From the sequence record MT446412.1: 64,000 nt of DNA. One strand, written 5' to 3'. The notes below the pieces were generated by a model. It was not told the origin of the DNA, ran no database searches, and was given only the letters and a program-made list of their open reading frames with translations. The translations under genes were made by a program, and so were the position numbers. Origin of the DNA: Escherichia virus TH41. Every line of letters starts with the position of its first letter. Positions within the stretch are counted from its first letter, which is position 1. Below are positions 1 through 64,000 of this stretch, in pieces.

Positions 1-55
1 ATCAAAAGCTCTTAAAGCATTGGCCAACAAATTATATCTTGAGGTGCAACCGTGA
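1..55 (+). CDS. 3' end of an upstream CDS truncated by the window edge
   Basis: Frame-2 reading frame open from position 2 to TGA at 53-55; no start codon inside the window. Confidence 0.3.
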   Translation, partial: SKALKALANKLYLEVQP

Positions 56-315
56 GACTTTATGATTTTAATGAAGCGGGGCTTGAACATATCCGCGAAT
101 GTGATGTGGTTGACGACGATAATCAACCGAATACTATTAAGTATTGGTTTGAAGCTATCACTGACCGGGAAACTGGTCAACTTATCAAAGTCTATGTAGT
201 CACCGATTGGGCCGTAGAATTTAGCTTTAATGTAATGGAAGATGATACTCCAGAGACATTAATCCATATGGCTGAATCATGTATCAAGGATGCTTATTAT
301 GATGAAAATGTATAA
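52..315 (+). CDS. hypothetical protein (87 aa, GTG start)
   Basis: ORF with GAGGTG Shine-Dalgarno 7 nt upstream of GTG; sits upstream of gene 46. Confidence 0.45.
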   Translation: MRLYDFNEAGLEHIRECDVVDDDNQPNTIKYWFEAITDRETGQLIKVYVVTDWAVEFSFNVMEDDTPETLIHMAESCIKDAYYDENV

Positions 316-514
316 ACATGATTTTCATATTGGCGATGGCTGGTTCGGTAATGTAGAATGGGACGTGGATGGTTCTTGGTATACCGGAACTATGTATGTC
401 ACTTCTGAATATTCTGAAGGTGTTTCATGGGCCATGGAACTTGACGACGTGTTTGCTTCTTCCGAAGAAATGCTAGAATATGCTGAACAAACAATTCGTG
501 AGAACAATACATGA
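308..514 (+). CDS. hypothetical protein (about 68 aa)
   Basis: ORF 290..514, probable ATG at 308; stop overlaps gene 46 start (translational coupling). Confidence 0.45.
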   Translation: MYKHDFHIGDGWFGNVEWDVDGSWYTGTMYVTSEYSEGVSWAMELDDVFASSEEMLEYAEQTIRENNT

Positions 515-2193
515 AAACGTTTAAGTTAAAGAAAGTAACGTATAAAAATATTATGTCGGTAGGCCAGCAACCTATTACAATCCAACTTGATAAGGTCCAA
601 AAGACCTTAGTCACCGGTAAAAATGGCGCTGGGAAATCTACGTTCCTTGAAGCTGTTACATTTGCTCTGTTTGGTAAGCCTTTTCGTGATGTTAAGAAAG
701 GGCAATTAATTAACTCAAGTAACAAGAAAGACCTTTTGGTCGAACTGTGGATGGAATATGATGGAAAAGAATACTATATCAAACGCGGGCAAAAACCCAA
801 TGTTTTTGAAATCTCTTGTGGCGGTAAACGTCTTGATGAATCTGCCAGCAGTAAAGACTTCCAAGCGGAATTTGAACAGCTCATCGGAATGTCCTATGCA
901 AGCTTCAAACAAATTGTCGTACTCGGCACAGCTGGATATACCCCTTTTATGGGCCTATCCACTCCTGCAAGAAGAAAACTCGTCGAAGACCTTTTAGAGG
1001 TTTCTGTACTGGCCGATATGGATAAGCTGAACAAATCTCTTATCCGCGAAGTCAATAGTCAAATCCAGGTGCTGGATGTGCAGCATGATGGTATTGTTCA
1101 ACAGATTAAAATCTATCAGGACAACGAAGACCGTCAAAGAAAATTATCAGGTGATAATCTGTTGCGGCTGCAAACGATGTATGATGAACTTGCCACAGAA
1201 GCACGTGGAATCAAAACGACTATCGAAGAAGCAACGACAAGACTGACCGAGATAATCTTGGGAGAAGACCCTGAGCATGAACTCACGAAGTTAAAGCAAG
1301 AATCATTCCTGATTAAGTCGAAGATAGACGATTACCGAAAGGTTGTTGGTCTGTACGAGAAAGGTGGTTGTTGTCAGACTTGTGCCAGCCAGTTGCATCC
1401 AGGAGACCCTATTGTCGCCAGGATTGAGTCAAAGATTGAAGAATGTAATGTATCAGCTGATAACCATAAAGCTCGCCAGAACGCTGTTCAGGAGCAATTT
1501 GATGCGTATTCTGCTGCAAGACAAAAACAACGTACAATAGCTCAAGACATTCAAACTAAGAAACAAACCTTAGTTCAGACTGTCGAAAAAGCTAAAAAGG
1601 TTAAAGCATTAATCGAGCAAGCTAAGTCAGAATTCATTGACCATGCGGCAGACATTAAAATGCTTCAAGACCAGCTTGATAAAATAGTCAAACAGAAATC
1701 CGACCTTGTGATGGAAAAATATCAACGTGGTATCCTAACGGATATGTTGAAAGATTCCGGTATCAAAGGTGCGATTATTAAGAAATATATTCCTATCTTT
1801 AATAAGCAGATAAATGCTTACCTTAAAGTTATGGAAGCTGATTATAGTTTTACGTTAGATGAAGAGTTCAACGAAACGATTAAATCTCGTGGACGTGAAG
1901 ACTTCAGCTATGCATCATTTAGCCAGGGTGAAAAAGCTCGTATCGATATTGCATTGCTGTTTACATGGCGTGATATTGCTGCGAAAGTATCTGGTGTTAA
2001 TATTAACACCTTGATTCTGGACGAAGTTTTCGATTCAGCTACTGATGTAGAGGGGGTTAAAGCAATTGCTACCATCCTGAACAAATTGGAAGACACCAAC
2101 ATCTTTATTATCAGTCACCGAGACCATGACCCGGAAGCATACGGGCAACATCTCCAGATGAAAAAAGTTGGTCGATTCACTGTTATGGAATAA
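511..2193 (+). CDS. 46: recombination endonuclease ATPase subunit gp46 (Rad50/SbcC-like)
   Basis: 560 aa, same length as T4 gp46; Walker A GKNGAGKST, long coiled-coil centre, C-terminal LILDEVFDSATD Walker B/D-loop. Confidence 0.93.
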   Translation: MKTFKLKKVTYKNIMSVGQQPITIQLDKVQKTLVTGKNGAGKSTFLEAVTFALFGKPFRDVKKGQLINSSNKKDLLVELWMEYDGKEYYIKRGQKPNVFEISCGGKRLDESASSKDFQAEFEQLIGMSYASFKQIVVLGTAGYTPFMGLSTPARRKLVEDLLEVSVLADMDKLNKSLIREVNSQIQVLDVQHDGIVQQIKIYQDNEDRQRKLSGDNLLRLQTMYDELATEARGIKTTIEEATTRLTEIILGEDPEHELTKLKQESFLIKSKIDDYRKVVGLYEKGGCCQTCASQLHPGDPIVARIESKIEECNVSADNHKARQNAVQEQFDAYSAARQKQRTIAQDIQTKKQTLVQTVEKAKKVKALIEQAKSEFIDHAADIKMLQDQLDKIVKQKSDLVMEKYQRGILTDMLKDSGIKGAIIKKYIPIFNKQINAYLKVMEADYSFTLDEEFNETIKSRGREDFSYASFSQGEKARIDIALLFTWRDIAAKVSGVNINTLILDEVFDSATDVEGVKAIATILNKLEDTNIFIISHRDHDPEAYGQHLQMKKVGRFTVME

Positions 2194-2217
2194 TGCTTTA
2201 AACAAGGATGTTATAAT
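2192..2217 (+). promoter_or_regulatory. candidate MotA-dependent middle promoter
   Basis: aaTGCTTtA MotA-box-like motif, 11-nt spacer, TATAAT; coordinates +/-2. Confidence 0.4.
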
Positions 2218-2227
2218 AGAGGCTATT

Positions 2228-2419
2228 ATGGCTGACTTCTTAACCGGGCAGCATTTACTGGCTGTCCCTGAAATTAAACGGTATGTGTTAGTTAATACCT
2301 TTTCGAAAGATGAACACCTTGTTACTGAACGTGACTTACAAAACGCTTTCGGTGAAGAATATGTTAAAATAATCGCGAACAGACACAAAGCCTGGTTCGC
2401 ATATGAATACTTTGATTAA
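2228..2419 (+). CDS. hypothetical protein (63 aa; T4 45.2 position)
   Basis: ORF 2168..2419 with ATG at 2228; small ORF between 46 and 45 as in T4. Confidence 0.5.
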   Translation: MADFLTGQHLLAVPEIKRYVLVNTFSKDEHLVTERDLQNAFGEEYVKIIANRHKAWFAYEYFD

Positions 2420-2443
2420 TTGATAATGAATAGAGAGAATATT

Positions 2444-2851
2444 ATGAACAACGTAACTGCTAAAGATATCCAAGTTAAAACCATCCGCACCGACGCCAAC
2501 CCACATAACCAAAACCGCATCCGCAAATCCTGGGTCCTGGCATGTGATGAAGCATCTGCTACCCGTCTGCAGTCTCTGCCGCAAGAAATTAAATTCATGC
2601 TGTACGGTGTGATTGATACTGATGTATCTGATAAGTGGATTGAACTGATGCGTAATCACTACAACGATTCACTGGCTGCTGGTGCTAAACTGGTTATCGA
2701 CCGTGACGGTTCCGAACGTCTTGAAGATGATTATTGTGTTAACTCTGACGACCATCTGGTGCAAGCTGGTTCTATTATTGCTGCGCAACTTCCAGAGTAT
2801 ATTGAATCTCTTCCGGAAGCTATCCGCAAACAAATGGCAGTTGTTGCTTAA
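2444..2851 (+). CDS. hypothetical protein, RpbA-like by position (135 aa)
   Basis: ORF 2420..2851, ATG at 2444; directly upstream of gene 45 where T4 has rpbA; sequence identity not verified. Confidence 0.4.
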   Translation: MNNVTAKDIQVKTIRTDANPHNQNRIRKSWVLACDEASATRLQSLPQEIKFMLYGVIDTDVSDKWIELMRNHYNDSLAAGAKLVIDRDGSERLEDDYCVNSDDHLVQAGSIIAAQLPEYIESLPEAIRKQMAVVA

Positions 2852-2878
2852 TTTTTGATTTGAATAAAAGGTAATTAA

Positions 2879-3574
2879 ATGAAATTCTCTAAAGACACTA
2901 TCGCAGTTCTGAAAAACTTCACCTCCATTTACTCTGGCATTATGCTTAAGCCGGGTAATACCATCCTGACTCGTTCTGTAACCGGAGCGTCATATGGTGA
3001 ATCTGAAATCAATGATACAATCGACTTTGAAGCTGCAATTTATGACCTGAACGGCTTCTTAAGTATCCTGGGTCTGGTAACTGACCAAGCTGAAGTATCT
3101 CTGGCTGAAGATGCATCGAATATCATTATCAAAGACCAACGTTCAACGATTCACTGGCCTGCAGCTGACCCGAGCACTATCGTGTTCCCTGCTAAGAAGA
3201 TTCCTTTCCCGGTAGCTAAGGTTATCTTCGACCTGAAAGGTAGTGACCTGCAGCAGCTTCTGCGTGTGGCTGGTGGGTTGTCTCTGGATACTTTTGCAAT
3301 CACCAACAAAGACGGTAAGATTGTTATCCATGGTTATAACCAGCTCGAAGATAAAGAATTAGCACGCCCATTGTATTCCCTGGTGTGTGGCGATTACGAA
3401 GGCGATGCAGCGTTTAAATTTATCATTAACAAACTGAACATGAAAATGATTCCGGCTGATTACCGTGTTATGCTTTGGGCGAAAGATGATAAATTTGCTA
3501 CGAAGTTTGAAGGCACACAAGCAAGCTATGTGATTGCAATGGAACAAGGCTCTAGCCACGAATTCCAAGATTAA
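2879..3574 (+). CDS. 45: sliding clamp gp45
   Basis: 231 aa; N-terminus MKFSKDTIAVLKNFTSIYSGIMLK and later blocks closely match T4 gp45. Confidence 0.93.
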   Translation: MKFSKDTIAVLKNFTSIYSGIMLKPGNTILTRSVTGASYGESEINDTIDFEAAIYDLNGFLSILGLVTDQAEVSLAEDASNIIIKDQRSTIHWPAADPSTIVFPAKKIPFPVAKVIFDLKGSDLQQLLRVAGGLSLDTFAITNKDGKIVIHGYNQLEDKELARPLYSLVCGDYEGDAAFKFIINKLNMKMIPADYRVMLWAKDDKFATKFEGTQASYVIAMEQGSSHEFQD

Positions 3575-3577
3575 TAA

Positions 3578-3595
3578 ATGGGGCTTCGGCCCCAT
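3578..3595 (+). other. TTCG-tetraloop hairpin without U-tract (intercistronic 45/44)
   Basis: ATGGGGC-TTCG-GCCCCAT inverted repeat just after gene 45 stop. Confidence 0.4.
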
Positions 3596-3632
3596 GGAGT
3601 ACAAAGTAGAAACTAATATGAGGAAAATAATA

Positions 3633-4610
3633 ATGGCAACAGTAATTAACGGTTTGACAGTCAACGAATCCGACTTCATGTGGGAACAAAAATACCGCCC
3701 AGGTACATTATCAGAGTGTATTCTCCCGGCCCATGATAAAGAAACATTAGAGGCGATTGTTAAAAAAGGTTTGATTCCTAACTTGATTCTGGTCAGTAGT
3801 TCCCCTGGTACTGGTAAGACAACAGTTGCAAAAGCTATGTGTGCAGATACGAATTCTGATATGCTGTTTGTTAACGGCTCCGATTGCCGAATTGACTTTG
3901 TGCGTAATGAATTGACTCGCTTTGCATCATCCAAATCAATCGAAGGTCGCCGCAAGGTAATCGTTATCGATGAGTTTGACCGTGCAGGTCTGGCTGAATC
4001 ACAACGGCACCTCCGTAGCTTTATGGAAGCTTATTCGAGTAACTGTTCAATCATTATGACCGCGAACAATATTGATGGCATCATCACTCCGTTGCAGTCT
4101 CGTTGTCGCGTCATTAAGTTCGGTGAAGCAACTCCGGCTGACCAGACTACCATGATGAAAGAGATGATTCATCGTGCAGTTGCGGTATGTAAAAATGAAG
4201 GCGTTGAAATCGAAGACCTGAAAGTTGTTGCTGCTCTGGTTAAGCATAACTTCCCGGACCTGCGTAAGACAATTAACGAGCTTGACCGTTACTCTGCAAA
4301 GGGTGTTATCGATTCTGGTATTCTGAGTATCGTGACAAACAATCGCACGCCAATTGATGATGTGATTGATGCCCTTAAGGACCGTAATTTTAAAGTTCTC
4401 CGTGGTCTGGCTCCTAAGCATGCAAATGATTATTCAAGCTTCATTGCAAAGCTGGCTGATGAAATGTATGGCAAACTGACTGGTGCAAGTATCATCCGCA
4501 TGTATGAGATTGTAGGTGAGAATAATCAGTATCATGGCATTGCGGCCAATACCGAAGTTCACTTGACTTATCTGTTTGCTCAACTGGCTGGGGAAATGAA
4601 ATGGCTGTAA
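3633..4610 (+). CDS. 44: clamp loader large subunit gp44
   Basis: ATG at 3633 after AGGAAAA RBS; P-loop SPGTGKTT; AAA+ clamp-loader blocks near-identical to T4 gp44. Confidence 0.93.
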   Translation: MATVINGLTVNESDFMWEQKYRPGTLSECILPAHDKETLEAIVKKGLIPNLILVSSSPGTGKTTVAKAMCADTNSDMLFVNGSDCRIDFVRNELTRFASSKSIEGRRKVIVIDEFDRAGLAESQRHLRSFMEAYSSNCSIIMTANNIDGIITPLQSRCRVIKFGEATPADQTTMMKEMIHRAVAVCKNEGVEIEDLKVVAALVKHNFPDLRKTINELDRYSAKGVIDSGILSIVTNNRTPIDDVIDALKDRNFKVLRGLAPKHANDYSSFIAKLADEMYGKLTGASIIRMYEIVGENNQYHGIAANTEVHLTYLFAQLAGEMKWL

Positions 4611-5179
4611 GTCTCTTTGATGATGACGTTCAATTAAACGAACATGAGGTTGCGTGGAAATCACGCGACTTTAACAAAATTCAGGAATTGTCCGATTCAT
4701 ACAAAGAGAAAGCAGAAAATGAATTGTTCGCGATTCTTAACGACATAACCGTTAGCAAAAAACCACGGAACCTGATTCAATCGGAAAACTACAATAAATT
4801 CTGGCTGGATAACGCATTGAGTCAACATGTTGATTGCATCATGCAGGTGAACGTGATGAACTTAATCGGTTCCGGGTTAACAGACCAGCAGCATTATAAT
4901 TATTTGCTGCATGCAGTTCCGCAAGGTAAGCGTTACGGCAAATGGGCGAAGGCTGAACCGGATGTAGTCAACGTCCAGCTTGTGCTCAAGCTTTTAATGA
5001 AATATTATACAATTAATGCAGATGATGCTTTGATGTATATGGAAACATTGAAAGTCAAAGGTAGTCTTAAAGATGTTTTGAAAAAGACAAAAGGTCTGGT
5101 AACGGATGAATTCTTAAAGACCGTTACCAGTAATGTGAAAGAACAAAAAGAAATTAAAAAACAAATATTGGAATGGTAA
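4601..5179 (+). CDS. 62: clamp loader small subunit gp62
   Basis: 192 aa, start overlaps gp44 stop; size and position as T4 gp62. Confidence 0.85.
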   Translation: MAVSLFDDDVQLNEHEVAWKSRDFNKIQELSDSYKEKAENELFAILNDITVSKKPRNLIQSENYNKFWLDNALSQHVDCIMQVNVMNLIGSGLTDQQHYNYLLHAVPQGKRYGKWAKAEPDVVNVQLVLKLLMKYYTINADDALMYMETLKVKGSLKDVLKKTKGLVTDEFLKTVTSNVKEQKEIKKQILEW

Positions 5180-5180
5180 A

Positions 5181-5549
5181 ATGATTGAAATTACATTAAA
5201 GCAACCTGAAGACTTCCTGAAAGTTAAAGAAACTCTGACCCGTATGGGCATCGCAAATAATAAAGACCGTGTGCTGTACCAGAGCTGCCACATCCTCCAA
5301 AAGCAAGGTCGTTATTATATTGTTCACTTCAAAGAAATGCTGCGCATGGATGGTCGTCAGGTTGATATTGACGGTGAAGACTATCAGCGCCGTGATTCCA
5401 TCGCCCAACTGCTTGAAGACTGGGGCTTAATCGCTATCAAAGAAGAAGAGCATAATGAATTGTTCGCAGTAACAAATAACTTCCGTGTTATTTCATTCAA
5501 ACAAAAAGACGACTGGAAGCTCGTAGCCAAATATACAATTGGTAATTGA
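5181..5549 (+). CDS. regA: translational repressor RegA
   Basis: 122 aa; MIEITLK..VLYQSCHILQK..FRVISFKQK..KYTIGN matches T4 RegA. Confidence 0.93.
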   Translation: MIEITLKQPEDFLKVKETLTRMGIANNKDRVLYQSCHILQKQGRYYIVHFKEMLRMDGRQVDIDGEDYQRRDSIAQLLEDWGLIAIKEEEHNELFAVTNNFRVISFKQKDDWKLVAKYTIGN

Positions 5550-5550
5550 T

Positions 5551-5766
5551 ATGAAGCATGAAATTGAAACATGTGAACGCCTTAAAGAAGTATATGGACT
5601 TTCCCCAACTCAAACTATTTTTGACCTTTCCGAAGAACTTCAAATAGAATTTCAAAAGGAACTCAATAAATTATTGCATCCTGGACAGAGAGTCTTCCAG
5701 GCTATGGTTAGAACTAAAGATGAAAATGGTAATCCGACCATCGAACGTCGTACAATAGAAATTTAA
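5551..5766 (+). CDS. hypothetical protein (71 aa)
   Basis: ORF 5539..5766 with ATG at 5551 directly after regA stop. Confidence 0.5.
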   Translation: MKHEIETCERLKEVYGLSPTQTIFDLSEELQIEFQKELNKLLHPGQRVFQAMVRTKDENGNPTIERRTIEI

Positions 5767-5771
5767 AGCAA

Positions 5772-5790
5772 AGGGACTTCGGTCCCTTTT
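5772..5790 (+). terminator. intrinsic terminator (TTCG tetraloop)
   Basis: GGGAC-TTCG-GTCCC followed by TTTT; a TATAAT follows at about 5795. Confidence 0.7.
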
Positions 5791-5851
5791 GTAGTATAAT
5801 AGCGTCAAGTCATAAAACAAAAGTCAATCACTCGACTATAAAGGAAATCAA

Positions 5852-8566
5852 ATGCAAGAATTTTATTTAACTATCGAACAAATCGGTGACAACCTACTCG
5901 AACGATATATTGACAAGAATGGTCATGAACGTGTTCGTGAAATCCCTTATGCTCCATGCTTGTTTATGCACGCCCGCGAAGACCAAGCTGCAAAGTATAC
6001 AGACATCTATAATAAAGGTTGTGTGAAAAAAGAATTCGATTCCATGCGTGATGCATCCCAGTGGATGAAGCGAATGAATGACATGGGTCTCGAAGCTATG
6101 GGTATGGACGACTTTAAACTCGCATACTTGTCCGACCGTTACCCACACGAAATCAAATATGATTCAAGTAAAATCCGTGTTGCTAACTTCGATATCGAGG
6201 TGACATCTCCTGATGGGTTCCCTGAACCGTCTGAAGCACGTCACCCTATTGACGCCCTGACGCACTATGATTCGGTAGACGATAAATTCTATGTCTTTGA
6301 CCTTTTGGGCTCACCATACGCCACTGTGGAGCAATGGTCTATTGATATTGCTGCTAAGCTGCAGGAAGACGGTGGTGATGAAGTCCCGGAAGAAATCCTG
6401 GAAAAAATTGTTTATATGGCTTTCGATTCAGAAGAAGAAATGCTCCAGCAGTATTTGGTATTCTGGAACGAGAAAACTCCGGTTATGTTAACTGGTTGGA
6501 ACATCGAGAAGTTTGATATTCCATATATCTACAACCGCCTTAAAAATGTATTTGGTGAAGCTACAGCAAAACGTCTGAGCCCACATCGTCGTACAAAAGT
6601 TAAGGTCATTAACAACGGCTTTGGCGAAGAACAAGAAATCATTCAGATTCTGGGTATCTCTGTTCTGGATTATCTGGACCTGTATAAAAAGTTCAGCTTC
6701 ACAAACCAACCGTCTTATTCGTTGGATTATGTTGCGGAATCTGAACTGGGTGTTGGTAAACTCCCGTATGATGGCCCGATTTCTAAACTGCGCGAATCAA
6801 ATCACCAGCGGTATATTTCTTATAACATCATCGACGTTTATCGTGTTGTGCAGATTGACCGTAAGCGACAGTTTATTAACCTGAGTCAGTCAATGGGTTA
6901 TTACGCAAAAATGCAGATTCAGTCTGTATTCAGCCCAATCAAAACTTGGGATGCGATTATCTTTAACAGCTTGAAGACTCAAAACAAAGTTATTCCGGAA
7001 ACCAAATCGCATGTTCGCCAATCGTTCCCTGGTGCATTTGTTAAGGAACCTATTCCGAACGCATACAAATATGTAATGAGCTGTGACTTAACATCTCTGT
7101 ATCCGAGCATCATCCGACAGATTAACATCAGTCCAGAAACGATTGCCGGGTCATTTGCGCCAGCCCAGATGTATGAATACATCGCAGGAACTGCTGACCG
7201 TCCATCTGATACATTTAGTTGTGCTCCAAATGGTATGATGTATTTTAAAGATGTTGCGGGTATTATTCCGACAGAAGTCACCAAGGTGTTTAATCAGCGT
7301 AAAGAGCACAAAGGCTATATGCTTGCGGCTCAACGTAATGGTGAACTGATTAAGGAAGCTCTGCGTAATCCAGGAACTGGCACAACCGAACCAGAAGTTG
7401 ATTATCGTCATGACTTTGATGACAATATGAAAACGGCCCTGCATGGTCTGAATCAAACAGTCCTAAATGGTATGCTGTACAAAGCGCAGATGGAAGAAGT
7501 TGCAGGCATGACCGCACAGATTAACCGTAAACTGCTTATCAACAGTTGTTATGGCGCTCTGGGTAATATCTGGTTCCGTTACTTTGACCTGCGAAATGCA
7601 ACCGCGATTACATCTTTCGGACAACTTGCACTGCAGTGGATTGAGCGTAAAGTTAACGAATACTTCGATAGTGTTTGTGGTACAAGCGGTGAAACTTATG
7701 TGTTCTATGGCGATACTGACTCCATTTATATCCAGTGCGATAACCTGATTAAAAAGGTTGGTGGCGAATCTAAATTCCGCGATACAAACCACCTGGTTGA
7801 CTTCATGGACAAGTTTGCGAAAGACCGTCTGGAACCGGCAATCGATAAAGCTTTCCGTGAGCTGGCTGAATACATGAACAACAAACAGCACCTTATGTTT
7901 ATGGACCGTGAGGCGATTGCATGTCCTCCGCTGGGTTCGAAGGGTGTGGGTGGATTCTGGACGGCGAAGAAGCGTTATGCGTTGAACGTGTACGATATGG
8001 AAGGCACACGTTATGCTGTTCCAAAATTGAAAATCATGGGTCTGGAAACTCAAAAGTCGAGTACTCCAAAGGCATGTCAGAAAGCTCTGAAAGAATGCAT
8101 CCGCCGTATGCTGCAAGAAGGTGAAGAATCTCTGCAGACATACTTCAAGGAATTCAATAAGGAATTTAATGAGCTTAACTACATGACCATCGCAGGGGTA
8201 TCATCGGTTAACAACATCCAGAAATATAATGAAGGTGGTTTCCCTGGATTTAAGTGCCCGGCTCATATCAAAGGTGTGCTTGCATATATGCGTGCAACTA
8301 AAGGTCTGAAGACTGTTCCGCAAATCATGGAAGGGGAAAAGGTGTATGTACTTCCTCTTAAAGTCGGCAACCCATTTGGTGAAACCGTGATTGCATGGCC
8401 ATCAGGGATTGAACTCCCGATTGAAATTCGTGACCAAGTCTTGCAGTGGATGGACTACAACACACTGTTCCAGAAGACTTTTGTCAAACCGTTAACAGGT
8501 TTCTCTGAAGCTGCAAAGGTTGATTACGAAAAGAAAGCAACTCTTTTTGATATGTTTGACTTTTAA
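5852..8566 (+). CDS. 43: DNA polymerase gp43 (family B)
   Basis: 904 aa; exonuclease and polymerase motifs (FDIE, YGDTDS); C-terminal clamp-binding tail TLFDMFDF. Confidence 0.95.
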   Translation: MQEFYLTIEQIGDNLLERYIDKNGHERVREIPYAPCLFMHAREDQAAKYTDIYNKGCVKKEFDSMRDASQWMKRMNDMGLEAMGMDDFKLAYLSDRYPHEIKYDSSKIRVANFDIEVTSPDGFPEPSEARHPIDALTHYDSVDDKFYVFDLLGSPYATVEQWSIDIAAKLQEDGGDEVPEEILEKIVYMAFDSEEEMLQQYLVFWNEKTPVMLTGWNIEKFDIPYIYNRLKNVFGEATAKRLSPHRRTKVKVINNGFGEEQEIIQILGISVLDYLDLYKKFSFTNQPSYSLDYVAESELGVGKLPYDGPISKLRESNHQRYISYNIIDVYRVVQIDRKRQFINLSQSMGYYAKMQIQSVFSPIKTWDAIIFNSLKTQNKVIPETKSHVRQSFPGAFVKEPIPNAYKYVMSCDLTSLYPSIIRQINISPETIAGSFAPAQMYEYIAGTADRPSDTFSCAPNGMMYFKDVAGIIPTEVTKVFNQRKEHKGYMLAAQRNGELIKEALRNPGTGTTEPEVDYRHDFDDNMKTALHGLNQTVLNGMLYKAQMEEVAGMTAQINRKLLINSCYGALGNIWFRYFDLRNATAITSFGQLALQWIERKVNEYFDSVCGTSGETYVFYGDTDSIYIQCDNLIKKVGGESKFRDTNHLVDFMDKFAKDRLEPAIDKAFRELAEYMNNKQHLMFMDREAIACPPLGSKGVGGFWTAKKRYALNVYDMEGTRYAVPKLKIMGLETQKSSTPKACQKALKECIRRMLQEGEESLQTYFKEFNKEFNELNYMTIAGVSSVNNIQKYNEGGFPGFKCPAHIKGVLAYMRATKGLKTVPQIMEGEKVYVLPLKVGNPFGETVIAWPSGIELPIEIRDQVLQWMDYNTLFQKTFVKPLTGFSEAAKVDYEKKATLFDMFDF

Positions 8567-8568
8567 GT

Positions 8569-8598
8569 GTTTACAACGGCAATGGATTGCCGTATGAT
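8569..8598 (+). promoter_or_regulatory. early promoter (cassette type) with spacer hairpin
   Basis: GTTTACA -35, 8-bp inverted repeat ACGGCAAT/ATTGCCGT in the spacer, TATGAT -10; leader CATCAACTGATGA before the imm ATG. Confidence 0.55.
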
Positions 8599-8635
8599 TA
8601 CCCCATCAACTGATGAATAACTTGAGGATATTAAA

Positions 8636-8878
8636 ATGGAAACATTAATTGCGGGTACTGTTGTTCTTGGTGCAGGTTCTTTCTTCCTGGCTGCACTGGC
8701 ATATTTTCTGCCGTGGATTATCGCGCTACTGCGTGGAACCAAAAGTAATTGCGGAATCTTCTTTGTTAACCTCCTGTTAGGTTGGACAATGGTCGGATGG
8801 TTTATTGCATTTATCTGGGCACTCGTTGCTGAACGTAAATCAAACGCACAAGTAATTATCATCAAGGAATCAAAATGA
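8636..8878 (+). CDS. imm: superinfection immunity membrane protein Imm-like
   Basis: 80 aa, two TM helices, YFLPWIIALLRG...LLGWT.VGWFIAFIWAL; T4 imm position downstream of 43. Confidence 0.55.
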   Translation: METLIAGTVVLGAGSFFLAALAYFLPWIIALLRGTKSNCGIFFVNLLLGWTMVGWFIAFIWALVAERKSNAQVIIIKESK

Positions 8879-9018
8879 AGATAATTACAATTATTGTATT
8901 GATTGCATTTTTTAGTATGTCAATCTATTGGGCAATAATGACTCCACATATGATTCCAACTTTAATTTTGGGTTGGGTATTTTTGGGGCTCCAAGCCCGC
9001 TATGAATGTTTTAATTAG
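8875..9018 (+). CDS. small hydrophobic protein (47 aa)
   Basis: ATGA overlap with imm stop; MKIITIIVLIAFF... single TM; below the ORF-track size cutoff. Confidence 0.3.
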   Translation: MKIITIIVLIAFFSMSIYWAIMTPHMIPTLILGWVFLGLQARYECFN

Positions 9019-9026
9019 GAAGCAAA

Positions 9027-9530
9027 ATGAAAAAGTTAGCTATCGCAGCTGTTATGCTGCTATCTGGTTGTGCTTACCAGGGTGATGTTGTTAATGCCAA
9101 CGAGATTGGTAAAGCGCGAATTGCTGCAGACCGTCAGGTGCATAATGGTTCCTTTGATTTCAAAGGTGGTACTGGACTTATCTACAAACGCGACAACAAT
9201 CAATGTGGAAACAACTGCGCGAAATATGCTCAACAAGAAATTGAGTACAAACGCGAGCAAGCTGCGAAGCATGACGAAATCATTGCCAAGCTGGAAGCAG
9301 AAACCAAGCGACAAAATGACCTGGACACTGTTAACCAGATTTCACAGGTCTGCATGTCATACATCAATATGCAGATAAACATCATGCGCGCAGAAGCTTA
9401 TCAGGCAGCGGAGATGGGTTCTCCAAAAGCTAATGAGTACCGCGATATGTATCAGCGTTCTGCTCAAAACCGTCTGAGCTATATTAATAAATGTGTAGCT
9501 AAAGAGAAAGCACGCCAAGGTATTAACTGA
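9027..9530 (+). CDS. putative lipoprotein (167 aa)
   Basis: Signal peptide with lipobox LLSGC; coiled-coil-rich; occupies the slot between imm and uvsX. Confidence 0.6.
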   Translation: MKKLAIAAVMLLSGCAYQGDVVNANEIGKARIAADRQVHNGSFDFKGGTGLIYKRDNNQCGNNCAKYAQQEIEYKREQAAKHDEIIAKLEAETKRQNDLDTVNQISQVCMSYINMQINIMRAEAYQAAEMGSPKANEYRDMYQRSAQNRLSYINKCVAKEKARQGIN

Positions 9531-9637
9531 TGTTATTATTACTTCTGATTGTTGTAACAGTAATTGGTTTGCTGCTATTAGAAAAGCGTAATAAGCATTT
9601 GGCTGAAGAAAACTGGAAATGTGGTAACGTTTACTGA
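9530..9637 (+). CDS. tiny membrane peptide (35 aa)
   Basis: ATG overlaps lipoprotein stop; MLLLLLIVVTVIGLLLL...; speculative. Confidence 0.25.
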   Translation: MLLLLLIVVTVIGLLLLEKRNKHLAEENWKCGNVY

Positions 9638-9721
9638 GTTAATTGCTCTAAAAATACAGTGATATAATTATCCTATCTTAAACCTGTGAGAAAAATATAA
9701 TGGTGCCTATGGAAAAAATGA

Positions 9722-10900
9722 ATGTCTATTGCAGATTTGAAATCCCGTTTGATTAAAGCTTCTACATCCAAAATGACTGCGACTCTTACCAAGTCCAAGT
9801 TCTTTAATGATAAAGATGTAGTTCGTACAAAAATCCCGATGCTGAACATTGCAATCAGCGGTGCACTAGATGGTGGTATGCAGTCAGGTTTGACTATTTT
9901 TGCTGGTCCGTCAAAACACTTTAAATCCAATATGGGTTTAACGATGGTCTCTGCATATATGAACAAATACCCCGATGCAATCTGTTTGTTCTATGATTCA
10001 GAATTTGGTATCACAGAAGCATATCTTCGTGCAATGAAAGTTGACCCGGAACGTGTTATCCATACACCAATCCAGTCGGTTGAACAATTGAAAGTTGATA
10101 TGGTTAACCAGCTTGAAGCAATTGAGCGTGGTGAAAAAGTCATTATCTTTATTGACTCAATCGGTAACATGGCGTCGAAAAAAGAAACAGAAGATGCGAT
10201 GAACGAAAAAGTTGTTGGCGATATGACTCGTGCTAAATCCCTGAAATCTCTGTTCCGTATTGTTACCCCATATTTTAGTATCAAGGATATTCCTTGTGTC
10301 GCGGTTAACCATACAATTGAGACGATTGAGATGTACAGCAAAACCGTTATGACCGGTGGCACAGGTGTTATGTATTCCGCAGACACCGTATTCATTATCG
10401 GCAAACGCCAGATTAAAGAAACTGGTAAAGAACTTGAAGGCTTCCAATTTGTTCTGAACGCCGAAAAATCTCGTATGGTCAAAGAGAAAAGTAAATTCTT
10501 CATTGATGTAAAATTCGATGGGGGTATTGACCCGTATTCTGGCCTGCTTGATATGGCAATGGAAATCGGATTTGTGGTGAAACCAAAAGTTGGTTGGTAT
10601 AACCGTGAATATCTTGATGTTGAGACCGGCGAAATGGTCCGCGAAGAAAAATCATGGCGCGCAAAAGATACTAACTGCACCGAATTCTGGGGTCCGCTGT
10701 TCAAGCACGAACCTTTCCGTGATGCAATTAAACGCCATTACCAACTGGGTGCAATCGATAGCAATGCTGTTGTTGATGCTGAAGTTGATGCGCTTATTGC
10801 CTCCAAGGTTGAAAAATACTCTGCTCCTGAAGGTAAGACAAAACCGTCCGCTGCAGATATCGAAAACGATTTAGATATGATGGAAGACCTTGATGAATGA
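9722..10900 (+). CDS. uvsX: RecA-like recombinase UvsX
   Basis: 392 aa; Walker A GPSKHFKS; near-collinear match to T4 UvsX. Confidence 0.95.
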   Translation: MSIADLKSRLIKASTSKMTATLTKSKFFNDKDVVRTKIPMLNIAISGALDGGMQSGLTIFAGPSKHFKSNMGLTMVSAYMNKYPDAICLFYDSEFGITEAYLRAMKVDPERVIHTPIQSVEQLKVDMVNQLEAIERGEKVIIFIDSIGNMASKKETEDAMNEKVVGDMTRAKSLKSLFRIVTPYFSIKDIPCVAVNHTIETIEMYSKTVMTGGTGVMYSADTVFIIGKRQIKETGKELEGFQFVLNAEKSRMVKEKSKFFIDVKFDGGIDPYSGLLDMAMEIGFVVKPKVGWYNREYLDVETGEMVREEKSWRAKDTNCTEFWGPLFKHEPFRDAIKRHYQLGAIDSNAVVDAEVDALIASKVEKYSAPEGKTKPSAADIENDLDMMEDLDE

Positions 10901-11234
10901 TATCGATTTATCTGATTTAGATAATTTCGAGAAAGATGCGGAGGGAGCTAAGGCTCCTTCTGTACCTTACTACGAAAAAAGTTTGGAGATTATCCGGCAA
11001 TCCATGGGAACCGTACGACAGGAAATTCTGTTATCACTCCCTGATGGGTCCAGTCACATTGTGTACGTAACCGGAATTAAAATTGAACCATCTGGAAAAG
11101 TTTCAGTTGATTTCGGCACCCCTTCTGAAGACCGCAAAGCGGAGCTTGCAGTGCATGTAGAAAAGTGTGTTACAATGCAAATACAAGATGAAATTGATAA
11201 GATTAAAATGAAAAAGAGGTGGTGGAAGTGGTAG
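10890..11234 (+). CDS. gp40-like protein (114 aa)
   Basis: Size and position between uvsX and 41 as T4 gene 40; sequence not independently recognised. Confidence 0.45.
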   Translation: MMNDIDLSDLDNFEKDAEGAKAPSVPYYEKSLEIIRQSMGTVRQEILLSLPDGSSHIVYVTGIKIEPSGKVSVDFGTPSEDRKAELAVHVEKCVTMQIQDEIDKIKMKKRWWKW

Positions 11235-12658
11235 AAACTATTTTATCCCAGCTACTCTTTAACAAGGAATATTTTGTTAAAGTCTGGCCATATCTGAATA
11301 ACACATATTTTGAAAAGGGTCCAGCAAAGACCCTTTTTAATACGATTAACGAACACGTAAAAGAATATCAAGCGGTACCAACTAAGACTGCACTTGATAT
11401 CGCGCTCGACAGTTCTGACCTTTCTGAAGTCGAATATGAAGGCACAAAGAAACTCTTAGGAGTCCTGGCCGATACTCCAGAAGACCAGGAATGGTTGGTT
11501 AAAGAAACCGAGAAGTATGTACAGAAGTCTGCGATGTTCAATGCCACATCCAGGATTATCGAAATCCAGAGCAATGCCGAACTTCCGAAAGATAAACGTG
11601 ATAAACGAATCCCGGATATTGGTGCTATCCCTGACATCATGCGCGATGCATTGTCTATCTGTTTTGACTCTGCTCTGGGCCATGACTGGTTAAACGATTA
11701 CGAAGCTCGATTCCAGACTTATCTGAACAAATCGAAGAAGGTTCCGTTCCGTATTAACATCCTGAATAAAATCACGAAGGGCGGGGTTGAGTACGGTACA
11801 GAGAACGTTTTACTGGCCGGGACGAACGTCGGCAAATCCCTTGGACTTTGTTCGCTGGCGGCTGACTATCTTCAGACTGGTCATAATGTGCTTTATATAA
11901 GCATGGAAATGGCTGAAGAAGTATGTGCCAAACGTATTGATGCCAACTTGCTGGATGTGTCTCTGGATGATATTGATGAAGGTCATGTGTCATGGGCGGA
12001 ATACAAAAGTAAGATGGAAAAATGGCGTGCAGCCGGGACCCTTGGGACTCTGAAGATAAAACAATATCCAACTGGCGGTGCTCATGCGGATACCTTCCGT
12101 GCATTGCTGAATGAATACAAACTGAAGCAAGGGTTTGTGCCGGATGTGATTATTGTTGACTACCTGGCAATCTGTGCAAGCTCAAGACTGAAAACGTTTA
12201 CCGAAAACAGTTACGGCCTGATTAAGATGGTTGCAGAAGAACTTCGTGGTCTGGCGGTCGAGAAAAATGTGGTCCTGTGGACTGCAGCGCAGACAACCAG
12301 GGGTGCGAACGTTGCAGCTGAGATTGATATGGCTGACATCGCTGAATCTTTTGGTATTGCTCACACGGCCGACTTTATGTTGGGTGTTGTTGAGACCGAA
12401 GAATTCGCTCAAATGGGACTACAGTTAATCAAACAGCTTAAGTCTCGTTACGGCGATAAGAACTACTATAATAAATTCAAGATGGGTGTTAAGAAAGGTA
12501 ATCAGCGCTGGTACGAGGTTGATGATGATTCAGCTCCTAAACAAGGCCCTACGGTTAAAGAAGCCACTGGTGAGATGAATCGCCAGGCTGAAATGAATAG
12601 ACAAACCAGGGTCAACAGGAGCGACCTGGACGACCTTGCTGCTCAAATGAAATTCTAA
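11219..12658 (+). CDS. 41: replicative DNA helicase gp41 (DnaB family)
   Basis: Walker A GTNVGKS, DnaB-like blocks matching T4 gp41; start probably GTG at 11228 (M-V-E-T-I-L) overlapping gp40 stop. Confidence 0.93.
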   Translation: MVEVVETILSQLLFNKEYFVKVWPYLNNTYFEKGPAKTLFNTINEHVKEYQAVPTKTALDIALDSSDLSEVEYEGTKKLLGVLADTPEDQEWLVKETEKYVQKSAMFNATSRIIEIQSNAELPKDKRDKRIPDIGAIPDIMRDALSICFDSALGHDWLNDYEARFQTYLNKSKKVPFRINILNKITKGGVEYGTENVLLAGTNVGKSLGLCSLAADYLQTGHNVLYISMEMAEEVCAKRIDANLLDVSLDDIDEGHVSWAEYKSKMEKWRAAGTLGTLKIKQYPTGGAHADTFRALLNEYKLKQGFVPDVIIVDYLAICASSRLKTFTENSYGLIKMVAEELRGLAVEKNVVLWTAAQTTRGANVAAEIDMADIAESFGIAHTADFMLGVVETEEFAQMGLQLIKQLKSRYGDKNYYNKFKMGVKKGNQRWYEVDDDSAPKQGPTVKEATGEMNRQAEMNRQTRVNRSDLDDLAAQMKF

Positions 12659-12677
12659 AGACCTTCGGGTCTTTTTC
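12658..12677 (+). terminator. intrinsic terminator (TTCG tetraloop)
   Basis: AGACC-TTCG-GGTCT followed by TTTTT right after gene 41 stop. Confidence 0.65.
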
Positions 12678-12685
12678 ATTTAGAG

Positions 12686-12715
12686 GTTTACAACACCATA
12701 AAAAGGGTGTACTAT
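12686..12715 (+). promoter_or_regulatory. early promoter cassette
   Basis: GTTTACA, spacer hairpin ACACC..GGTGT, TACTAT; leader CATCAACTACTGATGAGG. Confidence 0.5.
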
Positions 12716-12746
12716 TATCCCATCAACTACTGATGAGGATAATAAA

Positions 12747-12995
12747 ATGTTATTAGTTAATGTGCAGTACCAGTTCAAATCTGAAGAAGCTCTCCAAAAG
12801 TATGCTGATATTTGTGAGCATAATAAAAGAACAGCTGCCATTGTTGGTCTGAAGCCTTTTAAAATTTTGGATTGCTCCTTGAACAGAGCAAGACGCTGGT
12901 GTAGTGTTGCCTGTCATGCTTCAGTTGAAGGGAATGATTATTTTTTCATTACTTTCAATGCACAAGATTTTCATTTAATTAATGAATTAAAATAG
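12747..12995 (+). CDS. hypothetical protein (82 aa)
   Basis: ORF with RBS, preceded by cassette promoter and leader. Confidence 0.55.
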   Translation: MLLVNVQYQFKSEEALQKYADICEHNKRTAAIVGLKPFKILDCSLNRARRWCSVACHASVEGNDYFFITFNAQDFHLINELK

Positions 12996-13024
12996 TGTAC
13001 AAGCCCCTTGTCTTAGGACATAAT
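12995..13024 (+). promoter_or_regulatory. early promoter cassette
   Basis: GTGTACA, 17 nt, CATAAT; leader CCATACTGAGTT. Confidence 0.6.
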
Positions 13025-13073
13025 GATTCCATACTGAGTTACACAATAAACCAACTGTTAAAAGGAAAACCAT

Positions 13074-13376
13074 ATGTTTAATCAAACCGATATGAACCGT
13101 TACTATTTTGGTCAGTTCGCTCGCCGTGATGAAAACTGTGCTGCTCTTATCGCATCAGGCATTCAAACTGGTAAATTAATAAAGCTCAAAAGCGATGTTC
13201 AACCTTCATCTGTTCGCAGCTCTCTTCGTGAGTATCTGCTTGCAGGCGGGGCAGTATATGTTATCGCTGAACCTTTTGTTAACGTGTGCGACGATTACAC
13301 AATTAGTGTGACTGTTATGCACCCAACTACTGGGAAAATTCGTTGTCTGACTATGCACAACTATGAGTTGGCGTAA
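13074..13376 (+). CDS. hypothetical protein (100 aa)
   Basis: ORF following the cassette promoter. Confidence 0.55.
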   Translation: MFNQTDMNRYYFGQFARRDENCAALIASGIQTGKLIKLKSDVQPSSVRSSLREYLLAGGAVYVIAEPFVNVCDDYTISVTVMHPTTGKIRCLTMHNYELA

Positions 13377-13383
13377 GTGAATA

Positions 13384-13406
13384 AAGGGGCTTACAGCCCC
13401 TTTTTC
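13384..13406 (+). terminator. intrinsic terminator fused to a -10/leader
   Basis: GGGGCT-TAC-AGCCCC followed by TTTTT, then TATAAT and leader CTATCAACTACTGGAG. Confidence 0.65.
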
Positions 13407-13444
13407 TTATGTTATAATGACTCTATCAACTACTGGAGAATAAA

Positions 13445-13762
13445 ATGAAAACCATTGATTGCAAGGCAGAATACAAAGTTTATTATCATGGGTCAAGTTC
13501 TAATGCTGGAATCCAAAATATGCTTTGTCCTCCTGATGCAACTGGTGTTCTGTCAGAAGTTGGGCGTAAGAAAAATTTAGGGCGTGTGTTTTTTACTGAA
13601 GATATTGGTTTGGCGCGTATCTATGCAGGAAGAGCAGCTCGCTCATATGGAGGAGAACCCCGTCTTTATCGTGTGATTGCACCTGTTGACGTGGTTTGTT
13701 TAAATGATACTAAAGGCGCAACAGTTTATCACGCTGACTGGGCCTTCTGTGAGGAAATCTAA
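13445..13762 (+). CDS. hypothetical protein with PARP/diphtheria-toxin-like H-G-S motif (105 aa)
   Basis: YYHGSSSNAGIQNM then GRVFFTEDIGLARIYAG pattern; see findings. Confidence 0.55.
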   Translation: MKTIDCKAEYKVYYHGSSSNAGIQNMLCPPDATGVLSEVGRKKNLGRVFFTEDIGLARIYAGRAARSYGGEPRLYRVIAPVDVVCLNDTKGATVYHADWAFCEEI

Positions 13763-13966
13763 ATGTATAAATTAGAGAACGTAGTATTTATTGGTTGGTT
13801 TGAAAATGGTAATATGTTTACCAAAGAAACCGCGCTGGATGTCAGTGACAAAAATATGATTGAATGGGTTACAGTGCAGTATGCGGAAGTGAATAATGCG
13901 CTGGTTAAAGCCTTTGTTAATGACAATAAAGTTTTTGAATATGATGCCCGCATTGAGGAAATCTAA
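13763..13966 (+). CDS. hypothetical protein (67 aa)
   Basis: ORF abutting the previous stop; shares NALVKAFVND block with the next ORF. Confidence 0.5.
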   Translation: MYKLENVVFIGWFENGNMFTKETALDVSDKNMIEWVTVQYAEVNNALVKAFVNDNKVFEYDARIEEI

Positions 13967-14308
13967 ATGACTTTTAATCCAGAAGACCGCGTAAAAGTAA
14001 CAATCAAAGTGAGTGCCGTTGGCGTTCCATCTTTTGAGCGCTCAAGTATGTTCCATCCCGCAGGTATTCACTGGTATGTTCAGAAGACTGCTGATAACTA
14101 TAATGCGCTTGTTGAAGCTTTTGTTGATGGCGAGCTAATCCATAAAGTAGACATGCGTAAGGGCACTGCATTGCGTAATCTTATCTTGACCGTTGAAGCT
14201 CAACTGGTAAATGAAGAAATCTGCCTTACTGATATTGAAGCAGCTCTTCATATTGCACGTGCTGAATATTACAAATTGACTGGTTTTTCAGTTGAAGGTG
14301 AAAAATAA
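13967..14308 (+). CDS. hypothetical protein (113 aa)
   Basis: ORF; NALVEAFVDG block paralogous to the previous ORF. Confidence 0.55.
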   Translation: MTFNPEDRVKVTIKVSAVGVPSFERSSMFHPAGIHWYVQKTADNYNALVEAFVDGELIHKVDMRKGTALRNLILTVEAQLVNEEICLTDIEAALHIARAEYYKLTGFSVEGEK

Positions 14309-14338
14309 GTGTACATCAAAGGGGTAATGCAGTATATT
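14309..14338 (+). promoter_or_regulatory. early promoter cassette
   Basis: GTGTACA, 17 nt, TATATT; leader CTATCAACTACTGAGGAG. Confidence 0.6.
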
Positions 14339-14366
14339 ATCCCTATCAACTACTGAGGAGATTGAA

Positions 14367-14660
14367 ATGAAAAAGTTATTAATCGCAGCAATTCTTACCG
14401 TAGCATCATGTGGTACAGCCCCAGTTACTGCTGGGCTTGATAAAGACCTTTGTGAGTGGTCCATGACTGCGGACCAGACTGATGTTGAACACCAGATTTA
14501 TGCTGACATCATGAACATTACTAAACGTGACCACCCAGATATGGTTAAAGAAGTATCTGACCAACTGGCTTCTGGTGACGTTATGCAGTATAACTATGTT
14601 CTGTATTGCGATGCTTCATTTGACAACAGCAAGATTGTTCAATGGGTTACAGGTGAATAA
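14367..14660 (+). CDS. putative lipoprotein (97 aa)
   Basis: Signal peptide with lipobox TVASC. Confidence 0.55.
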   Translation: MKKLLIAAILTVASCGTAPVTAGLDKDLCEWSMTADQTDVEHQIYADIMNITKRDHPDMVKEVSDQLASGDVMQYNYVLYCDASFDNSKIVQWVTGE

Positions 14661-14661
14661 A

Positions 14662-15102
14662 ATGATTAACAGAAATTTAGTTATCAAAAAACTTCGTTGT
14701 AAAAATCAAAATGCACAAGCATACAGGATGTTTTGGAGCGACGAACCCATTCAATACCTGGGTTATTTTCTTGTTGATAGTGATAATAGAATTACGTTTG
14801 CTCATAAACTTCTTAACAAAGAATTAAACCATTGGCAAGAACTTATTGCGGTCAAGTCTAAATTATTTTCGCGCAATACAATGCACCAATTGGTTTATTT
14901 TTTCGCTGACGGTATTCCTGACAAGGTTGAGTTTGATGGGTTTGAATTTAAAGACATCACCCCTGATAATGAATTGAATGACAGTATTGTTAATATGGGT
15001 ATCCCGGGTAAGTACATCAAAAACAGTCTTTTGAAACTTCTGGAAACCCCTGTATATTCAGTTGACGACCAGATTTTTAATGCCTTCATGAAGCGAGATT
15101 AG
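14662..15102 (+). CDS. hypothetical protein (146 aa) with C-terminal DDQIFNAFMKRD tail
   Basis: ATG at 14662 (track ORF 14527 is a GTG-extended version overlapping the lipoprotein); tail shared with next ORF. Confidence 0.55.
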   Translation: MINRNLVIKKLRCKNQNAQAYRMFWSDEPIQYLGYFLVDSDNRITFAHKLLNKELNHWQELIAVKSKLFSRNTMHQLVYFFADGIPDKVEFDGFEFKDITPDNELNDSIVNMGIPGKYIKNSLLKLLETPVYSVDDQIFNAFMKRD

Positions 15103-15103
15103 T

Positions 15104-15463
15104 ATGAGTTATTATAATTTTCTGAATTTTGAACTGGCGAGCAATAATGATGGTAATGCTCATTATGAATTTCGTGAGCCACGGTTTAATCAAGCGATTG
15201 GTTATATTATCGTCAAAGATGATGTTATCATAAAGGCTCGCTCATTTATGGTAATGAATGGACCTTATGAAGATACTCGCGGCTATCCATTTGATAAAAA
15301 GAATGTGCGCGATTGTGCAGCATGGATAACCGGAAACCCCGAAATTGGGGTCATGATATCTACTGAAGCGAATGACATTCTGGAAGGGGTTTGGGCCAAA
15401 GCTCAAGAATCGTCTATTGCTATTGACGACCAGATTTTTAATGCCTTCATGAAACGAGGTTAA
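15104..15463 (+). CDS. hypothetical protein (119 aa) with C-terminal DDQIFNAFMKRG tail
   Basis: ORF; last about 36 nt nearly identical to the 3' end of the preceding gene. Confidence 0.55.
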   Translation: MSYYNFLNFELASNNDGNAHYEFREPRFNQAIGYIIVKDDVIIKARSFMVMNGPYEDTRGYPFDKKNVRDCAAWITGNPEIGVMISTEANDILEGVWAKAQESSIAIDDQIFNAFMKRG

Positions 15464-15464
15464 T

Positions 15465-15686
15465 ATGTTTGTTTTAACTCAATTTTCTAAAGCAACATAT
15501 AGCTACTCTTGTCAATGGGAAGTCTTCATTGATACACCGTCTCCCAAGTATGGAGTTTTCGGACGAGTAACTACACAAGCTTATGTTGCGCGACCAACCA
15601 AACGTCAGATTCGTAAGCTTAAAAAGGCGCATCGCCAACTGATTAAAAGAAGGGAACAATATGAGTGCAATGTGTACGGGCTCTAA
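15465..15686 (+). CDS. hypothetical protein (73 aa, basic C-terminus)
   Basis: ORF starting 2 nt after the previous stop. Confidence 0.45.
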   Translation: MFVLTQFSKATYSYSCQWEVFIDTPSPKYGVFGRVTTQAYVARPTKRQIRKLKKAHRQLIKRREQYECNVYGL

Positions 15687-15852
15687 GATTTCCGTATTCG
15701 AGATTTTTGAAGAATATGAAATCGTGTCGCAAGACCAAGAAGCAATCCATGTTATCGCTGATGATGGTGTTACCTGGATTATTCCGTTGTATCATGAAGA
15801 CACTTATGAAGTGACTGATGCAAATGGTGATAAAGCTGTCTTCGTTGTATAA
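15661..15852 (+). CDS. hypothetical acidic protein (63 aa)
   Basis: ORF overlapping the previous ORF end. Confidence 0.45.
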   Translation: MSAMCTGSKISVFEIFEEYEIVSQDQEAIHVIADDGVTWIIPLYHEDTYEVTDANGDKAVFVV

Positions 15853-15855
15853 ATA
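15848..15855 (+). promoter_or_regulatory. late-promoter-like TATAAATA box
   Basis: Exact TATAAATA 17 nt upstream of a small ORF ATG; overlaps the preceding stop codon. Confidence 0.4.
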
Positions 15856-15871
15856 GCGGAAAGGGGGTGTT

Positions 15872-16039
15872 ATGAAAACATTCAAAGATTTTATCAACGA
15901 AAATATGGTTGCCGGTGATGCAGGTGGAAATCCAACTAATATCGCAACAGGTACCACTTCCGGGGCAGTTGTCAATAAAGGCCCTGAACAAATCCCATCA
16001 AAAAAGCGTAAGAACAAAGACGATAAACCTACAGTATAA
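15872..16039 (+). CDS. small hypothetical protein (55 aa)
   Basis: ATG after GGGGGTG RBS; MKTFKDFINEN...KKRKNKDDKPTV; below the ORF-track size cutoff. Confidence 0.35.
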   Translation: MKTFKDFINENMVAGDAGGNPTNIATGTTSGAVVNKGPEQIPSKKRKNKDDKPTV

Positions 16040-16071
16040 TGGTCCTCCGGGGCCATTGAAATGAGGAAACT

Positions 16072-17100
16072 ATGTCATATATTGATAAAGAATTTGCGGT
16101 TAGAGCTTTATCGTATCAACCACGTTATAGAGAAGTCACCGGGAGCACATTTAAAGCAAACTGTCGTTGCAAGGTTTGTGGGGACTCCCAGAAAGATTCA
16201 CACAAGGCTCGATTCTGGGCGTATACTAATCCGGCTGATGGCGCGGTTTACGTGAAATGTTTTAACTGTGACTACTCCACGCATATAAGCAAATACATAA
16301 AAGAGTTTGAGCCGGATTTACACTGGGAATATATGGTTGAGAAGTATAAGGAGAATGCCTTTGGCAGACAACGTAATGAAGTTGCCGAAACTCCGAAAGA
16401 ACCAGAAAAAACTCCGGTTATCGAAGAGCTTGCTTTTTGTGAAAGACTCGATACTTTACCAGAAGCGCATCCTATAATTAAGTATGTAAAAAGTCGGTGT
16501 ATTCCTAGCAATGTTTGGAACCGGTTATGGTTTACAAACAAATGGCCTGCATTAGTTAACTCCGTTAATCCTGGGACGTATAAGAATGAAACGAATGAAC
16601 CACGCTTGGTTATTCCTATCTTCAACGGCAAAAAAGAAATCGAATCTTTCCAAGGACGAGCTCTTCGCAAAGATGCACCACAAAAATATATCACAATCAA
16701 AGCTCACCCAGAAGCTTCCAAAGTCTATGGTGTAGACAAGATTGATGAGCGCAAGCGCGTGTGGGTAATGGAAGGTCCGATTGATAGTTTGTTTATCCCT
16801 AACAGCATTGCGATAACTGGTGGAACATTGTCATTGGAAGCCGTTCCTTATCCAGAAACCAGAGTATGGGTAATGGACAACGAACCAAGACATCCGGATA
16901 CGATTAAACGTATGAAGAAGCTCGTTGAAGCTGGCGAAGCTGTTATGTTCTGGGACAATGCACCATGGCATACGAAAGACATAAATGAGATGGTTAAATC
17001 AGAAGGAGCAACCCCTGAACAAATCGAATCATATATGGCTGATAACGTTGCCCAAGGATTGATGGCGAGAATGCGACTTTCGAAGTACGCAAAAGTTTAG
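16072..17100 (+). CDS. 61: DNA primase gp61
   Basis: 342 aa as in T4; N-terminal zinc ribbon CRCKVCGDS...CFNCDYS plus TOPRIM-like core. Confidence 0.93.
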   Translation: MSYIDKEFAVRALSYQPRYREVTGSTFKANCRCKVCGDSQKDSHKARFWAYTNPADGAVYVKCFNCDYSTHISKYIKEFEPDLHWEYMVEKYKENAFGRQRNEVAETPKEPEKTPVIEELAFCERLDTLPEAHPIIKYVKSRCIPSNVWNRLWFTNKWPALVNSVNPGTYKNETNEPRLVIPIFNGKKEIESFQGRALRKDAPQKYITIKAHPEASKVYGVDKIDERKRVWVMEGPIDSLFIPNSIAITGGTLSLEAVPYPETRVWVMDNEPRHPDTIKRMKKLVEAGEAVMFWDNAPWHTKDINEMVKSEGATPEQIESYMADNVAQGLMARMRLSKYAKV

Positions 17101-17297
17101 GAAGGGATTCCGGTAAAGTAACCAATAATAGAATGGATATGTTCCATTGTGACCTGAGGTAAGTGCACCCCTTGTGTTGCGGCGATGGGTACAACCAGTA
17201 AGTTCCACAGGAAAACATCAAGAGCTAAAAAGCCCATGATGAGCTTCTTGTCTTTCTTACTGGTTAATTTCCAAATCTGATAGAATAATGTTCCCAT
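17097..17297 (-). CDS. small membrane protein (66 aa), paralog A
   Basis: Antisense ORF convergent on gene 61; GGTGG RBS; TM segment FLWNLLVVPIAATQGVHLP. Confidence 0.5.
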   Translation of the reverse strand: MGTLFYQIWKLTSKKDKKLIMGFLALDVFLWNLLVVPIAATQGVHLPQVTMEHIHSIIGYFTGIPS

Positions 17298-17305
17298 AGT
17301 TCCAC

Positions 17306-17503
17306 CTATATAAGGCCGATTAATGCCAGTGAAACATCTACAACTGATTCGAGCGCGACGACTGGTAATATAACACCATGTGCCAATGCAATAGGGGCAA
17401 CAATGAAATTCCAGAGTAGAACTAAACAGAGTACCGAAAGGACCAGAATCGTTCGCTTACGACTGCCTTTGATGGCTTGAATTAGACTAGATAGTTTTAG
17501 CAT
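17306..17503 (-). CDS. small membrane protein (65 aa), paralog B
   Basis: Strong AAGGAGGA RBS 7 nt upstream; TM segment LLWNFIVAPIALAHGVILP paralogous to the neighbour. Confidence 0.5.
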   Translation of the reverse strand: MLKLSSLIQAIKGSRKRTILVLSVLCLVLLWNFIVAPIALAHGVILPVVALESVVDVSLALIGLI

Positions 17504-17523
17504 ACATCCTCCTTTCTTGTATT

Positions 17524-17549
17524 TATGCTTTAAACCAATACGATATAAT
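17524..17549 (+). promoter_or_regulatory. candidate MotA-dependent middle promoter for gene 56
   Basis: taTGCTTtA, 11-nt spacer, TATAAT. Confidence 0.45.
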
Positions 17550-17587
17550 TAACATACAAACAACATGAATTGATAAGGAAAAATATA

Positions 17588-18106
17588 ATGGCACATTTTA
17601 ACGAATGTTCTCAACTGATTGCTGGTGTTGATAAAGCTCAAGGCGCTTATGATAATGCAATTTTTGAAGGCACTGACCCACTGCAAATTATGCTTGATAT
17701 GCAGAAATCGTTGCAGGTTCGTCTGGCTAAAGAAAAACCAGAATATAACGAACATCCTGATAACCTGGCGACTGCTGGTGAAGTTGTTACCTGGCTCCGC
17801 AACCAGAAAGATTATATTGATGATGAATTCCGTGAACTGATTACTGCATTAGGTGGCATGTCCAATGGCGAGAAAGCTGCCTCGGCCGTATGGAAGCCTT
17901 GGAAAGCACAACATGGCGAAATGCAGCAAACCCTAATTAATGATTTATCTCCTGAAGACCAGCTCGAAATTAAATTTGAGATGATTGATATCCTGCACTT
18001 TGTTCTGAATATGTTCCATGGCCTTGGACTGACTGCAGAAGAAATCTTTAAATTGTATTACCTGAAAAATGCTGAGAACTTTGCTCGTCAAGACCGAGGT
18101 TATTAA
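17588..18106 (+). CDS. 56: dCTP pyrophosphatase gp56 (MazG-like)
   Basis: ATG at 17588; MAHFNEC N-terminus and later blocks match T4 gp56. Confidence 0.85.
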   Translation: MAHFNECSQLIAGVDKAQGAYDNAIFEGTDPLQIMLDMQKSLQVRLAKEKPEYNEHPDNLATAGEVVTWLRNQKDYIDDEFRELITALGGMSNGEKAASAVWKPWKAQHGEMQQTLINDLSPEDQLEIKFEMIDILHFVLNMFHGLGLTAEEIFKLYYLKNAENFARQDRGY

Positions 18107-18387
18107 TGGCTCGTTTAAATAAACGTCAGCTTAAGAAAGCTCGCAAGAAATATATTAACGATATAATTGAAAATGTTAATACCGAAATCTTCGTAGAACT
18201 CTTATCTAATCAACTAAAACATTTATCTAAACATGAAATTGATATGAATACTGAAAATGCTAAAAATGTAATTGAAACTCATAATGCTTTTGCTAATGCA
18301 ACAGCAGAATGGATGGCGAATCCTACTGCTGAAAATCTAGCTAAAATGACTGAAGCCAATAAAGCAGTTCAAGCCATCAAATTGTAA
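18106..18387 (+). CDS. hypothetical protein (93 aa)
   Basis: ORF overlapping gp56 stop. Confidence 0.5.
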   Translation: MARLNKRQLKKARKKYINDIIENVNTEIFVELLSNQLKHLSKHEIDMNTENAKNVIETHNAFANATAEWMANPTAENLAKMTEANKAVQAIKL

Positions 18388-18389
18388 GT

Positions 18390-18397
18390 TATAAATA
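18390..18397 (+). promoter_or_regulatory. late promoter TATAAATA upstream of soc
   Basis: Exact TATAAATA about 30 nt upstream of the soc ATG. Confidence 0.5.
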
Positions 18398-18428
18398 CAC
18401 CTGTAATTAAACAACAAAGGAGTTAATT

Positions 18429-18662
18429 ATGGGTGGTTTCGTTAATATCAAAACCTTTACGCATCCAGCTGGTGAAGGTAAAGAAGTTAAAGGTGTTGAA
18501 GTATCTGTTCCGTTTGAAATCTATTCAAATGAGCACCGTATTGCCAATGCTCATTATCAGACTTTTCCTTCCGAAAAGGCCGCTTATGTCACCGTAGCGT
18601 CTAGTGCAGCTGATTGGCGAACTAAGAACGCGGCGATGTTTACGCCTACCCCAGTAGTTTAA
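18429..18662 (+). CDS. soc: small outer capsid protein Soc
   Basis: 77 aa; GFVNIKTF...HYQTFPSEKAAY blocks match T4 Soc; late promoter upstream. Confidence 0.7.
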   Translation: MGGFVNIKTFTHPAGEGKEVKGVEVSVPFEIYSNEHRIANAHYQTFPSEKAAYVTVASSAADWRTKNAAMFTPTPVV

Positions 18663-18665
18663 TTA

Positions 18666-18690
18666 TAGGGAACCTTCGGGTTCCCTTTTT
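18666..18690 (+). terminator. intrinsic terminator (TTCG tetraloop)
   Basis: GGGAACC-TTCG-GGTTCCC followed by TTTTT. Confidence 0.7.
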
Positions 18691-18738
18691 GCTTTTAATA
18701 GAAGCGGTATAATTATTTCAATTACAGAGGAGAATACT

Positions 18739-18936
18739 ATGTTAAACCGTTGGATTAAACCAAATAAAACTTTAGATGAAGTTATTGCCCATGATGTCCA
18801 TTTTAAGTATGGTCTGGGTGTGTTTGATGAGGTTGTCGTACATTCATTCATGATGCACGATGATGATTCTTTAGAATTCAATATTGAAATCCGTTGTGAT
18901 GATGGTAAAGTTGAATTTAAACGAGGTTTTCTATGA
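18739..18936 (+). CDS. hypothetical protein (65 aa)
   Basis: ORF with AGGAGA RBS. Confidence 0.45.
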   Translation: MLNRWIKPNKTLDEVIAHDVHFKYGLGVFDEVVVHSFMMHDDDSLEFNIEIRCDDGKVEFKRGFL

Positions 18937-19274
18937 TTAGTTGGCTCAAGAATTTATTCAAGACCAAACCGAATGAAGGTGTGGTTCCCGTTAGCCTACC
19001 GGATGTTAAGCTAAGAGAATATGTTTACATGGGCGATGGCATGATGGAAGAAGTGGTCAAATCAAAATCAAAAGACCTATATTCTACAATGTCAGAAGAA
19101 GACTTACAAAAACGTTTAACTCGACTGCAAGAACAAAGAGCTCAAGCCCAAAGCAGTATCGATACTACTTCGATTGTGGTTACCGCTGCTGCAGTTAGTT
19201 CGTGGACTGGTGATTCGTCTTATTCCTCCTATGATTCAGGAAGCTGCGATTCGTCTTCCAGCTCGTGTGATTAA
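18933..19274 (+). CDS. hypothetical protein (113 aa) with Ser/Cys-rich C-terminal tail
   Basis: ORF; C-terminus SSWTGDSSYSSYDSGSCDSSSSSCD. Confidence 0.5.
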   Translation: MISWLKNLFKTKPNEGVVPVSLPDVKLREYVYMGDGMMEEVVKSKSKDLYSTMSEEDLQKRLTRLQEQRAQAQSSIDTTSIVVTAAAVSSWTGDSSYSSYDSGSCDSSSSSCD

Positions 19275-19469
19275 ATGAGAATTACAAGTTGGCTTAAAGA
19301 TTGGTTGGTTACTCCAGGGATTGATGATTCCTGGGTGGCCAGAGCCGAGGAAGAAATGCAGCGCGAAGCTGAAGAATGGGCTGCTACAGGGCTTAAAGCT
19401 ATGCAGGAAAAGAAGACCGAACGAGCTGCGCTTAAACTGATGCGTGATATCTACGGAGATAAATCATGA
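19275..19469 (+). CDS. hypothetical protein (64 aa)
   Basis: ORF immediately downstream. Confidence 0.45.
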
Positions 19470-19611
19470 CACAAGAAGAAGCTGAACGCCGGGCAAAAGA
19501 AGCACTGGATTTGCTTTTGAAAATTGGCAGTAAAATGATGGAAGAAAATGAAAAGTACATCAAGGAAAATAAAGTTCCTGATGGTCCATTAGTTGGTAAG
19601 AGGAAAACATT

Positions 19612-20100
19612 ATGAAAGTATATGAATTAGAATTCTATGTCCGTGATTCTGCTGGGCAAACACGACCTTACGATGCAACAGCCTGTCTTATCTTTGCATA
19701 TAATGGCATGGATTCGGTTACTGAGTTGGAAACAAAATTAATGAACCTGACGATGCCAGAAAACGTTATGCTGAAGGTATTTCATAGAAAAAACGTTAAT
19801 GTGGCTGAAGGGTGTCCGTTTACTGTTTCCGAAGCTCTGCATATCAAAGGCTATCGTCACCCGGACCCATATGCAGAAGGTACTGCGGATATTTTCTATA
19901 AAGATAGAGATAAAATGGCCACTGAACGTCTCCAAGGTCGCACATATCTGATTTCCACTACCGACGACCTTGCTGAAGTTGAACGTCAGATTTGGAAGCA
20001 CTTTGATATCGGCTTGCGCTTTACTTTAACAGAAGAAGCTATTCAAGATACTAAAATGCGTGCTCGTATGTATGGTTACGGTCCTATCGGTGGCTACTAA
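19612..20100 (+). CDS. hypothetical protein (162 aa; T4 mrh position)
   Basis: Size and position between soc and the ADP-ribosyltransferase genes as T4 mrh; sequence not independently recognised. Confidence 0.5.
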
Positions 20101-20275
20101 TGGATTTATTTGAACTTTTTGAAGAGCCTAAAGCTCCTACGGAAGCCCGTGTGGACCTAGTTGACGAACTTGATGCGATTATACAGAAGCATGGTTTTAG
20201 TCTCCCAATGGAAGTTCTACGCGACCTGGCCTCATATTACGACGACCCACCTCCATGGGCACCATGGGTGAAACG

Positions 20276-20509
20276 ATGAACTGGTTAACAAATATCCCCA
20301 CATCGGCGCTGGATATCGACCGTAAACACGCTCATAAGGAAATTGAGCAACAAAAAATTAATCGCTTACAAAGGATTAAGACTGAATCCAAGACAATTAA
20401 AGCCGAACGCCCGACAGAATCGAAAAGTTCTTACTCATCATATCAATCTCCGATTGGCATGGCCGCAGACATTGCAGTCTTTGGCGTCCCACTTGGAGTA
20501 TTTAAGTAG
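20276..20509 (+). CDS. hypothetical protein (77 aa)
   Basis: ORF 20255..20509 with ATG at 20276. Confidence 0.45.
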   Translation: MNWLTNIPTSALDIDRKHAHKEIEQQKINRLQRIKTESKTIKAERPTESKSSYSSYQSPIGMAADIAVFGVPLGVFK

Positions 20510-20565
20510 TTTACTTACTCCCCTCCTAATGACATAATGGTCTTTCTTACAACAGAGAGGCCATT

Positions 20566-21126
20566 ATGAACATCATCAAATCTGATACCGAACCCAACCA
20601 GTTAAAATTTAATGAAATGGAGATAGCTTCATTATTTGAATGCCGCGCATCAAAGGTTGATAAGACCTTACATTCAAACATCAACTCAATCATCAAGTCA
20701 AGGTTGTCTATACCTGATACAGTCTTGTATCGTGGGGTAACCCAGCAAGAGATTGATTTGTTAGATGAAGCAAAAGAATCAATGCAACCTTTTGAATTTG
20801 GAAGGATAACCTCCTTTACAGAAGACTATGGTATTGCCAGGGATTTTGCTGCAATGGAATATGTGTCAAGGACTATCATCAGATTGAATCATACAAAAGC
20901 TTTTTGTTATCATGATGCGATGCGCAAAATCGCGCTTGACGTTCCACTGGAATTCTTCAATACAGCCTCTGGTTCCGAACAGGCAGCAACGTTAAGGCGT
21001 GAAGAATACATGGACATGATTGATTCTGAGCTTGAATGGTTTGTTCCAGTTGACCAGAAATTCGTGATAGTTGATGCTGGATTTGTTGATGATTATTATG
21101 TTCTTGACTGTGTACAAGAGCAATAA
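20566..21126 (+). CDS. mono-ADP-ribosyltransferase, ModA/ModB family (first copy)
   Basis: R-S-E motif set: LYRG, TSFT, ELEWFVP; 186 aa; T4 modB position. Confidence 0.6.
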   Translation: MNIIKSDTEPNQLKFNEMEIASLFECRASKVDKTLHSNINSIIKSRLSIPDTVLYRGVTQQEIDLLDEAKESMQPFEFGRITSFTEDYGIARDFAAMEYVSRTIIRLNHTKAFCYHDAMRKIALDVPLEFFNTASGSEQAATLRREEYMDMIDSELEWFVPVDQKFVIVDAGFVDDYYVLDCVQEQ

Positions 21127-21170
21127 GACACGTTAAGATGTTCCTATCAACTACTGATGAGGATAATAAA

Positions 21171-21785
21171 ATGCTGTACACTGATGACGTTTTGAATGGA
21201 ATTATTGACATTGCCGCTTCTAGTGAGTCTTTTCGTAACCAATGTCAAGCGGAGATTGATGCTCTTTATACAGATAATGAACAATCAGTACTCTGGCAGT
21301 GTATGGAAAATAAACCCGACCTGATTCAAGAAGACTTAACCAGGATTATCCGCAACAATCTGAATACTGCACCACCTGCGGCATTGTTCCGTGGTATATC
21401 AAAGAAAACTATGGAATACCTGGAAGATTTCAGATATGTTGGTGCAACGATTGAGTTCAATCGTGTGATGAGTTTTTCCAGGGACTGGCAGGTTGCAAGA
21501 AATTTCGCATCATACAGTTTCTATGGCACAAGGAATATTTTCTGCATAAACAATGCACCATATGCGTATAACTATCAGGAAGCAATCTTTAAAATGATTT
21601 GTGGCGCTCCTCCTGAAGAGTTCAATGGTGCATATCCAGAAGCAACCAGGAAGTCAAACTTACACCTGGTTAATGATGAGGATGAGTTTATGTTTCCCGC
21701 TGGGACTACGCTTCGCGTAGACTTGATTGAGACACACCCATTGAATAACCTTTATACTGTTTGGCATTTGACTGTTTTGAACTAA
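21171..21785 (+). CDS. mono-ADP-ribosyltransferase, ModA/ModB family (second copy)
   Basis: LFRG, SFSRD, DEDEFMFP; ATG at 21171 after leader CTATCAACTACTGATGAGG; 204 aa. Confidence 0.6.
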   Translation: MLYTDDVLNGIIDIAASSESFRNQCQAEIDALYTDNEQSVLWQCMENKPDLIQEDLTRIIRNNLNTAPPAALFRGISKKTMEYLEDFRYVGATIEFNRVMSFSRDWQVARNFASYSFYGTRNIFCINNAPYAYNYQEAIFKMICGAPPEEFNGAYPEATRKSNLHLVNDEDEFMFPAGTTLRVDLIETHPLNNLYTVWHLTVLN

Positions 21786-21844
21786 CTAAAGACCTTAGAA
21801 CCATTATACACAGTAAAAATAAAAGCGTTAAAGGCGAAAAAGTA

Positions 21845-21873
21845 GTGTACACACCCAATGGATGGTGTATAAT
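21845..21873 (+). promoter_or_regulatory. early promoter cassette
   Basis: GTGTACA, 16 nt, TATAAT inside ATGGAT..ATCCAT inverted repeat; leader CCATACTGAGTT. Confidence 0.6.
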
Positions 21874-21920
21874 GAATCCATACTGAGTTGCCAAATCGTC
21901 CGTAAGATGAGAAAAATATC

Positions 21921-22667
21921 ATGACTTTATCAAAAACCAAAACGTTGAAAGTTAAACGTCGTCTGGAACACACTCAAGCTTCCGCTAAACGCCGCGGTAA
22001 AGACTTTAACCTGGATTTTGATTATCTGGTTAATATTCTTGACCAAAAAGTTTGTGCTTATTCTGGTGAGACATTTAATAACTCTATTGAAGGTGAGAAG
22101 TTATCATTAGAGCGTTTTAACAATGATATTGGTTATATCAAGGGTAATGTTATTCCTGTTAAAAAGAAATACAATACCATGCGTTCTGATTGGTCCTTGG
22201 ATGAGCTTAAACAACGTCGCGATGATGTTGCTGTAAAAATTGCTCGCCCCTCTGCCAAGAAGATTGAAAAGTTAAATCTGACTTCAGAGAAATGGGAACA
22301 GATTAAAAAGTCATATACTCATATCAAGAACATCCAGCACAAACGTGATAATCGCGTTAAGCATTATGCTCAAATGAGTAAATCAGAGCAGTCCAAAGAA
22401 AACCAATTAAAAATGGTTGCTCTGAAGGCTCGCATTGATGGTTCCCGTGTTGCGGAAGGACATGAGCTTACTAAATTGAATGTCCTGCTCAAAGGTAATG
22501 ACTGGAAAGTTACCAAGAAATTAACTGATGCTGAAACGCTTTTTGATTGCTATGATAAAATCATTCAAGGTCTTGAGCGTTTTGAGAAGATTGGTTTTAT
22601 TGGTAAATTAAAACTGAAACGTGGTCTGCCTTTGAACGCGTCAATTTTTAAACTGATTAGAGGTTAA
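21921..22667 (+). CDS. hypothetical lysine-rich protein (248 aa; T4 srd position)
   Basis: Position downstream of the ART genes and upstream of dda; size close to T4 Srd. Confidence 0.4.
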   Translation: MTLSKTKTLKVKRRLEHTQASAKRRGKDFNLDFDYLVNILDQKVCAYSGETFNNSIEGEKLSLERFNNDIGYIKGNVIPVKKKYNTMRSDWSLDELKQRRDDVAVKIARPSAKKIEKLNLTSEKWEQIKKSYTHIKNIQHKRDNRVKHYAQMSKSEQSKENQLKMVALKARIDGSRVAEGHELTKLNVLLKGNDWKVTKKLTDAETLFDCYDKIIQGLERFEKIGFIGKLKLKRGLPLNASIFKLIRG

Positions 22668-22671
22668 TGTG

Positions 22672-22968
22672 ATGTACTACGCATATGTGCTGGTTCACAA
22701 AGATAAAGATGGTTTTGAACGCCCATTGGAGTATGATGGAAAGGTTACCTTATACACCACAAAACCGGGCGCAGAGTATGAACTTGCCAACTATTTATAT
22801 ACTACAAACCGCTATTTACGCATGGGACGTATTGAAACACGGTATACTCCCAGAAAATGGTGGTTTGATAAGCGGGAAACAAAAACTGTTTTTCCTACTG
22901 AAGAACACGCACGAGAATTGAAATTAGTTTTAGATACTTTATATGTTAAGCGAGTAAAATTGGCATGA
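22672..22968 (+). CDS. hypothetical protein (about 98 aa; T4 dda.1 position)
   Basis: ORF 22669..22968; ATG at 22672. Confidence 0.5.
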   Translation: MYYAYVLVHKDKDGFERPLEYDGKVTLYTTKPGAEYELANYLYTTNRYLRMGRIETRYTPRKWWFDKRETKTVFPTEEHARELKLVLDTLYVKRVKLA

Positions 22969-24293
22969 TTAAATTTGAAGACTTGAACACAGGACAAAAA
23001 GAAGCTTTTGATTATATCACTGAAGCTATTCAGCGACGTTCAGGGGAATGTATCACTCTGAATGGTCCAGCTGGTACAGGTAAGACCACTCTGACAAAAT
23101 TTGTCATTGACCATCTAGTGCGTAATGGAGTTATGGGAATTGTGCTTGCTGCGCCAACTCACCAGGCGAAAAAAGTTTTATCTAAATTGTCTGGTCAAAC
23201 CGCGAATACAATCCATAGTATCCTGAAGATTAACCCGACCACATATGAAGACCAAAACGTTTTTGAACAACGCGAAATGCCTGACATGTCAAAATGCAAT
23301 GTTCTGGTTTGTGATGAAGCAAGTATGTATGACGGGTCTCTGTTTAAGATTATTCTTAACTCTGTTCCTGAATGGTGTACTATTCTTGGGATTGGTGATA
23401 TGCACCAGCTGCAGCCAGTTGACCCAGGAAGCACACAACAAAAGATAAGCCCATTCTTTACGCATCCTAAGTTCAAACAGATTCATCTGACTGAGGTCAT
23501 GCGAAGCAATGCTCCTATCATTGAAGTGGCGACAGAAATTCGTAATGGTGGTTGGTTCCGTGACTGTATGTATGATGGTCATGGTGTACAGGGTTTCACC
23601 TCACAAACCGCTTTAAAGGATTTCATGATAAACTATTTCAGTATTGTAAAAGATGCTGATATGTTGATGGAAAACAGGATGTATGCGTACACGAATAAAT
23701 CAGTTGAAAAACTGAACAATATTATTCGTCGCAAGCTCTATGAAACGGATAAAGCATTTTTACCGTATGAAGTCCTGGTTATGCAAGAGCCACACATGAA
23801 AGAGCTGGAATTTGAAGGCAAGAAATTCAGCGAAACCATTTTTAATAATGGTCAGTTGGTTCGCATCAAGGATTGCAAATACACTTCCACCATTCTCCGT
23901 TGTAAAGGCGAATCGCACCAGTTAGTGATTAATTACTGGGACCTGGAAGTTGAGTCAATTGATGAAGATGAAGAATATCAGGTTGACCGCATTAAAGTTT
24001 TACCAGAAGACCAGCAACCAAAATTCCAGGCATATCTGGCTAAAGTTGCTGACACATACAAACAGATGAAAGCCGCTGGTAAACGTCCGGAGTGGAAAGA
24101 CTTCTGGAAAGCTCGCCGGACCTTCTTGAAAGTTCGTGCTCTTCCGGTCAGTACAATTCACAAGGCCCAGGGCGTTTCAGTGGACAAAGCATTCATCTAT
24201 ACTCCATGCATCCATATGGCCGAAGCTTCATTAGCGAGCCAGTTGGCTTATGTAGGAATCACACGAGCGAGGTACGACGCATATTATGTATAA
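22965..24293 (+). CDS. dda: DNA helicase Dda (SF1)
   Basis: 442 aa; Walker A GPAGTGKTT, Walker B VLVCDEASM; size of T4 Dda. Confidence 0.9.
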   Translation: MIKFEDLNTGQKEAFDYITEAIQRRSGECITLNGPAGTGKTTLTKFVIDHLVRNGVMGIVLAAPTHQAKKVLSKLSGQTANTIHSILKINPTTYEDQNVFEQREMPDMSKCNVLVCDEASMYDGSLFKIILNSVPEWCTILGIGDMHQLQPVDPGSTQQKISPFFTHPKFKQIHLTEVMRSNAPIIEVATEIRNGGWFRDCMYDGHGVQGFTSQTALKDFMINYFSIVKDADMLMENRMYAYTNKSVEKLNNIIRRKLYETDKAFLPYEVLVMQEPHMKELEFEGKKFSETIFNNGQLVRIKDCKYTSTILRCKGESHQLVINYWDLEVESIDEDEEYQVDRIKVLPEDQQPKFQAYLAKVADTYKQMKAAGKRPEWKDFWKARRTFLKVRALPVSTIHKAQGVSVDKAFIYTPCIHMAEASLASQLAYVGITRARYDAYYV

Positions 24294-24531
24294 AGTACAT
24301 AAAGAAGATTTAGATACTCTTATCTATGGTATTCAGGACGCGGTTGAATTTTTCGAAGATAATCCGACTATCGTCGTGCAGGGTAATTACGTTTTACTGG
24401 AACTGAATCTTATTCGGAAACGTATGGCCGCGATTGAATATTTTAACAATGAAGAGCCAGGGATTTTTATCTCCGACTATGTTGCTGGTGAAATTCAGAA
24501 ATTAAAAGAGATGTGCGATGGTTGCTGGTGA
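24286..24531 (+). CDS. hypothetical protein (81 aa)
   Basis: ORF whose 3' end lies in the tandem 40-bp duplication. Confidence 0.5.
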   Translation: MYKVHKEDLDTLIYGIQDAVEFFEDNPTIVVQGNYVLLELNLIRKRMAAIEYFNNEEPGIFISDYVAGEIQKLKEMCDGCW

Positions 24532-24560
24532 AATTCAAAAATTAAAAGAGATGTGCGATG
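24481..24560 (+). repeat. perfect tandem duplication, 2 x 40 bp with 1 mismatch
   Basis: GTTGCTGGTGAAATTCA(G/A)AAATTAAAAGAGATGTGCGATG repeated head-to-tail; second copy ends in the dexA start codon. Confidence 0.9.
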
Positions 24561-25241
24561 ATTGATGCTATTATTGACTTTGAAACTCTGGGAAACGGCT
24601 CGAAGGGAGCCGTTATTGACCTGGCTCTGATTACATTCGAATCTGACCCTGCTATTGTGGAATCATTCGAAACCCTGGTTAATCGCGGCAAACGTATCAA
24701 GTTTAGCCTTGAATACCAAAAAGGTAAGCGTCTGTTCGATACAACAACCATGAGTTGGTGGAAAAAGCAATCAGCAGAAGCCCGTGTTAACTTGGCTCCT
24801 TCTGCGCAAGATGTTGATACTCTGACCGGTATCCAACAGGCAATTGATTATCTGAATGGTAATGGAATTAACAAATACGAAAGCCTTATGTGGTGTCGTG
24901 GAATGTCTTTTGACTTCCCGTTGTTTGTTGACCTTATCCGTGACCTACAGCGCAATGAGGGTATTCCCGAGCGTGAATTGAATACATATGGCCTGGAGCC
25001 GGTTGTATTCTGGAACCAGCGAGATATCAGGACAGCAATCGAAGCCCTATCACTCGTCCGTAAGATGTGTGAAACTCCATTACCAAAGGGGGCTTTAGAT
25101 GGATTTGTGGCGCATGATTCGGTGCATGACTGCGCGAAAGATATTTTGATGCTTAAGTATGCCCAGCGCTATGCTCTTGGTTTGGATGAAGTTCCTTCCG
25201 AAGAAGATGCAGACCCGTTATCTTTACCGAAAAAACGATAA
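24558..25241 (+). CDS. dexA: exonuclease A DexA
   Basis: 227 aa as in T4; DEDDh-like N-terminus IIDFETLG. Confidence 0.8.
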   Translation: MIDAIIDFETLGNGSKGAVIDLALITFESDPAIVESFETLVNRGKRIKFSLEYQKGKRLFDTTTMSWWKKQSAEARVNLAPSAQDVDTLTGIQQAIDYLNGNGINKYESLMWCRGMSFDFPLFVDLIRDLQRNEGIPERELNTYGLEPVVFWNQRDIRTAIEALSLVRKMCETPLPKGALDGFVAHDSVHDCAKDILMLKYAQRYALGLDEVPSEEDADPLSLPKKR

Positions 25242-25247
25242 AAAGTA

Positions 25248-25277
25248 GTGTACAAGGCCAATGGAAAGAGACATAAT
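25248..25277 (+). promoter_or_regulatory. early promoter cassette
   Basis: GTGTACA, 17 nt, CATAAT; stem-loop CTCATCA-actac-TGATGAG in leader. Confidence 0.6.
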
Positions 25278-25308
25278 CATCTCATCAACTACTGATGAGG
25301 ATAACAAA

Positions 25309-25566
25309 ATGATTACTTCTTTTGAAATTGGCCAACAATATGAAATGTCTGCTTTTCAAGCTGCTGAAGCAGGTCTGACTGAAGCGTTTGAATGTGCATT
25401 TACAAATATTCGTGGTAAAATCTTTACTGTCAATAAAATTGCGGTATATGATAAAGAAACAGACATGAACAAAGGCATCTACTTGAACGTGTCAAACGCA
25501 AAAGGCCGTCGTGAAATTATGGTTGTACAACCTAACCAACTGGCGATGTTCAATAAGGTTACATAA
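25309..25566 (+). CDS. hypothetical protein (85 aa)
   Basis: ATG at 25309 right after the leader. Confidence 0.5.
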   Translation: MITSFEIGQQYEMSAFQAAEAGLTEAFECAFTNIRGKIFTVNKIAVYDKETDMNKGIYLNVSNAKGRREIMVVQPNQLAMFNKVT

Positions 25567-26321
25567 TGAAACCAGAATTTATTGACTTTGATGTTGTAAG
25601 CATGTATGTTCGCCCAATTAAACCATTAAAACTTGAGAAACAAAATATGACTATTGAAATTAACAAAACTTATCAACTGATTGAACCTATTATTCAAAAC
25701 GCAGCTATGGTTTCTGGGTATAATACTCTGACTGATGCTTTAGGCGAAGGTGAATTTATTGTTGAAACTTTTGTAAAAAGTAACTGGTTTGATAAAGCAT
25801 ATATTTTGCATGCACGTCGCCTTGATACAAATGAAGTAGAAAAAATTATGGTTTATGAAGCTGAGATTGAACTCTTCAAAGAAGTTGAAGAAACTCCCAT
25901 CAAAGTTGGTAAAACCTATCAGCTTATTGAAGATGCCAGTCAGTTTGGAAAGACTGTTGCAATGCATGCCGGGTGGCGGGTACTGAAAGGTATTTTTGGA
26001 TTTGCTCCATTTACCGTTAAAACAGTTAAGTACCACAATCACCAAAGCATCTTTGAATTTACTGCGGTCAATGAATCAGGTGACAATCTTGAAGCTATCC
26101 TTTATCCGCGTGAATCTGTACTGCTGGAAGAAGTTAGCGAGCTTGGCGACCCTATTGACTTGCTATGTAAACCAGTTCAAATCAAACGCCCATTTAACAG
26201 TTCCATTTGTGGTTGGGTAACAGACCAGTGGATTGAAGATGGTGTTGAACTCCTGAACGTTGTTCATTGTGGTAGTTTTACTGTTGTACCACGTTCCATG
26301 GTTGTTGAAATTTTTAATTAA
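25566..26321 (+). CDS. hypothetical protein (251 aa) with internal repeat
   Basis: Internal duplication (INKTYQLIEP / VGKTYQLIED) and C-terminal domain shared with the ORF at 26398. Confidence 0.55.
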   Translation: MKPEFIDFDVVSMYVRPIKPLKLEKQNMTIEINKTYQLIEPIIQNAAMVSGYNTLTDALGEGEFIVETFVKSNWFDKAYILHARRLDTNEVEKIMVYEAEIELFKEVEETPIKVGKTYQLIEDASQFGKTVAMHAGWRVLKGIFGFAPFTVKTVKYHNHQSIFEFTAVNESGDNLEAILYPRESVLLEEVSELGDPIDLLCKPVQIKRPFNSSICGWVTDQWIEDGVELLNVVHCGSFTVVPRSMVVEIFN

Positions 26322-26325
26322 ATTT

Positions 26326-26355
26326 GTGTACAAACTCGTGGGGCCAGAGTATAAT
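26326..26355 (+). promoter_or_regulatory. early promoter cassette
   Basis: GTGTACA, 17 nt, TATAAT flanked by GGGGCCA..TGGTCCC imperfect inverted repeat. Confidence 0.6.
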
Positions 26356-26397
26356 GGTCCCACTGGAGAATAAACTTATTAATCAAGAGAGAAAATT

Positions 26398-26889
26398 ATG
26401 AAAGTTGAAGCTGGTGATATTGTACGCGTTTCTAAAGAATCTCGTTCTAAAGCTGCTGGTCGTTTTGTTGAGGTTGTGGGTCTTCGCACTAATTTAGTAG
26501 GTGGAATTAAAGAAGTTAAAGTGCGTATTATTCCTAAAAATGGCCAGACTGAAACTCAATTGGCTTATGTACATCCTAAATTCCTGGAATCAACTGAATT
26601 TACTGGATATATCGCTCCTGTGGTTGAAGAAGTTGAAACCATTGACCAGTCTCATGTTGGGGTTGATTTTAAATGGAAATTAGGTAAAGGTGTCTTTTTC
26701 GTTTCACCTAAACCGTTTGAATACAATTGCAAGTATGGTCCGACTTATGAAACCACTAGCATGTCTGGTTATATCACAGACCAGTGGGTTGAAGAAGGGG
26801 TTAAACTGTATAATATTGTGTTCCTTGGAACCTTTAAGGTTGTTCCTGAAAGTTTTATCGTTGAGTATGCTGATATTCATTTTGCCTAA
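26398..26889 (+). CDS. hypothetical protein (163 aa), paralog of the C-terminal domain of 25566..26321
   Basis: Shared block ITDQWVEEGVKLYNIVFLGTFKVVPESFIVE. Confidence 0.55.
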   Translation: MKVEAGDIVRVSKESRSKAAGRFVEVVGLRTNLVGGIKEVKVRIIPKNGQTETQLAYVHPKFLESTEFTGYIAPVVEEVETIDQSHVGVDFKWKLGKGVFFVSPKPFEYNCKYGPTYETTSMSGYITDQWVEEGVKLYNIVFLGTFKVVPESFIVEYADIHFA

Positions 26890-26939
26890 ATTATAAAATA
26901 ATGATAGGGTAATTTTGCCCTATCAATGAGGAGAATATT

Positions 26940-27170
26940 ATGTTTAATGAAGATTGCGTGACCACTTCCCTGACCGCTGAAGAGTTCTGGGAAACCGCTG
27001 AAAGTGATAAAGTGATTGTTAAGAAAAACATCAATGAATTTCTTTGCACCACTGATATCATTTATGTGTATGCGTATGAAGGCGCGGAATTACCTAGCTA
27101 TGCACTGTTCCGTGAAGAATCAGAAGATGGCACAGATTTTTGGAAGGAGACTTATCATGTTGAAATTTGA
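26940..27170 (+). CDS. hypothetical protein (76 aa)
   Basis: ORF with GAGGAGA RBS. Confidence 0.5.
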   Translation: MFNEDCVTTSLTAEEFWETAESDKVIVKKNINEFLCTTDIIYVYAYEGAELPSYALFREESEDGTDFWKETYHVEI

Positions 27171-27531
27171 AACTGATAAATGGTATTATTTTAAAGATAA
27201 TGTTGCTGAAAGCAGATTTCGTTTGTTATGCTCTGATAATGATAATATAGCTGATGCTATAATCAATGGTGAAGGATTTAGACCAGTCGGAATTGAAGGT
27301 GGTGATGTATATCGGATAGAATTTTCGACCGGTGGAATAGAGAGAATATTCATAAAGGAAGATGAGCGTCGTTTCTTTGAAGAAGAAAAAGATGACGATA
27401 CTGAAGACGAATGCGAAGACGCTGATGAAGCATTTGAACCAAGCGAATTCCCTTTGACTAAAATCACCATTTCTAATAACTCTGAAGCCTGGACCGTTTA
27501 CCAGATGTTGAAAGCACACTTTAAGGAATAA
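27157..27531 (+). CDS. hypothetical acidic protein (124 aa)
   Basis: ORF 27016..27531 with ATG at 27157; acidic C-terminal half. Confidence 0.5.
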   Translation: MLKFETDKWYYFKDNVAESRFRLLCSDNDNIADAIINGEGFRPVGIEGGDVYRIEFSTGGIERIFIKEDERRFFEEEKDDDTEDECEDADEAFEPSEFPLTKITISNNSEAWTVYQMLKAHFKE

Positions 27532-27532
27532 C

Positions 27533-27709
27533 ATGCCACTTTATGATTACAAATGCCAATCCAATGACTGCGCGAAAGAATACGAAAAAATCAAGAAAAT
27601 CTCTGAAAGAGATAATGATGTTTGCCCTGATTGCCATCGGCTGGCTGTTCGGTTAGTCTCGGCTCCTAAACATGTTAATGGCGGTTTTTACGACCTGCTG
27701 ACTAAGTGA
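27533..27709 (+). CDS. small zinc-ribbon protein (58 aa)
   Basis: MPLYDYKCQSNDC...CPDCH; two Cys pairs in FmdB-like arrangement; below the ORF-track cutoff. Confidence 0.4.
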   Translation: MPLYDYKCQSNDCAKEYEKIKKISERDNDVCPDCHRLAVRLVSAPKHVNGGFYDLLTK

Positions 27710-27715
27710 GGAATT

Positions 27716-27976
27716 ATGAAATACATTAATCGTTCTATTGCAGCACTGGTACTGGCGGTTTCATTGGCTGGTTGTACTGATGCAGATAATGCCATTCGTG
27801 TATTAGATGCAAACGGCTATGAGCAAATCCAAATCACCGGATATAATTGGTTCTCTTGCGGTAAAGATGATTTTCAACACACAGGTTTTACAGCCGTGGG
27901 CCCAACTGGTAAGAAAGTTGAAGGAACCGTTTGTTCTGGATTGCTGTTTAAGAATTCAACCATCCGATTCGAATGA
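27716..27976 (+). CDS. putative lipoprotein (86 aa)
   Basis: Signal peptide with lipobox LAGC. Confidence 0.55.
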   Translation: MKYINRSIAALVLAVSLAGCTDADNAIRVLDANGYEQIQITGYNWFSCGKDDFQHTGFTAVGPTGKKVEGTVCSGLLFKNSTIRFE

Positions 27977-27983
27977 GGATATT

Positions 27984-28382
27984 ATGTTTAAAATTGGAAA
28001 GAGTTATTGCATTAAAGATTTAGATGGCTTCCTTAAACATGTCGGTATGCCTGGTAGCATTTTGAACCAACAAGGAACCTCTATCATTGATTTGGTTACT
28101 ACCAAAGAGTTTTCAGTCACTAAGATGGAAGCAAATGTTGTTACGGAATTTAGTACTATAGATGGAACTGGATTTTCTTTCCATAGTCGTAATGGAACCG
28201 GTCTTATTTTTGGTGATGAATTTAAATATTTTGAAGAAGTCCCGGAATGTGATTCTGAAATAACCGAACAGGAATCAAAAGAGGATATCGTTGTTACCGG
28301 CGGCGATGTTATTATTACGGTTAAAACTGAAGCCGGCCGTCTACAAGCTATTAAAATGTTAGAGCAGCTTCGATTCAAATAA
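27984..28382 (+). CDS. hypothetical protein (132 aa)
   Basis: ORF 27807..28382 with ATG at 27984 after GAGGA RBS. Confidence 0.5.
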   Translation: MFKIGKSYCIKDLDGFLKHVGMPGSILNQQGTSIIDLVTTKEFSVTKMEANVVTEFSTIDGTGFSFHSRNGTGLIFGDEFKYFEEVPECDSEITEQESKEDIVVTGGDVIITVKTEAGRLQAIKMLEQLRFK

Positions 28383-28383
28383 A

Positions 28384-28401
28384 AGGCCTTCGGGCCTTTT
28401 T
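28384..28401 (+). terminator. intrinsic terminator (TTCG tetraloop)
   Basis: AGGCC-TTCG-GGCCT followed by TTTTT. Confidence 0.65.
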
Positions 28402-28425
28402 GCTTTAAAATATGTGACTTATAAT
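28399..28425 (+). promoter_or_regulatory. candidate MotA-dependent middle promoter for gene 39
   Basis: ttTGCTTtA, 12-nt spacer, TATAAT. Confidence 0.45.
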
Positions 28426-28447
28426 ACCTCCATACACAAGAGGAAAG

Positions 28448-30280
28448 ATGATGATTAATAATGAAATTAAAGTACTCTCGGACGTCGAGCATATCAAAAA
28501 ACGTTCCGGGATGTATATTGGTTCCAGTTCAAATGAAGCGCATGAGCGATTCTTGTTTGGTGAATATAAGTCTGTAAGCTATGTTCCTGGTATTGTAAAA
28601 CTGATTGATGAAATTATCGATAACTCTGTTGATGAAGCAATTCGCACCAGTTTTAAATTTGCCAATAAAATTGATGTTCAAATTAAAGATAATCAGATTT
28701 CGGTTTCTGATAATGGTCGTGGTATTCCTCAAGCAATGGTTACAGACCAAAACGGTGAACAAATCCCTGGCCCTGTTGCAGCATGGACTATTCCAAAAGC
28801 CGGTGGCAACTTCGGTGATGATGCTGAACGTAAAACTGGCGGGATGAATGGTGTCGGGTCTTCTCTGACCAATATTTTCTCTGTATTGTTCACCGGGATT
28901 ACCTCTGATGGAGCAAACGAAATTACTGTTAACTGCTCCAACGGTATGGAAAACAAAGGTTGGTCCACCAAGAAATCTAAGGGCAAAGGTACAACTGTTA
29001 TATTTGTTCCAGATTTTAGTCACTTTGAAGAAAATAGTCTGTCCCAGATTTATCTGGATATTACATTGGACCGTTTACAGACTCTCGCGGTTGTTTATCC
29101 GGATATTCAGTTCACCTTTAATGGTAAAAAGGTTGATGGTAATTTCAAGAAGTTCTCCAAGCAATTCGGAACCGAAGTTGTTATCCAGGAAACTGATACA
29201 GTATCAATGGCTTTTACGACCAGCCCGGATGGTTTCCGTCAGTTGACTTATGTCAACAACATTCATACAAAGAATGGCGGACACCACGTTGAATGTGTTA
29301 TGGATGATATCTGTGAACACCTTCAGCCTGCGATTAAGCGCAAATATAAAGGCATCGAGGTGACCAAGGCACGAGTTAAAGAATGCCTCACCATGCTTAT
29401 GTTCATCCGCGATATGAGCAACATGCGATTTGATTCCCAGACCAAGGAGCGATTGACTTCTCCGGCTGGTGAAATTCGAAATCACATTAAGATTGATGCT
29501 AAGAAAATCGCACAAGCTATTCTGAAAAATGAACCGCTGATTATGCCGATTGTTGAAGCTGCATTGGCTCGTAAATTGGCTGCAGAGAAAGCAGCAGAGA
29601 CCAAGGCGAATAAGAAAGCTTCGAAGGCCAAGGTGCAGAAACACATCAAGGCAAACGAATGGGGCAATGATAAGCTGGAAACGACTCTATTCCTGACCGA
29701 AGGGGATTCTGCAACTGGTCCATTTATCAAGGTTCGCGACCGTGAATTGCAAGGTGCTTATCCATTACGTGGTAAGTTTAAAAACACATGGGGTCTGAAA
29801 GCTGTTGAAGTTATGAAGAACGCTGAAGCCTTTGATGTGTGTGCAATTACTGGGTTAACGATTGGACAACCGGCCGAGAATATGAATTACCGAAACATTG
29901 CTATCATGACAGATGCGGATGTGGATGGTGTCGGTAGTATCTATCCATCGTTATTGGCGTTTTTCAGTAACTGGCCAGAGTTGTTCCATGAAGGACGAAT
30001 TCGCTTTGTGAAAACACCTGTTATTATTGCACAGCTCAAAGATAAACAAGAATGGTTCTATTCTCTTCCTGACTATGAAGAAGCTAAGGATAAACTTCCG
30101 AAGCACACCATCCGATATATCAAGGGGCTTGGTTCTCTGGAAGATTCCGAGTACAAACGCGTATTGCTCGAACCGGTATTCGAAGTTGTTCAATTGCCCG
30201 ACAACTGGAAAGAACTGTTCGAAATGCTATTCGGTAAAGATTCCCAGCAGCGTAAAGACTGGATGAATGCGACGCTATAA
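28448..30280 (+). CDS. 39: DNA topoisomerase II large subunit gp39 (GyrB-like), uninterrupted
   Basis: 610 aa; GHKL ATPase and TOPRIM blocks collinear with T-even gp39; no separate gene 60. Confidence 0.93.
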   Translation: MMINNEIKVLSDVEHIKKRSGMYIGSSSNEAHERFLFGEYKSVSYVPGIVKLIDEIIDNSVDEAIRTSFKFANKIDVQIKDNQISVSDNGRGIPQAMVTDQNGEQIPGPVAAWTIPKAGGNFGDDAERKTGGMNGVGSSLTNIFSVLFTGITSDGANEITVNCSNGMENKGWSTKKSKGKGTTVIFVPDFSHFEENSLSQIYLDITLDRLQTLAVVYPDIQFTFNGKKVDGNFKKFSKQFGTEVVIQETDTVSMAFTTSPDGFRQLTYVNNIHTKNGGHHVECVMDDICEHLQPAIKRKYKGIEVTKARVKECLTMLMFIRDMSNMRFDSQTKERLTSPAGEIRNHIKIDAKKIAQAILKNEPLIMPIVEAALARKLAAEKAAETKANKKASKAKVQKHIKANEWGNDKLETTLFLTEGDSATGPFIKVRDRELQGAYPLRGKFKNTWGLKAVEVMKNAEAFDVCAITGLTIGQPAENMNYRNIAIMTDADVDGVGSIYPSLLAFFSNWPELFHEGRIRFVKTPVIIAQLKDKQEWFYSLPDYEEAKDKLPKHTIRYIKGLGSLEDSEYKRVLLEPVFEVVQLPDNWKELFEMLFGKDSQQRKDWMNATL

Positions 30281-30283
30281 ATA
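30276..30283 (+). promoter_or_regulatory. late-promoter-like TATAAATA box
   Basis: Exact TATAAATA overlapping the gp39 stop, about 40 nt upstream of a small ORF. Confidence 0.35.
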
Positions 30284-30286
30284 GAT

Positions 30287-30306
30287 ACGGGAGAATATTC
30301 TCCCGT
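30287..30306. other. perfect 20-nt palindrome
   Basis: ACGGGAGAATATTCTCCCGT is fully self-complementary. Confidence 0.5.
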
Positions 30307-30322
30307 CTTATAGGAGAAGTCC

Positions 30323-30475
30323 ATGAAAAAGTGGTGGGTTACGTTGTCAAATGGCGAATACGGTTATCTGTGGGCCGATACTAAACCCCTGTTTGCATCC
30401 TTTGTCACCATTATGTGCGAGACCTGGGATGGTGAATACTATACCGCGTATGGGCAAGTCTATAAAGTTGAGTAG
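30323..30475 (+). CDS. small hypothetical protein (50 aa)
   Basis: ATG after GGAGAAG RBS; MKKWWVTLSNGEYGYLW...; followed by terminator. Confidence 0.35.
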   Translation: MKKWWVTLSNGEYGYLWADTKPLFASFVTIMCETWDGEYYTAYGQVYKVE

Positions 30476-30478
30476 CCA

Positions 30479-30501
30479 AAAGGACCTTCGGGTCCTTTTT
30501 T
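30479..30501 (+). terminator. intrinsic terminator (TTCG tetraloop)
   Basis: AGGACC-TTCG-GGTCCT followed by TTTTTT. Confidence 0.7.
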
Positions 30502-30551
30502 ATTATGTACAAGCCATAAAAATTGCGTTAAGATGTCCTTGAGGTGAAAAT

Positions 30552-30836
30552 ATGATTATGTCTGACGGAAGTTTAGTTAATCTACAGAATGTTGCTCGTT
30601 GTATTATGGAAGCAGGCCTGAGGAAGGTGCAGGAGCTCCCAGATAGCGACAGGAAGCGAAGTTACTTGTTGGCTGTAAGAGCATCAGCCATGAGCATTAA
30701 GGCTGGCCAGAAGGTTCCTGAGGAGCGAATTGAAGCACTCCTTGCATTGATATACCATGGCCAAGAACATAAAGCTACCATGCGTAGTATGAGAAAAATA
30801 TTACAGGAGATTGGAAATGACGAACTTCAAAGTTAA
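30552..30836 (+). CDS. hypothetical protein (94 aa)
   Basis: ORF with GAGGTGA RBS. Confidence 0.5.
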   Translation: MIMSDGSLVNLQNVARCIMEAGLRKVQELPDSDRKRSYLLAVRASAMSIKAGQKVPEERIEALLALIYHGQEHKATMRSMRKILQEIGNDELQS

Positions 30837-31020
30837 TATGGAACTGTTTGATAAGGCTATCCATAAAGAGTACCGTGTTATCCAACGATTTTTTGATATA
30901 AGAGAAGCTGAAGAGTTTAAAGAACGCTTCAAAGAAATCCGTATTAAAATAGCTTCAGACACCGCAACAAAGGATGAACTTCTTGAAGTTGCAGAATTAA
31001 TCAAACGTAACATAAAGTGA
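30817..31020 (+). CDS. hypothetical protein (67 aa; T4 rIIA.1 position)
   Basis: ORF 30811..31020; ATG at 30817 after GGAGA. Confidence 0.45.
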   Translation: MTNFKVNMELFDKAIHKEYRVIQRFFDIREAEEFKERFKEIRIKIASDTATKDELLEVAELIKRNIK

Positions 31021-31027
31021 GAAAAAC

Positions 31028-33262
31028 ATGATTTTAGAAACTGAAAAGGAAACAATCCTTGGTAATGGTGCCAAGGCATCAGCATTCACAATCCAGGCAT
31101 CTCCAAAGGTGTTTAAGATTCTGACCAGCGACCTTTATACAAACAAGGTGCGTGCGGTTGTTCGTGAGCTGATTACCAATATGATTGATGCTCATATGCT
31201 CAATGGTTGTCAGGATAAATTCATTGTGCAAGCTCCTGGTGAACTGGACCCACGTTTTGTATGCCGTGACTTTGGTCCGGGTATGAGTGATTTCCAGATT
31301 CGTGGTGATGAAAATACCCCAGGTCTGTATAACAGTTTCTTTGCATCATCCAAGGCTGAATCCAACGATTTTATTGGCGGCTTTGGTCTGGGCTCTAAAT
31401 CTCCGTTCAGTTATACAGAGACGTTTAGCCTGATTTCATATCACGATGGTCAAGTTAATGGTTATGTCGCTTATATGGACGGCGATGGCCCACAGATTAA
31501 ACCAACCTTTAGCGAACCAATGAAACCTGGTGACCGCACGGGGATTGAAGTTGTTGTCCCGGTTGATAGTAATGATTTTGGTAAGTTCCGCTACGAGATT
31601 GCATATATCATGCGTCCATTTGCTGGACTGGCTGAAGTGCAAGGCGTAAGCGAAATTGAATACTTCCCGGAATTTGATGATTATTATGCTCCAGAGCGTA
31701 TTAATTATAGCAGCCCAGAACGTTATGGTCTTTATGCAATTTACGGTGGAATTGTTTATCCAATTGCCGACGGTTATACAAAGAAAACCTGGATGACTGC
31801 CAAAAACGATGTTGTCTTTATTAAGTTCCCGATGGGTTCGTTGGATATTGCACCTTCTCGCGAAGCATTATCACTGGATAAACGTACGGTCGCAAATATC
31901 GTTGAACGTATTGAATCCCTTGATAAGAAAGTCATGGAAGATGATTGTAAGAAATGGCAGGAATCAGAATGTATCCGCCACACGTATCGCGAATTACAGA
32001 GTCTGAGTTATGAAGCTCGTAATTTTCTGAAAGCTCGTAATGCTGAAACGAAATTTACGAAATCGCAATTGACCTTTAACCAGATGTATGAAATGTTCGA
32101 GCTGGACAAAGACCTTATTAATGCCGGGGTTGTCTATGATATCTATAGCACTACCCGTCTGAAACGTCTGCGTAACTCAAGCTCGAACACGAATACTGCA
32201 AGTCTGACGAGCATGTTTGGTATTCAGAATAATACCTTGAACATTGTTATTGACGATGCTAAAGGGCGAATTGCGATGATTCGTGGTATCAGTTCAATGC
32301 TATATGACACCAGCGCGAAAGCCAAAAAGCTCAAAGCATCTGGTAAAGTCCCGACTGTACAAGGTAGTAGTCTATTGTTCGTTGACCCAACCAGCGAAAT
32401 TCAAACACGTCTGATGGTTCAACTTCAAGAACGATTTAAAGGCGATACAGTTAATATCTATCGTACGTCTGAACTGACCGCCCTTGTAAAAGACTGGATT
32501 CCGGTTGCTGACCCGAAAGCGCGCGTTAAGTCAAAGACTCCATCATTGATTCGTTGGACTAAAACTAATGGCAAATGGCAGTCTGTTGAAGAATTTACAT
32601 GTGCAGCTGATGCAGAGGAAATCGATGGTTATGCTGTATTCATTAACCGCAGTAGCATTTCCCCGTTGAATCAAGAATATGGCACCACGACCTTCGGGAC
32701 CCAGACATTGTGTAAACTGGCAAACCTGTTGGAAATCAATGAATTCTGTGTTATTCGTCCACAGCTTCAGAAAAAGATTACCAAGCTGGCGCAGTGTGAT
32801 TGTCTGATTGAAGCTGCAGTCAATCGTTATGTGGAATTGATTGATGCGGTTGATGCGGACCAGTACATTGCCGCTTCAAGCCGTTCGCGTTATTATATTC
32901 CTATCCTGTCTGAATATGCAGAACTGAATTTTATGTTCAAGTATTTTTATGCAAAAGATGTTCAGAAAGATGTGAATACTGACTATGCCGAATTAATGCA
33001 GTTCAATAAGTTCTTTGCTTATAACGCATATAACAGTGGAACAGTTGATAAGACCATGCAGGAAACTCTGGTCCTTTGTAATAAGATTTATGACGACCTG
33101 ACCAAAAACGCTTCGGTAACAAGCGATAAAATGGTTTTTGAATTTGAAAAGAATCACCCGATTGTTTCACACTTTTTATATAACCGTAACGCCATGTCAA
33201 CTGAACAAGTACAGAACGTTGCTCAAATCATGAAGGCCGTGGAAGCGGCCAATAAGGAATAA
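31028..33262 (+). CDS. rIIA: rIIA protein
   Basis: 744 aa; N-terminal GHKL-ATPase-like region; size and position as T4 rIIA. Confidence 0.9.
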   Translation: MILETEKETILGNGAKASAFTIQASPKVFKILTSDLYTNKVRAVVRELITNMIDAHMLNGCQDKFIVQAPGELDPRFVCRDFGPGMSDFQIRGDENTPGLYNSFFASSKAESNDFIGGFGLGSKSPFSYTETFSLISYHDGQVNGYVAYMDGDGPQIKPTFSEPMKPGDRTGIEVVVPVDSNDFGKFRYEIAYIMRPFAGLAEVQGVSEIEYFPEFDDYYAPERINYSSPERYGLYAIYGGIVYPIADGYTKKTWMTAKNDVVFIKFPMGSLDIAPSREALSLDKRTVANIVERIESLDKKVMEDDCKKWQESECIRHTYRELQSLSYEARNFLKARNAETKFTKSQLTFNQMYEMFELDKDLINAGVVYDIYSTTRLKRLRNSSSNTNTASLTSMFGIQNNTLNIVIDDAKGRIAMIRGISSMLYDTSAKAKKLKASGKVPTVQGSSLLFVDPTSEIQTRLMVQLQERFKGDTVNIYRTSELTALVKDWIPVADPKARVKSKTPSLIRWTKTNGKWQSVEEFTCAADAEEIDGYAVFINRSSISPLNQEYGTTTFGTQTLCKLANLLEINEFCVIRPQLQKKITKLAQCDCLIEAAVNRYVELIDAVDADQYIAASSRSRYYIPILSEYAELNFMFKYFYAKDVQKDVNTDYAELMQFNKFFAYNAYNSGTVDKTMQETLVLCNKIYDDLTKNASVTSDKMVFEFEKNHPIVSHFLYNRNAMSTEQVQNVAQIMKAVEAANKE

Positions 33263-33263
33263 T

Positions 33264-34238
33264 ATGTTTAATATCAAATGTATGTCTAAAGCCGAACAAG
33301 CTGATGTGGTCCAGATGTATTCAACGGGCAATTATACCCAGCCTGAATTGGCAGAATATTTTGCTGTGTCCGTTGACACCATTCGTCGCGTTTTGAAAAA
33401 TGATAAAGAATCAAAATTAGCTAAAACCATTTCTGCATCACTGAAAGCCGCTGTCGGGGTGGCGATTAATGCTCCGGTGACAGTAACGGTTGAAGTCCCG
33501 GTTGTTGAAGATACAATCGGCGGTAGCCGTCCAGAAATCGTATGGAACGCCTCAAGCAAATTCGTTTCCATCACTGAAGGTCGTACAGTCTGGAACGCAA
33601 CAAAAGACCATAAACACTTTGATGATATTATTCAGGCACTCAAAGAATCTCGTTTTGATGATGCTATCGAGTTTATCTCAATCAAAGCTGCAGTACAAAA
33701 ATATGTGAAAGGTGATGTGCGTATTGAAGGTGGTAGTTTGTTCTATCAGGGAATTGAACTGCGCTCTGGCCTGGTTACTCGTATCATTGATTCAATGCAA
33801 AATGGCGAAGACTTTGAATTCTATCTACCGTTCCTTGAGAATCTCCTTGAGAACCCGAGTGAGAAAGCCGTACAGCGTTTGTTTGACTTCCTGGTTGCGA
33901 ACGATATCGAAATCACCGAAGACGGCCATTTCATCGCATGGAAAATGGTTCGTGCAACTTACAAAGATTGTCACTCAAACACATTCGACAACAGCCCTGG
34001 TCAATATGTTAAAATGCCGCGCTCTCGTGTGAATGATAATGACGAACAGACCTGTTCAACCGGGTTGCATGTTTGCTCTAAAGGCTATATCGGAAGTGGT
34101 TTTGGTCATGGTGATGGACGCATCGTATCCTGTAAAGTTCACCCGCGTGATGTTGTAAGTATCCCGGTTGATTATAACGATTCCAAAATGCGGGTCTGTG
34201 GTTACCTGGTTCTTGATGATGTAACTGAACAATTCTAA
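33264..34238 (+). CDS. rIIB: rIIB protein
   Basis: 324 aa starting 1 nt after rIIA stop; size and position as T4 rIIB. Confidence 0.85.
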   Translation: MFNIKCMSKAEQADVVQMYSTGNYTQPELAEYFAVSVDTIRRVLKNDKESKLAKTISASLKAAVGVAINAPVTVTVEVPVVEDTIGGSRPEIVWNASSKFVSITEGRTVWNATKDHKHFDDIIQALKESRFDDAIEFISIKAAVQKYVKGDVRIEGGSLFYQGIELRSGLVTRIIDSMQNGEDFEFYLPFLENLLENPSEKAVQRLFDFLVANDIEITEDGHFIAWKMVRATYKDCHSNTFDNSPGQYVKMPRSRVNDNDEQTCSTGLHVCSKGYIGSGFGHGDGRIVSCKVHPRDVVSIPVDYNDSKMRVCGYLVLDDVTEQF

Positions 34239-34244
34239 ATTAAT

Positions 34245-34260
34245 CGGGGCTTCGGCCCCT
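34245..34260 (+). other. TTCG-tetraloop hairpin without U-tract
   Basis: GGGGC-TTCG-GCCCC after rIIB stop. Confidence 0.4.
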
Positions 34261-34271
34261 AATGAGGCTTT

Positions 34272-34469
34272 ATGTTAGGTTTCCAAGCACGTGTAGTTGA
34301 AGAACATGACCAGCTGGTTTTGAAAATCAATGCTCTTGAAGAATTTATTAAGGGCGGTGTTTTTGAAACTCTCGATGCTCGTCAACAAGGTCTTTTGATT
34401 GCCCAGTTAGATGCGATGGGCGCATATGCTCATATTCTGGCAACTCGTATCTCTTATTTTGGTGAATAA
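34272..34469 (+). CDS. hypothetical protein (65 aa)
   Basis: ORF. Confidence 0.5.
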   Translation: MLGFQARVVEEHDQLVLKINALEEFIKGGVFETLDARQQGLLIAQLDAMGAYAHILATRISYFGE

Positions 34470-34472
34470 ATT

Positions 34473-34793
34473 ATGATTAACTATATGAACGTTGGCGATG
34501 AATCTATTAATGAAATTCGGTTGCATGGTAATCATGTTGCGGATATTGTTTATTGTGTTGATTGTCATTATGCTTCTACAAAGTCAACTGGCCGGTTATA
34601 TGCGAGAGACATCATTCTTGCAACGAAAGAAGAACTTCGTAGTCTGGACCATTCTACTCTAGCCGAAAGTGCCAGAATTTATTATGGCGTCGTTCATGTA
34701 GACAAAGTTTATATTGGCAGTGATTATCAAGAGCAAGCTGAGCAAAATTCTTTGGATATTGTCGAAAAATCCGATATGTATTTTAAAGGATGA
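34473..34793 (+). CDS. hypothetical protein (106 aa)
   Basis: ORF. Confidence 0.5.
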   Translation: MINYMNVGDESINEIRLHGNHVADIVYCVDCHYASTKSTGRLYARDIILATKEELRSLDHSTLAESARIYYGVVHVDKVYIGSDYQEQAEQNSLDIVEKSDMYFKG

Positions 34794-34797
34794 GCTG

Positions 34798-35391
34798 ATG
34801 ATTCAGAAGAGTAAAACATGGGAGCATCTGAAAAAGATGCCCTCCTTTCTTTATACAAAGGAAGACTTAACCCCCGAATCCCTGCAAAAGATTGTAGATA
34901 CAGCCAGGTATTCATTGCGTAAAGACCCGGGTCAGGACCGTGAGCAAGTCATGCAAAGATGTATGGTGGCTACAATGGCTGAACAAGCTATTGCTAAATG
35001 GACTTCAGGTTTTTTATGTGGCGGTGATGAAGATTACGATAATCCTTATTCCTTTGCATTTGATGTAGTTTCGAAGGAAGGGGTAAGAATCGAAGTCAAG
35101 ACTCATCAGTCTGGTTCCAAATGGATATCCGTACATACTGGTCACCAGGGTGATTATCCACATGGTTACGGGGTTAATCTTGGCCCTTTTATGCAGCACA
35201 AGCTTGCTGACCTTATGATTATGTTTAATGTAAAAGAGACTCTCAAAGGTTATAGATTTAAACCAAAATTCCTTGCTGGGCCTGGTGCTTTCGTTCCTGA
35301 GTCTGGTCTTGTGCAGAAATCACAAGGGGATGGCTGGTACCTCCGTTCTTGTTCAGAAGAAAAATTTCCCTATCACCGGTTTACAAGCTGA
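34798..35391 (+). CDS. hypothetical protein with PD-(D/E)xK-like nuclease motif (about 197 aa)
   Basis: ORF 34714..35391 with ATG at 34798; FAFDVV...IEVKT resembles D...E-x-K; in the region where T4 has denB. Confidence 0.5.
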   Translation: MIQKSKTWEHLKKMPSFLYTKEDLTPESLQKIVDTARYSLRKDPGQDREQVMQRCMVATMAEQAIAKWTSGFLCGGDEDYDNPYSFAFDVVSKEGVRIEVKTHQSGSKWISVHTGHQGDYPHGYGVNLGPFMQHKLADLMIMFNVKETLKGYRFKPKFLAGPGAFVPESGLVQKSQGDGWYLRSCSEEKFPYHRFTS

Positions 35392-35403
35392 ACCAACTGT
35401 GTA

Positions 35404-35437
35404 ATAATGTCCTCATACCAACAAATGAGGACATTAT
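35404..35437 (+). promoter_or_regulatory. 13-bp stem-loop sequestering the RBS of the downstream ORF
   Basis: TAATGTCCTCAT-accaacaa-ATGAGGACATTA perfect stem; GAGGA Shine-Dalgarno lies in the 3' arm, ATG at 35439. Confidence 0.6.
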
Positions 35438-35438
35438 C

Positions 35439-35714
35439 ATGGAACACGTTACTACTCACAACATCAAACAAATTCTTATCCAAGCACTCAAAAACAACAA
35501 CATCAATTTTCCAACCCATGAAATTTTTGATGTAGCATTCAACGAAGTCCAGGGTCAAGTTGCATATTATGACGTTATCGTTTATCTTTCAGAATTTGAA
35601 GTCTACCACCTGACTGAAATTGCTTTCTATCTCTATCGTGGGACTGCAGATTTTACTGGGGTCGTGAATGCAGTTGGCGCATATAAAGAAGTTAAAGAAC
35701 AAATGCACAATTAA
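35439..35714 (+). CDS. hypothetical protein (91 aa)
   Basis: ORF 35349..35714 with ATG at 35439. Confidence 0.5.
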   Translation: MEHVTTHNIKQILIQALKNNNINFPTHEIFDVAFNEVQGQVAYYDVIVYLSEFEVYHLTEIAFYLYRGTADFTGVVNAVGAYKEVKEQMHN

Positions 35715-35724
35715 TTAAAAAGTA

Positions 35725-35754
35725 GTGTACATCAGTATGGAGTCTATGTATAAT
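35725..35754 (+). promoter_or_regulatory. early promoter cassette
   Basis: GTGTACA, 17 nt, TATAAT; leader CCATACTGAGTT. Confidence 0.6.
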
Positions 35755-35788
35755 GATTCCATACTGAGTTACCAAACTGGAGAATAAA

Positions 35789-35944
35789 ATGAAACCTGCT
35801 CAATATGCAATGACTTTATACCTTGAAGTTAATGGCGATATTACTGAATTTTTTAAATTAATGCAACAGCGCGGAAAAAGTTTTGCAGTTACTGAGCGTC
35901 AATTTTACGCTTGCCGTAAAAATACATACAATCGTTATGCGTGA
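35789..35944 (+). CDS. small hypothetical protein (51 aa)
   Basis: ATG after GGAGAA RBS directly after the cassette leader. Confidence 0.35.
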   Translation: MKPAQYAMTLYLEVNGDITEFFKLMQQRGKSFAVTERQFYACRKNTYNRYA

Positions 35945-35954
35945 GGAAAACAGA

Positions 35955-36221
35955 ATGGATATTAAATTATACTACGCCAAACACAAAGTTACAGGTATGG
36001 TTGTTGCTGCTATGTATGATGCGTCAGGTGATGGTGATGATATTACTACAGAATTGTCTCTTTCTGAATGTAAATTTCTTCGCCCGCTAGTTGCCTCAAA
36101 GCGTGATTTAAAAAAGCTTATTGATGGAAAACTGGATAATGTTGATGGCATAGATATTCTTTATGACCTTCGCACCGCATTGCACAGGGGTCTGATTGAA
36201 ATAAAAGAGGTGATATTTTGA
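35955..36221 (+). CDS. hypothetical protein (88 aa)
   Basis: ORF 35883..36221 with ATG at 35955. Confidence 0.5.
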   Translation: MDIKLYYAKHKVTGMVVAAMYDASGDGDDITTELSLSECKFLRPLVASKRDLKKLIDGKLDNVDGIDILYDLRTALHRGLIEIKEVIF

Positions 36222-36311
36222 GCAGCAAAACCTGGTGTCTTATCTGGATGTTGTGTATCCCAGTAATTTGCGTTTGTTTTAGTTTATTATTAATGAAACT
36301 TGCATAAAAGA

Positions 36312-36340
36312 GTGTACATCTCCGGTGGTTGTAGTATAAT
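36312..36340 (+). promoter_or_regulatory. early promoter cassette
   Basis: GTGTACA, 16 nt, TATAAT; leader CTATCAACTACTGGAG. Confidence 0.55.
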
Positions 36341-36360
36341 GAACCTATCAACTACTGGAG

Positions 36361-36483
36361 ATGATTATGAAAAAGTTACTTAAAGCCATTTGGAACATGT
36401 TTGTACTGTTTGTTGTCCTGAGCATTTTCCCAATTGTTTTTATGATTGACCATGTACGCGTTTACTTTAACTATTTCTTTTGA
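36361..36483 (+). CDS. small membrane peptide (40 aa)
   Basis: ATG after the leader; MIMKKLLKAIWNMFVLFVVLSIFPIVF. Confidence 0.3.
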   Translation: MIMKKLLKAIWNMFVLFVVLSIFPIVFMIDHVRVYFNYFF

Positions 36484-36493
36484 GGATAATATT

Positions 36494-36700
36494 ATGAATT
36501 ACAATTCACAATTTCAGAAATCTAATCGTCGCTTTGACTTTATGTTCAAGTTTATTGTGGCAATGATTATCCTGATTTTCATTGGTGCCATTGCAATGAT
36601 TGGTTTCCAGCTCTGGATTGCTGCTGAAGTGTTCACACAAATCCAGGATAATGGTTTGAAGTCTGTTGTTGATGTAATTTGGAATGGTGCTAAGCAATGA
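36494..36700 (+). CDS. small membrane protein (68 aa)
   Basis: ORF 36446..36700 with ATG at 36494 after GAGGA. Confidence 0.45.
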   Translation: MNYNSQFQKSNRRFDFMFKFIVAMIILIFIGAIAMIGFQLWIAAEVFTQIQDNGLKSVVDVIWNGAKQ

Positions 36701-36942
36701 AACTTTTTAAAGACATTGCAGTTGGTGAAAAATTTGTCCTGGGTAATGGTCAACAACTGATTCGCATTTCGCCTTTAATGGATAACAGTGAGCGCCCTGT
36801 GCGTACTGAAAACTGTTTGGATTATCCTTTTTATCAGAAACGTTTTGCAATTGAAAATAATACTGAGTGCTTCACAGTTGATGAACTGATGGAATCATCA
36901 GAAGAAGTTGACTTGTGGGATGGCGCGGTAGATGTAGAATAG
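36697..36942 (+). CDS. hypothetical protein (81 aa)
   Basis: ORF overlapping the previous stop. Confidence 0.5.
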   Translation: MKLFKDIAVGEKFVLGNGQQLIRISPLMDNSERPVRTENCLDYPFYQKRFAIENNTECFTVDELMESSEEVDLWDGAVDVE

Positions 36943-36971
36943 TGTACAAACTCATGGGAGCAGAGTATAAT
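36942..36971 (+). promoter_or_regulatory. early promoter cassette
   Basis: GTGTACA, 17 nt, TATAAT. Confidence 0.6.
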
Positions 36972-37009
36972 GTTCCCGTGGATAATAAAATTTAATTGAG
37001 GAAAATATT

Positions 37010-37354
37010 ATGTCTAAAGTATTTTTTGGTAATCGCAACATTATGTTCTTTAAACAGATTAGCATATCAGAAGCATTTGATTTAAGTTATTCAGGTGGTA
37101 CAAAAGCTGTTAACCTTAAAAATTTGATGTCTGCAGAATTTGCATTCTATCAGGACCCTGAAACTGGTTTCTATAAATTTATTAAGTTCCGCATGACTAT
37201 GGACCGCGATTATCGCGATGTTTATTATACAAGTTATGAAAGTGTTGTGAATGCAATTCGTGAAGCTTATGGGTTGGATTCGTTGTCTCTTGACCGTCTG
37301 TATAATGCAAGCCTTTACACCAGTGGATTTATTTTAGAACAACTACAAAAATAG
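37010..37354 (+). CDS. hypothetical protein (114 aa)
   Basis: ORF after the cassette. Confidence 0.55.
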   Translation: MSKVFFGNRNIMFFKQISISEAFDLSYSGGTKAVNLKNLMSAEFAFYQDPETGFYKFIKFRMTMDRDYRDVYYTSYESVVNAIREAYGLDSLSLDRLYNASLYTSGFILEQLQK

Positions 37355-37383
37355 TGTACAAACTCTTGGGGTCAGAGTATAAT
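37354..37383 (+). promoter_or_regulatory. early promoter cassette with -10 inside a perfect hairpin
   Basis: GTGTACA, 17 nt, TATAAT; GGGGTCA-gagtataa-TGACCCC 7-bp inverted repeat (37368-37389). Confidence 0.6.
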
Positions 37384-37427
37384 GACCCCACTGGAGCACA
37401 AAACTTTAACTTACTGAGGAAATTAAT

Positions 37428-37877
37428 ATGACTACTTACATGACCCGTCGTGACGTACTGAATGCTGGTGCTACCACTGTTGCTTATATCCATAATGGTA
37501 ATTATGTTGCCGGTCGCCCAACTAAAGAAGCTATCGCTCAACCAGGTTTTTATTTCGTGGTTAAAGGTGAAGGCGAATCACGTATTGTTGCTGCACGTTT
37601 TTATGTTGGTAACCAACGTTCACAACAAGGGTTTGACACTGTATTAAGTCACATCCGCAAACAACGTTCACAATTGTCTCGCACAATGGCGAACAATGGT
37701 GTTATCTATGAAGTCCTGTTTGTTCCAGTTTCTAAAATGAAACCCCTGACAACTGGTTATGGTAAAGGTCAAATTGCGATGGCGTTCACTCGCTCACATA
37801 GTTCTGATTGCCAGACCCTTTCAGAAATGAATCGCATGCTTGCTGATAACTTTAAATTCATTCTGCAGAGCTATTAA
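37428..37877 (+). CDS. Ndd-like protein (149 aa)
   Basis: Size and position (between rIIB and 52) as T4 nucleoid-disruption protein Ndd; recalled similarity, not verified. Confidence 0.5.
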
Positions 37878-37878
37878 T

Positions 37879-38052
37879 ATGAGACATTTCTTTACAATGG
37901 GTTACCTATTTGTTTTAGCCCTATTTGTTATTACAGGAGCCTTTATAGCCTTTGGTGCTCCATTTAATGATAAAGTTGCTGTTACTATGTGCTTTAGTGG
38001 TGGGTATATCTGTTTTGAACGCTTATGCAAAATGTGTGGTATATATGAGTAA
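37879..38052 (+). CDS. small membrane protein (57 aa)
   Basis: ORF 37840..38052 with ATG at 37879. Confidence 0.4.
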
Positions 38053-38132
38053 TTTCCATAACGAACATGTGATGCAATGGCATCGTCATAATCTGAAATT
38101 AACCGGCGTCTTCGGACGTCCTTGAGGAAAAT

Positions 38133-38288
38133 ATGAATAAATTTGTTCATGGTGTAGCTTTTTTCTGCTGGTCATTTTTATTTGTTGGAACATTAATAAC
38201 TGGTGAAACTTCAGTATTTCTGCAGTCAACAGCTCAAGGTGTATTAGCAGTTTTATCACTATTTAAATTATTGGATAAAAATGATTAA
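38133..38288 (+). CDS. small membrane protein (51 aa; T4 ac position)
   Basis: ATG after GAGGAAA RBS; MNKFVHGVAFFCWSFLFVGTL... Confidence 0.4.
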   Translation: MNKFVHGVAFFCWSFLFVGTLITGETSVFLQSTAQGVLAVLSLFKLLDKND

Positions 38289-38421
38289 GAAAATCCTGGG
38301 CTACTCGTTAGCCCTTGCTGCCTTATTGGTGGCGCTGTATTATGGAGTTGTATTTGCATTAGTGCAGGTTGTGCTTTTTATTTCTGATGCTATAATGGCA
38401 GTACATTCGTTAATCTGGTAA
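38281..38421 (+). CDS. small membrane peptide (46 aa)
   Basis: Overlaps the previous stop; MIKKILGYSLALAALLVALYYGVVFALV. Confidence 0.3.
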   Translation: MIKKILGYSLALAALLVALYYGVVFALVQVVLFISDAIMAVHSLIW

Positions 38422-38429
38422 GGTGATAT

Positions 38430-39809
38430 ATGTCTGACGTTTTAAGTATGATGTCCAAACAGTTCAGTGATTCTATGGGGACCCTTAACCCACGCAGTCT
38501 AAAAGACATTATTGACGTGGAAGCATTGTCATATGCTATCTACACTGTGGAAGGTCGTGCCATTCCAAACATGATTGATGGTTTTAAACCAGTTCACAGA
38601 TTTGTTATGGCGAGAGCATTAGACCTGGCTCGTGGTGATAAGAATAAATTCCATAAGGTTGCATCCATTGCAGGTGGCGTAGCTGATTATGGTTATCACC
38701 ATGGCGAAGCATCAGCGGAAGAAGCAACTTCTGGTTTGGTCGCAACATATAAAAATGAATATCCTATGTTTGATGGGCAAGGTAACTTTGGTTCCAGAAT
38801 GGTTCCAGAAGCATCATCAGCTCGTTATGTATTCGCAAGGGTTTCAAAGAACTTTTACAACTTGTTTAAGGATACAGAATATGCTCCGGTCCATCCTGAT
38901 GAAGAACATAAGCCTCCTGCTTTTTATCTTCCTGTTATTCCTACTGTATTACTTAACGCCACTTCTGGGATTGCTGTTGGCTTCGCTACTGATATCCTTC
39001 CTCATTCGTTCCAGGACGTCAAGGAAGCTGTTAAAGCTATCGTGGAAGGTCGTGAGCCGGTTGCTCCGAAAGTAAAATATCCAGAATTCCGTGGTAAAGT
39101 TGTTGAGCTGGAAGAGCCTGGTAAGTATGAACTTCACGGCACATACAAAATGACCTCAAGGACTCAAATGGAAATTACTGAAATCCCGGTCCAATGGAAC
39201 CTGGAAAAATATACAAGTAAAATCCTGGACCCACTGGAAGAGAAAGGTTTTATCACCTGGAAAGATAACTGCGGCGAGCATGGTTTTGGGTTTAAGATTA
39301 AATTCCGCAAAGAATACAAGTTGGATGGCACTGAAGAAGAGAATCATGAGAAAATCATGAAAGACTTTGGTCTGATTGAGAAACTCTCCCAGAACTTAAC
39401 TGTGCTTAATCACAAAGGCAAATTAGCTGAATACACCAACACGCTTGACCTGATTCGCGATTTCGTTGATGTCCGTAAGACCTATGTTCAAGTGCGAATT
39501 GACAGTAAGATTAAAGAAACTGAAGCGGCATTTAAACTGGCCCGGGCAAAAGTCTTCTTTATTAAAGAAGTGATTGATGGTAAGGTTGTTATCCAGGGGA
39601 AACCTCGTAAGAAGTTGATTGAGGAACTCCAGGCGAGTGAAATATATGGCGATTATGCAGAGAAGTTAGTGGCGATGAACATCTACCATATGACCTCTGA
39701 TGAAGCCAAGAAGCTTGCAGACGAAGCAAAGGCTAAGAAAGCTGAGCATGAGTACTGGAAGACAACTGATGTTAAAACTGAATACCTTAATGATTTGGAG
39801 GCTCTATGA
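38430..39809 (+). CDS. 52: DNA topoisomerase II medium subunit gp52 (GyrA-like)
   Basis: 459 aa; breakage-reunion domain blocks; size and position as T4 gp52. Confidence 0.93.
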   Translation: MSDVLSMMSKQFSDSMGTLNPRSLKDIIDVEALSYAIYTVEGRAIPNMIDGFKPVHRFVMARALDLARGDKNKFHKVASIAGGVADYGYHHGEASAEEATSGLVATYKNEYPMFDGQGNFGSRMVPEASSARYVFARVSKNFYNLFKDTEYAPVHPDEEHKPPAFYLPVIPTVLLNATSGIAVGFATDILPHSFQDVKEAVKAIVEGREPVAPKVKYPEFRGKVVELEEPGKYELHGTYKMTSRTQMEITEIPVQWNLEKYTSKILDPLEEKGFITWKDNCGEHGFGFKIKFRKEYKLDGTEEENHEKIMKDFGLIEKLSQNLTVLNHKGKLAEYTNTLDLIRDFVDVRKTYVQVRIDSKIKETEAAFKLARAKVFFIKEVIDGKVVIQGKPRKKLIEELQASEIYGDYAEKLVAMNIYHMTSDEAKKLADEAKAKKAEHEYWKTTDVKTEYLNDLEAL

Positions 39810-39901
39810 GTTTTGGAGTTGAGTTTGCATTGCTTTGTATTTTTGCGGCAATCGCAGGTGTGATTGTTGGTATGTTTATTGGCAATAAGATAGATAAAGA
39901 C

Positions 39902-39926
39902 TAGGACCCTTCGGGGTCCTTTTTAT
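39902..39926 (+). terminator. intrinsic terminator (TTCG tetraloop)
   Basis: AGGACCC-TTCG-GGGTCCT followed by TTTTT. Confidence 0.7.
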
Positions 39927-39938
39927 TTTAAAAAAGTA

Positions 39939-39968
39939 GTGTACAAGTCCCTTGACCTGATGCATAAT
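39939..39968 (+). promoter_or_regulatory. early promoter cassette
   Basis: GTGTACA, 17 nt, CATAAT; leader CCATACTGAGTT. Confidence 0.6.
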
Positions 39969-40017
39969 GATTCCATACTGAGTTACACAATGAATCACAA
40001 AAACTTTGGAGAATAAA

Positions 40018-40233
40018 ATGTTTACTGCACAACAGAATGAAGGTCAAGAATACATTAACGCTAAATTCAAATCTAATAAAGAAGCTTGCTATTACTACTT
40101 TGACATGTTCAAACTGGCAAACTCTAAAGAAGAACGTAAACAAGCGATTGATGTGATTGTTTCTACTTCCCATATGAAACGTACTGTGGTACAATCATAT
40201 GCATCAAATTATATGAAATCTATTAAGGGATAA
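40018..40233 (+). CDS. hypothetical protein (71 aa)
   Basis: ORF 40006..40233 with ATG at 40018. Confidence 0.5.
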   Translation: MFTAQQNEGQEYINAKFKSNKEACYYYFDMFKLANSKEERKQAIDVIVSTSHMKRTVVQSYASNYMKSIKG

Positions 40234-40235
40234 TT

Positions 40236-40844
40236 GTGAACAAGTTAAATTATATCGTTAAATGCTCCCAGAATGCTCTACATGAGACTGATGTTAATGC
40301 TCTGGTGTTTGTATACAAAAACAACTTCGTGCGTCCTGAGGTTGTTTTAGGCCAGCAGAACACGTCAATTGATAGCGTGCAGACATTGTTGAATAACAAC
40401 TATGTTGAAGCTTCTGGTGATGGTTTGATGGTTACAGAAAAAGGTGTTGACCTTATTCTGGATGCAGCTGAACTTTGGGCAAATGAAAATAATCCTGACC
40501 TTCTGGAAGTGAAGAAGACAAGAACAAAACGCGGTGTGACTGATGAAATGGAAGCGACTGCAGAATATATCAAAGAGCAATTGTTGTCTATTGGTATTGA
40601 CTTTAAGAGCATTTCAGAAGACCGCAGCAATCTGATTGTGAAGTTCAAGCGTGTCAAGACATTAAAACAGATTGATGTTCGTCGTGATGGTCAGATTCGC
40701 GTGCATGCGTATAATACTGAACAAAAGATAGTAAAACAGTTTACAGACGTGGGATTTAGCGTTAAAGTAGGTGGATTGAATACCTACATTGACAATCATA
40801 TGTCAACTGAAAACATTCAACATGTTATTAACATCTTAAAGTGA
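40236..40844 (+). CDS. motA: middle-transcription activator MotA
   Basis: 202 aa, GTG start; ASGDGLMVTEKGVDLI and C-terminal QFTDVGFSVKVGG blocks resemble T4 MotA. Confidence 0.75.
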   Translation: MNKLNYIVKCSQNALHETDVNALVFVYKNNFVRPEVVLGQQNTSIDSVQTLLNNNYVEASGDGLMVTEKGVDLILDAAELWANENNPDLLEVKKTRTKRGVTDEMEATAEYIKEQLLSIGIDFKSISEDRSNLIVKFKRVKTLKQIDVRRDGQIRVHAYNTEQKIVKQFTDVGFSVKVGGLNTYIDNHMSTENIQHVINILK

Positions 40845-40851
40845 GGAAATT

Positions 40852-41184
40852 ATGAATAAGCTGAATATTGTTAATGAATTGCGTGCTTGTGTAGAACCCA
40901 CTCAAGAGGGTTGGGATGTTTGGTATCATGGCGCTTACCTTGGGACTATTGTCAAGGTCAAAGCTGGTCAGTATCTTATCCATCGCCAGGATGATGCAGT
41001 AGCTCCATTTGGTGCTCGCAAGAACTTCATGGCGGCGATTGGTGCCTTTGTTCCAGCAGCATATGAAGTCTATAAAGCTGACTATAAAGAATACCTGGAA
41101 TCACAACCAGTTATTCGCTCAATTGGTGTTAATAAAGCTCAACAGAAAAGTCTGTGGCAACGTGTTAAAGGTTGGTTCAAATGA
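40852..41184 (+). CDS. hypothetical protein (110 aa)
   Basis: ORF. Confidence 0.5.
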   Translation: MNKLNIVNELRACVEPTQEGWDVWYHGAYLGTIVKVKAGQYLIHRQDDAVAPFGARKNFMAAIGAFVPAAYEVYKADYKEYLESQPVIRSIGVNKAQQKSLWQRVKGWFK

Positions 41185-41519
41185 TTCCTATGGAACTAAA
41201 TTGGGATGGCGAAGGTCATTCCCTTAAATTGATTGAAGAACAACGTAACGCTTGGGATGAGCGCTGTGCCCTGGTGAATGGTATTAAGAAAACTTATCAA
41301 CTTAACCTCCAGATTGATAATGTTACTCTTGAATTTGGTATGCAGCTATTGCGATTTCTTGAGCTTATTTTTACGGAAAAAGTGAATATAACTTCGTATG
41401 GCGAAGGCAAAACAGTTGATATTAAATTATCATCCTATTATAAAGGTGATTTAATTGAAACCGCCGCTAAAATTCAAGAATTCGCTAAAGATAACGGTTA
41501 TAAGGTGATTTTCAAATGA
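41172..41519 (+). CDS. hypothetical protein (115 aa)
   Basis: ORF. Confidence 0.5.
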
Positions 41520-42127
41520 ATCCATTAAAAGGTAAAGCGTTATCCTTTAAAGACCGTATGGCCTTGTTAGATAAAGCTCTTTCTCGGGAGACTCCTGAAA
41601 GTCTCGCTGCTAAATTACATGCATACGGTGATTACACCGAATATAATGAAGAAGGTAATTGTGAAATGAATCCGTTTATCACTCGTTTAGAAATGTTACC
41701 AGCACCAGAATCGCGTGAAACCCCCAAAAGCCTCGCTGAAAAATTTAAAGCACATGGATACACATGCGATGAAAAAGATATTCTGGAAGAAGTCCCAGAA
41801 ATCTGTTGGCAGATTGCACATTGGAATAACAATGAAAAATATCAGCGACGGATTGTATGTGCCGCCAACCGATTTAAGTTAAAAGATGGTGGGACTCTGG
41901 TTATTCCTGGTGCCAGACATTATTCCAAGGATATGGCAGAAGTGCTTGACCAAGTAAGTGATAAACTTGTGTCAGACCATGTTTGTGGTGTTAATCAAGG
42001 ATTCATTGACCAGTACAGCAATTACTGGACCCGCGAAGAAGCAATGATTATTGCGACTTATGCAAATCAAGTGCGTATTGAACGTGGCGGTAGTGAAAAA
42101 GAACTTTATTCAGAGGACCTTTATTAA
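41516..42127 (+). CDS. hypothetical protein (203 aa) with internal tandem repeat
   Basis: [16 protein letters not shown] / [16 protein letters not shown] repeated N-terminally. Confidence 0.5.
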
Positions 42128-42405
42128 TGAACCTTAAACAACTCCAGATTGATGCAATCGAAACCCATATCAATCATATCAAACGTCTGAACACTATGAT
42201 GGAAGACAACTGGGGAACTTATGTTAACCAGCCGGCTTGGGATGCTTTAGACCATGAATATATAAAGGATATTAGTGATAACACGTATAGAGTTAGAGAA
42301 GGTCTGAAACCCTTCCTACGTGATATGTATATTGCAACTAATAAAGAAATTATCAGTTCTCTTGAATATCAATTAAGGAAATTGCATGAACAATCTGGTA
42401 GCTAA
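42127..42405 (+). CDS. hypothetical protein (92 aa)
   Basis: ORF. Confidence 0.5.
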   Translation: MNLKQLQIDAIETHINHIKRLNTMMEDNWGTYVNQPAWDALDHEYIKDISDNTYRVREGLKPFLRDMYIATNKEIISSLEYQLRKLHEQSGS

Positions 42406-42717
42406 GCACGATTTCAATAAGGCGTCTGTCCATAAGGACAAGAAGAAAACCAAAATGCAGTCCAAACGTAAGCAGAAGCACAAAGGGAATCATTATGAGC
42501 CATAACTTAGAGAACACCATCACCGGTCAACGTACGCACGAGCAGGCTTGCTTTGAGGAATTCCTTGGAGCTGATTTTAAGTTCCAGGAACCAGTTGAAC
42601 AGATGTATCAGGAATATGTTGTACAGATGGAAAATCATGTGTACAACCCAGAGGAATAATAGTATAATACCCTTACTGAATAATTGAATGTCTTATTGAA
42701 TACTTGAGTAAATTAAA

Positions 42718-42993
42718 ATGACTAAATTTGAAATCGTTTCTGAAATTGTTACTATAACTTCAATTTTGATTAAAACCGACCGGGAAGATATTACGATGAA
42801 GCGCGATGTGTTTATCGCGTTTTTGAATGAGTTGGGATTGAGAAATGAGAATGGGAATGAGTTAAACAATGTATCGTTTAACAAGTTGTTTAAAAGTTTA
42901 TCTGAAGATGAAATTGAACAAATTATTGAACAATTTAACGAAGGATTCGAAGATATACACCGTTATCTTATGATGTATACCTCCGGATTCTAA
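42718..42993 (+). CDS. asiA: anti-sigma-70 factor AsiA
   Basis: 91 aa; ITSILIK..REDI..FIAFLNE..QFNEGFEDIHRYLMMYT matches T4 AsiA. Confidence 0.85.
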   Translation: MTKFEIVSEIVTITSILIKTDREDITMKRDVFIAFLNELGLRNENGNELNNVSFNKLFKSLSEDEIEQIIEQFNEGFEDIHRYLMMYTSGF

Positions 42994-43643
42994 CGTGTAC
43001 GCCCAAGCGTACGACCTGCTTGTCCACACATAGAAGAAAGCCTATCAAAACCAAGGTCGGGTTTTTGCTTATACCAGTACAGTGAGACTGTGCCTGCATA
43101 AACGTTTTCCAAATTAAAGAATGGGCAGCTGAACATATATGTGAAGCTGCTTTTTTTCTTTGTTGGTAAGAATACAGATTCCACACTGGATTCAAAATAA
43201 TTACCATTAACCCCCGCCAAATATTCCGCTGAAGTCTTATCTATTGGAAACCCACCTAAATTTTTTTCGTCGACTGTATCAGGCAATATCCCCTCGTAAC
43301 CCACCATATCCACAAAGTAGTTAAGGTTAGTTGGCCTAAAAGAATATATTGCTGTAAAGTCTGCCCCACTTGACGAGTGGACTATCTGGATTTGCTCGAT
43401 AGCTGCAATTTTAAATCTGTTATCCTGGTCTTGCCTTATCATTTCAGTGTATGAGGCATATGAAGCATCCCTGTACGCATCTAAAAGTGCATCACCTTTA
43501 TACCAGATTACCGCCATTAAAAATAATAGAACAATAACTAGTACCCGGGAAAAAACAACTTTCCCGGTCGCATTATCTTTAAAAATTCTATCAAGAAGTC
43601 CAAAAAGTAGGTCGGGTATTGATATTCCTACTTTTGGTTCCAT
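42990..43643 (-). CDS. t: holin T
   Basis: 217 aa; LLFGLLDRIFKDNATGKV, single TM and large periplasmic domain blocks match T4 holin. Confidence 0.9.
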   Translation of the reverse strand: MEPKVGISIPDLLFGLLDRIFKDNATGKVVFSRVLVIVLLFLMAVIWYKGDALLDAYRDASYASYTEMIRQDQDNRFKIAAIEQIQIVHSSSGADFTAIYSFRPTNLNYFVDMVGYEGILPDTVDEKNLGGFPIDKTSAEYLAGVNGNYFESSVESVFLPTKKKSSFTYMFSCPFFNLENVYAGTVSLYWYKQKPDLGFDRLSSMCGQAGRTLGRTR

Positions 43644-43662
43644 ACTTTTCTCCTTTAAAGAT

Positions 43663-43670
43663 ATTTATAG
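43663..43670 (-). promoter_or_regulatory. late promoter TATAAATA for t
   Basis: TATTTATA on + strand, 20 nt upstream of the t start. Confidence 0.5.
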
Positions 43671-43680
43671 CGCTTATGTA

Positions 43681-44460
43681 CTATAACCATGAGCCGTAAA
43701 TTGTGCCTGTAGCACCCCATGATGGGGAGGAACCGAATACTGCTCTACCAGGAGCACCACCACCCGACCTGGATAAGTTATTACCCCATCCATTGCCACC
43801 AGCGCCTCCAGCATCACCGCCATTGCCACCGCCAAATTGGCTTGCATTACCACCGCCACCTGGACCATCATAACTAGCATTGCCGCCTGGCCAATTAACA
43901 CCACCGCCGCCGAGACCAAATGGTCTGCCGCCACCGCCACCTGCTGTAGCATTTGCAGGCCAACTATTCTGTAATGATGCGGCACCGCCGCCACCACCAC
44001 CGGAGGCTATCACACCATAATTCCAAATGCGAAGTCGTCCACCAATATCATTTTGGATTACGTCACCACCATTAGTGCCCGGGCTTCCATTTACTGTACC
44101 GTTGCCACCTCGGCCCCACATATGAACACCACCATGAATATTCAAAGTAACATATTCGTTAGGGGTATCACCGTACATAAAGAACAACGGAACATCTTTA
44201 GTATATGATACTAAGTTGCCTGTGATATTAAACACTATAGGAGCACCGCCGGCTTCAAAGCAACGGTCTCTAAACCATTGCCCGTTAAAGTTGTGGTCCG
44301 CACCAAGTGTGTGAATAATCTCACGGGACCGACCAGCAAATTGCGACATTGATACCGGTAGTCCCAATCTTAACTGTCCAGCCGCTGCAGACATCCATCG
44401 CTGGCCTGTTTCAGCCACTGCTGATGTTCCAATCCAACCAGGAATTCCTACTACTGCCAT
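43681..44460 (-). CDS. 38: long-tail-fibre tip adhesin gp38 (T2 type, glycine-rich)
   Basis: 259 aa; conserved N-terminus [15 protein letters not shown]...[19 protein letters not shown] and C-terminal polyglycine tracts. Confidence 0.8.
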
Positions 44461-44470
44461 AAAAACCTCC

Positions 44471-44486
44471 AGGGCCCGAAGGCCCT
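44471..44486 (-). other. TTCG-tetraloop hairpin between genes 37 and 38
   Basis: On - strand AGGGCC-TTCG-GGCCCT then GGAGG and TTTTT before the gp38 ATG. Confidence 0.4.
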
Positions 44487-44489
44487 TTC

Positions 44490-47400
44490 TTATAATAATG
44501 ATTTAATTAATGCTTTCAACTCAGCAATTTCAGATTTCAATTCCTTGATTTCGTCAGTATGCTCGTTGATAGTAGCAGTATTTAAACCGATAATACCGTT
44601 ATAGTTTAAACGAAGTAAGCCGGTCTCTTTATCTTCAGTCACAAGTTCAGGCAATACTTCTTGAACTTCCTGAGCAATTAAACCAGCAGACGGTTTAACT
44701 TCATCTGTGACAGAGTTTTTAAGCAGATAAGTATAACCGCCTAAGAGTTTAGATTTCTCTTGGGCATTTTCTATAAGCTTAATTTCTGACTTACAGCGAA
44801 TATCAGAACGGATATAAACGTCGTTAACATCGATGTTGTCACGAACATACATACCGGCGTTAACGTTTAGAAACTTATTTTGCTCGGTCGTAATACCGCC
44901 AGCTTCCCAGAAAAATACACTCTGCGCATTAGCATACGCGCCTAGACTACCATCACCTCTAGTAGCAAGACCTGTATCGTTATCGCCAATAGCAATAGAA
45001 GCATTTGGTAATGAACATGATGTACCAATGCCCATTCGAGACGCAGCATTCAAAGCATTAGGGGCGGTTAAGGTGCCGTCGGCGCCAAAAACGTATATCG
45101 CATTAGGATGGCTTGCATCGCCGCTTTCAGCAGAACCCACACGAATAACAGCAGAACCCCAGGTAGCCGCTCCACCTAATCGAATAATACCGAAGTCTGC
45201 TTTAGTAGAATATCCTTCAGTAGCTAGAGTGCTTTTTCCTTTGATAATTGGCATATAACTATCTTTAGGAACGGATTCACCAAAGTCAACGAAATAAGGA
45301 GCTTCTGTTTGCCATTGGTTTCCGTAACCATGACCTTGAGTATTAACCCATGCTCGACCGTTAACATACATGCGATAATAATTCATTTGCATTGCCAGAC
45401 CAGCACCAGAAAGGTCTACGTTGAATTCACCGTTATTGGTGATATACAGGCCACAGTTAGTAGCATAGCTGTAAAGGCCTATTCCATTATCGCTGCCACC
45501 TTTACCGACATACCAGTTGCCGGTACCATTTACATCAGAACGGATATGTGAACTATTACCTGTAGTTGTTCTTAATACTAAAGCATCACCAGGGGCTTCT
45601 ATTGTCAGCTTGCCTGTCATTGTATCGCCTTCTTTAGCAACACGAGTAGCAATGGCATCGCGAATATTAGTTACATCGCCTGCTGAAGTAAACGTTTTCC
45701 AAATATCGGACCAGATATTACCATTTCGGGCAATAGTAGCTTCACCACCACCAACCTGCACGTTATCGGGGAAGTTAACTGTACCATCGGCATTAAATCT
45801 TGAGGTATGACCTTCGGTCCCGTCTTCTTTAAGATGGTGTAAAACAAAAGTCCCGGAATTAATTTCAGTACCTAAAGACCAAACAGCTTTTCCTTGTAAG
45901 AATTTCTGCTTAACAATAGGATAATATTTACTTACTGCGGCATCATCAATTTCTTGGAAAATAGGAGCTGCTTGTGCATATTGAATATCGTAACCGCCTG
46001 CACCAGCCCCATGACCAACAAATTTAATATAGCCGTTTGCTGCGAACGTATTGTAACTTGATTGTAAATCTGGAATAGTAACTTTACCAGTATCTAAAGC
46101 CATACTAAATGGGCGAAGTGGACCGATATCACCGCCCTGTCCTTCACCAAACGCTGTAGGAATAATATGAAGACTTCCTTCTGAGCGACGGAAAATAGCA
46201 CCGTAATCGTCGTTCCAAATTCTAAGGGCATTAACAGCATTACCTGCAATTTCACCATGTGCGCTGATTGTACCATCAAATGTAGCATTTTTTACTACGG
46301 TCAGGTTTTCATTAACAATCTGGGAGCCATTTAGAACCGATTCGACTTTACCAGCAGTTGTTCGTTGAATATATTGCATCCAGCTAGTAGCATCAGATAT
46401 TTCCATTACGTTTTTGCGAGTACCGTCTACAGTGGTAAAAGTATCGCCCCAAACGCGTATATTCATATTATCGACAGAGCTTTGACCAGACGTATAGCTA
46501 CTAAACAGTAAGGTTGAAGCATTACTGCGGCCGTCGATATTAATTAAACCGCCAATCACATCGATATTACCCGGAGTAACCAACAAACCACCCGTGGTGT
46601 TAATGTTTGTAGTGCCTTTACCACGAAAATAGTGGTGATATGCTCCACCTTGATAATATCCTAAAAGAGTTTGTCCATCACCGAAGGCATTATTATCATG
46701 ATAAGTAACAACGGTACCAAGCGCATAGTTTTCTGTCGGCGGCGTAGTTAAATCGTTACCGTTTACAGAATAACCCATGACCATTTTTCTAAGGCTTACA
46801 GTTGATTCAGGGCTGTAAAGGAAAGTTCTCGTACCATTGTTTACTGCATAGAAATAACCATCTTGGTACCATTTTAACCCGGTGTCATTATCACCAAGAG
46901 CAATAGAACCCTTACCTAAGGCTGAATATGTCATAGGCCCTGATTCCATACCCACTGCAATCGAATGTCCAGCTTGAAAACCACCTGAATAAGCAAAAGA
47001 TAACATATAATCAGTAGGGGTTGAACCAGAATACCAACTGATACCGTTATTTTCACAAATTTCATGGAGCATTGCGGCGGCTGCATCAGTACGCACAACA
47101 CGTAAATTATTTTTATCTGTGTTAGAATTATTATTTGCTAATGAATAGATATCATAATCACCAGCTTTCTTACCATTTGTAATAACTTTATCAGTCAGAA
47201 TTTGTGGGGATGAAATAGATTTCCATGCTGATACTTCAGGTGAAGTAAATTGACCATTGCCTGAAAACGCGTAAGTGCTTTCGCTACCAGCGGCATAATC
47301 TTGCACTCGTATATTAACTACCTGAGTTGTCAAACCCGCATTGTTAGGAGAAAAGATAATACCGCGTTCGCGTGATGCACCATCAAAAAAACGAAGATGC

Positions 47401-47756
47401 GAAGTCGATGCACTCTTAGAAATAAGTTCACCACCTTCAGTCATTATCTGACCCGCGGCAATAATATCGCGAGCTACACGAGCAATGCCGGTTAAATTAA
47501 AATCACCAGTTTGGGTAAAAGTACCATTCAGGGTATAATCACCAGTTTGATTGTAATTACCGTTATGAATAACATTACCATCAATATTACCGCCTTTGGC
47601 AAAACCAAGGTCGATAATGGCGCCGGTGTCATCTTTAGTAAAAAGTAAGCGGTCTTTCAGGTTGATAGCCAGTTCACCTTCAGCAAGAACTGTTGGCGCC
47701 GGACGAACGCCGGCAACCTTACTTCTTTTAAATTGTATTTGTTTTAAAGTAGCCAT
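44490..47756 (-). CDS. 37: long tail fibre distal subunit gp37 with C-terminal intramolecular chaperone domain
   Basis: 1088 aa fibrous ORF between 36 and 38; last about 105 aa [14 protein letters not shown]...coiled coil resemble autoproteolytic chaperone modules. Confidence 0.85.
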
Positions 47757-47764
47757 AATGCCTC

Positions 47765-48412
47765 TTAATAATATCCAAAATCTTGTACGGAGTCTTTAAG
47801 AACGATTTGGTCAAAACGAGGCACATGGGCCGGGTCTGATGCTGGGTTCCTAGAGAAGAAATTAGGTGCTGACAAGTTACCTGTCATTGTTTGCAATGTA
47901 CTATTATTTAGTTCTACCTGTTGCTGGTTAGTTACATTACCAAGACCAACTTGAGCTTTTGACGGAGTATTCCCTGGAGAAAATACACGACCTGTTTCAT
48001 CATAAATTTGTCGAGCTAACGTATCACCCATAACAGTAAGACGTTTTGCTCCTGTCGTAGTATCAGGGTCAAAAATAACAAATGGTGTTCCCGTTTCAGT
48101 CTCAAATCCGAATGGTCCTTTAATACGGAAAGATGCTGTAAATGGTGTTCCGCCTGTTCTTGCTCCTAACTTAATCCCGTAACCATTTGAATCGTTAAAT
48201 GTCAGACCCTGTTCGAAATACACATTTGCTTTATAATTACCACCCAGAGCTTTAGAAACAAAATCGTTATCGACTGCTTGTGGCTTGTTATATTCGGAAT
48301 AAATTTTATAAGTTTTGAAATATAAGTCATTACTGACTGGTGTTAATGGGAAATTACCCTGGTGCCAGAGGACCGAACCTCCGGCTGTTGAGCCTAGTTT
48401 TAAATCTGCCAT
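47765..48412 (-). CDS. 36: long tail fibre subunit gp36
   Basis: 215 aa; position between 35 and 37; late promoter upstream. Confidence 0.75.
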   Translation of the reverse strand: MADLKLGSTAGGSVLWHQGNFPLTPVSNDLYFKTYKIYSEYNKPQAVDNDFVSKALGGNYKANVYFEQGLTFNDSNGYGIKLGARTGGTPFTASFRIKGPFGFETETGTPFVIFDPDTTTGAKRLTVMGDTLARQIYDETGRVFSPGNTPSKAQVGLGNVTNQQQVELNNSTLQTMTGNLSAPNFFSRNPASDPAHVPRFDQIVLKDSVQDFGYY

Positions 48413-48447
48413 TTATAAGTCCTCTTCAACCGGCATATGATATTTTG

Positions 48448-48455
48448 TATTTATA
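48448..48455 (-). promoter_or_regulatory. late promoter TATAAATA for gene 36
   Basis: TATTTATA on + strand about 36 nt upstream of the gp36 start. Confidence 0.45.
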
Positions 48456-48458
48456 ACG

Positions 48459-48480
48459 AAAAAAGGACTCCGAAGAGTCC
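48459..48480 (-). terminator. intrinsic terminator after gene 35
   Basis: On - strand GGACTC-TTCG-GAGTCC followed by TTTTTT; overlaps the gp35 stop. Confidence 0.6.
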
Positions 48481-49610
48481 TATTGTTTTTCTCGTAGTTC
48501 GGCTGCGTATATCTTGCCGGCTCTTGGAGCTTGCGCATCCGGGAATGTTACAATTGTATTGCCTGTATTTGTTGCATCGTTTGCATATGACATCCTTATG
48601 CCGTTGACACCAAATTCAGCCGGTTTGAACGCAGAGTCACCTCTGGTTATCTCACCAATAACAATATTGCGTATTGACCCAGTTCCGGTAGCTACAGTTC
48701 TTGATGTTACTACTGTAAAGCCATCAGCTCCTGGCGGAATCTCGACATATCTTTCGAAACTCGCCCAAGCCCCGGCAGGAATGTTTGCTGCGATATCGAT
48801 GTTTGTATTTGATATCGGCGAAGTGCTGGGGCTTTTAAAGAATCGAACCGAAGTCCTTACGGTCCCCGCAGCTTTCAGTGCAGCGTCAAATGACATCTGA
48901 AACTTCAAGTAAAGCACATCCAAAGGTAAAAGGTTATAGGTGTCCATAGGAGTCACCAGGTCCTCTGTGGGGAACCTTTTAATTGTGGTTGATGTTCCAT
49001 CACCTGTTGATGAATACGTGCTCTCGTCTTCCGTTATGCGTACAGGATAGCCTGTTGCTCCTATATCACTAAAGGTATCATAAATGACTTCAAGCGGAGT
49101 CGAAACATCCTCAACTAACTTCCCGTCATTATACTTAACATGCTCCGAAACAATTACATTCCGGCCGGTTATGTAAAAAGCCGAGTACGATGTATCAACT
49201 TTATCAATCAGCCATTTATCTGGGAATGCTCTTGAACCACATTTACGGAACCAATCAATTAATGGCTGTGATGCGTTTAGTTTCCCTGAAGAAATAAAAG
49301 CAATCAATCTTCCGGCTGGAACAGATTCCACAAAGGTGATTAATGCCTGACTGATTGCATCATGTGTGCTAGTTAATGAATAGTTTTTCGTGTTAACAAT
49401 TTTATTCGTAGTTGTATCAATTTCCAATAGAGTCAGACCATTACCAAAAGTAGTTGGTCCAATTCGTTCATCCTGAAATTTGATATACGATTTCACCGTG
49501 GAAAGAGTACAGCTCCCTGCTATACTCATTTTAAATTTAACGGCATTATTTTCTGATATAACTGGCGTTTGGACGTATCCTTGTCCAAACTCTGCCATAA
49601 ATTTTTCCAT
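48480..49610 (-). CDS. 35: long tail fibre hinge subunit gp35
   Basis: 376 aa; position and size as T4 gp35. Confidence 0.7.
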   Translation of the reverse strand: MEKFMAEFGQGYVQTPVISENNAVKFKMSIAGSCTLSTVKSYIKFQDERIGPTTFGNGLTLLEIDTTTNKIVNTKNYSLTSTHDAISQALITFVESVPAGRLIAFISSGKLNASQPLIDWFRKCGSRAFPDKWLIDKVDTSYSAFYITGRNVIVSEHVKYNDGKLVEDVSTPLEVIYDTFSDIGATGYPVRITEDESTYSSTGDGTSTTIKRFPTEDLVTPMDTYNLLPLDVLYLKFQMSFDAALKAAGTVRTSVRFFKSPSTSPISNTNIDIAANIPAGAWASFERYVEIPPGADGFTVVTSRTVATGTGSIRNIVIGEITRGDSAFKPAEFGVNGIRMSYANDATNTGNTIVTFPDAQAPRAGKIYAAELREKQ

Positions 49611-49618
49611 ATTACCTC

Positions 49619-52600
49619 TTATTCAATCCATTCAAACTTAACGGATTTAGTGGTCGGGTCTGGGATGATACGCACGTTACCGATACGCAACCAATCAAGA
49701 ATGGTTAAGTTCCCCATCGTTGTGTTGTCAGCCGGTAATGCGCCAACATCCTCTGCAGACGGAGGGTTATCCGCGGTATAAACCATTGCGAAAGTCGTCC
49801 ATGCTGATTTATTTTTCTGCCATGTACGAGTATAACGAATAGTACCACCGTTCAATCCAGTTGGATAACAAACCCAATCTTGATAGCACGAATCCAGCGT
49901 ATTACCAAACTGAGTCAATGTACCAGGATATTTAATTTGTTTATCACGAACTGAATAGTCAAACCAGGTTCCGCGCAGTTTCTGTCCGGAGCTACCTAAT
50001 ACTTCATCACCGAGTGTACCATCATCAGTACGATAACGAATAGCGGGCGAGGCAAAAGTTCCGTTTTCAGTTAACCAACCAGAAGCATTCCAAACTTCAT
50101 CAGTTACCCCAGCAGGTTTAGTTTGAACCGTATCAATGTTTACTTGACGTTTTAACTTCATTGTCCAATAACCAGGGAACTGGCTATAAGTCGGTTCATC
50201 ATTGATATCGACAGACCAGAAACCAACAGTATCCGCAGTCGGAGCTTGTGCGATAAGACTTGGTTTCGTACCGAATACACGGACCGGAGCATTCACACGG
50301 AGCACACCAGACATTGTATCACCGGCTTGGTTAACAAAGTTTCTATCTACAATCTCAACAGCGTTTTTCTCGGTCAGGACTTTAAATGCGCCGCCACCAT
50401 TTGCTATGATATTGCCAGCATCAAGAGTTTTAAGCACTAAATTCTGCGAGTTATCACCCAGAGCCAGAGTTGCACCAGAAGCTTCACCCGTTGTGGTTGC
50501 GATAGTACGACCATTTAGAACGTAATTATTTTTGGCTTGAACATCATTTCCGGCGCTAAGGTTGTTCAATACAGCAGCATTACCCGAGGCGGTGTTTAAT
50601 GTCAATACGTTAGTCGTATCGCCAATAGTCATTGTCGTTCCGGTGGAAGGAGCGGTGATTTTCCACTTGTTAGTTCCGTTAACAACATTCACAGTTCCGA
50701 ACGTCGAAGTGCCAGCCGTTACATCAGTAAACACTGCAGTGCTCGTCGATACAACCGGAGCAGATATATTTGTCTGTTTAGTAAGAGTTAACACACCTTC
50801 AACAGTCTGAGCAATATCACGACGAATAAACTGGGTCGAATCAAGGTTATCCAGTTTTTCAGCATTAACAGCCATCGCATTTATCGGTAAGAAGTTTTGC
50901 AATACGCGGTTTAATTCGTAAGGCGAAACTGCATAACCAGATTTTGAATAGCTAACCAGTTTACTTGGGTCCGGAGTATACACACCATTTGCATATGTAA
51001 ATCCTGCACCAGTCGTTGTAGTTGCGGCCGAAGTAGCTGTACCAGAAGATAAACGAACAAATCCACGTAGGGTTTCAGATGCTTCCCAGGTTGTTTCCGT
51101 TTGGGCAATATATTTCAGCGCCGACGGACTGATGGCCAAGACTTTTGATGTGCCTGCTGTTGCTTCTGCGTTTGTCGCGATGCGAACAATACCTTCGGCA
51201 TTTTCAGTGGCTTTTTTCGACATCAATTTAAGCGGAGTAACGATTGTTTTATCGTCAGTGCCGGTATTGACTTCACCCTGAGTTGCTAATCTTGCCGTAC
51301 CACGTTGAGTCTCATTTGCTTCAAGAATATTCAGGCTATAATGGTCCCAGAGCGTCCCTGTTTCTACTAAACCACTTAATGCATTAACAGAAGTGCGAGC
51401 AGTATTATTAAATCTAGTTTTAATTTTTAATGGAGTTGAGATACGAGTATCATCAGTTCCAGTATCAAATTCTGATTGCGTAGCAATCTCGGCTATGCCG
51501 GTTAACGTTTCTGATGCTTTACGGTCATTTAACGTTTTAGGAGTCACAGCTCTGGTATAATCAGTTCCTGCATCTGTTTCCACCTGAGTAGCAATCTCGA
51601 TTAAACCGATACGGGAATCAAGAGCAGTTTTGCGATGCAACATTTCTGGAGTAACGACTGCGTTTGCCCATCCAGATTGAGAAGTACCAGCAATTACTTC
51701 ACTTTCAACCGCAAGAATAACCGCACCTTGTTGGGTGTAAGTAGCTTTATACTGGTCAAGAGCTTTCGGAGAAACAACCAGATTAACCGTATTTTTATTA
51801 TAAACGTTTGTACCATTTAATTCACGCGAAGCAGCAGGAGTTGTACCGGTTGTTGAAACGTAAGTTACAATACCAGATAGCGATTCTGAGCCCTGGCGCG
51901 CTTGCAGTTTCTTCGGAGTGATAATTGTGGTATCATCTACACCTGCATCAGTTTCTTGCTGTGTGGCGAGTTCTGCGAGCCCACGTCTCGTTTCTGTTGC
52001 CGTACGTTCATTGAGTTTTTTCGGAGAAATAATTACATCATCAACAAATGCAAAATCACTGTTCTGATTTACTTGAGCAGTCGTTGCGATTCTGGCAATA
52101 CCTCGTTGGTTCTCTTTAGCAACACGGTTGGCCAAAGTCTGAGGGGTAATTGCAAGTTCTTTCTCTGGGTTATTTTCATGGTCAACGTTTGCCTGAGTCT
52201 GGTTTGCCAGAGCAATAACACCAAGACGTGCGCGCGTGGAATCATTTAATGAGTCAACTCGTTCAACAGTCGGAACGTTTTGAGCAACAACCCAATAACT
52301 TGTTCCAGACACTGTATCTTCTGCATATGATAATTCAATAACCGGAGTATAACTGATGTTGCCATTAAAGGTCAATGAATCAACCAACACCCAAGTTGTA
52401 TCCGGTGGATACTCGGAACGTTTAGGGAATTGTAGCAATTTAATGTCAGATGCAATCTTATCGCCAACAGCAGCTCTTATATTAACAGTCTGCGATTTAC
52501 GGAGATAGTTCAATGCAATTTTAACAATATCACCTTGTAAAACATTAGTTGGTAAATCGATATTAATCGTTGCTGGAGTTGAGTTATCTTCACCAAATAC

Positions 52601-53575
52601 AATGATACTTTCGTTTGGTAAAAGTTTAACGCTGTCACGAATAACGCGCAGACGAGTTTTAAAATCGCCATCCCAAACATACCAGAGTTTTTCGGCAGCA
52701 TTATAAACGAAGAAACCATCACCTGTAGTACGGAATTCCATTTGATGCTGACCAGCTTTACCAAGACTAGAACTGGTGTCAAAGGTTTCAACCATCAGGT
52801 GGAACGTTGGTCCCATGCCATCGATATCAACAGATTTGACAATATCACCCTGGTTTGCATACTTAGGAAGAATGAAAGTAATCGGTGCACCAGTTGTATA
52901 ACGACGCATAATAAAGTCGCCAGCTTGTGCATGGAAACGACCTGTCGATGGTTCTACTCTGATGCCACGTTCTTCGTTGCCAGCTTCCCAAAATTGCCAT
53001 AAGCGGTTTGAAAAGATAAGCATGTTATAAGAGAATGGTTTGGTAATTAAAATTTCCGGATACTGATTACCAAAGCGAACAATCTTTTGGTTACCTGCCC
53101 CTGGTACGTTGCTTGACTGGATTTTAATTTCATTGTAACCAACATTCCCACCGATATCTTTAATAACGATGGTATCACCATCAACCGGGTTTGGAGGCAA
53201 TGTAAATGTGGTAAAGCTTGCAGCAGAGTCGACGGCGATAAATTCGCCCGAGTTAAGCTGACGAGTTGGAGATGCAACAGTTTCCCATTTAGGGTCAGTA
53301 CGAGTTGCTAACCAATACTGAGGGGTAAATTCTCCGGCAGGAGCCGCGATATCACGTTGAGCAACCCAAATACGGTTATCGTTAATAACTACAAAGTTCT
53401 TTTTGTATCCGCGTGTTGCATCATATTGTTGAACTGTGTTTTCTTCTATAAAGAAATCTACGTTAACGCCGTCTGATAAAACTGAGTAATCAGCTTTTGC
53501 GACATTAATGACTTTCTCACCAGCAGCGTCGAGACCGGATGTTGCTCTGAATGCTGGTTTTAAAATATCGGCCAT
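49619..53575 (-). CDS. 34: long tail fibre proximal subunit gp34
   Basis: 1318 aa repetitive fibrous protein; first gene of the fibre operon. Confidence 0.85.
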   Translation of the reverse strand: MADILKPAFRATSGLDAAGEKVINVAKADYSVLSDGVNVDFFIEENTVQQYDATRGYKKNFVVINDNRIWVAQRDIAAPAGEFTPQYWLATRTDPKWETVASPTRQLNSGEFIAVDSAASFTTFTLPPNPVDGDTIVIKDIGGNVGYNEIKIQSSNVPGAGNQKIVRFGNQYPEILITKPFSYNMLIFSNRLWQFWEAGNEERGIRVEPSTGRFHAQAGDFIMRRYTTGAPITFILPKYANQGDIVKSVDIDGMGPTFHLMVETFDTSSSLGKAGQHQMEFRTTGDGFFVYNAAEKLWYVWDGDFKTRLRVIRDSVKLLPNESIIVFGEDNSTPATINIDLPTNVLQGDIVKIALNYLRKSQTVNIRAAVGDKIASDIKLLQFPKRSEYPPDTTWVLVDSLTFNGNISYTPVIELSYAEDTVSGTSYWVVAQNVPTVERVDSLNDSTRARLGVIALANQTQANVDHENNPEKELAITPQTLANRVAKENQRGIARIATTAQVNQNSDFAFVDDVIISPKKLNERTATETRRGLAELATQQETDAGVDDTTIITPKKLQARQGSESLSGIVTYVSTTGTTPAASRELNGTNVYNKNTVNLVVSPKALDQYKATYTQQGAVILAVESEVIAGTSQSGWANAVVTPEMLHRKTALDSRIGLIEIATQVETDAGTDYTRAVTPKTLNDRKASETLTGIAEIATQSEFDTGTDDTRISTPLKIKTRFNNTARTSVNALSGLVETGTLWDHYSLNILEANETQRGTARLATQGEVNTGTDDKTIVTPLKLMSKKATENAEGIVRIATNAEATAGTSKVLAISPSALKYIAQTETTWEASETLRGFVRLSSGTATSAATTTTGAGFTYANGVYTPDPSKLVSYSKSGYAVSPYELNRVLQNFLPINAMAVNAEKLDNLDSTQFIRRDIAQTVEGVLTLTKQTNISAPVVSTSTAVFTDVTAGTSTFGTVNVVNGTNKWKITAPSTGTTMTIGDTTNVLTLNTASGNAAVLNNLSAGNDVQAKNNYVLNGRTIATTTGEASGATLALGDNSQNLVLKTLDAGNIIANGGGAFKVLTEKNAVEIVDRNFVNQAGDTMSGVLRVNAPVRVFGTKPSLIAQAPTADTVGFWSVDINDEPTYSQFPGYWTMKLKRQVNIDTVQTKPAGVTDEVWNASGWLTENGTFASPAIRYRTDDGTLGDEVLGSSGQKLRGTWFDYSVRDKQIKYPGTLTQFGNTLDSCYQDWVCYPTGLNGGTIRYTRTWQKNKSAWTTFAMVYTADNPPSAEDVGALPADNTTMGNLTILDWLRIGNVRIIPDPTTKSVKFEWIE

Positions 53576-53606
53576 GTGCTTTATCCTTATTGATTTGGTA
53601 TATGTG

Positions 53607-53614
53607 TATTTATA
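53607..53614 (-). promoter_or_regulatory. late promoter TATAAATA for gene 34
   Basis: TATTTATA on + strand about 32 nt upstream of the gp34 start. Confidence 0.5.
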
Positions 53615-53641
53615 TTGCTTTAAAAATTTTATGCTAATATA
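53614..53641 (+). promoter_or_regulatory. candidate MotA-dependent middle promoter for rnh
   Basis: atTGCTTtA, 13-nt spacer, TAATAT; divergent from the gene 34 late promoter. Confidence 0.4.
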
Positions 53642-53671
53642 ATCGAGTCAACTAATTGAACAGAGGTTCAT

Positions 53672-54616
53672 ATGAATTTAGATTTTTTACTCCCTGAAGA
53701 AGACCGTCAAAAAGATGGTTTTCAGTTACTCGATTTTAGTCAGCTCATCATGGCTGCAGCCTTCCAGGAATTCGGCAAAGACGCAGGCTTTCCGAAGGTA
53801 ACAACTGCAATGACCAGGCACCTGGTTCTGAACTCTATCCGAAAAAATATTGTGCAGTTCAAGAAGCTCGGTTATAAGATTCCGATTATTTGTGTTGATA
53901 ACTCTAAGAATGGCTATTGGCGTCGGACTAAATCTTATTATTATAAGAAAAACCGTGCGAAAGCTCGTGAAGAGTCTCAATTCGATTGGGAAGGTCTACA
54001 TGCGGCCATGCACATCATCATCGATGAAATGGAAAAACATATGCCTTACATCGTGATGAATATGGATAAAGTCGAGGCTGATGACCATATTGCAGTATTA
54101 ACGAAGTTGCTAACTGGACTCGGACATCCGGTTATGATTGTTTCTTCGGATGGTGACTTTACACAGTTGCATAAATTCCCTGGGGTGAAACAATGGTCCC
54201 CGATGCAGAAAAAATATGTCAAAACTAAATCAGGCGATGCCCTTATGGATTGCGTGACAAAGGTTGTTAAAGGTGACAAAAAAGATAACGTGTCGAGCAT
54301 CAAAGTTCGTGGTGATTTTTATTACACTCACGAAGAAGGTGAACGCACTCCACCGACCCGTGCAGCCGAGCTTGAACAAATTGCGCTCAACTATTACGAC
54401 CATGACGTGCTGAAAACGCTTTTAACAGAAGAGCAATATAATAGATTCTGTGAAAACCAATTGTTGATTGATATGGACTTTATCCCAACGGAAATATCCG
54501 CTTCAATCTTAGAACGATATAATAACTACGTTATCCCAGCCAAAAGTAAAGTTTATCCTTACTTTGTTAAGTCTGGTCTGTCTAAACTAACTGCAAACAT
54601 TGCTGAATTTTATTAA
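53672..54616 (+). CDS. rnh: RNase H (5'-3' exonuclease / flap endonuclease)
   Basis: 314 aa; conserved acidic blocks (IICVDNSKNGYWRR, SSDGDFTQLH) as T4 RNase H. Confidence 0.85.
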   Translation: MNLDFLLPEEDRQKDGFQLLDFSQLIMAAAFQEFGKDAGFPKVTTAMTRHLVLNSIRKNIVQFKKLGYKIPIICVDNSKNGYWRRTKSYYYKKNRAKAREESQFDWEGLHAAMHIIIDEMEKHMPYIVMNMDKVEADDHIAVLTKLLTGLGHPVMIVSSDGDFTQLHKFPGVKQWSPMQKKYVKTKSGDALMDCVTKVVKGDKKDNVSSIKVRGDFYYTHEEGERTPPTRAAELEQIALNYYDHDVLKTLLTEEQYNRFCENQLLIDMDFIPTEISASILERYNNYVIPAKSKVYPYFVKSGLSKLTANIAEFY

Positions 54617-54624
54617 GGTATATT

Positions 54625-54894
54625 ATGAAAGAGAAAAAAGTGAAAGTTGAATTTTGTCCTGATACTCATGGTGCTGAACTGGCCAAGCTGATTAAAGCTG
54701 CTTCCGATACCAAATTAAAAATGGAAGCATATGCAGACGAAATTAAAGACCTTAAAGACAAGGCAAAAACTGAATTAGGTGTTGACGGTAAGATGTTCAA
54801 TACACAGCTCGGCCTGTATCATAAAGGCACTCGTGAGCGTTTTGAAGATGAAAAAACCGAAGCTGTGGAGCTCTATGATGTCCTCTTTAGTTAA
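54625..54894 (+). CDS. dsbA: DsbA-like dsDNA-binding late-transcription protein
   Basis: 89 aa as in T4 DsbA; position between rnh and 33. Confidence 0.6.
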   Translation: MKEKKVKVEFCPDTHGAELAKLIKAASDTKLKMEAYADEIKDLKDKAKTELGVDGKMFNTQLGLYHKGTRERFEDEKTEAVELYDVLFS

Positions 54895-55168
54895 TTTTGA
54901 TACACAGAAAACTGAATCGCCTTCCGGGGCGATTAGTAAGCAGCAAAACGGGCTTGATATTGAAGCCATGGTCGAGACAACTGAAATGTCTTATCTGGAA
55001 GCTGCGACTGCCTGGTTGGAAGAACGTGGAATTCCTGAAGGCAATTTTGCGCGATATATCCCTGCGGGAATCGTCGATAAGATTATGAATGAAGCATATG
55101 ATGATAACTTGCTTCGTCCGAGTATGTCTCGTACACAGAAAACTAATACGCTGGACTTTTTGTTATGA
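54875..55168 (+). CDS. 33: late transcription co-activator gp33
   Basis: ORF 54779..55168 with ATG at 54875 overlapping dsbA end; C-terminal TLDFLL tail; position before 59. Confidence 0.5.
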   Translation: MMSSLVNFDTQKTESPSGAISKQQNGLDIEAMVETTEMSYLEAATAWLEERGIPEGNFARYIPAGIVDKIMNEAYDDNLLRPSMSRTQKTNTLDFLL

Positions 55169-55833
55169 TTACGATTCGCATGCCTCCAAATAACAACCGA
55201 TATATAAATGGTAAATCAGTATACCAACTGTACTTATCCATCAAACAGCATTTTTCGGGTCGTTATGATATTATCAAATATAACTGGACCATGCGAATCT
55301 CCGATAGTGCTTATCAAAAACGTCGCGATAAGTATTTTTTCGAAAAGCTTAGCGATAAGTACACTCTCAAAGAATTAACGTTAATATTCATGTCAAACCT
55401 GGTTGCGAACCAGGATGCATGGATAGGCGATATAAGTGATGCCGATGCTCTGATATTTTATAGAGAATACATTGGTAGACTTAAAAGAATTAGACAAGTA
55501 TACGAAGATGATATAAAGAACATCTATTACTTCAGTAAGAAAGTCGAAGTCAAATCGCTCCAAGAGATTTTCGAGTATAATACTAAAGTGAACACAAGTT
55601 ATATTTTCAAACTTCTCCAATCGAATGTTATCTCATTTGAAACGTTTTGTTTGCTTGATTCATTTTTAGGTATTATAAATAAACATGATGAACAGACTAA
55701 CGACTTGGTTTGGGAAAAGTATTCAACCAAACTAAATGCCTATAAGAAAATCTTAAATATAGATTCTCTTGAAGCTCGTAAATTGTTCATCGAGACCGTT
55801 AAAAACTGTCAAATAACGCTTCAATCACTTTGA
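55165..55833 (+). CDS. 59: helicase loader gp59
   Basis: 222 aa; YNWTMRISDSAYQKRRDKYFFEKLSDKY...LVANQDAWIGDISDADA matches T4 gp59. Confidence 0.9.
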   Translation: MITIRMPPNNNRYINGKSVYQLYLSIKQHFSGRYDIIKYNWTMRISDSAYQKRRDKYFFEKLSDKYTLKELTLIFMSNLVANQDAWIGDISDADALIFYREYIGRLKRIRQVYEDDIKNIYYFSKKVEVKSLQEIFEYNTKVNTSYIFKLLQSNVISFETFCLLDSFLGIINKHDEQTNDLVWEKYSTKLNAYKKILNIDSLEARKLFIETVKNCQITLQSL

Positions 55834-55893
55834 AGTATAATTAATACGTAATCAAAACAACTGCTAAAAATCAAATAATCTAAGGAAAATCAT

Positions 55894-56805
55894 ATGTCTA
55901 TGTTTAAACGTAAAAACCCTGCTGACCTGGCTGCTTCCCTTAACGCTCTGAAAGGTGGTGCTGGTTTCTCTTCTGACGATAAAAAAGAATGGAAACTGAA
56001 AGATACTGATGGTGTCGGCTCTGCGGTTATTCGTTTCCTGCCTTCTAAGAATGAAGAAAATCCATCTCCGTTCATCAAGCTCGTTAACCACGGCTTTAAA
56101 AACGCGGGTCAATGGTATATTGAAAACTGTACTTCTACTCACGGTGATTATGAAAACTGTCCTGTGTGTGCGTACATGAATAAGAATGACCTGTACAATA
56201 CAAACGAATCCGAATATCGTAAACTGAAGCGTAATACTTCTTACTGGGCTAACATCCTGGTCATTAAAGACCCTGCTGTTCCGTCTAATGAAGGTCAAGT
56301 ATTCAAATACCGCTTCGGCAAGAAAATCATGGACAAAATCAACCAGATGGTTGAAGTCGATGTTGACATGGGTGAAACTGCTATCGATGTAACTTGTCCG
56401 TTTGAAGGTGCGAACTTCGTACTGAAATCTAAAATGGTTTCCGGTTATAAAAACTACGATGATTCCAAATTCATGAACCAGTCTGAAATCGCTGGTATCA
56501 ATGATGAAGCATTCCAGAAAAAACTTTGGGACGAAATGTCTGACCTGAATGAATTGCTGGTATTTAAATCTCTTGAAGAGAATCAGAAGAAATTCTCTAA
56601 AGTAATGGGTACGGCTGCTCTCGGTGGTGCTGCTTCTAAAGCTGCTGCGCAAGCCGATAAACTGGGCGCTGACCTGGACGATTTTGATAAAGATATGGAA
56701 GACTTCACTTCCAGCAAACCTGCTAAGTCTGAACGCACTGCGACTGCTCCAAGCACTCCAGAGCCTTCTGATGATGGTCTTGACGACCTTCTGGCTGGCC
56801 TTTAA
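55894..56805 (+). CDS. 32: ssDNA-binding protein gp32
   Basis: 303 aa; zinc site [10 protein letters not shown]; acidic C-terminal tail; collinear with T4 gp32 (start may be the second ATG at 55900). Confidence 0.95.
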
Positions 56806-56809
56806 TATA

Positions 56810-56834
56810 AGGGGACCTTCGGGTCCCTTTTTTA
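56810..56834 (+). terminator. intrinsic terminator (TTCG tetraloop)
   Basis: GGGACC-TTCG-GGTCCC followed by TTTTTT. Confidence 0.7.
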
Positions 56835-56847
56835 TTTTCAAAAAGTA

Positions 56848-56877
56848 GTGTACAAGTCCCTTGAGCTAAGGCATAAT
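56848..56877 (+). promoter_or_regulatory. early promoter cassette
   Basis: GTGTACA, 17 nt, CATAAT; leader CATCAACTACTGA. Confidence 0.6.
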
Positions 56878-56915
56878 GATTCCATCAACTACTGATAACA
56901 ACTGAGGAAATAAAA

Positions 56916-57278
56916 ATGGAAATCGGCAAAAAATATGAGTTCAATCCACATCGTATTAAATCTTTCATTGATATTAGTTCATCGAATGCTAGTATGGTTG
57001 ACATCATCCAAGAAAATGGCGGTTGGTTTGAAGTTAAATCAATATCAAGTGCAGACGGCTATGATTATGTAACCGAAATCATTTGTGCTAATGGTGCAAT
57101 CTATAATGATGATGGCATGGGTGATGATTATTTTGAACTTAGTGAAGAAGAGTTTTATTGCTTCCGTGAATACTCTAGTTATACAAAAACACCTTCAGGG
57201 GCGGTTTCTATTAATTGTGTTGTAGATGTTAATAACGTCGACCAAATCATTGAACTTCTACAAAAAGCTTTCAAATAG
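56916..57278 (+). CDS. hypothetical acidic protein (120 aa)
   Basis: ORF; paralogous to 57628..57996. Confidence 0.55.
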   Translation: MEIGKKYEFNPHRIKSFIDISSSNASMVDIIQENGGWFEVKSISSADGYDYVTEIICANGAIYNDDGMGDDYFELSEEEFYCFREYSSYTKTPSGAVSINCVVDVNNVDQIIELLQKAFK

Positions 57279-57280
57279 CA

Positions 57281-57310
57281 GTTTACAACGGGTCTATGAT
57301 TATGTTATTA
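57281..57310 (+). promoter_or_regulatory. early promoter cassette
   Basis: GTTTACA; GGTCTAT..ATAGACC inverted repeat around an AT-rich -10; leader CTATCAACTACATGAGG. Confidence 0.5.
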
Positions 57311-57340
57311 TAGACCTATCAACTACATGAGGAAAATAAA

Positions 57341-57568
57341 ATGGCTAAGGTTAATATTGATATCGTTGATTTTGAATACACTTACGAAGTTATTCGTAAT
57401 CGGTATCCTTCTTTGTGTATGACTTACATTAAAGATACTGAAGTCTTTGGTATTCAAATTGAAGTCCAAGGTCCTCTTGAAGATATTACCCGCTTTATGC
57501 AAAATGAATATTGTGACGGTATGTACCCAGAAGACGCTGAATTTTATATGGGTTTGATTCAAGCTTAG
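57341..57568 (+). CDS. hypothetical protein (75 aa)
   Basis: ORF. Confidence 0.5.
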
Positions 57569-57602
57569 TATACAAACCAACTGGAACATGATAATATGTT
57601 CC
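57568..57602 (+). promoter_or_regulatory. early promoter cassette with -10 in hairpin loop
   Basis: GTATACA; GGAACAT-gataat-ATGTTCC perfect inverted repeat (57583-57602). Confidence 0.5.
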
Positions 57603-57627
57603 CTCAATTGAATATGAGGAAATTAAA

Positions 57628-57996
57628 ATGATGGAAACTGGTAAATTTTACGTATTAGACCCTGCTGCCAAAAAACAATTCATCGCTGGTAGTCCTGATG
57701 ACAATTCGCGTATGATTAAGTTGATGGAACAACATGGTAGTTCCTTCAAAGTCCTGGACATGTGCTTTATTGATGGCGATTATTTTGTTGAAAAAGTTGA
57801 AATGAAAGATGGCACCATCCTGGATAGTATGGATGGTGCTGATGAGTACTTTGAACTCGCTGAATGGGAATTCCGTCACTTCATAGAAGTAGATGGTGAT
57901 GCTCCTGATGTTGATACCCAAACCATTCATGTGCAAGTCAATCACAAAAATGCAGCAGAAGTCATTGCACTGATTAAAGCAACTTTTGGGGTCTAA
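57628..57996 (+). CDS. hypothetical acidic protein (122 aa)
   Basis: ORF; paralogous to 56916..57278. Confidence 0.55.
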   Translation: MMETGKFYVLDPAAKKQFIAGSPDDNSRMIKLMEQHGSSFKVLDMCFIDGDYFVEKVEMKDGTILDSMDGADEYFELAEWEFRHFIEVDGDAPDVDTQTIHVQVNHKNAAEVIALIKATFGV

Positions 57997-58252
57997 CATG
58001 ACTAAAGATGATTTCCTGGATGCAGTAGAAAAAGCAAGCGAACAGTTTGAAGTAATGGGTGTACGAGTTCATAAAGACAGAAATTATGGTCTGGATGTTC
58101 AAACATACTCATTATGGCTTGTTGGTGAGCACAGTCTTGCAACCAATCTGGTGATGGGTATGGATGTTCATCCTTTATTAGTTAAGTTCAGAAGTATGGA
58201 AAAAGCCACCAAGGAAATGATTAAACTTGGCAAATGGCTTGATAAAATTTAA
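57986..58252 (+). CDS. hypothetical protein (88 aa)
   Basis: ORF. Confidence 0.5.
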   Translation: MGSNMTKDDFLDAVEKASEQFEVMGVRVHKDRNYGLDVQTYSLWLVGEHSLATNLVMGMDVHPLLVKFRSMEKATKEMIKLGKWLDKI

Positions 58253-58258
58253 AAAGTA

Positions 58259-58288
58259 GTGTACAACCAAATGGGGCTATGACATAAT
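58259..58288 (+). promoter_or_regulatory. early promoter cassette
   Basis: GTGTACA, 17 nt, CATAAT; leader CCATACTGAGTT. Confidence 0.6.
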
Positions 58289-58329
58289 GGTCCCATACTG
58301 AGTTAACAACTAAAACCCTGGAGAATAAA

Positions 58330-58569
58330 ATGAAATTACAACGTGAGAGCATCAAAGATTCAGAAGTTAAAGGCAAATGGTACTTCACAATCCAGGGTAA
58401 CAATCCAGAAGCTCTGGAAAAAGCTGAAGAAACTTTATGCGCGATGGGTTGGAAAGATGAGTGCGATGGTTGCCCTCTTTATGAAGATGGTAGCTCATCT
58501 GGTTTCTGGATTCACCACTCTGACGTTGACCAATTTAAAGCTGACTGGAAAGTTGCTAAGAAAGCGTGA
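58330..58569 (+). CDS. hypothetical protein (79 aa)
   Basis: ORF after the cassette. Confidence 0.5.
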   Translation: MKLQRESIKDSEVKGKWYFTIQGNNPEALEKAEETLCAMGWKDECDGCPLYEDGSSSGFWIHHSDVDQFKADWKVAKKA

Positions 58570-58579
58570 GGAAAATATA

Positions 58580-60355
<1,776 letters not shown>

Positions 60356-60356
<1 letters not shown>

Positions 60357-60553
60357 TGAATATTCGTATAGTAAACAATAGATACGGCACCAATGAGGTG
60401 CTGTTTGAAAAAATGAACATAAGTCTCGATGAACTGCCTAAAGAGAAAACAACGATTTTTGTCCAGGGTAAAGAACTTTATGTTATGCGTGTTATTAAAT
60501 CGTATGAATATGATGATTTCAATCGGTCTATCTGGTTTATTGTCGAGGTATAA
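60356..60553 (+). CDS. hypothetical protein (65 aa)
   Basis: ORF overlapping td stop. Confidence 0.45.
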
Positions 60554-60614
60554 TGAAAATTCAAATTGCCGGTATTTTATTTCTGGCCGTAATGGTCGGG
60601 CTTAACTTCCTACT

Positions 60615-60914
60615 ATGAAAGCCTGTCGGGTTGTTAACAAATATCAATCCGACTTTGATGTGAATATTCAACGGGGTACCATGTGGGGAAATCCATATAA
60701 AGATGGTACCCGAGAAGAAAACATAAAGAACTTTAAAGAATATTTCATAGCAAAGATTAAATCGGGTGAAATCAAAAGAGAACATCTTGAAACTCTCCGC
60801 GGAATGCGATTAGCCTGCACATGCAAACCGAAGTCATGTCATGGCGACGTTATCGCTCTGGTCGTTAACAAACTTTTCAAAGACACCTTTTCGCTCGAGG
60901 ATTTGGGTACATAA
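60615..60914 (+). CDS. hypothetical Cys-containing protein (99 aa)
   Basis: ORF; GNPYKDG and CTCKPKSCHGD motifs. Confidence 0.5.
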   Translation: MKACRVVNKYQSDFDVNIQRGTMWGNPYKDGTREENIKNFKEYFIAKIKSGEIKREHLETLRGMRLACTCKPKSCHGDVIALVVNKLFKDTFSLEDLGT

Positions 60915-60973
60915 ATACGATTCCGCTTCAGGGCACTGTGATATAATTATTTAAAATTTAATGAGAGGAAATT

Positions 60974-61219
60974 ATGAATTTACGATTTAAACGCCAGTCA
61001 GGCGAAGTCATTTTTGAAATGCCACAATTTACCGAACAGGATTTACCTGCACCAAATTCTTATATCACTATTGACGGAATCAAATTTCTGGCCAAACGAC
61101 ATGAACGTGTCTACTGTCATGATTCAGCCGGTGATGTCCAGTCATATTTTGACATCACTGTCCAGTCAGAAGAAGAATATAATGATGAAATGACTTCGGA
61201 ACTACCAGAGACAATTTAA
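60974..61219 (+). CDS. hypothetical protein (81 aa)
   Basis: ORF with GAGAGGAAA RBS. Confidence 0.5.
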   Translation: MNLRFKRQSGEVIFEMPQFTEQDLPAPNSYITIDGIKFLAKRHERVYCHDSAGDVQSYFDITVQSEEEYNDEMTSELPETI

Positions 61220-61252
61220 GGTTCCCAACCCTTTTGAACTATAGAGGAAAAC

Positions 61253-63508
61253 ATGCAAGTACAAAAAAGTAGTGGTGTATCCCAAGATTTTGATGGCCAG
61301 AAAATTATTAAAGTTCTTTCTTGGTCATGTGAAGGAACCAATATCGACCCATACGAATTATACGAAACAATCAAACCACATCTGCGCGATGGCATGACTA
61401 CTCGCGATATTCAGACGGTTATCATCAAAGTGTCTGCTGGGCTTATCTCGGTTGAAGAACCAGATTACCAATATGTTGCAGCCAAAGCTACGATGTTTGC
61501 TCTGCGTAAAGATGTTTACGGACAATTTGAGCCGCGTTCTTTTATTGACCAGATTTCTTATTGTGTTAATGAAGGCAAATACGACCCGGAGCTGTTGTCA
61601 AGCTACTCCGCCGAAGAGATTACTTATCTGGAATCTCGTATCAAACACGAACGTGATTTTGACTTGACTTATGCAGGCGCGATGCAGCTTAAAGAAAAAT
61701 ACCTGGTTAAAGATAAAACCACTGGGAAAATCTACGAGACTCCGCAATTCGCTATCATGGCTATCGGCATGGCACTGCACCAGGATGAACCAACGGACCG
61801 CCTGAAGCACGTTTGCCGTTTTTATGATGCAGTATCCACCCGACAGGTTTCGTTGCCCACACCTATCATGGCGGGCGCCAGAACACCTACCAGGCAGTTC
61901 AGTTCATGTGTGGTTATCGAAGCGGCTGACTCCCTGAAGTCAATTAATAAGACTGCTAATTCAATCATCGAATATATCAGTAAGCGTGCAGGTATCGGTA
62001 TCAACGTTGGCATGATTCGTGCTGAAGGTTCGAAAATCGGTATGGGCGAAGTCAAGCATACTGGTGTTATTCCGTTCTGGAAACATTTCCAAACGGCTGT
62101 TAAATCATGTTCACAAGGTGGAATCCGTGGCGGCGCTGCTACTGCTTATTATCCTATTTGGCATTTGGAAGTTGAAAATTTACTCGTTCTGAAGAACAAC
62201 AAGGGCGTTGAAGAAAACCGCATCAGACATATGGACTATGGTGTCCAGCTGAATAACCTGATGATGGAACGACTGGCTAAGAATGATTACATCACTCTGT
62301 TTAGTCCACACGAAGCTGGCGGTGAATTGTATTATTCATATTTTGATAACCCGGATAAATTCCGCGAGTTATATGAAGCCTTAGAAAAAGACCCGACAGT
62401 TCGCAAGAAACGTATCAAAGCAAAAGATGTATTTGAATTATTCATGACCGAACGTTCCGGTACGGCCAGGGTTTATCCGCAGTTCGTCGATAACGTGAAT
62501 GACTACACTCCGTTCATCCGTGACAAGGCTCCGATTCGTCAATCAAACCTTTGCTGCGAAATTGCAATCCCGACTACTGATGTGAACAGCGAAGACGCTG
62601 AAATCGGATTGTGCACATTGTCCGCATTTGTTCTGGATAGTTTTGACTGGCAGGACCAAGATAAGATTAATGAACTGGCCGAAGTTCAAGTTCGGGCTCT
62701 TGACAACCTGTTGGACTATCAGGGTTATCCGGTTAAAGAAGCTCTGAAAGCCAAAAAACGCCGCAACCTGGGTGTTGGGGTTACTAACTATGCTGCATGG
62801 TTGGCAAGCAATTTCGCTTCCTACGCTGATGCAAACGATTTAACGCATGAACTGTTTGAGAGATTACAATATGGCCTTATCCGTGCATCAATCAAGCTCG
62901 CCAAAGAAAAAGGACCTTGCGAATATTATTCAGACACTCGTTGGGCTCGAGGCGAATTACCTATCGACTGGTACAATAAAAAGATTGACCAAATCGCAGC
63001 TCCAAACTACGTTTGTGACTGGGCGCAGTTGCGGGAAGACCTGGTTGAACATGGCATCCGTAATAGCACATTATCAGCACTTATGCCTTGTGAGTCATCT
63101 TCCCAAGTTTCTAACAGTACAAACGGTATCGAACCTCCGCGTGGACCAGTCTCTATTAAAGAGTCAAAAGAGGGTTCCTTTAATCAAGTCGTGCCCAATA
63201 TTGAGCACAATAAAGGATTGTACGATTACGCATGGGTGCTAGCTAAGCAAGGTAACAAACCTTATCTGACACAAGTCGCGATTATGCTGAAATGGGTATG
63301 TCAATCAGCTTCAGCGAATACATATTATGACCCGCAGAATTATCCGAAAGGAAAAGTTCCGATGTCTGTTATGCTTGACGACCTGATGTACTTCTGGTAT
63401 TTTGGTGGAAAAAACCTTTATTATCATAACACTCGAGATGGTTCCGGAACAGACGATTACGAAATCGAAGCTCCTAAAGCAGAAGACTGCTCCGCCTGTA
63501 AACTTTGA
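61253..63508 (+). CDS. nrdA: ribonucleotide reductase large subunit NrdA (class Ia)
   Basis: 751 aa; ATP-cone N-terminus, active-site NLCCEI, C-terminal CSAC. Confidence 0.93.
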   Translation: MQVQKSSGVSQDFDGQKIIKVLSWSCEGTNIDPYELYETIKPHLRDGMTTRDIQTVIIKVSAGLISVEEPDYQYVAAKATMFALRKDVYGQFEPRSFIDQISYCVNEGKYDPELLSSYSAEEITYLESRIKHERDFDLTYAGAMQLKEKYLVKDKTTGKIYETPQFAIMAIGMALHQDEPTDRLKHVCRFYDAVSTRQVSLPTPIMAGARTPTRQFSSCVVIEAADSLKSINKTANSIIEYISKRAGIGINVGMIRAEGSKIGMGEVKHTGVIPFWKHFQTAVKSCSQGGIRGGAATAYYPIWHLEVENLLVLKNNKGVEENRIRHMDYGVQLNNLMMERLAKNDYITLFSPHEAGGELYYSYFDNPDKFRELYEALEKDPTVRKKRIKAKDVFELFMTERSGTARVYPQFVDNVNDYTPFIRDKAPIRQSNLCCEIAIPTTDVNSEDAEIGLCTLSAFVLDSFDWQDQDKINELAEVQVRALDNLLDYQGYPVKEALKAKKRRNLGVGVTNYAAWLASNFASYADANDLTHELFERLQYGLIRASIKLAKEKGPCEYYSDTRWARGELPIDWYNKKIDQIAAPNYVCDWAQLREDLVEHGIRNSTLSALMPCESSSQVSNSTNGIEPPRGPVSIKESKEGSFNQVVPNIEHNKGLYDYAWVLAKQGNKPYLTQVAIMLKWVCQSASANTYYDPQNYPKGKVPMSVMLDDLMYFWYFGGKNLYYHNTRDGSGTDDYEIEAPKAEDCSACKL

Positions 63509-63546
63509 TATAATTATGCTCATGGATGAGCTATTGAGGAAATAAA

Positions 63547-64000
63547 ATGAGTACAGTTTTTAATACCACTCCAGTGGATGTTTTAGCCGAGCCGATGTTC
63601 TTCGGTTCTGGATTGGGGATTGCACGTTATGATATCCAGCGCCATAAAGTTTTCGAAGAATTAACAGAAAAGCAATTATCATTCTTCTGGCGACCTGAGG
63701 AAGTCAACCTGATGATGGATGGAGCTCAATTTAATAAGCTTCCTGAACATCAACAAAATATTTTTACCAACAACCTGAAATACCAATCACTTCTGGATAG
63801 TATCCAGGGTCGTGCTCCAGCTGCAGCATTAGCCGCATTAGTTTCTGACCCGAGTCTTGATACATGGATTCAGACCTGGACATTCAGCGAGACAATTCAC
63901 TCTCGTTCTTATACGCACATCATGCGAAATCTCTATACGGACCCGGCGAAGGTATTCGACGAAATCCTGTTAGATGATGCAATCATGAAGCGCGCAGAAT
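63547..64000 (+). CDS. nrdB: ribonucleotide reductase small subunit NrdB (5' part, runs off window)
   Basis: ATG at 63547 after GAGGAAA; frame open to window end; di-iron ligand block (FSETIHSRSYTH). Confidence 0.85.
   Translation, partial: MSTVFNTTPVDVLAEPMFFGSGLGIARYDIQRHKVFEELTEKQLSFFWRPEEVNLMMDGAQFNKLPEHQQNIFTNNLKYQSLLDSIQGRAPAAALAALVSDPSLDTWIQTWTFSETIHSRSYTHIMRNLYTDPAKVFDEILLDDAIMKRAE

Follow-up and report, generated by a model that had tools for sequence, protein, structure and literature searches.

Why do two adjacent phage genes, whose products seem otherwise dissimilar, end in the same C-terminal peptide? The question is raised by two open reading frames, ORF-A and ORF-B, of Escherichia virus TH41 (MT446412.1), of which a stretch of 64,000 nucleotides, hereafter the window, was analysed as a whole. 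Their products terminate in ...VYSVDDQIFNAFMKRD and ...IAIDDQIFNAFMKRG, respectively, and the tail that they have in common reads DDQIFNAFMKRG as a peptide. A sequence-only reading of this DNA had treated the two genes as unrelated and had proposed that a duplication transplanted a clamp-docking peptide onto accessory proteins, with a recombination hotspot as the alternative.

The duplicated tail and its genomic setting

The repetition of the tail is confirmed. The exact repeat is 31 nt long (15062-15092 = 15423-15453) and extends, past the stop and into the ATG with which the following gene begins, to the 45-nt copies listed in Table 1. It appeared in none of 100 shuffled windows, and no third copy with three or fewer mismatches is present in the window. 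The sequence-only reading had counted a single difference over the 36 terminal coding nucleotides; the near-identity stands, but the count does not, as two bases differ, one synonymously (AAG/AAA) and one exchanging D and G (GAT/GGT). A possible third copy of the tail within sp (VEHQIYADIMNITKRD, 14485-14529, in frame, 28/45 nt) was rejected as a chance match: this level is reached by 4% of Markov-shuffled windows, and an equal match occurs at 60824 on the minus strand. The tail consensus, DDQIFNAFM[KN][RK][GD], comprises the 12 C-terminal residues. Both ORFs and all full-length members examined from the loci end in DDQIFNAFM, three further residues and a stop. Among the protein-database matches only two short fragments depart from the tail, P0049 (DVQIFNAFM) and P0008 (AFL, with one extra residue).

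Table 1. Positions in the window of the tail-bearing genes, the direct repeat and the genes to which the text refers
Feature	Position	Strand	Remarks
gp45 clamp	2879-3574		
gp41 helicase	11219-12658	+	
Dmd	13763-13966	+	
sp (spackle)	14367-14660	+	upstream limit of the slot; Pfam T4_Spackle, E 2.5e-43
ORF-A, 146 aa	14662-15102	+	JS98 orf30 / VR7 ORF039 family, phrog_8539
Tail of ORF-A, VDDQIFNAFMKRD	15061-15099	+	followed by stop TAG, 15100-15102
Direct repeat copy 1, 45 nt	15062-15106	+	spans tail codons, stop and the ATG of the next gene
ORF-B, 119 aa	15104-15463	+	phrog_4122, RB32ORF033c type; annotated '61.2' in VR7 and PP01
Tail of ORF-B, IDDQIFNAFMKRG	15422-15460	+	followed by stop TAA, 15461-15463
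Direct repeat copy 2	15423-15467	+	42/45 nt identical to copy 1, 361 nt downstream of it
TifA-like gene (T4 gp61.4 family, DUF7279)	15465-15686	+	downstream neighbour; ATG inside repeat copy 2
gp61 primase	16072-17100	+	

Sequence comparison places the source phage among the T-even phages, in the genus Gaprivervirus; the window shares 98% identity with phage UPEC01 and 87-95% with VR7, SP18 and VR20. The order of genes on the plus strand is gp41, Dmd, sp, ORF-A, ORF-B, the DUF7279 gene, 61.1 and gp61 primase. In T-even phages the interval between genes 41 and 61 has been described as an 'anti-TA island' that contains dmd (anti-RnlA), tifA/61.4 (anti-ToxN) and adfA/61.2 (PMC9391042). The DUF7279 gene of the window encodes a TifA-like protein with 41% identity to T4 gp61.4 (E 2e-13; Pfam DUF7279), a gene that is without counterpart in MN01. 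ORF-A and ORF-B lie in the slot of AdfA, downstream of sp and upstream of 61.1 and the primase gene 61, and in all loci whose gene order was examined a tail-bearing gene directly follows sp. The content of this slot differs among phages: T4 carries AdfA only and PP01 an ORF-B type only; CrRp10 and the metagenomic contig L022 have AdfA plus an ORF-B type; JS98 (Dhakavirus) and VR26 have an ORF-A type only; and the present window, VR7 and SP18 combine an ORF-A type with an ORF-B type.

Other repeated elements are found upstream of the slot. A 16-nt junction, TGAGGAAATCTAAATG, occurs identically at 13750-13765 and 13954-13969, after two adjacent genes ending in ...EEI*, a smaller instance of neighbouring genes with a common end; the ORFs around it are 13445-13762, 13763-13966 (Dmd) and 13967-14308. 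Dmd and the ORF that follows it (13967-14308) have a common NALV[KE]AFV segment, 87% identical over 30 nt, which suggests that the two are tandem paralogues. Leader boxes of the form TAT..ATCAACTACTG..GAG..ATG are present three times (12657-12747, 13383-13450 and 14333-14370), and hairpin-plus-promoter-like cassettes at 12657-12715 and 13383-13418 resemble the promoter/stem-loop cassettes of T4-type variable regions.

ORF-A and ORF-B probably belong with AdfA

Few phage inhibitors of DarT toxins are known, and AdfA is among them. The T4 protein and the R164H form of the RB69 protein associate with the DarT1 ADP-ribosyltransferase toxin and neutralise it, and a single residue of the body, R164H in RB69, is enough to turn on the association (PMC11257639). 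T4 gp61.2 (AdfA) scores 455 bits on Pfam PF23813 and ends in ...SIDDQIFNAFMNRG, and the reverse primer for RB69 adfA printed in PMC11257639 back-translates, in our own reading, to IFNAFMNRG*. Both ORF-A and ORF-B thus carry the hallmark C-terminus of AdfA/gp61.2, and their earlier description as unrelated genes does not hold. Residues 101-119 of ORF-B match positions 193-211 of the 211 positions of the PF23813 profile (E 5.6e-5), a tail-only match whose 23.0 bits fall below the gathering cut-off of 27 bits. Tequatrovirus homologues are 46-50% identical to ORF-B, and one of them, the PP01 orthologue, scores 34.1 bits over profile positions 113-211. Since this orthologue passes the Pfam cut-off, ORF-B is by transitivity homologous to the C-terminal half of AdfA beyond the tail; in our reading it is a true single-module relative of AdfA. 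ORF-A gives no AdfA match to PF23813 at E<=1 and does not reach the cut-off, and its JS98 homologue and P0043 score 16.3-16.4 bits through the tail only. P0043 is a distant homologue of ORF-A, with 34% identity, in which the last 35 aa are kept. Neither ORF has the two-module architecture of about 210 aa: at 146 aa and 119 aa, each is predicted by AF2 to contain one beta-meander module.

How similar are the bodies that carry the tail? By BLASTP only the 13-residue tail aligns, in agreement with the earlier view of the proteins as otherwise dissimilar, but more sensitive comparisons detect weak similarity between the bodies. In hhalign profile-profile comparisons made with the 14-residue tail removed, ORF-B matches the N-half of AdfA with an E of 9e-4 and the C-half with 3.5e-3, while ORF-A matches ORF-B with 0.018 and AdfA with 0.07-0.17; P0043 matches ORF-A with 4e-13 and the AdfA halves with 3e-3. 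A hairpin, G-h-h-h-V-K-D-N-x-I, is found in the cross-family hhalign alignments, except the short one between ORF-A and whole AdfA. Local alignments compared with shuffles reach z = 3 to 5.7 for many cross-family pairs (z about 3 for the ORF-A body against AdfA), and the N-half of T4 AdfA aligns to its C-half with z 4.6. When a viral library was searched by Foldseek with the ORF-B model, an ORF-A-family protein of VR25 ranked second (E 5e-4) and a 212-aa protein fourth; the reciprocal search with the ORF-A model returned its own family only. On these comparisons ORF-A is probably a very divergent relative of AdfA, and all of the modules look like mutual distant relatives. Assigning ORF-A to the N-half and ORF-B to the C-half of a split AdfA was considered and rejected, as the pairwise scores give no consistent assignment to one half. 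The answer to the initial question would be that the two neighbours share a tail because both are members of the fast-evolving AdfA family, in which the tail is invariant. Variation is also visible inside single genes: the ORF-A homologue of VR7 (L003 1828-2265) and of VR25 is 70-71% identical to window 14662-15102, and its residues ~57-115 are replaced between conserved ends, a sign of mosaicism inside the gene body.

A predicted terminal helix on a variable linker

The AF2 models of ORF-A (mean pLDDT 61) and ORF-B (mean pLDDT 68) are of moderate quality and were built from shallow alignments. They display the same order of elements, a four-strand meander, a helix, a strand, a low-confidence linker and a terminal helix; in ORF-A the order reads b1-b4, helices, b5, and the linker that follows is long. 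Linker and tail have a pLDDT of 26-55 across both models (26-49 in ORF-A), values that, because the alignments are shallow, may reflect poor data instead of flexibility. The linkers are 11 to ~40 aa long, with indels just upstream of the tail. The models suggest that the tail is a tethered docking helix. For AdfA and ORF-B no solved structures were found. A match between the ORF-B linker and the CW_7 repeats of Cpl-7 lysozyme (5i8l) was discarded: the score is inflated by three identical repeats, with a per-repeat i-E of ~2, and the match is treated as chance since the segment is not conserved in the Tequatrovirus homologues of ORF-B.

Might the tail instead be an integral structural element that is kept for the sake of stability, perhaps closing the fold as its final helix or mediating dimerisation? 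Both AF2 models predict a helical tail, and homology of the bodies would make a shared structural helix the most economical explanation. However, a helix belonging to the core should change along with the body, and these bodies are by now too divergent for BLAST to detect; the tail has nevertheless stayed invariant. The difference in linker length and the position of the indels, directly upstream of the tail, also fit poorly with a helix packed into the fold, the pLDDT is lowest over the linker and tail, and the helical hydrophobic moment of the tail does not exceed that of shuffled sequence. We regard a structural helix as possible, albeit rather unlikely.

The tail is confined to one group of genes

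How far does the tail spread? A 20-residue query located it at 905 places in 708 phage records, nearly all from coliphage-type T-even phages; it follows from these counts that many records hold two copies. A degenerate DNA pattern for DDQIFNAFM retrieved 16 loci from IMG/VR, with three body types: the ORF-A type of ~145 aa, the ORF-B type of ~118 aa and AdfA of 208-216 aa. An exhaustive HMMER search of 1.84 billion cluster representatives with a profile of the tail returned 9 proteins only, which fall into ~7 body clusters: the ORF-A type, P0043, two ORF-B types (Gaprivervirus and Tequatrovirus), AdfA, P0052 and P0053. The same tail forms the C-terminus of all of them. P0052 and P0053 represent new body types, and on their contigs both genes are located directly after sp. 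Word-index protein searches yielded close relatives or short fragments only. A tail that is found on one gene group, in one slot, is a hallmark of that group and not a tag scattered over accessory proteins; the idea of a portable tag on assorted accessory proteins is not supported by its confinement to the AdfA group in the 1.84 billion representatives. Shortened forms occur as well: on Tequatrovirus contigs of 135-168 kb, the 33-aa ORFs P0045-P0047 are truncated ORF-B-type remnants that keep the tail. P0046 reads MLSDEINDLLNDAEKVAIPSIDDQIFNAFMNRG, and P0045 and P0047 differ from it at no more than four linker positions.

Selection acts on the peptide

What does selection preserve, the DNA or the peptide that it encodes? 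The comparison took in 19 different DNA sequences that encode the tail, drawn from four genera and every body type. Synonymous variation is present in seven of the nine invariant codons (GAC/GAT twice, CAG/CAA, ATT/ATA, AAT/AAC, GCC/GCT/GCA and TTC/TTT) and non-synonymous variation in none of the nine. Variation of this exclusively synonymous kind indicates purifying selection on the peptide and not on the DNA. It is the reverse of what would be expected if the repeat were a DNA or RNA feature only, be it a recombination junction, a ribosome-binding region or a regulatory element, and the peptide had no role. The repeat does border an exact 361-nt indel, and a Shine-Dalgarno sequence (GAGG), the stop codon and the ATG that follows all fall within its last 12 nt, an arrangement that may constrain the final two codons; the overlap with these signals is limited to the last two codons of the tail. 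A promoter, a terminator or an RNA structure in the repeat was sought and rejected. The promoter-like site closest to the tail-coding repeats (15031-15058) stops just upstream of copy 1 and none spans them, and no stable RNA fold was found, the repeats folding no better than shuffled sequence (z +1.0 and -0.24). We judge an explanation at the level of DNA or RNA alone to be highly improbable. A recent transplant of the tail is likewise at odds with a peptide that is invariant across full-length members and synonymously varied between genera.

Probable recombination at the tail-coding repeat

A constrained peptide does not preclude a role for its coding DNA, and the alternative offered by the sequence-only reading, a recombination site, has gained support. 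Relative to the window, VR26 and JS98 are short of exactly one 361-nt repeat unit, and in relatives the same repeat bounds this exact gain or loss of ORF-B. In T4, segments are amplified and deleted through homologies down to 6-10 bp (PMC9391042). Synonymous variants moreover form a mosaic across the two tails. Agreement in synonymous state is commoner between the two tails of a single genome than between orthologous tails from different genera, and the longest exact run that the two tails of a genome have in common ranges from 11 to 37 nt across genomes. Among the Gapriverviruses it measures 11 nt in MN01, 14 nt in VR7 and VR25, 31 nt in the window and TH22, and 37 nt in VR20 and UPEC01. In the Tequatrovirus CrRp10 the tails of AdfA and of the ORF-B type are identical over 37 nt, and in contig L022 both tails use the rare GAT for their second Asp. 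CAA...TTT is found in the ORF-A tails of VR7, VR25, VR26 and MN01; in the window, VR20, UPEC01 and TH22 the ORF-A tail has CAG...TTC, as in the ORF-B type, and SP18 is intermediate. From this mosaic of synonymous states, which extends over about a dozen genomes, we infer that gene conversion or crossing-over takes place inside the tails; gene conversion between tandem tails would explain the 31-nt identity in the window.

A further junction was noted in PP01, where 12 nt separate the stop codon of sp from the ORF-B-type gene (L004 1732-1743). This stretch, TTAGAGGTTAGT, matches the last bases of the adfA tail, AATAGAGGTTAAT, and looks like the scar of an adfA deletion.

Does the tail dock onto the sliding clamp?

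According to the sequence-only reading, the tail may be a docking peptide for the gp45 sliding clamp, duplicated onto two unrelated accessory proteins. Such a peptide would bring them to the replication fork. The claimed echo of the gp43 tail is real in part. In the window gp43 ends in TLFDMFDF (at 8566), and IFNAF agrees with the LFDMF of this RB69-type end at 3 of 5 positions. The T4 clamp-binding motifs given in the supplement of PMC7892883, namely NTLDFLL (gp33), PSLDFLYE (gp55) and EGLDFLFD (ligase), have the consensus LDFL[FLY], which is missed by the tail, QIFNAFMKRG; the gp33 frame of this same window ends in TLDFLL (at 55168). What is supported is that constraint keeps the tail on proteins whose bodies diverge. 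In layout it is akin to the gp45-binding epitopes of gp55 and gp33: a folded core leads, through a divergent and probably unstructured linker of variable length, to a C-terminal segment that is acidic, hydrophobic and conserved; in gp55 the clamp epitope is joined through just such a divergent linker (PMC2988020). In addition, PMC7003065 describes DarT as modifying single-stranded DNA, and an inhibitor placed at the fork would make sense against a toxin of this kind. Nevertheless, known clamp motifs vary between proteins and between phages, whereas the tail keeps at least nine residues unchanged, the polar D, D, Q and N among them, in T4 and in RB69-type (Mosigvirus) phages. Its last residues are basic (KRG or NRG), whereas clamp epitopes are acidic, and the tail is neither a recent transplant nor present on any other kind of protein. 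Duplication of a clamp-docking peptide onto unrelated proteins is in our estimation quite unlikely. Elsewhere in the window, an 89-aa ORF at 54625-54894, presumably dsbA from its T4 position and its size, ends in ...ELYDVLFS, a hydrophobic and acidic C-terminus that is loosely like the clamp-binding ends of gp33 and gp43.

A broader form of fork placement can be envisaged, in which the tail anchors interchangeable toxin-recognising modules, of the AdfA, ORF-A, ORF-B and other types, to one fixed partner at the fork, gp45 or another replisome protein, and its coding DNA doubles as a splice site for the swapping of modules. We consider this unlikely. If it were true, anti-toxin activity would be concentrated at exposed single-stranded phage DNA, and co-infecting phages would swap or stack modules through the tail-coding DNA.

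Alternatively, the tail might be directed at the toxin itself, as a constant 'warhead' against DarT-type toxins that contacts their conserved cleft, catalytic or DNA-binding, while the body tunes affinity to each toxin variant. An active site that never varies would hold the element facing it constant, and the extreme conservation of the tail beside a hypervariable body would then be accounted for; there is also a precedent in the C-terminal domain of DarG, which reportedly inhibits DarT by mimicry of single-stranded DNA. On the other hand, the sole known specificity residue, RB69 residue 164, is situated in a helix of the module ~40 residues upstream of the tail, and DarT as the target of the ORF-A and ORF-B types is an assumption. 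A warhead is a possibility that we would place on the unlikely side.

A model for the tandem modules

Based on these comparisons, we propose a model to rationalize the shared tail. It is likely, in our view, that ORF-A and ORF-B are tandem single-module members of the AdfA group, with an invariant tail that docks onto a constant partner and a tail-coding repeat that mediates recombination. Each member would consist of a hypervariable, beta-rich module of ~90-130 aa, a linker of variable length and the invariant C-terminal peptide. Target recognition would fall to the variable module, the targets being variable too: toxins, as in the case of AdfA, of the DarT type or of others. The constant tail, a helix on a tether, would dock onto a single, unchanging partner. 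As this partner we would first consider the toxin that is targeted, through its conserved core, or a protein of the replisome such as the gp45 clamp; self-association comes second. The direct repeat of 31-45 nt that encodes the tail would serve as a substrate for homologous recombination, and recombination at this repeat may result both in gene conversion between tandem tails and in the precise gain or loss of the 361-nt ORF-B cassette.

What would such an arrangement mean for the T-even phages? AdfA would be one form of a modular family, in which a hypervariable body is joined to an invariant 12-residue tail, and in T-even phages one fixed position of the anti-toxin island would be occupied by a single cassette of this kind or by two. 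The tail after sp offers a simple sequence handle for candidate anti-defence modules in T-even genomes. The locus also illustrates clearly how a coding repeat under functional constraint can act as a homology arm for the gain, loss and conversion of cassettes, and the finding opens direct experiments on the mechanism of AdfA. AdfA and the anti-TA island are already published. The shared tail across body types and the tandem single-module forms are apparently new: no description of them, and no occurrence of the motif string, was found in the literature searched, and NCBIfam contains no model for these proteins.

Relation to known systems

The nearest known system is AdfA itself (gp61.2, PF23813). 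It has the same C-terminal tail, DDQIFNAFM[NK][RK]G, and the same slot directly after sp as ORF-A and ORF-B, and it resides with dmd and tifA in the same anti-toxin island. Anti-DarT activity is known only for the T4 and RB69(R164H) alleles of AdfA. AdfA is ~208-216 aa long and apparently contains two copies of the module; ORF-A and ORF-B, in contrast, have one module each and are arranged in tandem. A different kind of repeated element is represented by the PeSL cassettes of T4-type phages, which consist of an early promoter and a stem-loop between genes. The repeat described here is not of this type, as it is coding, no promoter-like site spans it and its RNA does not fold better than shuffled sequence.

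The clamp-binding motifs of gp43, gp33, gp55 and ligase resemble the tail in being short hydrophobic and acidic segments at or near the C-terminus, preceded by a divergent linker, and the IFNAF of the tail is locally similar to LFDMF. Unlike these motifs, the tail is longer, is invariant, ends in basic residues and does not match LDFL[FLY]. With the anti-TA island (PMC9391042) the likeness is one of content and of dynamics: between gp41 and gp61 the window holds Dmd, sp, the two tail-bearing genes and a TifA homologue, and the gene content changes through recombination at short repeats. In the island these repeats are chance microhomologies of 6-10 bp, whereas the homology at the present locus is a coding repeat of 31-45 nt, maintained by selection on the peptide that it encodes.

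What the first reader, a model, noticed from the sequence alone, without database searches (positions are those of the whole stretch)
15848..16039. Late-promoter-driven small ORF inside the early region
An exact TATAAATA at 15848-15855 lies 17 nt upstream of a 55-aa ORF with a GGGGGTG RBS. The product has a Gly/Thr-rich centre and a basic KKRKNKDDK tail. Late expression of a small basic protein in the replication region could indicate a virion-associated or DNA-binding protein.
Basis: partly seen in the sequence, partly recalled or inferred. Interest (0 to 1): 0.4.

Follow-up and report, generated by a model that had tools for sequence, protein, structure and literature searches.

The report
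Capsid-mimic head-targeted peptide gene 61.1
The small gene is the T4-like phage gene 61.1, and its product looks like a head-targeting tag fused to a free copy of the first 30 residues of the mature major capsid protein, so it is probably a small processed head component rather than a replication protein.

Summary
TATAAATA lies at 15848-15855, GGGGGTG at 15863-15869, and a 55-aa ORF at 15872-16039. The window comes from a T4-like phage of the VR7/SP18 group. The ORF is the orthologue of T4 gene 61.1, which sits directly upstream of primase gene 61 in all 63 related loci examined.

The protein has three parts:
- Residues 1-10 (MKTFKDFINE) match the capsid targeting sequence of T4-type internal head proteins, including the I-x-E prohead-protease site.
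- Residues 11-41 are homologous to the start of mature capsid protein gp23* (profile E 1.7e-11).
- The tail holds a K/R cluster that is conserved across the family.

The exact late box is kept in three sub-lineages whose flanking sequence differs. Its spacing resembles that of the window's own late genes (soc, t, 34, 36). T4 lacks the box, and its 61.1 transcript is classed as early. A conserved hairpin follows the ORF.

Best reading: a small gene with its own late promoter whose product enters the prohead core and is cut after Glu10 by gp21. Packaging, cleavage and promoter activity are inferred, not shown. No paper in the library makes the targeting-sequence or gp23 link, although database names hint at the gp23 similarity.

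The parts
15661..15852 (+). Upstream 63-aa ORF, homologue of VR7ORF036c / RB69 ORF033c (phrog_3249). Its stop codon TAA lies inside the TATAAATA box.
15848..15855 (+). TATAAATA, a candidate gp55-type late promoter (-13 to -6 element).
   Evidence: Conserved in three sub-lineages. Geometry matches the boxes before soc, t, 34 and 36 in the same window. Consensus and position taken from PMC1524935.
15861..15861 (+). Predicted late transcription start, 6 nt after the box. It would give an 11-nt leader. This is an inference.
   Evidence: Box-to-start spacing from PMC1524935, applied to the sequence.
15863..15869 (+). Shine-Dalgarno-like GGGGGTG, ending 2 nt before the ATG.
15872..16039 (+). Gene 61.1 orthologue, 55 aa plus stop.
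   Evidence: phrog_1823 E 6.6e-32. Annotated as 61.1 in VR7 and SP18. 70% identical to T4 gp61.1. Third-position substitution bias.
15872..15901 (+). Codons 1-10, MKTFKDFINE: a propeptide like the capsid targeting sequence, ending in the I-N-E gp21 cleavage motif.
   Evidence: T4 IPII and IPIII start MKTYQEFIAE, and IPI starts MKTFKEF.... VR7 ip6 starts MKTYQEFINE. Determinant residues 4, 7, 8 and 10 come from PMC9026906. The pattern is unique in the window.
15902..15994 (+). Codons 11-41: a paralogue of the N-terminal segment of mature gp23* (gp23 residues 66-96, part of the N-terminal 66-105 region that forms the N-fist and extended arm).
   Evidence: phmmer against PDB, gp23 residues 58-96, E 6.5e-5. 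Family profile E 1.7e-11. BLASTP 44% identity over 45 aa. Role of the gp23 segment from PMC9546572.
15995..16036 (+). Codons 42-55: a tail carrying the K/R cluster (PSKKRKNKDDKPTV).
   Evidence: The K/R cluster is conserved across the family, while net charge is not.
16037..16058 (+). 9-bp hairpin with a UCCG tetraloop, overlapping the stop codon. It has no U-run here.
   Evidence: dG -17.8 kcal/mol, z -2.75. A hairpin at the same position with different stem sequences occurs in most lineages, often with a U-run.
16072..17100 (+). Primase gene 61 (context). It lies directly downstream of 61.1 in every relative examined.
   Evidence: phrog_47 E 2.2e-93. Synteny in 63 of 63 loci.

Best explanation
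The ORF is the orthologue of T4 gene 61.1, a small gene found just upstream of the primase gene in all T4-like phages examined.

Its product has three modules:
1. A 10-residue N-terminal propeptide that matches the capsid targeting sequence (CTS) of T4-type internal head proteins. It ends in the L/I-x-E motif cut by the prohead protease gp21.
2. A stretch of about 30 residues homologous to the first residues of the mature major capsid protein gp23*. This segment lies inside the immature shell, then moves out on expansion as part of the N-terminal region that forms the N-fist and extended arm.
3. A short Lys/Arg cluster.

In this phage lineage the gene has its own TATAAATA late promoter and is followed by a stable hairpin. 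Together they form a small late transcription unit embedded in the early-gene strand, and the gene is probably also read through from upstream early promoters.

Proposed mechanism:
- The peptide is made while heads assemble.
- Its CTS recruits it to the scaffolding core of the prohead.
- gp21 cuts it after Glu10.
- A 45-residue basic peptide whose N-terminus mimics that of gp23* is left in or on the head.

Shown here: the sequence features, the homology, and the conservation of box, hairpin and synteny. Inferred: promoter activity, packaging, cleavage, and what the mature peptide does.
For: Identity of the gene:
- phrog_1823 E 6.6e-32.
- VR7 and SP18 annotate the matching ORF as 61.1.
- Primase lies directly downstream in 63 of 63 loci, even where primase identity is only 40%.

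CTS-like propeptide:
- T4 IPII and IPIII start MKTYQEFIAE|A, and IPI starts MKTFKEFTST...ITE|A.
- T4 gp61.1 starts MKTFKEFIKE|D, and the window protein starts MKTFKDFINE|N.
- In VR7, the closest annotated relative, ip6 starts MKTYQEFINE|T and ip9 starts MKTFNELFNE|S. ip9 also has TATAAATA starting 20 nt before its ATG.
- Published determinants are residues 4 and 7 for targeting and 8 and 10 for processing (PMC9026906). The window protein has F4, F7, I8 and E10.
- gp21 cuts after L/I-X-E (PMC9026906).
- A six-frame scan for MK[TS][FY].[ED][FV] over about 197 kb found only known internal-protein genes and 61.1 orthologues. The scan covered the window, parts of VR7 and T4, and part of 44RR.
- Glu10 is at least 90% conserved, with a hydrophobic residue two positions before it, in an alignment that includes both short and long family members.

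gp23 homology:
- The single sequence against PDB gives E 6.5e-5 on gp23 residues 58-96.
- The family profile gives E 1.7e-11.
- BLASTP gives 44% identity over 45 aa.
- The alignment puts E10|N11 exactly on the gp23 maturation site E65|A66.
- AlphaFold2 predicts the module to be disordered on its own (pLDDT below 50). gp23 residues 66-105 are likewise disordered in unexpanded heads (PMC9546572).

Late promoter:
- The box is exact, with a 16-nt gap, similar to the t-like gene (18 nt) in the same window.
- It is kept in three sub-lineages with different flanks and is enriched against control ORF starts.

Precedent: T4 ipII and ipIII transcripts are classed as early although the proteins are head components. 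Early transcription of T4 61.1 therefore does not argue against a head role.
Against: - There is no direct evidence of packaging or cleavage. T4 gp61.1 protein was not detected in the time-resolved proteome (PMC9697503 Table S2). I also found no virion proteomics that mention it.
- T4 lacks the late box and the hairpin.
- Most T4-like phages encode a long form of about 155 aa. There the CTS-like motif is internal, after a helical N-domain, not N-terminal.
- The invariant linkage to primase is not explained by a head role.
- The gene lies outside the known internal-protein loci.
- A 45-residue peptide might simply escape through the capsomer pores, as scaffold fragments do (PMC9546572).
- The CTS match covers only 10 residues. 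It may partly reflect shared descent from the gp23 cleavage-site region rather than a retained function.
Confidence: 0.5

Rival explanations
1. Cytoplasmic mimic or decoy. The peptide stays in the cytoplasm and competes with gp23 for a partner that recognises the gp23 cleavage-site and N-terminal segment. Candidate partners are gp21, the scaffold, a chaperone, or a host defence sensor of capsid protein. It would modulate head assembly or blunt an abortive-infection trigger.
For: - The homology covers both sides of the gp23 maturation site.
- T4 transcribes 61.1 early, before gp23 is made.
- The neighbours are dmd, sp and 61.2 paralogues. From my own knowledge, these genes counter host defences or mediate exclusion.
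- The module is predicted to be disordered, as expected for a linear mimic.
Against: - No defence system is known to sense gp23 residues 57-96. From my own knowledge, the Gol peptide recognised by Lit lies further downstream in gp23 and overlaps only the weakly similar end of the module.
- A pure decoy would not need the CTS determinants at positions 4 and 7.
- A late promoter is not required for a factor that must act early.
Confidence: 0.2
2. Replication accessory. gp61.1 works with the primase or helicase, for example as a small DNA- or protein-binding cofactor using its Lys/Arg cluster. The capsid-like sequence would be an evolutionary relic.
For: - Primase lies directly downstream in 63 of 63 loci, while the surrounding genes vary.
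- Helicase is adjacent in KVP40-type phages.
- T4 transcribes the gene early.
- The K/R cluster is conserved.
Against: - The conserved residues are exactly those shared with gp23 and the CTS/cleavage motif. A relic would not keep them.
- There is no similarity to any known replication factor in Pfam, NCBIfam or PDB.
- The hairpin or terminator between 61.1 and 61 separates the two genes at the RNA level in most lineages.
Confidence: 0.12
3. The TATAAATA is not a working promoter. This is independent of what the protein does. The box would arise from the upstream stop codon (GTA TAA ATA) in AT-rich DNA, and 61.1 would be expressed only from upstream early or middle promoters, as in T4.
For: - T4 has no box, and its 61.1 transcript is early.
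- The count of boxes in the window is not clearly above chance.
- Two of the eight boxes precede no ORF.
- Many lineages have only xxTAAATA.
- Nolan et al. found predicted late promoters only upstream of orthologues of T4 late genes in five genomes (PMC1524935).
Against: - The exact 8-mer is kept in three sub-lineages although the adjoining bases and even the upstream gene differ.
- 11 of 28 lineages have at most 1 mismatch, against 19 of 232 control ORF starts.
- The spacing equals that of the t-like and ip9 boxes.
- From established knowledge, the 8-mer is nearly sufficient for gp55-dependent initiation on replicating T4 DNA.
Confidence: 0.25

Closest known systems
T4 gene 61.1 (gp61.1, conserved hypothetical protein; phrog_1823; long form phrog_2086)
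   Same: It is an orthologue: 70% identity to the T4 protein, the same size, and the same position directly upstream of primase gene 61. Nolan et al. 2006 list 61.1 among the few ORFs conserved in six T4-like genomes with no assigned function (PMC1524935).
   Different: This lineage adds an exact late box and a hairpin that T4 lacks. Two extra small ORFs lie between 61.2 and 61.1. The tail is net basic here and acidic in T4.
T4-type internal head proteins (IPI, IPII, IPIII, Ip6-Ip10) with an N-terminal capsid targeting sequence
   Same: The first 10 residues match, including targeting residues 4 and 7 and processing residues 8 and 10. The protein is small. Transcription can be both early and late, and VR7 ip9 has the same late-box geometry.
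   Different: The gene is not in the hypervariable internal-protein loci and is conserved in all T4-like phages examined rather than variable. The mature part is a copy of the capsid protein N-terminus, not a folded anti-restriction domain. Packaging has never been shown. Long-form relatives carry the motif internally.
Major capsid protein gp23, N-terminal region around the maturation site (residues about 57-101)
   Same: Clear sequence homology, with the Glu-X scissile bond in register. Both segments are disordered when not assembled.
   Different: It has none of the HK97-fold domains. The database names 'major capsid domain-containing protein' and 'major capsid protein' given to some orthologues overstate the relationship.
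T4 late promoters that lie on the early-gene strand
   Same: An exact TATAAATA lies a short distance before a Shine-Dalgarno sequence and ATG, on the strand used by early genes. The soc box at 18390 in this window is an example.
   Different: It is not conserved in T4 itself, and no transcript mapping exists for this phage group.

Membership tests
gp61.1 family (phrog_1823 / phrog_2086) | Significant sequence match to the family profile | tested here: met
   phrog_1823 E 6.6e-32 over residues 1-52, and phrog_2086 E 2.8e-16. tblastn finds 1458 phage records.
gp61.1 family (phrog_1823 / phrog_2086) | Located directly upstream of primase gene 61 on the same strand | tested here: met
   Window: ORF ends at 16039 and primase starts at 16072. 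The same arrangement holds in 63 of 63 related loci.
CTS-bearing internal head proteins of T4-like phages | N-terminal propeptide of 10-19 residues resembling MKTYQEFIAE | tested here: met
   Window: MKTFKDFINE. T4 IPII and IPIII: MKTYQEFIAE. IPI: MKTFKEF... VR7 ip6: MKTYQEFINE. The pattern occurs nowhere else in the window in six frames.
CTS-bearing internal head proteins of T4-like phages | Targeting determinants at residues 4 and 7, processing determinants at residues 8 and 10 (L/I-x-E) | tested here: met
   F4, F7, I8 and E10 are present. Determinants are from PMC9026906. This is a match by sequence only.
CTS-bearing internal head proteins of T4-like phages | Physically packaged into the prohead and cleaved by gp21 | not testable with these tools
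   Needs virion or prohead proteomics, or fusion-packaging assays. The T4 protein was not detected in whole-cell proteomics.
CTS-bearing internal head proteins of T4-like phages | Encoded in the variable internal-protein loci (near e/denV and 57B) | tested here: not met
   VR7 internal-protein genes lie at 56.7-57.6 kb and 67.9-69.5 kb. 61.1 lies beside primase at about 18 kb.
CTS-bearing internal head proteins of T4-like phages | Basic mature protein | tested here: inconclusive
   The mature peptide has pI 9.7 in the window and 5.0 in T4.
gp55-dependent T4 late promoter | TATAAATA at -13 to -6 | tested here: met
   Exact 8-mer at 15848-15855. Consensus from PMC1524935.
gp55-dependent T4 late promoter | Conserved upstream of the orthologous gene in relatives | tested here: inconclusive
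   Exact in the VR7, JS98/IME281-like and 175-kb sub-lineages and in one 245-aa form. There are 1-2 mismatches in many long-form lineages, and the box is absent in T4-type phages.
gp55-dependent T4 late promoter | gp55/gp33/gp45-dependent transcript start about 6 nt downstream | not testable with these tools
   No transcript data exist for this phage group. T4, which lacks the box, shows an early 61.1 transcript.
Major capsid protein gp23 (HK97 fold) | HK97-fold A, P, E-loop and insertion domains | tested here: not met
   The protein has 55 residues, and homology is limited to gp23 residues 57-101. No Pfam match.
Intrinsic (rho-independent) terminator | GC-rich hairpin followed by a U-run | tested here: not met
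   The hairpin at 16037-16058 is present, but GAAAUGAGG follows it and the scan did not call it. Several other lineages do have the U-run.

The most novel reading that the evidence does not exclude
The processed gp61.1 peptide could be an unrecognised, universally conserved head component: a free-standing copy of the start of the gp23* N-terminal segment.

It might occupy or regulate the binding sites that this segment normally fills. Candidate sites are those where a neighbouring gp23 segment is missing, next to gp24 pentons or the portal. Alternatively it could time capsid expansion or Soc binding.

A corollary concerns evolution. [quoted passage not shown]
Probability: 0.12. Interest if true: 0.75.

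Novelty: new member of a known kind. Interest (0 to 1): 0.5.

Why it matters
Gene 61.1 is one of very few small ORFs kept by all T4-like phages examined, from coliphages to Vibrio and Aeromonas phages, and it has had no assigned function for decades.

Reading it as a head-targeting tag, a prohead-protease site and a copy of the capsid protein N-terminus turns it into a directly testable hypothesis. T4 genetics, fusion-packaging assays and existing cryo-EM maps can all address it.

If confirmed:
- T4 head assembly, one of the best-studied assembly pathways, would gain a conserved component.
- The evolutionary origin of the capsid targeting sequence, now used to load foreign cargo into T4 heads, would have an explanation.

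If refuted, the mimicry of gp23 would point to a decoy or regulatory role. That would still be new.

The late promoter on its own is a minor, lineage-specific detail.

Tried and rejected
- Pfam and NCBIfam scans of the 55-aa protein gave nothing.
- Pfam and PDB sequence searches of the long form gave nothing.
- Literature searches for gp61.1, and for 61.1 combined with late promoter, gp23 or CTS, found only gene lists and a statement that its function is unknown.
- I asked whether the N-domain of the long form is encoded elsewhere in the window as a split gene. No significant tblastn hit appeared.
- One alignment ran upstream in the 61.1 frame (QSMLSLMMVLPGL against RSMKRMMSTVPGL). I rejected it as chance. 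It crosses two stop codons and lies inside the conserved upstream ORF in another frame, and RB69-type phages have both that ORF and the complete long form.
- I asked whether the long-form N-domain is related to the gp23 propeptide. tblastn finds one place per genome and never gp23.
- AlphaFold2 of the long form followed by Foldseek found no informative fold neighbours in PDB, and only family members in BFVD.
- A 2982-aa bacterial repeat protein (P0022) in the representative search is a false positive. It comes from summed weak matches to cadherin-like repeats.
- I tried to test whether the 61.1 N-terminus co-varies with the internal-protein CTS in Aeromonas phage 44RR. No CTS-pattern ORFs occur in 45-95 kb of that genome, so the test could not be made.
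- MAFFT alignment of the 61.1-61 intergenic hairpins did not keep the 3' arms in register. I therefore ran no formal covariation count, and the covariation is described from individual folds only.
- The sigma-70 promoter and terminator scan around the ORF showed nothing above shuffles.
- The 137-aa antisense ORF 15643-16056 is treated as spurious, because substitutions follow the + frame.

Full report
**1. What is in the sequence**

- TATAAATA lies at 15848-15855 on the + strand.
- GGGGGTG lies at 15863-15869.
- The ATG is at 15872.
- The ORF 15872-16039 encodes MKTFKDFINENMVAGDAGGNPTNIATGTTSGAVVNKGPEQIPSKKRKNKDDKPTV.

The box overlaps the stop codon of the preceding 63-aa ORF (GTA TAA ATA). 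A 342-aa ORF starts 32 nt downstream of the stop.

**2. Where the window comes from and what the ORF is**

Megablast places the region in T4-like phages of the VR7/VR20/VR25/SP18/RZ group (Gaprivervirus) at 94-97% identity. In VR7 the matching ORF is annotated 61.1. Its neighbours are 61.2, a 61.4-like ORF, ORF036c, primase gene 61, gene 56 and soc.

The protein hits phrog_1823 (E 6.6e-32) and the C-terminal part of the longer phrog_2086. Both have unknown function. T4 gp61.1 reads MKTFKEFIKEDMVAGDSGGNPENISIGTTSGAVVNKGPEQIPKKKKEESKEKEE.

Nolan et al. 2006 name 61.1 among the few ORFs conserved in T4 and five other T4-like genomes without a function (PMC1524935). tblastn finds it in 1458 phage records.

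In 63 loci from IMG/VR the primase gene follows directly on the same strand in every case, even where primase identity is only about 40%. Substitutions against relatives fall on third codon positions of the + frame, so the ORF is a real gene and the overlapping antisense ORF is not.

**3. The late box**

The motif count alone is not convincing: 8 in the window against 4.5 expected, and 5 of 100 shuffles reach 8. Placement is more telling.
- Six of the eight boxes lie 16-39 nt before an ORF start on the same strand.
- Four of those ORFs I recognise, from my own knowledge of the T4 proteins, as orthologues of late genes: soc, the gp34-like and gp36-like fibre genes, and the holin t-like gene.
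- The t-like gene has an 18-nt gap, close to the 16 nt here.

The published rule puts the box at -13 to -6 from the transcript start (PMC1524935). That predicts a start near 15861 and an 11-nt leader containing the Shine-Dalgarno sequence.

The exact 8-mer is also present upstream of 61.1 in two other sub-lineages whose flanking bases differ:
- JS98/IME281-like: GTAATATAAATAAGGCCAGGAGCCTATG.
- A 175-kb group with a different upstream gene: GGTCTATAAATAGCCCGAGGTGACTATG.

Across 28 distinct lineages, 11 have at most one mismatch in the -45..-9 stretch, against 19 of 232 control ORF starts in the same loci. Lineages are related, so this is indicative rather than a probability.

Against the promoter:
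- T4-type phages have no box. There, 61.2 abuts 61.1, and T4 has no TATAAATA at all between genes 56 and uvsX.
- The T4 61.1 transcript is classed as early, and the protein was not detected (PMC9697503 Table S2).

The late promoter is therefore plausible but lineage-specific and unproven.

**4. The protein is related to the major capsid protein**

tblastn with the 55-aa protein gave a second hit per genome in the major head protein gene.
- phmmer against PDB sequences finds only T4 gp23: E 6.5e-5, gp23 residues 58-96.
- A profile of 28 family members raises this to E 1.7e-11.
- BLASTP gives 44% identity over 45 residues with T4 gp23 and 42% with VR7 gp23.

The alignment is TFKDFINE|NMVAGDAGGNPTNIATGTTSGAVVNKGP against AFGSFLTE|AEIGGDHGYNATNIAAGQTSGAVTQIGP. 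The bar is the gp23 maturation site: gp21 removes the 65 N-terminal residues (PMC9546572).

According to the same paper, gp23 residues 66-105 behave as follows:
- They are disordered and probably inside the shell, in contact with the scaffold, in the unexpanded head.
- After expansion they form the extended arm and N-fist, which make contacts within and between capsomers.
- The N-fist and the I-domain linkers form the Soc binding sites.
- Head-length mutations A66D, A94V and G97S map to this region.

Automated names such as 'major capsid domain-containing protein' show the similarity has been picked up by pipelines. I found no paper that discusses it.

**5. The N-terminus is a capsid targeting sequence**

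Translating the T4 internal protein genes gives:
- IPII: MKTYQEFIAE|ARVG...
- IPIII: MKTYQEFIAE|ASVV...
- IPI: MKTFKEFTSTTTPVSTITE|ATL...

The 61.1 proteins compare as follows:
- T4 gp61.1 starts MKTFKEFIKE|D.
- The window protein starts MKTFKDFINE|N.
- Other short forms start MKTYKEFIKE or MKTYKEFVNE.

In VR7 the internal protein genes start MKTYQEFITE, MKTYQEFINE, MLTYQEFITE and MKTFNELFNE. ip9, the last of these, has a TATAAATA starting 20 nt before its ATG.

The review of Black's work supplies three points (PMC9026906):
- The first 10 residues of IPIII suffice for incorporation into the head.
- Residues 4 and 7 matter for targeting, and residues 8 and 10 for processing.
- gp21 cuts after L/I-X-E.

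The window protein has F4, F7, I8 and E10.

A six-frame scan for MK[TS][FY].[ED][FV] found only 61.1 in the 64-kb window. It found only internal-protein genes and 61.1 orthologues in 57 kb of VR7 and 26 kb of T4, and nothing in 50 kb of Aeromonas phage 44RR.

In the family alignment Glu10 is at least 90% conserved, and a hydrophobic residue sits two positions before it. The alignment includes long forms.

**6. Family architecture**

Most T4-like lineages encode a long form of about 143-166 aa. These include RB69-type, Klebsiella, Citrobacter, Enterobacter, Acinetobacter, Aeromonas and Vibrio phages. The gp23-like module and the K/R cluster lie at the C-terminus, preceded by ...KEIFKELPLFE|DMVAGD.

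The short form lacks the N-domain. It occurs in T4, this lineage, JS98-like phages and some Aeromonas phages.

AlphaFold2 on a 34-sequence alignment gives two regions:
- A modestly confident helical N-domain (pLDDT 74-87 for residues about 10-70).
- A disordered gp23-like module (pLDDT below 50).

Fold and sequence searches give no functional lead for the N-domain, and it never matches gp23. Cleavage at the conserved hydrophobic-x-Glu site would release essentially the same peptide, of about 45 residues, from both forms.

Net charge is not conserved: the mature peptide has pI 9.7 here and 5.0 in T4. A K/R cluster is.

**7. The hairpin after the ORF**

Positions 16037-16058 fold into a 9-bp stem with a UCCG loop (dG -17.8 kcal/mol, z -2.75). 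A hairpin occupies the same place between 61.1 and 61 in most lineages. The stems differ but still pair:
- GGTCC/GGGCC
- GGCTCTA/TAGAGCC
- GGCCTTA/TAAGGCC
- GGGGTC/GACCCC
- GGACTC/GAGTCC

In several lineages a U-run follows, giving a terminator-like site. T4-type phages lack the hairpin. In this window no U-run follows.

Box, ORF and hairpin together look like a compact transcription unit for 61.1. The hairpin may also limit read-through into the primase gene.

**8. Most likely mechanism and its rivals**

Best-supported reading (confidence about 0.5): gp61.1 is a small protein of the internal-protein type. It would be made late from its own promoter, in addition to read-through from upstream, taken into the prohead core by its CTS, and cut after Glu10 by gp21. 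The product would be a 45-residue peptide whose N-terminus copies that of gp23*.

Shown here: the sequence modules, the homology, and the conservation of box, hairpin and synteny.

Inferred: promoter activity, packaging, cleavage, and the fate of the mature peptide.

Rivals:
- A cytoplasmic mimic of the gp23 segment that competes for a partner or a host sensor (0.2).
- A primase- or helicase-linked accessory protein, suggested by the invariant synteny (0.12).
- Independently of protein function, a non-functional box (0.25).

The invariant linkage to primase remains unexplained under the preferred reading.

**9. Comparison with known families, and verdict**

The ORF is a member of the gp61.1 family. 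It meets the sequence-level criteria of CTS-bearing internal proteins. It fails the locus criterion, and the defining experimental criteria could not be tested. It is not a major capsid protein, because it shares only the N-terminal segment.

The flagged observation is therefore an annotated but uncharacterised conserved gene. The added value is a specific, testable assignment that I could not find in the literature held here. Interest is moderate (0.5). The most novel reading still open is that the peptide is an unrecognised conserved head component and an evolutionary link between gp23 and the CTS (probability about 0.12).

Noticed in passing
window 16037-16058, and the 61.1-61 intergenic region of L026, L032, L037, L041, L043, L044, L054, L059, L060, L066, L073, L074, L079, L082-L085: A GC-rich hairpin sits right after the 61.1 stop codon. 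It is usually preceded by T(G/A)ATATAATGG and is conserved in position, with stems that differ yet still pair. Many lineages add a U-run (terminator-like), this window has a UCCG tetraloop and no U-run, and T4-type phages lack it. It may limit read-through into the primase gene or stabilise the 61.1 mRNA 3' end.
   Followed up: partly
window 14527-15102 and 15104-15463 (+): Two adjacent ORFs (191 and 119 aa) end in the same motif, DDQIFNAFMKR[DG]. The C-terminus of T4 gp61.2 is similar (IDDQIFNAFMNRG). They look like tandem 61.2-type paralogues upstream of the 61.1 cluster.
   Followed up: no
window 17097-17297 and 17306-17503 (-): Two tandem small ORFs (66 and 65 aa) lie on the opposite strand between primase gene 61 and gene 56. 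Both have similar hydrophobic segments (LLVVPIAATQGVHLPQV and FIVAPIALAHGVILPVV). VR7 annotates only one such ORF at the equivalent place (VR7ORF033w).
   Followed up: no
window 30276-30334 (+): Another exact TATAAATA is followed by a perfect inverted repeat (ACGGGAGAATATTCTCCCGT), a Shine-Dalgarno sequence and a 50-aa ORF (MKKWWVTLSNGEYGYLW...). It could be a second small late unit in the early region.
   Followed up: no
RB69 reference genome NC_004928, 17455-17783 (hit H104): The long-form 61.1 of RB69-type phages is annotated as two ORFs (RB69ORF032c plus gp61.1) in the RB69 reference, and it matches in two pieces. Close relatives have one 155-aa ORF. This suggests a frameshift or sequencing error in the reference, or a natural split.
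   Followed up: partly
L048 (IMG/VR contig 3300033696_000004), and proteins P0041 and P0045: Some relatives carry a form of about 245 aa. In it the gp23-like module and K/R cluster are followed by a further C-terminal domain of about 95 residues. L048 also has an exact TATAAATA starting 32 nt before its start codon.
   Followed up: no
VR7 locus L087, 6728-7648 and 17896-19471: In VR7, several ORFs annotated as hypothetical (ORF127c, ORF153c, ORF156c) start with the same capsid targeting sequence as the annotated internal-protein genes. They are probably additional internal head proteins.
   Followed up: no
BFVD hits A0A411BBR2 (672 aa) and A0A1B1IT15 (913 aa): Two much larger viral proteins align with the long-form 61.1 model at 35-36% identity. 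They may be fusions of the 61.1 N-domain with a neighbouring gene such as helicase or primase. Their sequences could not be retrieved with the tools.
   Followed up: no

What the first reader, a model, noticed from the sequence alone, without database searches (positions are those of the whole stretch)
17097..17503. Two tandem antisense membrane-protein paralogs wedged between primase 61 and dCTPase 56
Two 65-66 aa ORFs on the - strand, with AAGGAGGA and GGTGG ribosome-binding sites, share a TM core (LLWNFIVAPIALAHGVILP versus FLWNLLVVPIAATQGVHLP). Their 3' end overlaps the gene 61 stop codon convergently. Antisense genes are rare in this early cluster. A near-consensus late box (CATAAATA) lies upstream on the - strand. 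They may be late membrane proteins involved in exclusion or lysis timing.
Basis: partly seen in the sequence, partly recalled or inferred. Interest (0 to 1): 0.5.

Follow-up and report, generated by a model that had tools for sequence, protein, structure and literature searches.

The report
Late small membrane-protein gene pair
Two real, conserved genes for tiny inner-membrane proteins sit backwards between the primase and dCTPase genes of this T4-like phage, probably switched on late in infection; the family is already catalogued in hundreds of T4-type phages, but nobody knows what it does.

Summary
Both minus-strand ORFs exist (17306-17503, 65 aa; 17097-17297, 66 aa), and so do the stated ribosome-binding sites, the shared LWN..V.P.A...G..LP core, the 4-nt stop-codon overlap with gene 61 and the CATAAATA box.

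Both are genuine coding genes of one small family (phrog_2024, RB69ORF029w-like). It is found only in enterobacterial T4-type phages and is always the lone opposite-strand gene abutting the primase stop codon. Between genera, synonymous sites are saturated while dN is 0.1-0.2.

An ATAAATA late-promoter core lies 22-28 nt before the start codon in 12 of 14 lineages examined, so late expression is well supported in silico.

The two copies are old subtypes (28% identical), not a recent duplication. The promoter-less distal copy has decayed independently in about 20 of 27 close relatives. The proximal copy is always intact.

Predicted topology is N-in/C-out with one transmembrane helix that carries an invariant Trp and Pro and a near-invariant Asn.

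Function is unknown. 'Holin' labels in databases are unsupported, and lysis timing or exclusion remains untested.

The T4 reference record does not annotate its own intact copy.

The genes are already deposited as hypothetical proteins, so this is moderately interesting and not new.

The parts
17306..17503 (-). ORF-A, 65 aa, the promoter-proximal small membrane protein (T4/RB69ORF029w-like subtype)
   Evidence: ORF listed. Hits phrog_2024 at E=1.8e-26. 100% identical to UPEC01 QQG30883. Intact in all Gaprivervirus relatives examined. AF2 model has helix 4-41, a loop, and helix 51-62, at pLDDT 79.
17097..17297 (-). ORF-B, 66 aa, the distal paralog (Dhakavirus/Marfavirus-like subtype)
   Evidence: ORF listed. 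Hits phrog_2024 at E=6e-28. 75-89% identical to JS98, Marfa and Potts1 homologs. dN/dS is 0.05 against the VR25 copy. It is a pseudogene in VR20, SP18, EAWsc9 and RZ. AF2 model has the same helix-loop-helix fold.
17520..17527 (-). Late-promoter-like box CATAAATA (7 of 8 matches to T4 TATAAATA; the deviation is at the poorly conserved -13 position)
   Evidence: Sequence read. The ATAAATA core is conserved at -28..-22 in 12 of 14 lineages. The motif is depleted in the window. Position -13 is variable according to PMC2988020 and PMC1524935.
17507..17514 (-). Shine-Dalgarno AAGGAGGA of ORF-A
   Evidence: Sequence read. A strong SD (AGGAG/GGAGG) is present at the same place in all homologs.
17302..17306 (-). 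Shine-Dalgarno GGTGG of ORF-B, overlapping the TAG stop of ORF-A; the gap between the two ORFs is 8 nt and holds no promoter box, so the arrangement is bicistronic
   Evidence: Sequence read.
17097..17100 (.). 4-nt convergent overlap of the ORF-B stop (TAA) and the gene 61 stop (TAG)
   Evidence: The same 4-nt overlap occurs in T4, T2, RB69, JS98, Marfa, STP4-a, Ursula, MY742 and two metagenomic contigs.
17523..17549 (+). Probable MotA-dependent middle promoter of gene 56: MotA box TTATGCTTTA at 17523-17532, an 11-nt spacer, then TATAAT at 17544-17549. It lies back-to-back with the late box and overlaps it.
   Evidence: Sequence read. Consensus (a/t)(a/t)(a/t)TGCTTtA placed 12+/-1 bp from the -10 element, from PMC2988021. 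Conserved in relatives.
16072..17100 (+). Gene 61 DNA primase (context). The late transcript from the box above would run antisense into its 3' end.
   Evidence: Hits phrog_47 at E=2e-93. Annotation in relatives. No convincing intrinsic terminator on the minus strand downstream of ORF-B.
17588..18106 (+). Gene 56 dCTPase (context)
   Evidence: Hits Pfam dUTPase_2 and phrog_173. Annotation in relatives.

Best explanation
The locus is a two-gene late operon on the strand opposite to the early genes.

Expression. A gp55-type late promoter (CATAAATA, 17520-17527) fires after DNA replication has begun. It sits back-to-back with the middle promoter of gene 56. The mRNA has a very short leader carrying a strong Shine-Dalgarno sequence. 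It encodes ORF-A and, 8 nt downstream with an SD that overlaps ORF-A's stop codon, ORF-B. ORF-B has no promoter of its own and depends on read-through. With no strong terminator, the transcript probably continues antisense into the 3' end of the primase gene.

Proteins. Both products belong to one small family (phrog_2024, RB69ORF029w-like, 58-69 aa) that is restricted to enterobacterial T4-type phages. Each has a basic N-terminus that stays in the cytoplasm and one transmembrane helix. That helix carries an invariant Trp and Pro and a near-invariant Asn (Trp-Asn ... Pro) inside the bilayer. It is followed by a conserved G-x-x-L-P-x-h-x-h-E/D turn and a short hydrophobic C-terminal helix on the periplasmic side.

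Inferred mechanism. The buried Asn/Pro motif mediates helix-helix association, either with itself, between A and B, or with a larger membrane protein. The peptides would then act as small membrane-embedded modulators of a late envelope-associated step. ORF-B is functionally redundant with ORF-A.

Shown computationally: the genes are real and under purifying selection, and synteny, the promoter motif, the family motif and the decay of ORF-B are all documented.

Inferred only: late timing in vivo, topology, oligomerisation and the biological role.
For: Coding:
- phrog_2024 hits at E=6e-28 and 1.8e-26.
- Between genera, synonymous sites are saturated while dN is 0.10-0.22.
- ORF-B against the VR25 copy shows 10 synonymous and 2 non-synonymous changes, dN/dS 0.05.
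- Length is conserved at 58-69 aa across all relatives.

Synteny: the gene is the lone opposite-strand gene against the primase stop codon in Tequatro-, Mosig-, Dhaka-, Gapriver-, Marfa-, Jiaoda- and Gelderlandvirus, unclassified Straboviridae and two metagenomic contigs.

Late promoter:
- The ATAAATA core lies at -28..-22 in 12 of 14 lineages, and is a perfect TATAAATA in Bp7, Marfa and MY742.
- The motif is two-fold depleted in the window.
- The 16-nt box-to-ATG spacing equals that of another late box in the window.
- Position -13 is known to vary.
- The C at -13 coincides with the G of the MotA box on the other strand.

Bicistronic arrangement: 8-nt gap, an SD over the stop codon, and no box before ORF-B.

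Membrane and topology:
- Best 19-residue window has mean Kyte-Doolittle hydropathy of 2.1-2.6.
- The N-flank has 5 K/R and the C-flank has none, plus 1-2 acidic residues.
- AF2 gives helix-loop-helix for both proteins.
- Nolan et al. 2006 predicted a TM at residues 21-41 and no signal peptide for RB69ORF029w.

Redundancy: at least five independent lesion classes destroy ORF-B in about 20 of 27 relatives, while ORF-A is always intact.
Against: - I found no transcript, peptide or phenotype data for any family member.
- The box is 7 of 8 here. C or G at -13 is rarer than A or T among documented T4 late promoters.
- The RB69 site was not called in the HMM-based late-promoter list of Nolan et al. 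2006.
- Two lineages (STP4-a, Ursula) have ATTAAATA instead.
- The very short leader here would put the SD at the extreme 5' end of the mRNA.
- Topology rests only on the positive-inside rule and AF2 models of moderate confidence (pLDDT 73-79).
- The conserved P-x-A-x-[AST] stretch could be a signal-peptidase site rather than part of a stable anchor.
- Nothing ties the proteins to a specific process.
Confidence: 0.7

Rival explanations
1. The proteins are holins or pinholins, or regulators of lysis timing or lysis inhibition that act on the T holin / RI / RIII network.
For: - Small, hydrophobic and probably late, like holins.
- UniProt A0A482MZV5 (51% identical) is named 'Holin', and EAWsc9's copy is named 'holin family protein'.
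- 3 of 20 family members give faint hits to the C-terminal part of Pfam GTA_holin_3TM, at E=0.03-0.1.
- Acidic residues in the C-terminal hydrophobic segment would fit a pore-lining helix.
Against: - The Pfam hits are far below the gathering score (13-15 bits against 24.8), and the two window proteins give none.
- No NCBIfam, PDB or fold match to any holin.
- There is no charged C-terminal cytoplasmic tail. The basic region is N-terminal.
- There is only one segment long enough to span the membrane.
- T4-type phages already have holin T, antiholins RI and RIII, and spanins (established knowledge).
- The locus is not near any lysis gene.
Confidence: 0.15
2. The proteins are superinfection-exclusion or immunity factors. 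They would block DNA entry of secondary phages, or protect the infected cell envelope, in the way Imm and Sp do.
For: - Inner-membrane location with a conserved periplasm-facing motif.
- Three diverged subtypes, with variable N- and C-termini and gain and loss of a second copy. That diversification is typical of conflict genes.
Against: - T4 Imm and Sp are early genes, because exclusion must act within minutes (established knowledge). This locus has a late box and no early promoter.
- No sequence or fold similarity to Imm or Sp. Both of those are present elsewhere in the same window or in relatives.
Confidence: 0.1
3. The main product is the RNA. On this view a late antisense transcript, or convergent transcription, silences the primase/dCTPase messages late in infection, and the peptides are secondary.
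For: - The stop codons of ORF-B and gene 61 overlap, and no convincing terminator follows ORF-B on the minus strand, so late transcripts should extend antisense into gene 61.
- The late box overlaps the gene 56 middle promoter.
- Both T4 DNA strands are known to be transcribed at different times at several sites (PMC2988020).
Against: - An RNA-only role would not keep a 58-69-codon frame open across all genera with saturated synonymous sites, low dN and an invariant peptide motif.
- It would not explain a strong SD at every start codon.
- This can be an added effect, not the primary one.
Confidence: 0.1
4. The N-terminal two-thirds is a cleavable Sec signal peptide. The active product would be a secreted or periplasmic peptide of about 24 residues (HGVILPVVALESVVDVSLALIGLI in ORF-A).
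For: - Conserved P-x-A-x-[A/S/T] immediately before the conserved Gly resembles a signal-peptidase I site: A-L-A|H in ORF-A, A-I-A|H in T4, A-L-A|Y in STP4-a, A-A-S|N in MY742.
- The architecture is a basic n-region followed by a hydrophobic stretch.
Against: - The most conserved residues (W31, N32, P37) lie inside the putative signal sequence, which is unusual for a mere targeting signal.
- The hydrophobic stretch is about 20-24 residues, which is signal-anchor length.
- SignalP was negative for RB69ORF029w in Nolan et al. 2006.
- ORF-B has Thr at -1.
Confidence: 0.08
5. The ORFs are chance open frames in an intergenic spacer.
For: They are short ORFs in an AT-rich phage genome. T4, SP18, JS98 and some other records do not annotate them.
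Against: - phrog_2024 E-values of about 1e-27.
- About 1,000 phage records carry a homolog at the same site.
- The purifying-selection signature.
- The conserved SD and promoter box.
Confidence: 0.01

Closest known systems
phrog_2024 / RB69ORF029w / RB32ORF030w / VR7ORF033w family of hypothetical proteins in T4-type phages
   Same: - Full-length HMM match for both ORFs.
- Same length and same W-N-x4-P-x-A-x3-G-x2-L-P motif.
- Same position and orientation against the gene 61 stop codon.
- Same upstream late-box-plus-SD arrangement.
- The window proteins are 100% identical to UPEC01 QQG30883 and QQG30882.
   Different: Most phages carry one copy. This window and 6 other Gapriverviruses carry intact copies of two different subtypes in tandem, the second without its own promoter. 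No member has an assigned function.
Phage holins of class II / pinholin size (e.g. S21 68, T7 gp17.5), and Pfam GTA_holin_3TM (PF11351)
   Same: Small size, hydrophobic character and probable late expression. Distant family members give faint sub-threshold similarity to the C-terminal third of PF11351.
   Different: - No significant HMM or fold match.
- One clear TM rather than two or three.
- A basic N-terminus instead of a charged C-terminal tail.
- Not linked to an endolysin.
- T4-type phages already use the unrelated holin T.
T4 Imm and Sp (superinfection exclusion) and RI (antiholin)
   Same: Small envelope proteins of T-even phages that act at the inner membrane or in the periplasm.
   Different: No sequence similarity. 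Imm and Sp are early genes on the early strand. RI has a SAR domain and a folded periplasmic domain. The present family has only about 25 residues beyond the membrane.
Bacterial small membrane-protein regulators (e.g. MgrB, AcrZ, MgtS, CydX)
   Same: Single-pass peptides of 30-70 aa that work by binding larger membrane proteins through their TM helix. A polar or Pro motif inside the helix is compatible with this mode of action.
   Different: This is a functional analogy only, drawn from my own knowledge. There is no homology and no partner has been identified.

Membership tests
phrog_2024 (RB69ORF029w-like small proteins of T4-type phages) | Significant full-length match to the family HMM | tested here: met
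   E=1.8e-26 (ORF-A, residues 1-65 on profile 1-65) and 6e-28 (ORF-B, 1-64 on 1-64).
phrog_2024 (RB69ORF029w-like small proteins of T4-type phages) | Conserved motif W-N-x4-P-x-A-x3-G-x2-L-P inside and after the hydrophobic helix | tested here: met
   Present in both ORFs. W31 and P37 are invariant, and N32, A39, G43 and P47 are at least 90% conserved across 20 diverse members.
phrog_2024 (RB69ORF029w-like small proteins of T4-type phages) | Synteny: opposite-strand gene whose stop codon overlaps the gene 61 stop codon | tested here: met
   ORF-B overlaps gene 61 by 4 nt, as in 10 other lineages. ORF-A lies immediately upstream of ORF-B.
T4-type late genes (gp55/gp33/gp45-dependent) | TATAAATA box at -13 to -6 of the transcription start | tested here: inconclusive
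   CATAAATA matches 7 of 8 here, deviating at the least conserved position. The ATAAATA core is conserved in 12 of 14 lineages, and three lineages have the perfect box. The transcription start itself is not mapped. The RB69 site is absent from a published HMM list.
T4-type late genes (gp55/gp33/gp45-dependent) | Transcript appears after DNA replication starts and depends on gp55 | not testable with these tools
   No expression data for this ORF turned up in the literature searches. The T4 omics study used the reference annotation, which lacks the ORF.
Holins | Significant similarity to a curated holin family | tested here: not met
   No Pfam or NCBIfam hit for either window protein. Only 3 of 20 relatives hit PF11351, at 13-15 bits against a cutoff of 24.8. 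No PDB sequence or fold match.
Holins | Hydrophilic, highly charged C-terminal domain after the last TM | tested here: not met
   The C-flank has 0 K/R and ends in a hydrophobic helix. The basic cluster (5 K/R) is N-terminal.
Holins | Lethal, timed permeabilisation of the inner membrane that releases endolysin | not testable with these tools
   Requires expression and lysis assays.
Superinfection exclusion proteins Imm / Sp | Homology to Imm or Sp, and early expression | tested here: not met
   Imm and Sp homologs are separate early-strand genes in the same region. The present ORFs are on the other strand with a late-type box and no sigma-70 early promoter upstream.
Bitopic inner-membrane proteins, N-in/C-out | One hydrophobic helix of about 20 residues, with the positive charge bias on the N-terminal side | tested here: met
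   Mean Kyte-Doolittle hydropathy of 2.1-2.6 over 19 residues. N-flank has 5 K/R, C-flank has 0 K/R. AF2 gives helix 4-41 and 14-41. This is prediction only.

The most novel reading that the evidence does not exclude
This family is an overlooked, near-universal late inner-membrane factor of T-even infection that is missing from the T4 reference annotation. One possibility is an unrecognised component of lysis inhibition or holin control. Another is the membrane-bound initiation of head assembly. On this reading the buried Asn/Pro helix motif docks onto a phage or host membrane protein. The tandem A+B arrangement in some Gapriverviruses would then be a snapshot of subtype replacement.
Probability: 0.2. 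Interest if true: 0.65.

Novelty: already known. Interest (0 to 1): 0.35.

Why it matters
The sequences themselves are not new. Identical proteins are deposited for phage UPEC01, and the family has been listed as a hypothetical ORF since the RB69 genome was published.

The analysis adds three things:
- The family is one conserved gene: it shares a late-promoter core, is under strong purifying selection and is the only gene on that strand across 40 kb of the early region.
- T4, the most-studied phage of the group, carries an intact copy that its RefSeq record does not annotate. T4 omics and genetic screens based on that annotation have therefore missed it.
- The second copy is decaying naturally in relatives, which amounts to a redundancy experiment.

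If a role in lysis control, envelope integrity or head assembly were found, it would add a component to a system widely thought to be well catalogued. Otherwise it remains one of many small phage membrane proteins of unknown function.

Tried and rejected
- Pfam, NCBIfam and PADLOC scans of the two proteins and of 20 diverse relatives gave nothing significant, only faint GTA_holin_3TM, COX7B, MASE7 and GajB noise.
- A PDB sequence-profile search gave only chance matches to nicotinic-receptor TM helices, E>=0.04.
- Foldseek of the AF2 model against the PDB found nothing. Against BFVD it found only family members, one of them labelled 'Holin'. The afdb50 library was unavailable.
- An exhaustive HMMER search of 1.8 billion cluster representatives found only 14, one of which (P0074) is a repetitive false positive. 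There is therefore no link to a larger family. A word-indexed profile search returned only T4-type phage proteins with no Pfam domains.
- Cluster names are all 'hypothetical' or obvious mis-annotations.
- Seven literature searches (ORF names, T4 antisense and late promoter, Ribo-seq and small proteins, TSS maps, dam/gene 61) returned no paper on this ORF. The Miller 2003 T4 review is not held.
- The terminator scan and RNA folding found no convincing intrinsic terminator on either strand around the ORFs. There is only a weak imperfect hairpin about 45-95 nt downstream of ORF-B, z=-1.9.
- Recent tandem duplication is rejected, because A and B are 28% identical and group with different genera.
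- The spurious-ORF hypothesis is rejected.
Full report
**Origin of the window.** The region is 98.7% identical over 2.2 kb to Escherichia phage UPEC01 and 93-98% identical to phages VR20, VR25 and others. These are Gapriverviruses (Straboviridae, Tevenvirinae). Gene 61 (primase, 16072-17100, +) and gene 56 (dCTPase, 17588-18106, +) are confirmed by PHROG and Pfam hits and by the annotation of relatives.

**Checking the observation.**
- ORF-A is 17306..17503(-), 65 aa, and ORF-B is 17097..17297(-), 66 aa.
- AAGGAGGA lies 3 nt before the ATG of ORF-A.
- GGTGG lies 4 nt before the ATG of ORF-B and overlaps the TAG stop of ORF-A. The intercistronic gap is 8 nt.
- The stop codons of ORF-B and gene 61 overlap in a 4-nt TTAG.
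- CATAAATA lies 16 nt before the ATG of ORF-A.
- In 40 kb of the near-identical UPEC01 early region, these are the only 2 of 81 CDS on that strand.

**Are they real genes?** Yes.
- Both match phrog_2024 end to end, at E=1.8e-26 and 6e-28.
- They align to each other without gaps at 28% identity, sharing L-W-N-x2-V-x-P-x-A-x3-G-x2-L-P.
- tblastn finds relatives of ORF-A in 692 phage records, of ORF-B in 112, and of a third subtype in 279.
- By Nei-Gojobori counting, comparisons between genera have saturated synonymous sites with dN of only 0.10-0.22.
- ORF-B against its VR25 ortholog shows 10 synonymous and 2 non-synonymous changes, dN/dS 0.05. ORF-A against RB69 gives dN/dS 0.14.
- The + strand carries no comparable ORF here, so the constraint is not borrowed from an overlapping frame.

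**The family and its synteny.**
- An exhaustive profile search of 1.8 billion cluster representatives found only 14 representatives at E<=1e-3, one of them a repetitive false positive. The family is therefore small and isolated.
- Every genomic context examined is the same. The gene is the single opposite-strand gene set against the 3' end of the primase gene, nearly always with the same 4-nt stop overlap. Genomes examined: T4, T2, phage 107 and fPS-65 (Tequatrovirus); RB69 (Mosigvirus, RB69ORF029w); JS98 and Bp7 (Dhakavirus); Marfa; PKO111 (Jiaodavirus); STP4-a (Gelderlandvirus); Ursula; MY742; and two metagenomic contigs.
- RB49 (Krischvirus) has genes 61 and 56 only 14 nt apart and lacks the gene.
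- All source names are 'hypothetical' or 'uncharacterized', apart from evident mis-annotations.
- The T4 RefSeq record annotates nothing between dam and 61. An intact 66-aa member with an AAAGGAGGA SD lies at 17738..17938(+).

**Timing of expression.**
- The upstream regions of the homologs are otherwise diverged. Even so, 12 of 14 lineages keep ATAAATA 22-28 nt before the ATG, directly followed by a strong SD.
- The box is a perfect TATAAATA in Bp7, Marfa and MY742. It has A, G or C at -13 elsewhere. It is ATTAAATA in STP4-a and Ursula.
- ATAAATA is rare in the window: 11 copies against 20.7 +/- 4.6 in shuffles. Eight of the 11 are perfect TATAAATA boxes; some, such as those before soc and the 61.1 homolog, sit just upstream of a start codon.
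- Published reviews state that -13 is the least conserved position of T4-type late promoters. They also state that late transcripts can have either polarity (PMC2988020 and PMC1524935).
- In this window the C at -13 is also the G of a consensus MotA box on the other strand: TTATGCTTTA, 11 nt, TATAAT, matching the consensus in PMC2988021. That would be the middle promoter of gene 56. The two promoters are therefore back-to-back and overlapping, which plausibly explains the deviation.
- Against this, the RB69 site was not in the HMM-derived late-promoter list of Nolan et al. 2006, and no transcript has been mapped.
- ORF-B has no box of its own, so it must be co-transcribed with ORF-A. It may also be translationally coupled to it.
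- No convincing terminator follows ORF-B, so the late RNA probably runs antisense into gene 61.

**The proteins.**
- Each has a basic N-terminal segment (5 K/R) and one strongly hydrophobic stretch of about 20-24 residues. No K/R follows that stretch, and 1-2 acidic residues do.
- By the positive-inside rule this gives an N-in/C-out orientation.
- AF2 models of both proteins (pLDDT 79 and 73) show a long helix to residue 41, a 9-residue loop, and a 12-residue C-terminal helix.
- Nolan et al. 2006 had predicted a TM at residues 21-41 and no signal peptide for RB69ORF029w.
- The most conserved residues (W31, N32, P37, A39, G43, P47; W31 and P37 invariant) lie within and just after the helix. A polar Asn and a Pro fixed inside a TM helix point to helix-helix association (inference).
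- P-x-A-x-[AST] could alternatively be a signal-peptidase site. I rate this low, because signal sequences are not normally the most conserved part of a protein.

**History of the pair.**
- ORF-A is about 50% identical to the T4 and RB69 type. ORF-B is 75-89% identical to the Dhakavirus, Marfavirus and some Klebsiella-phage type.
- The tandem pair therefore combines two old subtypes. It is not a fresh duplication.
- Among 27 distinct close relatives that carry the ORF-A type, 7 keep both copies intact: UPEC01, TH44, P479, VR26, MN01, VR25 and TH15.
- In the other 20 or so, ORF-B is destroyed by at least five different lesions:
  - a nonsense mutation at codon 2 plus a 2-nt deletion (VR20);
  - a frameshift (VR7);
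  - a 26-nt deletion plus a homing-endonuclease insertion (RZ, DK-13);
  - a 97-nt deletion (SP18 class, 8 phages);
  - an 85-nt deletion with loss of the start codon (EAWsc9 class, 8 phages).
- ORF-A is always intact. Hence one copy is needed and the second is dispensable.

**Function.**
- Nothing links the family to a known mechanism. There are no significant Pfam, NCBIfam, PADLOC, PDB-sequence or PDB-fold matches.
- The 'Holin' and 'holin family' labels on two entries have no support beyond sub-threshold PF11351 hits in 3 of 20 relatives.
- The holin hallmark of a charged C-terminal tail is absent.
- Exclusion is disfavoured because the known T4 exclusion genes are early genes.
- My best reading is a late, bitopic inner-membrane peptide that acts by TM-helix association with itself or with a larger membrane protein, affecting some late envelope-associated step.
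- My probabilities for specific roles are about 0.15 for lysis control, about 0.1 for exclusion, and about 0.1 for an antisense-RNA side effect on gene 61.

**Verdict.** 'Late membrane-protein paralogs' is supported in silico, while 'exclusion or lysis timing' remains untested. The genes are already deposited and the family is already catalogued, so novelty is low. The residual interest lies in a conserved, uncharacterised late gene that the T4 reference annotation misses.

Noticed in passing
L004 3739-3939 (= T4 NC_000866.4 17738..17938, + strand): The T4 RefSeq record annotates nothing between dam and gene 61. An intact 66-aa family member with an AAAGGAGGA SD and an upstream GATAAATA box lies there. 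The exact protein occurs only in unnamed Logan assemblies.
   Followed up: partly
window 17523-17549 (+): A consensus MotA box (TTATGCTTTA), an 11-nt spacer and TATAAT form a probable middle promoter for gene 56. It overlaps the minus-strand late box, giving a compact divergent middle/late promoter pair. It is conserved in Gaprivervirus relatives.
   Followed up: partly
window 15848-15855 (+) and 18390-18397 (+): Perfect TATAAATA late boxes lie 16 nt before the ATG of the 61.1 homolog (15872..16039) and 31 nt before soc (18429..18662). Both are on the early-gene strand.
   Followed up: no
window, whole (both strands): The late-promoter core ATAAATA is about two-fold depleted: 11 copies against 20.7 +/- 4.6 in dinucleotide shuffles, and all 100 shuffles had at least 11. 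This suggests selection against stray late promoters.
   Followed up: partly
L013 1598-2347 (RZ); L010 1708-2463 (Bp7); also DK-13 and Yersinia phage P8: Homing-endonuclease genes are inserted immediately after gene 61 in several relatives. In RZ and DK-13 the insertion accompanies disruption of ORF-B. The 61/56 junction looks like an insertion hotspot; in T4 it also holds dam and segF.
   Followed up: partly
L020 17097-17297 (UPEC01 QQG30882) and other records: Family members carry clearly wrong product names in GenBank or UniProt: 'DNA packaging ATPase', 'thymidylate synthase', 'dCTP pyrophosphatase', 'putative head morphogenesis protein', 'Holin'.
   Followed up: yes
window 14527-15102 (+) and 15104-15463 (+): Two adjacent early-strand ORFs end in the same peptide, DDQIFNAFMKR[D/G]. 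This suggests tandem paralogs in the 61.2 region.
   Followed up: no
L006 1496-1536 (fPS-65) / T4-type phages: In Tequatroviruses, a terminator annotated for the gene 61 strand lies inside the first codons of the small ORF: hairpin ATGGCA..TGCCAT followed by a T-run. No equivalent hairpin is found in the window.
   Followed up: partly
window 13785-13791 (-) and 60911-60917 (+): Two further ATAAATA cores without T at -13. They were not examined for downstream ORFs.
   Followed up: no
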